From Naegleria gruberi (Eukaryota), in the NCBI GenBank assembly GCA_000004985.1, contig GG739100.1: 7,875 nucleotides of DNA. The stretch is one strand, 5' to 3'. This document shows, piece after piece, positions 1 to 7,875 of the stretch. The notes below the pieces were generated by a model that saw nothing but the letters and a program-made list of their open reading frames with translations, did no database searches and was not told where the DNA came from. The position numbers were made by a program, and so were the translations under genes. Every line of letters starts with the position of its first letter. The first letter of the stretch is position 1.

Positions 1-37
1 ATAACGTGTGCTGTTCCGTATAGTCTCTATGAGTATA

Positions 38-64
38 CAACAACAACAACAACAAACAACAAAA
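38..64. repeat. (CAA)6 microsatellite followed by a CAA/A-rich tail (acaacaaaa)
   Basis: A perfect (CAA)6 read directly from the sequence at 38-55, then acaacaaaa. Confidence 0.9.
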
Positions 65-379
65 TAACACTCCTAATATCGCGATAGATACGATTCAACA
101 ATGTGTATGTTGAGGTGTAGAGTATTAGTAAATGTACAAGGGATTGTGTGGTTTTATTTTTTTGCTGCTTGGAACAAAATAATGGAAAAGGCGAACGGTC
201 TTTGCAAATTCATTCCTTATTGGATCTTGAGACAGACAAATTTGTGGAGTGAGCATTTTACGTAAAGCTTTACTGTCGAACACATTTGAAGACATTTAAC
301 GTTGTTGCTTGAAAATTGAAAGATTATAATGAATGAACGGTAGAGTATTATTCTAAATGTGTTGAAATTGTTACCTTAA

Positions 380-487
380 TAAAAAATTCAAATGATATAT
401 CATGTTTGAGAATTGAAAATGAATCTTGAACAGAGAAAGAAGAAATTATGACATGATTTCAATGTAGAAACACAATGTTCTCTATCT
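380..487 (-). terminator. probable OYE 3' UTR / polyadenylation region (yeast-type AT-rich signals; ATATAT at 395-400; A-rich tracts)
   Basis: An AT-rich stretch directly downstream of the minus-strand stop codon with a TATATA-type efficiency element about 90 nt from the stop. This is weak, motif-level evidence only. Confidence 0.25.
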
Positions 488-1603
488 TTATTTTCTTGGG
501 AATGCAAACATGTATTGAGGAGGAACAGCGACTGGGTAATCCAAATCTTGAGCAGCTCTAATTGGCCAGTAAGGATCATTCAAATCTTGTCTTCCAATTA
601 ATACTAAATCTGCCTTTCCATCCTTCACTAAATCATTAGCAAATTTAGCTTCCACTATTTTACCAACTGCACCAGTGGCCAATCCATCAACTGATTTCTT
701 GACGCCCTCAGAGAATGGAACTTGATAACCTTGCACAATTCCAATTGGTGAAATTTTGGCTTTGGCATTATTACCACCAGATGAACAGTCCAACAAGTCA
801 ACTCCAGAATCACGTAAAATCTTTGCTAGCTCTGTAGTGTCTTTCATGGTCCAGCCCTCTTCACCAACGTATTCATCAGCTGAAACTCTGACAAATAATG
901 GCATTTCAGTTGGAATATTCTCTCTAATTCTTTGAACAATTTCAATCAAGAATCTAATACGATTTTCGAATGATCCACCATAAGCATCAGTTCTTTGATT
1001 TGAAGTTGGTGAAAGGAATGAGGAAATTAAATATCCGTGAGCTCCATGAATTTCAATAACATCAAATCCTGCCTTAACAGCTCTCTTAGCAGCATCCACA
1101 AATTGTTGAATCACTTCTTGAATTTGTTCAATGGACAATTCTGCAGGAACTTTGTGATTATCATCAAATGCAATTGGAGATGGACCAATAACGTCCCATC
1201 CTCCTTCTTCGTTTGTCAATGCTTTTCTTCCTAGAGCTTCCCACAATCTTCCAGTTGATGCCTTTCTACCAGCATGACCTATTTGTATTCCGATATGTCC
1301 ACCCTGTTCGTGTGTAAATTGACAAATTTTAGACAACATGTCAACATGTTCATCTTTGTAAATTCCTAAACATCCTGGTGAAATTCTACCAATATCCGAA
1401 ACACCAGTGGCTTCTACAATAAATAAACCAGCTCCACCTACAATTCTACTGCCAATATGTTGAACATGCCAGAAATTAGCAAATCCATCAACCGATGAGT
1501 ACTGACACATTGGGGAGACGACAATACGATTCTTTAAAGTCAATCCTCTAATTTTGAATGGTTGAAAGAGTGGAGGAACGGATGAGATATCTTGTGCTGA
1601 CAT
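488..1603 (-). CDS. Old Yellow Enzyme family NADPH dehydrogenase / NADH:flavin oxidoreductase, YqjM/NamA-like (class II 'thermophilic-like' OYE), intron-less, 371 aa
   Basis: Complete ORF. The ATG is the complement of 1601-1603, preceded on the coding strand by aaaaaaaATGTCA, a strong yeast Kozak context. The TAA is the complement of 488-490. The translation carries the OYE hallmarks: SPMCQYSS (the Cys/Tyr pair typical of YqjM-type enzymes, where class I OYEs have Thr), GIQIGHAGRKA, GFDVIEIHGAHGYLISSFLSPTSNQRTDAYGGSFENRIRFL, PLFVRVSADEY, GVDLLDCSSGG, GYQVPF, ADLVLIGR, and a C-terminal QY…PRK Arg-finger-like tail. From memory it is block-by-block collinear with Bacillus subtilis YqjM. Codon usage is host-like, with no CTG codons. 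Confidence 0.9.
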   Translation of the reverse strand: MSAQDISSVPPLFQPFKIRGLTLKNRIVVSPMCQYSSVDGFANFWHVQHIGSRIVGGAGLFIVEATGVSDIGRISPGCLGIYKDEHVDMLSKICQFTHEQGGHIGIQIGHAGRKASTGRLWEALGRKALTNEEGGWDVIGPSPIAFDDNHKVPAELSIEQIQEVIQQFVDAAKRAVKAGFDVIEIHGAHGYLISSFLSPTSNQRTDAYGGSFENRIRFLIEIVQRIRENIPTEMPLFVRVSADEYVGEEGWTMKDTTELAKILRDSGVDLLDCSSGGNNAKAKISPIGIVQGYQVPFSEGVKKSVDGLATGAVGKIVEAKFANDLVKDGKADLVLIGRQDLNDPYWPIRAAQDLDYPVAVPPQYMFAFPRK

Positions 1604-1617
1604 TTTTTTAATGGTTG
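1603..1617. repeat. target-site duplication, left copy (tttttttaatggttg); overlaps the OYE start codon by 1 nt
   Basis: An exact 15/15 match to 7170-7184. Similarity stops immediately outside the repeat (gctgaca vs taaaaga, only 2 of 7 positions match). Confidence 0.65.
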
Positions 1618-4600
1618 NNNNNNNNNNNNNNNNNNNNNNNNNNNNNNNNNNNNNNNNNNNNNNNNNNNNNNNNNNNNNNNNNNNNNNNNNNNNNNNNNNN
1701 NNNNNNNNNNNNNNNNNNNNNNNNNNNNNNNNNNNNNNNNNNNNNNNNNNNNNNNNNNNNNNNNNNNNNNNNNNNNNNNNNNNNNNNNNNNNNNNNNNNN
1801 NNNNNNNNNNNNNNNNNNNNNNNNNNNNNNNNNNNNNNNNNNNNNNNNNNNNNNNNNNNNNNNNNNNNNNNNNNNNNNNNNNNNNNNNNNNNNNNNNNNN
1901 NNNNNNNNNNNNNNNNNNNNNNNNNNNNNNNNNNNNNNNNNNNNNNNNNNNNNNNNNNNNNNNNNNNNNNNNNNNNNNNNNNNNNNNNNNNNNNNNNNNN
2001 NNNNNNNNNNNNNNNNNNNNNNNNNNNNNNNNNNNNNNNNNNNNNNNNNNNNNNNNNNNNNNNNNNNNNNNNNNNNNNNNNNNNNNNNNNNNNNNNNNNN
2101 NNNNNNNNNNNNNNNNNNNNNNNNNNNNNNNNNNNNNNNNNNNNNNNNNNNNNNNNNNNNNNNNNNNNNNNNNNNNNNNNNNNNNNNNNNNNNNNNNNNN
2201 NNNNNNNNNNNNNNNNNNNNNNNNNNNNNNNNNNNNNNNNNNNNNNNNNNNNNNNNNNNNNNNNNNNNNNNNNNNNNNNNNNNNNNNNNNNNNNNNNNNN
2301 NNNNNNNNNNNNNNNNNNNNNNNNNNNNNNNNNNNNNNNNNNNNNNNNNNNNNNNNNNNNNNNNNNNNNNNNNNNNNNNNNNNNNNNNNNNNNNNNNNNN
2401 NNNNNNNNNNNNNNNNNNNNNNNNNNNNNNNNNNNNNNNNNNNNNNNNNNNNNNNNNNNNNNNNNNNNNNNNNNNNNNNNNNNNNNNNNNNNNNNNNNNN
2501 NNNNNNNNNNNNNNNNNNNNNNNNNNNNNNNNNNNNNNNNNNNNNNNNNNNNNNNNNNNNNNNNNNNNNNNNNNNNNNNNNNNNNNNNNNNNNNNNNNNN
2601 NNNNNNNNNNNNNNNNNNNNNNNNNNNNNNNNNNNNNNNNNNNNNNNNNNNNNNNNNNNNNNNNNNNNNNNNNNNNNNNNNNNNNNNNNNNNNNNNNNNN
2701 NNNNNNNNNNNNNNNNNNNNNNNNNNNNNNNNNNNNNNNNNNNNNNNNNNNNNNNNNNNNNNNNNNNNNNNNNNNNNNNNNNNNNNNNNNNNNNNNNNNN
2801 NNNNNNNNNNNNNNNNNNNNNNNNNNNNNNNNNNNNNNNNNNNNNNNNNNNNNNNNNNNNNNNNNNNNNNNNNNNNNNNNNNNNNNNNNNNNNNNNNNNN
2901 NNNNNNNNNNNNNNNNNNNNNNNNNNNNNNNNNNNNNNNNNNNNNNNNNNNNNNNNNNNNNNNNNNNNNNNNNNNNNNNNNNNNNNNNNNNNNNNNNNNN
3001 NNNNNNNNNNNNNNNNNNNNNNNNNNNNNNNNNNNNNNNNNNNNNNNNNNNNNNNNNNNNNNNNNNNNNNNNNNNNNNNNNNNNNNNNNNNNNNNNNNNN
3101 NNNNNNNNNNNNNNNNNNNNNNNNNNNNNNNNNNNNNNNNNNNNNNNNNNNNNNNNNNNNNNNNNNNNNNNNNNNNNNNNNNNNNNNNNNNNNNNNNNNN
3201 NNNNNNNNNNNNNNNNNNNNNNNNNNNNNNNNNNNNNNNNNNNNNNNNNNNNNNNNNNNNNNNNNNNNNNNNNNNNNNNNNNNNNNNNNNNNNNNNNNNN
3301 NNNNNNNNNNNNNNNNNNNNNNNNNNNNNNNNNNNNNNNNNNNNNNNNNNNNNNNNNNNNNNNNNNNNNNNNNNNNNNNNNNNNNNNNNNNNNNNNNNNN
3401 NNNNNNNNNNNNNNNNNNNNNNNNNNNNNNNNNNNNNNNNNNNNNNNNNNNNNNNNNNNNNNNNNNNNNNNNNNNNNNNNNNNNNNNNNNNNNNNNNNNN
3501 NNNNNNNNNNNNNNNNNNNNNNNNNNNNNNNNNNNNNNNNNNNNNNNNNNNNNNNNNNNNNNNNNNNNNNNNNNNNNNNNNNNNNNNNNNNNNNNNNNNN
3601 NNNNNNNNNNNNNNNNNNNNNNNNNNNNNNNNNNNNNNNNNNNNNNNNNNNNNNNNNNNNNNNNNNNNNNNNNNNNNNNNNNNNNNNNNNNNNNNNNNNN
3701 NNNNNNNNNNNNNNNNNNNNNNNNNNNNNNNNNNNNNNNNNNNNNNNNNNNNNNNNNNNNNNNNNNNNNNNNNNNNNNNNNNNNNNNNNNNNNNNNNNNN
3801 NNNNNNNNNNNNNNNNNNNNNNNNNNNNNNNNNNNNNNNNNNNNNNNNNNNNNNNNNNNNNNNNNNNNNNNNNNNNNNNNNNNNNNNNNNNNNNNNNNNN
3901 NNNNNNNNNNNNNNNNNNNNNNNNNNNNNNNNNNNNNNNNNNNNNNNNNNNNNNNNNNNNNNNNNNNNNNNNNNNNNNNNNNNNNNNNNNNNNNNNNNNN
4001 NNNNNNNNNNNNNNNNNNNNNNNNNNNNNNNNNNNNNNNNNNNNNNNNNNNNNNNNNNNNNNNNNNNNNNNNNNNNNNNNNNNNNNNNNNNNNNNNNNNN
4101 NNNNNNNNNNNNNNNNNNNNNNNNNNNNNNNNNNNNNNNNNNNNNNNNNNNNNNNNNNNNNNNNNNNNNNNNNNNNNNNNNNNNNNNNNNNNNNNNNNNN
4201 NNNNNNNNNNNNNNNNNNNNNNNNNNNNNNNNNNNNNNNNNNNNNNNNNNNNNNNNNNNNNNNNNNNNNNNNNNNNNNNNNNNNNNNNNNNNNNNNNNNN
4301 NNNNNNNNNNNNNNNNNNNNNNNNNNNNNNNNNNNNNNNNNNNNNNNNNNNNNNNNNNNNNNNNNNNNNNNNNNNNNNNNNNNNNNNNNNNNNNNNNNNN
4401 NNNNNNNNNNNNNNNNNNNNNNNNNNNNNNNNNNNNNNNNNNNNNNNNNNNNNNNNNNNNNNNNNNNNNNNNNNNNNNNNNNNNNNNNNNNNNNNNNNNN
4501 NNNNNNNNNNNNNNNNNNNNNNNNNNNNNNNNNNNNNNNNNNNNNNNNNNNNNNNNNNNNNNNNNNNNNNNNNNNNNNNNNNNNNNNNNNNNNNNNNNNN

Positions 4601-6454
4601 NNNNNNNNNNNNNNNNNNNNNNNNNNNNNNNNNNNNNNNNNNNNNNNNNNNNNNNNNNNNNNNNNNNNNNNNNNNNNNNNNNNNNNNNNNNNNNNNNNNN
4701 NNNNNNNNNNNNNNNNNNNNNNNNNNNNNNNNNNNNNNNNNNNNNNNNNNNNNNNNNNNNNNNNNNNNNNNNNNNNNNNNNNNNNNNNNNNNNNNNNNNN
4801 NNNNNNNNNNNNNNNNNNNNNNNNNNNNNNNNNNNNNNNNNNNNNNNNNNNNNNNNNNNNNNNNNNNNNNNNNNNNNNNNNNNNNNNNNNNNNNNNNNNN
4901 NNNNNNNNNNNNNNNNNNNNNNNNNNNNNNNNNNNNNNNNNNNNNNNNNNNNNNNNNNNNNNNNNNNNNNNNNNNNNNNNNNNNNNNNNNNNNNNNNNNN
5001 NNNNNNNNNNNNNNNNNNNNNNNNNNNNNNNNNNNNNNNNNNNNNNNNNNNNNNNNNNNNNNNNNNNNNNNNNNNNNNNNNNNNNNNNNNNNNNNNNNNN
5101 NNNNNNNNNNNNNNNNNNNNNNNNNNNNNNNNNNNNNNNNNNNNNNNNNNNNNNNNNNNNNNNNNNNNNNNNNNNNNNNNNNNNNNNNNNNNNNNNNNNN
5201 NNNNNNNNNNNNNNNNNNNNNNNNNNNNNNNNNNNNNNNNNNNNNNNNNNNNNNNNNNNNNNNNNNNNNNNNNNNNNNNNNNNNNNNNNNNNNNNNNNNN
5301 NNNNNNNNNNNNNNNNNNNNNNNNNNNNNNNNNNNNNNNNNNNNNNNNNNNNNNNNNNNNNNNNNNNNNNNNNNNNNNNNNNNNNNNNNNNNNNNNNNNN
5401 NNNNNNNNNNNNNNNNNNNNNNNNNNNNNNNNNNNNNNNNNNNNNNNNNNNNNNNNNNNNNNNNNNNNNNNNNNNNNNNNNNNNNNNNNNNNNNNNNNNN
5501 NNNNNNNNNNNNNNNNNNNNNNNNNNNNNNNNNNNNNNNNNNNNNNNNNNNNNNNNNNNNNNNNNNNNNNNNNNNNNNNNNNNNNNNNNNNNNNNNNNNN
5601 NNNNNNNNNNNNNNNNNNNNNNNNNNNNNNNNNNNNNNNNNNNNNNNNNNNNNNNNNNNNNNNNNNNNNNNNNNNNNNNNNNNNNNNNNNNNNNNNNNNN
5701 NNNNNNNNNNNNNNNNNNNNNNNNNNNNNNNNNNNNNNNNNNNNNNNNNNNNNNNNNNNNNNNNNNNNNNNNNNNNNNNNNNNNNNNNNNNNNNNNNNNN
5801 NNNNNNNNNNNNNNNNNNNNNNNNNNNNNNNNNNNNNNNNNNNNNNNNNNNNNNNNNNNNNNNNNNNNNNNNNNNNNNNNNNNNNNNNNNNNNNNNNNNN
5901 NNNNNNNNNNNNNNNNNNNNNNNNNNNNNNNNNNNNNNNNNNNNNNNNNNNNNNNNNNNNNNNNNNNNNNNNNNNNNNNNNNNNNNNNNNNNNNNNNNNN
6001 NNNNNNNNNNNNNNNNNNNNNNNNNNNNNNNNNNNNNNNNNNNNNNNNNNNNNNNNNNNNNNNNNNNNNNNNNNNNNNNNNNNNNNNNNNNNNNNNNNNN
6101 NNNNNNNNNNNNNNNNNNNNNNNNNNNNNNNNNNNNNNNNNNNNNNNNNNNNNNNNNNNNNNNNNNNNNNNNNNNNNNNNNNNNNNNNNNNNNNNNNNNN
6201 NNNNNNNNNNNNNNNNNNNNNNNNNNNNNNNNNNNNNNNNNNNNNNNNNNNNNNNNNNNNNNNNNNNNNNNNNNNNNNNNNNNNNNNNNNNNNNNNNNNN
6301 NNNNNNNNNNNNNNNNNNNNNNNNNNNNNNNNNNNNNNNNNNNNNNNNNNNNNNNNNNNNNNNNNNNNNNNNNNNNNNNNNNNNNNNNNNNNNNNNNNNN
6401 NNNNNNNNNNNNNNNNNNNNNNNNNNNNNNNNNNNNNNNNNNNNNNNNNNNNNN
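1618..6454. other. assembly gap / masked block (4,837 N)
   Basis: An uninterrupted run of n. The non-round length suggests a scaffold gap of estimated size. Every X-filled ORF in the track (1540..6474-, 1608..6458-, 1611..6467+, and the N part of 1615..7116+) is an artifact of translating N. Confidence 1.
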
Positions 6455-6456
6455 TC

Positions 6457-7116
6457 AAGAAAGTTGAAGCTCATAAGGATAAGGAAAATATCAAAGTTGA
6501 TTTATTGGCAAAGAATGCAACTCTGAAACCTAAAATCTTTGATATCCGTAAACTACTCTTTAATCAATATATCCTCACAAAGAACGATATTATAATCTTT
6601 GACTATAAGAGGTTAACTACCTCACAACATTTAAGGATAATGCTTGACAAGATAGAGAGTCACCCCAATCACATACCTAACCTAGATTGGAACTCTATCA
6701 ACGTCAGCTACCTTAAATCCCATTTGTCTCCTAAATCTAAATATTATATTTGGAGAAACTCTTCAAATGCCCACATCAATTTTGGTGAGGGTAAAAGTTT
6801 CTGTCATGATTGTAACACAGAATCTGACCTTAATCACTATATTCATGAATGCCCTGCTCTGGATAGTGCCAGATACTTTTGCTTGTCAAAAATATCTGAT
6901 ATTCTTGATCAGAGAGAGTGTAAACTCACTCATATTCAATTCAGACCAGAAAAGCATCACCATGTACTCTTCTTCCACCATTCTGGAACCACATTCTTCG
7001 AAGATGGATACGTACAACAATACCCAGACATTGCAGAGAAATGGCCTGAGATTCAGGGAGCCATTTCTAACTTTGTCGGCCGCTCCTATAGATATTATTA
7101 TATTGACTCAATGTAA
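6457..7116 (+). CDS. 3' fragment (219 codons + stop) of LINE ORF2: end of RNase H domain followed by a CCHC zinc knuckle and a ~90-aa C-terminal tail; 5' part lies in the gap
   Basis: The frame is open from the first non-N base to TAA at 7114-7116. KKVEAHKDKENIKVDLLAKNA matches the RNase H C-terminal signature (H…N-x-x-[AV]-D-x-LAK-x-A). CHDCNTESDLNHYIHEC is C-X2-C-X7-H-X4-C, the zinc knuckle found at the C-terminal end of ORF2 in many non-LTR retrotransposon clades. It is not the HHCC finger of an integrase. The fragment contains two CTG codons (6523-6525, 6859-6861). Confidence 0.75.
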   Translation, partial: KKVEAHKDKENIKVDLLAKNATLKPKIFDIRKLLFNQYILTKNDIIIFDYKRLTTSQHLRIMLDKIESHPNHIPNLDWNSINVSYLKSHLSPKSKYYIWRNSSNAHINFGEGKSFCHDCNTESDLNHYIHECPALDSARYFCLSKISDILDQRECKLTHIQFRPEKHHHVLFFHHSGTTFFEDGYVQQYPDIAEKWPEIQGAISNFVGRSYRYYYIDSM

Positions 7117-7169
7117 ATTTACAAATTCAAAGAGAATCTGAATAGATTCGTTATTATTGCAATAAAAGA
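7117..7169 (+). other. LINE 3' UTR (53 bp) containing AATAAA (7161-7166); no appreciable poly(A) or simple-repeat tail before the TSD
   Basis: This is the sequence between the ORF2 stop codon and the right TSD copy. Confidence 0.5.
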
Positions 7170-7184
7170 TTTTTTTAATGGTTG
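7170..7184. repeat. target-site duplication, right copy (tttttttaatggttg)
   Basis: An exact 15/15 match to 1603-1617. It lies directly after the LINE 3' UTR, which ends …gcaataaaaga. Confidence 0.65.
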
Positions 7185-7440
7185 TTGAGTGAATTGAGTG
7201 CGACAGAGATTATTGTTGAAAACTATTTATTTCATAGAGAGAGTTGATGAAAATGCGTCCTTTCTTGTTGTGAAGTTCCAAACTATTAGCAGAGGAAGCA
7301 TAAATCATCTGGTGAGGTTGCACAATTATTATCTTACGACTTTGTGCGTTTCAACAAAGTTTCCGAGACTTTCCGACTAGGTTGAAGATAACAAACTTCC
7401 GATACTAAATTATTTCAACTTTATACAAACAATAGCAATT
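7185..7440 (-). promoter_or_regulatory. displaced native 5' flank/promoter of the OYE gene: TATAAAG (minus strand, 7425..7419), tandem TTTCCGA at 7360-7366 and 7370-7376 (10-bp phase), tandem TTGAGTG/CACTCAA at 7185-7191 and 7194-7200
   Basis: If the element and one TSD copy are removed, 7185 onward becomes contiguous with the OYE ATG. The TATA box would then sit about 250 bp upstream of the ATG, and the CACTCAA repeats would lie in the 5' leader. This is inference from the TSD geometry and there are no expression data. Confidence 0.3.
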
Positions 7441-7649
7441 TTACTCAATCATCATGTTGAATATCATGCAAAGATCACACCCCAATCAAAACCTCTTTAT
7501 TCCCTCATCAATTCCATCACCAAAACATTCAATCTTAATACATATTGCAACAAATATTAAATAAATTGAAAAAAATGAAAAACCACAAACACCCATTTAT
7601 TTTTTGTTGGTAAAATTTGCAGAGCATGAAGGATTTGTTAGTAGATAGA

Positions 7650-7817
7650 CATGTGTTCAGACCACAATCCCGAAATCTCTAACATACCGTAATGGGCAAG
7701 TTTCTGGCTTCTGGTGTGGTCTGATATAGTAAGCCGTCTTCAGATTAACGTGATGCTGTCAAGATTTGCATTGCAGGGTCCGTTCTGGTTTCGTTACATC
7801 CAACCTTTTGTTTTTTT
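7650..7817 (+). ncRNA. candidate small structured RNA / Pol III-like unit of unknown identity: 9-bp perfect inverted repeat (cagaccaca 7658-7666 / tgtggtctg 7724-7732) in a GC-richer island ending in T4GT7 (7806-7817)
   Basis: GC content rises locally compared with the AT-rich flanks. There is a long perfect stem. The T-tract looks like a Pol III terminator or an Sm site. I found no tRNA A/B boxes and no convincing match to U1, U2, U4, U5, U6, U3 or 5S from memory. This is speculative. Confidence 0.15.
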
Positions 7818-7875
7818 GGATTTAAAATAATTAAAGATGGATTTTAATTATTATTTAATTATTTAAATAAAAATG

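What the first reader, a model, noticed from the sequence alone, without database searches (positions are those of the whole stretch)
1601..7184. LINE retrotransposon inserted head-to-head 14 bp upstream of the OYE start codon, bracketed by a 15-bp target-site duplication
The 15-mer tttttttaatggttg occurs at 1603-1617, where it abuts the gap and overlaps the T of the minus-strand ATG. It occurs again at 7170-7184, 53 bp after the stop codon of an RNase H/CCHC-encoding ORF. This is the classic TSD-element-TSD layout of a target-primed reverse-transcription insertion, and a 15-bp TSD is LINE-like where LTR elements give 4-6 bp. The element's 5' end, where LINE promoters and often antisense promoters lie, would sit directly against the OYE ATG. 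The native TATA and upstream motifs are pushed about 5.5 kb away. Expression of this xenobiotic and oxidative-stress-type enzyme is therefore probably rewired or abolished on this allele. In a diploid yeast this could be a heterozygous, recent insertion.
Basis: partly seen in the sequence, partly recalled or inferred. Interest (0 to 1): 0.7.

Follow-up and report, generated by a model that had tools for sequence, protein, structure and literature searches.

The report
Naegleria LINE inserted at OYE start codon
A young LINE retrotransposon of the amoeba Naegleria gruberi (not a yeast) has very probably landed exactly against the start codon of an Old Yellow Enzyme gene, and two distant relatives in N. 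fowleri sit in the same register at other genes' start codons, which hints that this LINE lineage prefers the A-rich leader plus ATG of genes.

Summary
TTTTTTTAATGGTTG is exact at 1603-1617 and 7170-7184, and extends to 16 bp with the A at 1602/7169. About 7e-6 chance matches are expected. The left copy is the last 16 bases before a 4837-N scaffold gap. The right copy starts at the end of a LINE 3' UTR.

The window is a whole 7875-bp Naegleria gruberi scaffold. The 219-aa ORF tail is the end of an ORF2 whose relatives carry AP-endonuclease, reverse transcriptase, RNase H and a CCHC knuckle. Near-identical copies lie on other N. gruberi scaffolds, so the family is young.

Relatives measure 5.2-5.6 kb, which fits the 5552 bp predicted here. 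The 5' junction itself is unsequenced.

Two N. fowleri full-length relatives show the same layout. They sit head-to-head with a host gene, and their TSDs (16 bp and 9 bp) begin at the AT of that gene's ATG and run into a T-tract. All five 3' ends examined end in A followed by T6-T9. I infer a first-strand nick at A(n)T|G on the gene-sense strand.

The yeast assumption is wrong. Effects on OYE expression and heterozygosity remain untested. This is an ordinary kind of event from an uncharacterised lineage with a notable target preference.

The parts
488..1603 (-). Old Yellow Enzyme gene (YqjM/TsOYE-type NADH:flavin oxidoreductase), 371 aa. It is identical to an NCBI 'predicted protein [Naegleria gruberi]'. 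The start codon is CAT at 1601-1603 on the + strand.
   Evidence: ORF list. Pfam Oxidored_FMN at 2.2e-79. 100% identity to P0002 on a contig of 7875 bp. PDB relatives align from residue 10-12. An in-frame stop lies upstream in the reconstructed empty site.
1602..1617 (+). Left copy of the target-site duplication, ATTTTTTTAATGGTTG. It is 15 bp for certain; the first A is ambiguous with the element's terminal A. It includes the A and T of the OYE ATG and ends exactly at the contig end.
1618..6454 (.). Scaffold gap of 4837 N. It is presumed to hold the LINE 5' end, ORF1 and most of ORF2 (APE, RT, most of RNase H). Not sequenced.
   Evidence: The predicted element 1618-7169 is 5552 bp. Relatives measure 5226 bp (L015), about 5604 bp (L008) and at least 5271 bp (L007).
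6457..7116 (+). 3' end of LINE ORF2, 219 aa plus the TAA stop. It comprises the last ~21 residues of RNase H (6457-6519) and a conserved C-terminal domain with the CX2CX7HX4C knuckle (6802-6852). GenBank annotates 6640-7116 as a 158-aa 'predicted protein' (P0146).
   Evidence: It differs by 1 aa from P0122 and P0147 of N. gruberi. Relatives P0124, P0128 and P0138 carry Exo_endo_phos_2, RVT_1 and RNase_H.
7117..7169 (+). LINE 3' UTR of 53 nt with no poly(A) tail. It contains a conserved motif GAGAATCTGAATAGATTCG (7132-7150) that forms a 6-bp hairpin GAATCT/AGATTC (7134-7149), an AATAAA at 7161-7166, and a terminal ...AAAAGA.
   Evidence: The motif is shared with L007 (42% aa identity), and L006 (45%) has a variant. 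The hairpin is predicted in all three.
7169..7184 (+). Right copy of the target-site duplication, ATTTTTTTAATGGTTG.
7185..7875 (.). Sequence that would have been the native upstream (promoter) region of the OYE gene before insertion. It is now displaced to the far side of the element.
   Evidence: Inferred from the TSD layout. No homology to the upstream regions of OYE orthologues was detectable, so this is not independently confirmed.

Best explanation
A young, probably full-length LINE has inserted by target-primed reverse transcription into the A-rich leader of a Naegleria gruberi OYE gene. The element is an APE-type non-LTR retrotransposon with ORF1 and an ORF2 of AP-endonuclease, RT, RNase H and a CCHC knuckle. 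It is antisense to the gene.

Reconstructed empty site, in gene sense: ...CACTCAA|CAACCATTAAAAAAAT|GTCAGC. The endonuclease nicked the gene-sense strand at the end of the A-tract, at A7T|G (or A7|TG). The 3'-OH primed cDNA synthesis from the element RNA. The other strand was cut 15-16 bp upstream. Repair then duplicated 15-16 bp.

What is shown:
- the exact repeat;
- its position at the contig end and at the element's 3' end;
- the LINE identity of the tail;
- the existence of near-identical copies.

What is inferred:
- the gap holds the rest of the element;
- the lineage prefers A(6-9)TG sites, which in Naegleria are often start codons.

What is speculative: read-through transcripts carry the U-tract of the previous site and anneal to the A-tract of the next target. 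This would be helped by an AATAAA placed 0-9 nt before the T-tract.
For: - The repeat is exact; about 7e-6 matches are expected by chance.
- The left copy is the last 16 bases of the left contig, as expected if an unassemblable repeat starts at 1618.
- The tail is 99.5% identical (218/219 aa) to N. gruberi P0122 and P0147. The cluster spans 5 scaffolds.
- Relatives have APE, RT, RNase H and this C-terminal domain. The RT matches R2 and L1 ORF2p structures.
- Relatives measure 5.2-5.6 kb, with ORF1 followed by ORF2.
- L015 has an exact 16-bp TSD, ATTTTTTAGGAGGATG, at 3380-3395 and 8622-8637. It overlaps the AT of a divergent gene's ATG.
- L008 has CAT plus a T-run, then the element, then A plus T8.
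- All five 3' ends finish in A followed by T6-T9.
- All three host ATGs have in-frame stops upstream.
- Away from the element junctions, only 4 of 56 A>=6 runs in the sampled Naegleria DNA abut an annotated start, but 4 of 9 A>=6TG motifs do.
Against: - The 5' junction is not sequenced. The gap size is an assembler estimate, so a 5'-truncated copy plus other sequence, or a scaffolding error, cannot be excluded.
- No empty-site allele or orthologous empty site could be found, because the flanks of OYE orthologues are too diverged.
- The target-preference claim rests on only three two-sided junctions and two 3' junctions.
- L008's TSD is only 9 bp and consists of a T-run.
- No N. gruberi DNA other than the window could be retrieved.
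- The hairpin alone is not thermodynamically significant (z -0.45 and -1.2).
Confidence: 0.72

Rival explanations
1. Assembly or haplotype artefact. The two contigs are allelic or mis-scaffolded versions of one locus, for example an empty allele ending at 1617 and a filled allele in the right contig. Alternatively the element is 5'-truncated and the gap holds something else. In either case 'full-length LINE 14 bp from the ATG' would not describe a real chromosome.
For: The window is a small unplaced scaffold with a 4837-N estimated gap. Other fragments of the same LINE also sit on 7-8 kb scaffolds, so this repeat broke the assembly. From my own knowledge, not tested here, N. gruberi NEG-M is reported to be heterozygous.
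Against: A contig ending exactly at the last base of the repeat is what a unique/repeat boundary predicts. An empty-allele contig would have no reason to stop there. The right contig carries the LINE 3' end joined to the same 16-mer and unique flank in continuous sequence. A positive gap of about 4.8 kb matches the family's 5.2-5.6 kb length. If the contigs were empty and filled versions of one locus, they would overlap rather than be separated by a gap. Even under heterozygosity the insertion itself is real.
Confidence: 0.15
2. The insertion is real, but there is no start-codon or A(n)TG specificity. The endonuclease simply likes T/A-rich tracts or open chromatin, and the three start-codon hits are a small-sample coincidence or an annotation effect.
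For: There are only 3 two-sided cases. A-tracts are common in these AT-rich genomes, with 60 runs of A>=6 in about 27 kb. Gene predictors could pick the ATG next to an insertion.
Against: Away from the element junctions, 4 of 56 A>=6 runs abut an annotated start, so three out of three has p of about 4e-4 under a plain A-tract preference. The nick register relative to the ATG is identical in all three. In-frame stops lie upstream of each ATG. The OYE start is confirmed by homology. I chose the two N. fowleri loci by their ORF2 protein, without seeing their flanks.
Confidence: 0.25
3. The 15/16-mer is a chance low-complexity repeat and not a TSD.
For: It is T-rich. Exact 16-mers can occur by chance inside A-rich Naegleria LINE sequence, for example L008 5638/7583.
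Against: Only 7e-6 matches are expected, and 8 of the 15 bases are non-homopolymer (AATGGTTG). Both copies sit exactly at independently defined boundaries: the contig end, and the element 3' end as defined by alignment with L007 and L006.
Confidence: 0.01

Closest known systems
   Same: Two ORFs, an APE endonuclease plus RT, a CCHC knuckle near the ORF2 C-terminus, target-primed reverse transcription, variable TSDs of roughly 7-20 bp, and a short homopolymer-based nick preference.
   Different: L1 nicks TTTT|AA, so its TSDs start with A's after a poly(A) tail. Here the TSD starts with T's and there is no poly(A) tail, which implies a nick at A(n)T|G. This ORF2 has an RNase H domain upstream of the CCHC. 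ORF1 gives no Transposase_22 hit. The organism is Naegleria, not a yeast. The best non-Naegleria protein hit is only 21% identical.
RNase H-bearing APE LINEs: I factor, Tad1, LOA, and ingi/L1Tc of trypanosomatids (also Discoba)
   Same: The domain order APE - RT - RNase H followed by a C-terminal zinc-binding motif. Ingi/L1Tc come from the sister lineage of Heterolobosea and also show a conserved insertion-site pattern and roughly 12-bp TSDs (my own knowledge, not tested here).
   Different: Clade membership could not be tested because no reference phylogeny was available. Ingi/L1Tc are single-ORF elements with a C2H2 finger and a poly(A) tail (my own knowledge). This family has a separate ORF1, a CCHC knuckle and no poly(A).
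Sequence-specific APE LINEs of the R1/TRAS/SART type
   Same: Insertion at a defined nucleotide of a short target. In R1Bm, read-through transcripts that carry downstream target sequence anneal to the nicked target and set the start of reverse transcription (my own knowledge). The speculated U-tract/A-tract annealing here would be analogous.
   Different: Those elements target multicopy repeats such as rDNA and telomeres. Here the apparent target is a 7-10-nt motif, A(n)TG, scattered at the starts of single-copy protein genes.
Dictyostelium TRE5/TRE3 elements, and Ty1/Ty3 as a functional analogy
   Same: Retrotransposons in compact genomes that integrate at fixed positions relative to host genes.
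   Different: Those elements are tethered by Pol III transcription factors next to tRNA genes and avoid coding genes. Here the element lands directly against the ATG of Pol II genes, and the position is explained by a sequence motif.

Membership tests
APE-type non-LTR retrotransposon (LINE) | Reverse transcriptase of the non-LTR type | tested here: inconclusive
   The RT region of this copy lies in the gap. Family members sharing the same C-terminal domain have RVT_1 (P0124 2.4e-24, P0128, P0129, P0138). P0124 matches R2 and human L1 ORF2p structures. So the feature is met for the family and unseen for this copy.
APE-type non-LTR retrotransposon (LINE) | N-terminal apurinic/apyrimidinic-like endonuclease in ORF2 | tested here: inconclusive
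   Exo_endo_phos_2 and Exo_endo_phos hits occur in P0124 and in N. gruberi P0123. P0147, of the same 90% cluster, aligns to the APE region of L007. The feature is not visible in the window because of the gap.
APE-type non-LTR retrotransposon (LINE) | No LTRs, and flanked by a variable-length TSD generated by staggered nicks | tested here: met
   A 15-16-bp exact repeat lies at the predicted ends in the window. L015 has a 16-bp TSD and L008 a 9-bp T-tract TSD. No terminal repeats were found within L015 or L008.
APE-type non-LTR retrotransposon (LINE) | ORF1 upstream of ORF2 on the same strand | tested here: met
   Met for the relatives: L007 has ORF1 at 19-1572 and ORF2 at 1593-5234, and L008 and L015 have ORF1 and ORF2 gene calls. 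N. gruberi P0147 aligns to L007 ORF1. This copy's ORF1 lies in the gap.
L1 clade | Poly(A) 3' tail and TSDs beginning with A's (TTTT|AA nick) | tested here: not met
   The 3' ends read ...AAAAGA...AATAAA...ACAAA...TTAGA and ...TTTCA, each followed by T6-T9.
L1 clade | L1-type ORF1 (Pfam Transposase_22) | tested here: not met
   No such hit for L007 ORF1 or for the ORF1 part of P0147, even at E<=10.
RNase H-containing LINE clades (I, Tad1, LOA, Ingi and others) | RNase H domain downstream of RT in ORF2 | tested here: met
   Pfam RNase_H is found in P0122 (9e-12), P0123, P0124, P0128, P0129 and P0138. The window retains its last ~21 residues.
RNase H-containing LINE clades (I, Tad1, LOA, Ingi and others) | Phylogenetic placement of the RT within a named clade | not testable with these tools
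   No reference set of clade RTs was available. The protein search returned only Naegleria-like relatives plus very weak hits at 21-33% identity.
Old Yellow Enzyme family, YqjM/'thermophilic-like' class | Full-length Oxidored_FMN TIM-barrel domain with closest similarity to YqjM/TsOYE/XenA | tested here: met
   Pfam at 2.2e-79 over residues 12-354. PDB hits include 3hf3 (chromate reductase) at 9e-111 and 1z41 (YqjM) at 2e-89.

The most novel reading that the evidence does not exclude
Naegleria harbours a previously undescribed LINE lineage whose integration machinery recognises the motif A(6-9)T|G and nicks within the start codon on the gene-sense strand. New copies are therefore placed routinely, antisense, directly against the ATG of protein-coding genes. 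Integration may be guided by annealing between a read-through U-tract on the element RNA and the A-rich translation-initiation leader of the target. The short 5' end of the element may supply promoter activity that keeps the host gene alive. This would be a LINE that targets the translation-start context of single-copy genes.
Probability: 0.4. Interest if true: 0.65.

Novelty: new member of a known kind. Interest (0 to 1): 0.45.

Why it matters
On its own this is one more TSD-flanked LINE insertion, from a family that databases list only as 'predicted protein'. Two things make it worth noting.

First, it documents a young and probably active LINE family in Naegleria gruberi. The papers I could search give only bulk repeat-masking statistics for Naegleria TEs, and they note that only a small fraction of N. 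gruberi repeats can be classified as known TEs.

Second, three divergent family members in two species share the same register at host start codons. If a genome-wide survey confirms this, it would add a new target specificity to the catalogue of LINE endonucleases.

It would also raise a concrete question: how does a compact genome tolerate 5-kb insertions between promoter and ATG? Candidate answers are an antisense promoter in the element, heterozygosity, or silencing by the 5mC/H3K9me3 marks reported on young N. gruberi TEs. For N. fowleri, such insertions could be strain-typing markers and a source of expression variation.

Tried and rejected
- **Exact-protein look-ups for N. gruberi DNA.** Queries with the OYE protein, P0146, P0122 and P0147 found nothing on record. 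I could therefore not read other copies of the same family or an empty allele.
- **Orthologous empty-site test.** I fetched OYE orthologue contigs at 85%, 75%, 69% and 68% protein identity (L001-L005). I compared them with a reconstructed empty site and with both flanks using blastn and tblastx. Only the CDS aligns. The intergenic flanks and the neighbouring genes (GH116, RIO1) have no counterpart in 7185-7875. A 13/15-nt resemblance between the L002 leader (CACTCAGCAACATTC ATG) and the empty-site junction is too short to count.
- **Collection scans.** The metagenome scan with the C-terminal domain profile gave no relatives. The metagenome scan with the conserved 19-nt 3' UTR motif gave 6 hits, all unrelated chance matches. 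The viral-contig scan gave nothing.
- **Window annotation.** Rfam and tRNA scans found nothing relevant. Pfam on the 219-aa tail alone gave no hit.
- **Clade assignment.** The homology search with P0124 returned only Naegleria-like relatives and very weak others.
- **Literature.** I found no description of Naegleria LINE structure, TSDs or target sites, only bulk repeat statistics.
- **Readings rejected.**
  - Yeast Zorro/L1 identity: the organism and the 3' end type are wrong.
  - LTR element: no LTRs, and a non-LTR RT.
  - T-run as part of the element rather than the target: it is duplicated at the 5' side in all three two-sided cases.


Full report
**What the window is.**
- The 7875 bases consist of two sequenced contigs, 1-1617 and 6455-7875, separated by 4837 N.
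- The minus-strand ORF 488..1603 encodes a 371-aa protein. It is 100% identical over its full length to an NCBI 'predicted protein [Naegleria gruberi]' whose contig is 7875 bp long.
- The window is therefore a complete small scaffold of the N. gruberi assembly, and the N-run is a scaffold gap of estimated size.
- The protein is an Old Yellow Enzyme of the YqjM/TsOYE type: Pfam Oxidored_FMN at 2e-79, and PDB 3hf3 at 9e-111 and 1z41 at 2e-89.
- Solved homologues align from residue 10-12, so the ATG at 1603-1601 is the genuine start.

**The observation.**
- TTTTTTTAATGGTTG occurs exactly at 1603-1617 and 7170-7184 and nowhere else, even with two mismatches allowed.
- The identity extends one base to a 16-mer at 1602-1617 and 7169-7184.
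- Base composition predicts 7e-6 chance matches in the right contig.
- The left copy is the very end of the left contig and overlaps the A and T of the OYE start codon.
- The right copy starts 53 bp after the TAA of the + strand ORF tail.

**Identity of the ORF tail.**
- The 219 codons at 6457-7113 have no Pfam hit of their own.
- An exhaustive profile-free search found 24 relatives.
- The best, P0122, differs at one residue. Together with P0147 (1179 aa), P0146 (the 158-aa gene model annotated in this window, also present on a second scaffold) and P0148, it forms a >=90% identity cluster of N. gruberi proteins spread over five scaffolds.
- More distant relatives come from N. gruberi (P0123, P0127), N. 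fowleri (clusters of 30 and 14 members) and unnamed environmental or SRA assemblies.
- Pfam shows Exo_endo_phos_2 + RVT_1 + RNase_H in P0124, and RVT_1 + RNase_H in P0128, P0129 and P0138. The query domain always lies at the extreme C-terminus.
- The P0124 RT matches R2 and human L1 ORF2p structures.
- Window residues 1-21 are the end of the RNase H domain. C116, C119, H127 and C132 (CX2CX7HX4C) are invariant in ten relatives.
- The tail is therefore the 3' end of ORF2 of an APE-type, RNase H-bearing LINE. The near-identity between copies shows the family is young.

**Size and anatomy of the family.**
- A Logan contig (L007, 5279 bp) carries ORF1 (19-1572), a 20-bp spacer, ORF2 (1593-5234) and a 37-nt 3' UTR.
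- In N. fowleri, L008 spans about 3014-8617 (about 5604 bp) and L015 spans 3396-8621 (5226 bp).
- N. gruberi P0147 aligns to L007 ORF1, to the C-terminal part of its APE region and to its RNase H/C-terminal region, but skips the RT. This looks like a gene-model artefact.
- The element predicted in the window (1618-7169) would be 5552 bp, inside the family's range. The gap estimate is thus consistent with a full-length copy, but that is only a consistency argument.

**The 3' end.**
- The window, L007 and L006 share only 42-45% amino-acid identity. They nevertheless share a 3' UTR motif, GAGAATCTGAATAGATTCG (L006: AGAATCTCAATAGGATTCG), that folds into a 6-bp hairpin.
- The hairpin is thermodynamically unremarkable on its own, so its conservation is the argument.
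- None of the five 3' ends has a poly(A) tail. Each has an AATAAA 0-9 nt before the end, terminates in A, and is followed directly by T6-T9.
- The five junctions read:
  - window: AAAAGA|T7
  - L007: AATAAA|T8
  - L006: ACAAA|T7
  - L008: TTAGA|T8
  - L015: TTTCA|AT6

**Independent two-sided junctions.**
- In L015 an exact 16-bp direct repeat, ATTTTTTAGGAGGATG, brackets the element at 3380-3395 and 8622-8637.
- Its first two bases are the A and T of the CAT (3379-3381) that is the start codon of a divergently oriented Img2-family gene.
- In L008 the start codon of a Nas2-family gene (CAT 3003-3005) runs into a T-run ending at 3013. The element's conserved 5' end (AATTTCG..., compare the L007 start ATTTCG...) begins at 3014. 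The 3' end is followed by A+T8, giving a 9-bp TSD.
- I chose both loci by their ORF2 protein, without knowledge of their flanks.
- All three reconstructed empty sites read, in host-gene sense, A(6-8)AT|G..., with an in-frame stop upstream of the ATG.
- So three divergent family members in two species lie head-to-head with a host gene, in the same nucleotide register relative to its start codon.

**Mechanism.**
- In target-primed reverse transcription, the first bases of the TSD on the element's sense strand are complementary to the 3' end of the priming strand (established knowledge of L1 and R2).
- A TSD beginning (A)TTTTTTT therefore means the gene-sense strand was nicked at 5'-A(n)T|G-3', or A(n)|TG. 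The single A is ambiguous with the element's terminal A.
- The second nick lies 15-16 bp upstream in the window and in L015, and 9 bp upstream in L008.
- I estimated the background from the roughly 27 kb of non-LINE Naegleria DNA in hand. Setting aside the four runs at the element junctions, 4 of 56 A>=6 runs abut an annotated start. Three of three has p of about 4e-4 under a plain A-tract preference.
- By contrast, 4 of 9 A>=6TG motifs abut a start.
- A sequence preference for A-tract+TG therefore suffices to explain why these elements end up at start codons. No recognition of genes as such needs to be invoked.
- Speculative step: the AATAAA lies just before the T-tract, so 3' processing probably occurs beyond it. 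Transcripts would then carry the U-tract of their own TSD, which could anneal to the A-tract of the next target and fix the initiation point.
- The doubled ATTTTTT-CA-ATTTTTT at the L015 3' junction looks like a short 3' transduction, which fits this idea.

**What remains unproven for the window.**
- The 5' junction is not sequenced.
- No other N. gruberi DNA could be retrieved.
- No empty site was found in orthologous loci because the intergenic DNA is too diverged.
- Metagenome and viral scans gave nothing useful.
- A 5'-truncated copy, a scaffolding error, or a heterozygous insertion whose empty allele confused the assembler all remain possible. None of these would remove the insertion event itself, because the right contig contains LINE 3' end, 16-mer and unique flank in continuous sequence.
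- The proposed effect on OYE expression is untested. The same layout at two N. fowleri genes annotated as intact shows that it recurs, but tolerance is not shown. If these genes are expressed, the promoter is now about 5 kb away, so either the element's 5' end drives the host gene or another allele does.

**Comparison with known systems, and novelty.**
- The element works like any APE LINE.
- It is not L1-like in its 3' end or TSD polarity, and its ORF1 has no Transposase_22 hit.
- Its domain order resembles the RNase H-bearing clades (I, Tad1, LOA, Ingi). Its clade could not be determined: the closest non-Naegleria protein is 21% identical.
- The papers I could search describe Naegleria TEs only as bulk repeat-masking statistics. 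I found no description of this family or of its target sites.
- I rate the finding itself as a new member of a known kind: an ordinary insertion event from an uncharacterised lineage.
- The apparent A(n)T|G / start-codon preference is the part that deserves follow-up.

Noticed in passing
L007:1-40 versus window 1584-1609 (minus strand): The ORF1 start of the Logan relative (AAAAAAAATGTCTGCACAAG, MSAQ...) is nearly identical to the OYE start in the window (AAAAAAATGTCAGCACAAG, MSAQ...), differing by one substitution and one extra A in the leader. The orientation relative to the LINE is opposite, and N. gruberi's own ORF1 (P0147) starts MKKIPQQ. Probably coincidence, but unexplained.
   Followed up: partly
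window 7655-7818: A GC-richer segment folds well (-42.7 kcal/mol, z -2.3) into two long hairpins and is followed by a T-rich run, like a small Pol III-type RNA gene. Rfam has no match.
   Followed up: partly
L015:8605-8640: The element's 3' end reads AATAAAT-ATTTTTT-CA|ATTTTTTAGGAGGATG. The T-tract motif is present twice, as if about 9 nt of a previous insertion site had been carried along (3' transduction).
   Followed up: no
window 1610-1617 / 7177-7184, and L015:3388-3395 / 8630-8637: In host-gene sense, both 16-bp TSDs begin with CA[A/T]CC (CAACC, CATCC). This hints at a sequence preference for the second-strand cut as well, but n=2.
   Followed up: no
window 488-1603: The OYE is more similar to bacterial NamA/YqjM-type enzymes (55-58% identity to Bacteroidota and Acidobacteria proteins) than would be expected for a eukaryotic gene. 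It also has homologues in N. lovaniensis and Willaertia and a 61% paralogue in N. gruberi. It may be an old bacterial-like acquisition in Heterolobosea.
   Followed up: no
P0147 and P0123 (N. gruberi gene models) against L007:2850-4028: Both annotated N. gruberi LINE proteins jump over the entire RT domain at the same place, and P0147 fuses ORF1 to ORF2. These are likely gene-prediction artefacts (gaps or false introns) in repeat copies.
   Followed up: partly
L001:180-280: The closest environmental OYE orthologue (85% nt identity) has no in-frame ATG where the window has one. Homology starts right after ...TTGAACAG, which looks like a 3' splice site, so that orthologue may have a 5' intron or be truncated.
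   Followed up: no
L015:3401-3409; L007:12-21: The LINE's own ORF1 start codons carry the same A-tract+ATG motif that appears to be the integration target, so nested self-insertions at element 5' ends might be expected.
   Followed up: no
window 38-60: A short (CAA)n/(AAC)n microsatellite lies about 430 bp downstream of the OYE stop codon.
   Followed up: no

What the first reader, a model, noticed from the sequence alone, without database searches (positions are those of the whole stretch)
488..1603. Bacterial-type (YqjM/NamA, class II) Old Yellow Enzyme embedded in a yeast-like genomic context: possible ancient horizontal acquisition
The protein carries the YqjM-class diagnostic SPMCQYS, a Cys in place of the Thr found in classical fungal OYE1/2/3-type enzymes. 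From recall it is collinear with Bacillus YqjM across essentially all conserved blocks, including the C-terminal Tyr/Arg tail. The gene is intron-less, uses host-typical codons (AGA, TTG/TTA, CAA; zero CTG), has a textbook yeast AAAAAAATGTC start context, and has AT-rich eukaryotic flanks plus a eukaryotic LINE next door. It therefore belongs to the host genome and is not contamination. Class II OYEs are mainly bacterial, so a fully ameliorated copy in a yeast suggests an old bacterium-to-fungus transfer or a poorly described fungal OYE lineage.
Basis: partly seen in the sequence, partly recalled or inferred. Interest (0 to 1): 0.55.

Follow-up and report, generated by a model that had tools for sequence, protein, structure and literature searches.

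The report
Naegleria Old Yellow Enzyme gene, not yeast
The ORF is a real, intact YqjM-type ("thermophilic-like") Old Yellow Enzyme gene, but it belongs to the amoeboflagellate Naegleria gruberi rather than a yeast, sits in a family shared by other heteroloboseans, and a recent bacterial origin is not supported.

Summary
Window 488-1603 (minus strand) encodes an intact 371-aa FMN oxidoreductase of the YqjM/TsOYE type. It carries C33, Y35, H186, H189 and Y191, and its best solved relative is the Thermus scotoductus ene-reductase (E 1e-110). The protein is 100% identical to GenBank XP_002668376.1 (NAEGRDRAFT_44902) of Naegleria gruberi, whose contig is 7875 bp, the same length as this window. The "yeast" context is therefore wrong.

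It is not contamination. A 369/371-identical allele lies on a 337-kb scaffold. Homologues in N. lovaniensis and Willaertia lie among eukaryotic genes, and one has a GT-AG intron. GC3 is 23%.

Heterolobosean copies form one clade (NJ bootstrap 94-100%). Similar enzymes also occur in Dictyostelium, Luapelamoeba and diverse fungi. A rough ML placement puts the clade at a deep node, and sister to the other eukaryotes fits about as well as the best placement. Every branch leading only to bacteria is at least 10 lnL worse. A heterolobosean-specific bacterial transfer is not demonstrated.

The YqjM arginine finger is Phe366 here. The "LINE" is mostly an N run. However, a 16-bp target-site duplication and an independent empty-site contig show that about 5.5 kb was inserted about 14 bp upstream of the ATG.

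Verdict: an ordinary, uncharacterised member of a known family.

The parts
488..1603 (-). Intact 371-aa ORF for a thermophilic-like (YqjM/TsOYE-type) Old Yellow Enzyme. It equals N. gruberi NAEGRDRAFT_44902 (XP_002668376.1).
   Evidence: ORF list. Pfam Oxidored_FMN 267.6 bits. PDB best hit TsOYE 3hf3/8uaj, E 1e-110 to 1e-111. 100% identity to P0001. AF2 model pLDDT 91.5, TM 0.91-0.93 to CaOYE and TsOYE.
1496..1516 (-). SPMCQYS motif. Cys33 corresponds to YqjM Cys26 and Tyr35 to YqjM Tyr28.
   Evidence: Coordinates. Column mapping to YqjM. Both residues are invariant in all 15 heterolobosean sequences.
1031..1048 (-). HGAHGY motif. His186 and His189 correspond to YqjM His164 and His167. Tyr191 corresponds to the YqjM Tyr169 proton donor.
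   Evidence: invariant columns. In N. lovaniensis a spliceosomal intron splits this motif.
506..508 (-). Codon TTT for Phe366, in the alignment column of the YqjM Arg336 'arginine finger'.
   Evidence: Heteroloboseans have F9/Y4/L1/R1 at this column; the other 162 sequences have R87/W16/Y10/F8. Sequence read directly.
1602..1617 (.). Proximal copy of the 16-bp direct repeat ATTTTTTTAATGGTTG (target-site duplication). It overlaps the first two bases of the ATG.
   Evidence: the only 16-mer shared, at 1602 and 7169..
1618..6454 (.). Run of 4837 N. This is the unsequenced or masked body of the inserted element.
6455..7168 (+). Visible 3' end of the inserted element. An ORF tail runs 6457-7116 with a CX2CX7HX4C motif at 6802-6852, followed by 52 nt of 3' sequence ending ...GCAATAAAAG.
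   Evidence: No Pfam domain. One homologue, P0126, at 45% identity. No relatives in the metagenome scan. Absent from the empty-site contig L004.
7169..7184 (.). Distal copy of the 16-bp target-site duplication.
7185..7872 (.). Native upstream (promoter-side) intergenic region of the OYE gene, displaced about 5.5 kb from the ORF by the insertion.
   Evidence: 97.5% identical to L004 192-877, which abuts the ORF directly in L004.
7873..7875 (+). ATG of the divergently transcribed neighbouring gene, which runs off the window.
   Evidence: L004 has a called gene at 3-194 (-) whose start aligns with the end of the window.
1..487 (.). 3' flank of the OYE gene (31% GC). No gene is called here.
   Evidence: 98.7% identical to L004 downstream of the ORF. 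Composition.

Best explanation
This is a nuclear gene of Naegleria gruberi (Heterolobosea). It encodes a cytosolic FMN-dependent NAD(P)H ene-reductase of the thermophilic-like (YqjM/TsOYE) branch of the Old Yellow Enzyme family.

Inferred mechanism, from family knowledge:
- NAD(P)H reduces the FMN bound in a TIM barrel.
- Reduced FMN passes a hydride to C-beta of an activated alkene, whose electron-withdrawing group is held by His186 and His189.
- Tyr191 protonates C-alpha.
- Cys33 and Tyr35 line the flavin and substrate pocket.
- The residue that in YqjM reaches into the neighbouring subunit's active site (Arg336) is Phe366 here, and Phe or Tyr in nearly all heteroloboseans. The shared active site probably has an aromatic rather than a cationic lid, and so a somewhat different substrate or cofactor preference.

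Evolution: the gene is one of at least three N. gruberi loci. It belongs to a clade that includes N. lovaniensis, Willaertia magna and Heterolobosea sp. BB2, so it was present before these lineages split, was inherited vertically, and duplicated within lineages. Its deeper origin is unresolved. The clade branches at a deep node. It is as compatible with a common origin with the amoebozoan and fungal enzymes as with a separate ancient transfer. It is not nested in any sampled bacterial phylum.

This scaffold: it is most likely the alternative haplotype of NAEGRDRAFT_60833. It was probably assembled separately because an element of about 5.5 kb, probably LINE-like, inserted head-to-head about 14 bp upstream of the ATG with a 16-bp target-site duplication.
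For: Identity and host:
- 100% match to the N. gruberi protein on a 7875-bp contig.
- An allele with 369/371 identity lies on a 337-kb scaffold.

Enzyme class:
- Pfam, PDB and NCBIfam results.
- 46% identity to YqjM and 51% to TsOYE by Foldseek, with TM 0.91.
- Catalytic residues are invariant.

Integration in eukaryotic genomes:
- Neighbours in the homologue loci are filamin/IQGAP, CYRI, P-type ATPase, RIO1, PPR and CLN5 genes.
- The N. lovaniensis copy has a 167-nt GT..AG intron.
- GC3 is 0.23.

Heterolobosean clade:
- NJ bootstrap is 100% with 94 taxa and 94-96% with 75 taxa. The branching order is BB2, then Willaertia, then Naegleria.

Presence in other eukaryotes.

Deep placement:
- ML scan with 90 taxa: the top three placements all lie at the node that joins the eukaryote assemblage and the bacterial cluster.
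- Sister to the other eukaryotes is 0.28 lnL worse than the best placement.
- The best branch leading only to bacteria is 10.3 lnL worse (compare).
- NJ recovers an all-eukaryote versus bacteria split in 36-54% of replicates once the long branches and the outgroup are removed. Heteroloboseans group with bacteria, excluding the other eukaryotes, in 12-15%.

Insertion:
- 16-bp duplication.
- Empty-site contig L004, with 97.5-99.4% identical flanks and ORF and no insert.
- L004 carries the same I139V and I262V substitutions as the large-scaffold allele.
Against: - No expression or biochemical data were examined, so FMN binding, cofactor preference and oligomeric state are inferred.
- The highest pairwise identities are to bacteria (53-58%), not to other eukaryotes (42-49%). 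That is the pattern a bacterial transfer would give.
- My trees are NJ. The ML scan is home-made (Gonnet-derived matrix +F+G4) and run on a fixed NJ backbone. The backbone is star-like, and long-branch attraction among eukaryotic sequences could mimic eukaryote affinity.
- The allelic status of this scaffold is inferred. I could not read the 337-kb scaffold.
- The insertion separates the ORF from its native promoter, so this particular allele may be poorly expressed.
Confidence: 0.72

Rival explanations
1. Lineage-specific horizontal transfer. A bacterial YqjM/TsOYE-type gene was acquired by an ancestor of Naegleria, Willaertia and BB2, independently of the fungal and amoebozoan genes, and then ameliorated and duplicated.
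For: - The best non-heterolobosean hits are bacterial (Bacteroidota, Acidobacteriota, Pseudomonadota and others) at 53-58% identity and 413-436 bits. Fungal PDB entries reach 42-46% and 300-322 bits.
- Among the top 120 hits, the only entries with EukProt as a source are heterolobosean.
- Naegleria is a bacterivore (my own knowledge).
Against: - No bacterial sister group appears. The NJ sister is purely bacterial in only 14-16% of replicates.
- ML placements on branches leading only to bacteria are at least 10 lnL or at least 25 lnL worse than the best.
- The nearest bacteria span at least 8 phyla with no donor signal.
- The same enzyme type is widespread in Amoebozoa and Fungi.
Confidence: 0.3
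2. One reading: a yeast (fungal) gene acquired from bacteria, or a member of a fungal OYE lineage.
For: Only composition supports it: AT-rich DNA, AGA/TTG/CAA codons, no CTG, and an A-rich start context.
Against: - Exact identity to an N. gruberi protein and contig length.
- The nearest relatives are Naegleria and Willaertia at 60-85% identity. Fungal enzymes are 42-46% identical and fall in a separate cluster.
Confidence: 0.01
3. Bacterial contamination of the N. gruberi assembly. A small 7.9-kb scaffold with a bacterial-looking gene fits that profile, and this assembly is reported to contain contaminant proteins (PMC10831095).
For: - The scaffold is small and the closest non-heterolobosean hits are bacterial.
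- The ContScout paper lists N. gruberi among contaminated genomes.
Against: - A near-identical allele lies on a 337-kb scaffold.
- There are paralogues on scaffolds of 233 kb and 291 kb.
- Homologues in two other genera are flanked by eukaryotic genes, and one has an intron.
- GC3 is 0.23 and the flanks are 31-33% GC.
- The same locus was recovered independently in an ENA assembly.
Confidence: 0.01
4. This particular copy is a silenced or decaying allele. The insertion about 14 bp upstream of the ATG cut the ORF off from its promoter, so the scaffold carries a non-functional haplotype while the function is supplied by NAEGRDRAFT_60833 and its paralogues.
For: - The insertion lies between the ORF and 690 bp of native upstream sequence.
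- A related strain's copy (L004) has lost 28 nt including the ATG at the same spot. That suggests the 5' end is a fragile or dispensable site.
Against: - The ORF is fully intact, with only two conservative differences (I139V, I262V) from the other allele.
- dN/dS against L004 is 0.21, although this rests on only 7 differences.
- A head-to-head element could supply an antisense promoter (speculation).
Confidence: 0.2

Closest known systems
Thermus scotoductus SA-01 ene-reductase / chromate reductase (TsOYE, CrS; PDB 3HF3, 8UAJ) and Chloroflexus aggregans CaOYE (7O0T)
   Same: - They are the best solved relatives: E 6e-111 to 4e-106, 48-51% identity, TM 0.91-0.93, rmsd 1.3-1.4 A.
- They share the TIM barrel, the SPMCQYS and H-x-x-H-G-Y motifs, and a C-terminal QY.
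   Different: - TsOYE has QYQRG with the Arg finger, where the window protein has QYMFA.
- The window protein has longer loops, including 7 extra residues after AGRKAS and 3 after SGG (alignment).
- The host is a mesophilic eukaryote.
Bacillus subtilis YqjM / NamA (PDB 1Z41)
   Same: - 46% identity over 355 aa.
- Cys26, Tyr28, His164, His167 and Tyr169 are all conserved. PMC4002455 lists these as the substrate-binding set.
   Different: - Arg336 is replaced by Phe366.
- The NCBIfam NamA equivalog score of 374 bits is below the 431-bit cutoff.
- YqjM lacks the 17-residue loop at 113-130.
Eukaryotic thermophilic-like OYEs: fungal AnOYE8 (7QFX), BfOYE4 (7BLF), AfOYE1 (8J59) and the Penicillium steckii ER (8S4P); Dictyostelium discoideum XP_637191; Blastocladiella, Smittium, Saitoella and Luapelamoeba homologues
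   Same: - Same OYE branch, in eukaryotic nuclear genomes (PMC8954901, PMC10787880).
- An ML placement as sister to this assemblage is only 0.28 lnL from the best.
   Different: - Only 42-49% identical.
- They carry 30-50-residue N-terminal extensions.
- Most of the fungal ones have a 2-residue insertion after GGW and a different C-terminus (GQIRWG).
- A specific relationship is not supported by bootstrap.
Pseudomonas putida XenA (PDB 2H8X and others)
   Same: - A thermophilic-like OYE in which the finger from the neighbouring subunit is aromatic (Trp) rather than Arg (stated in PMC4002455).
- 16 of 162 non-heterolobosean sequences have W in the finger column.
   Different: - 42% identity.
- I did not verify that XenA Trp358 falls in the same alignment column as Phe366.

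Membership tests
Thermophilic-like / YqjM-type OYE (Class II of Nizam et al.; called Class III in some later OYE papers, e.g. PMC8954901) | Oxidored_FMN (beta/alpha)8 barrel | tested here: met
   Pfam PF00724 267.6 bits, profile positions 2-339 of 342. AF2 model pLDDT 91.5. TM 0.84-0.93 to solved members.
Thermophilic-like / YqjM-type OYE | Cys (YqjM C26) in place of the Thr of classical OYE1, plus Tyr28 | tested here: met
   C33 and Y35 lie in SPMCQYS and are invariant in all 15 heteroloboseans.
Thermophilic-like / YqjM-type OYE | His/His pair (YqjM H164, H167) and the Tyr169 proton donor | tested here: met
   H186, H189 and Y191.
Thermophilic-like / YqjM-type OYE | C-terminal Arg finger (YqjM R336) reaching into the neighbouring subunit's active site | tested here: not met
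   The aligned column holds F366. Heteroloboseans have F9/Y4/L1/R1. An Arg (R370) lies 4 residues downstream, but bacteria with QYERAKPRK have both Arg residues. Aromatic (Trp) fingers are accepted variants in the class (PMC4002455).
Thermophilic-like / YqjM-type OYE | Sequence closer to thermophilic-like than to classical OYEs | tested here: met
   E 1e-80 to 1e-111 against TsOYE, CaOYE, YqjM and XenA, compared with 1e-31 to 1e-35 against OPR, PETNR, NemA and other classical OYE entries.
Thermophilic-like / YqjM-type OYE | Dimer-of-dimers with a shared active site; FMN binding; NAD(P)H-dependent C=C reduction | not testable with these tools
   Needs recombinant protein. No multimer model was made.
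NamA equivalog (NCBIfam NF010047) | Score at or above the curated cutoff (431 bits) | tested here: not met
   374.3 bits.
Yeast / fungal gene | Encoded in a fungal genome | tested here: not met
   Exact match to N. gruberi EFC35632.1 on a 7875-bp contig. Lineage Discoba; Heterolobosea.
Bacterium-to-eukaryote HGT gene | Recipient clade nested within a bacterial donor clade with support | tested here: not met
   No supported bacterial sister. Placements on branches leading only to bacteria are at least 10 lnL worse than the best. The methods are weak (NJ and a home-made ML scan), so this is not a strong rejection.
Bacterium-to-eukaryote HGT gene | Absence from other eukaryotes (patchy distribution) | tested here: inconclusive
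   Among the top 120 hits, no non-heterolobosean entry has EukProt as a source. However, Dictyostelium, Luapelamoeba and diverse fungi have the same enzyme type at slightly lower scores, and one unidentified eukaryotic contig groups with the heteroloboseans.
Bacterium-to-eukaryote HGT gene | Physically integrated in the host genome (not contamination) | tested here: met
Non-LTR retrotransposon (LINE), for the neighbouring insert | Reverse transcriptase and endonuclease domains | not testable with these tools
   The body of the element is N (1618-6454). The visible tail has no Pfam hit.
Non-LTR retrotransposon (LINE), for the neighbouring insert | Insertion flanked by a long target-site duplication, with an empty site elsewhere | tested here: met
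   16-bp duplication. Empty site in L004. The 5' junction itself is not sequenced, because the flank stops exactly at the duplication.

The most novel reading that the evidence does not exclude
Two possibilities remain open.
1. The heterolobosean enzymes, together with those of Amoebozoa and Fungi, form one ancient eukaryotic lineage of thermophilic-like OYEs. That lineage would stem from a single early acquisition or from the last eukaryotic common ancestor, not from repeated bacterial transfers.
2. Within that lineage, Heterolobosea define a subclass in which the inter-subunit Arg finger is replaced by Phe or Tyr.

Separately, the head-to-head insertion about 14 bp upstream of the ATG could make this allele depend on an antisense promoter in the element.
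Probability: 0.35. Interest if true: 0.4.

Novelty: new member of a known kind. Interest (0 to 1): 0.2.

Why it matters
Little changes for biology at large. The protein is already in GenBank and UniProt as an uncharacterised 'predicted protein', and thermophilic-like OYEs are already known from eukaryotes (fungi).

Three practical points follow:
1. AT-rich, CTG-free, A-rich-start sequence is not diagnostic of yeast.
2. A bacterial-looking gene on a tiny scaffold of an assembly known to contain contaminants can still be shown to be host DNA.
3. Heteroloboseans hold a multi-copy family of YqjM-type ene-reductases with an aromatic finger. That family could interest biocatalysis groups, and anyone asking how widely and how anciently this OYE branch occurs in eukaryotes.

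Tried and rejected
- Exact-protein contig look-ups for the window protein and its allele P0121 found nothing on record. I therefore could not read the 337-kb N. gruberi scaffold. The ENA contig L004 served as the empty-site control instead.
- The afdb50 fold library was unavailable, so there was no taxonomic survey by structure.
- A homologue search with the LINE tail gave one hit with no domain. A metagenome scan for relatives gave none. The element's class remains unverified.
- The supplement of PMC8954901 holds no usable sequences. I recovered fungal PDB sequences from HMMER alignments instead.
- A PDB search meant to retrieve XenA and check the Trp-finger column did not bring XenA into the displayed alignments, so I dropped that check.
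- Rfam and tRNA scans of the window found nothing at gathering thresholds. The weak hits in 7185-7875 are noise. Folding of the GC-richer patch 7640-7800 was not significant (z -1.3 and -1.9).
- Literature searches for Naegleria plus OYE, for the locus tags, and for the accessions of L004 and L085 found nothing relevant. The N. gruberi genome paper is not held, so I could not check its HGT list.
- I looked for a bacterial group sharing the Phe/Tyr finger and the loop insertion, as a possible donor. Sequences with F or Y are scattered and not close. The loop insertion is homoplastic; Hymenobacter has it too.
- The 3519-aa 'multi-OYE' representative P0214 is an OYE plus Na/H exchanger gene model. 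I think it is probably a fused gene model.
Full report
WHAT IS THERE. The window is 7875 bases, of which 1618-6454 are N. On the minus strand, 488-1603 is an uninterrupted 371-codon ORF. Pfam assigns it to Oxidored_FMN (267.6 bits, residues 12-354). Against solved structures the best matches are the thermophilic-like Old Yellow Enzymes:
- Thermus scotoductus TsOYE/CrS: E 6e-111 to 9e-111
- Chloroflexus CaOYE: 4e-106
- fungal entries 8S4P and 7BLF: 3e-95 and 1e-92
- YqjM: 2e-89
- XenA: about 1e-81

Classical OYE, OPR and PETNR enzymes reach only about 1e-31 to 1e-35. An AlphaFold model built on a 32-sequence alignment is confident (pLDDT 91.5). It superposes on CaOYE, TsOYE and YqjM at TM 0.86-0.93. 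I had recalled the YqjM sequence from memory and verified it as identical to PDB 1Z41. BLASTP against it gives 46% identity over 355 residues.

PMC4002455 lists the YqjM substrate-binding residues as Cys26, Tyr28, His164, His167, Tyr169 and Arg336. These map to C33, Y35, H186, H189, Y191 and F366. Five of the six are therefore present, but the arginine finger is a phenylalanine.

WHOSE GENE IT IS. The translated ORF is 100% identical to a protein recorded as 'predicted protein [Naegleria gruberi]'. Its accessions are EFC35632.1, XP_002668376.1, NAEGRDRAFT_44902 and UniProt D2W5M0. Its only contig is 7875 bp long, the same length as this window. N. gruberi is a heterolobosean (Discoba), not a fungus. 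AT-rich DNA, AGA/TTG/CAA codons and A-rich start contexts are simply shared by many AT-rich eukaryotes.

NOT CONTAMINATION. The N. gruberi assembly is listed among genomes with contaminant proteins (PMC10831095). A bacterial-looking gene on a small scaffold therefore needed checking. Five lines of evidence show it is host DNA:
- A 369/371-identical copy (NAEGRDRAFT_60833) lies on a 337-kb scaffold. Paralogues lie on scaffolds of 291 kb (84% identity) and 233 kb (61%).
- Homologues in N. lovaniensis (396-kb contig), Willaertia magna (406-kb contig) and a 27-kb metagenomic contig are flanked by plainly eukaryotic genes: filamin/IQGAP, CYRI, P-type ATPase, RIO1, PPR and CLN5.
- The N. lovaniensis gene contains a 167-nt GT..AG intron inside the HGAHGY codons.
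- GC3 is 0.23 and the flanks are 31-33% GC.
- An independent ENA assembly (L004) contains the same locus.

THE NEIGHBOURING INSERT. The 16-mer ATTTTTTTAATGGTTG occurs at 1602-1617, directly before the N run, and again at 7169-7184. Between the two copies lie the N run and 714 readable bases. The readable part holds the tail of a plus-strand ORF (6457-7116) with a CX2CX7HX4C motif.

In L004, the sequence homologous to window 7185-7875 (97.5% identity) joins directly to the 5' end of the ORF (99.4% identity). The 3' flank also matches (98.7%). Nothing in L004 resembles the element. L004 carries the same two substitutions (I139V, I262V) that distinguish the large-scaffold allele. So about 5.5 kb was inserted about 14 bp upstream of the ATG, head-to-head with the gene, in this haplotype only.

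A 16-bp duplication and a long ORF running to the 3' end fit a non-LTR retrotransposon (my own knowledge). But the visible tail has no Pfam domain, has one metagenomic homologue and has no relatives in a metagenome scan. The 5' junction is not sequenced. 'LINE' therefore remains a reasonable guess, not a result.

The insertion separates the ORF from its native upstream region. Whether this allele is expressed is unknown. The ORF itself shows no decay.

FAMILY AND ORIGIN. After the heterolobosean hits (59-85% identity), every named hit in the top 120 is bacterial, at 53-58%. A scan of one genome per prokaryotic species finds relatives at 46-55% identity in Bacteroidota, Cyanobacteria, Pseudomonadota, Acidobacteriota, Verrucomicrobiota, Actinomycetota, Chloroflexota and others, with no obvious donor. 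A heterolobosean profile gives a sharp score gap between members (at least 567 bits) and everything else (at most 546 bits).

In NJ trees the heterolobosean sequences are monophyletic (100% of 200 replicates with 94 taxa). The internal order is BB2, then Willaertia, then Naegleria, which is what vertical descent with lineage-specific duplication predicts. One further sequence (P0117) joins them at 94-96% bootstrap in the 75-taxon set. It comes from an unidentified eukaryotic contig next to a SCAMP gene.

The profile search of 50%-identity representatives changed the picture. Among the best-scoring representatives are proteins of Dictyostelium discoideum (XP_637191), Luapelamoeba hula, Blastocladiella emersonii, Smittium culicis and Saitoella. 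These add to the structurally characterised Aspergillus, Penicillium and Botrytis enzymes. YqjM-type OYEs are therefore widespread in eukaryotes, and 'mainly bacterial, hence transferred' is a weak premise.

In a focused set, the NJ sister of the heterolobosean clade is purely eukaryotic in 38-41% of replicates and purely bacterial in 14-16%. That set holds 15 heteroloboseans plus P0117, 9 other eukaryotes and 50 bacteria. With the long bacterial branches and the outgroup removed, a split of all eukaryotes against all bacteria appears in 36-54% of replicates. Heteroloboseans group with bacteria, excluding the other eukaryotes, in 12-15%.

I also wrote a rough ML placement scan, using a Gonnet-derived matrix +F+G4 on a fixed NJ backbone with ML branch lengths:
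- With 90 taxa, including 15 extra outgroups, the three best placements carry likelihood weights of 0.49, 0.37 and 0.12. All three sit at the deep node where the eukaryote assemblage and the bacterial cluster meet.
- Sister to the other eukaryotes is only 0.28 lnL worse than the best.
- The stem of the bacterial cluster is 4.6 lnL worse.
- The best branch leading only to bacteria is 10.3 lnL worse.
- The 75-taxon scan agrees.

These methods are crude, and long-branch attraction is a live concern. I conclude only three things:
- The gene has been in Heterolobosea since before the Naegleria, Willaertia and BB2 split.
- Nothing nests it inside a sampled bacterial lineage.
- A common origin with other eukaryotic enzymes fits about as well as the best placement found, while a separate, very old transfer is not excluded.

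HOW IT PROBABLY WORKS. By homology, the protein is an FMN-dependent NAD(P)H:activated-alkene reductase. NAD(P)H gives a hydride to FMN, and FMN gives it to C-beta of the substrate. His186 and His189 polarise the activating group, and Tyr191 protonates C-alpha. This is all inferred from the family; nothing was measured here.

The consistent Phe or Tyr at the finger column in heteroloboseans is the one active-site-level peculiarity (F9/Y4/L1/R1, against R87/W16/Y10/F8 in other sequences). Aromatic fingers are known in the class, as with the XenA Trp (PMC4002455), and arise repeatedly. This is therefore a variant, not a new type. The physiological role is not known. Detoxification of reactive enones, quinones or nitro compounds is a common suggestion for the family (my own knowledge).

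VERDICT. This is an ordinary, uncharacterised member of a known enzyme branch in a published genome. It misidentified the host, and it proposed a transfer that the evidence does not establish. I found no paper describing heterolobosean OYEs. It therefore counts as a new member of a known kind, and interest is low.

Noticed in passing
window 1618-6454: 61% of the window is a single run of 4837 N. The readable left flank stops exactly at the end of the 16-bp duplication, as expected if an assembler broke at a repeat boundary.
   Followed up: partly
L004 878-887, compared with window 1580-1617 (minus strand): The empty-site contig lacks 28 nt present in the window, including the A-run and the first 8 codons with the ATG. 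It reads CAAACATTATGTTCC where the window has CAACCATTAAAAAAATGTCAGCACAAGATATCTCATCCGTTCC. No in-frame start is left, and the gene caller starts at Met32. This could be a strain variant, a pseudogene or an assembly error.
   Followed up: partly
L001 10611-10777 (N. lovaniensis PYSW02000040.1): A 167-nt GT..AG intron, in phase 1, splits the Ala codon of the catalytic HGAHGY motif. It is absent from the N. gruberi, Willaertia and metagenomic copies, so it looks like a lineage-specific intron gain.
   Followed up: partly
L085 (GCA_006365135.1, VFQM010008585.1), gene 1391-2557: A 388-aa OYE (P0117) from an unidentified eukaryote groups with the heteroloboseans (NJ 94-96% in the 75-taxon set, about 70% in larger sets) but keeps the Arg finger (QYQRA). 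The contig is 38% GC, has tightly packed genes and carries a SCAMP-domain neighbour. I could not identify the organism.
   Followed up: partly
search results: No N. fowleri protein appears among the hits, although its sister species N. lovaniensis has a copy. The gene may be missing from the pathogen, or its proteome may be missing from the database.
   Followed up: no
window 7640-7800: A GC-richer patch in the AT-rich intergenic region contains a 9-bp inverted repeat (CAGACCACA / TGTGGTCTG) and is almost invariant between the window and L004. There is no Rfam family, and folding is not better than shuffles (z -1.3 and -1.9).
   Followed up: yes
window 7873-7875: The window ends on the ATG of a divergently oriented neighbouring gene (L004 3-194, minus strand there). 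The native OYE-to-neighbour intergenic distance is about 0.7 kb, stretched to about 6.3 kb by the insert.
   Followed up: partly
Willaertia magna contig of 268,928 bp (P0017 ABK040_012425 and P0123 ABK040_012379): Two OYE paralogues of the same 90% cluster lie on one contig, about 46 locus tags apart. Together with two further Willaertia copies, this points to repeated local duplication of the family.
   Followed up: no
P0214 (3519 aa, representative library): A giant gene model has split OYE segments followed by a Na/H-exchanger domain. It is probably a fused or mis-joined eukaryotic gene model rather than a real multidomain enzyme.
   Followed up: partly
window 38-66: A short (CAA)n-like microsatellite, caacaacaacaacaacaaacaacaaaa, lies in the 3' flank of the OYE gene.
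   Followed up: no
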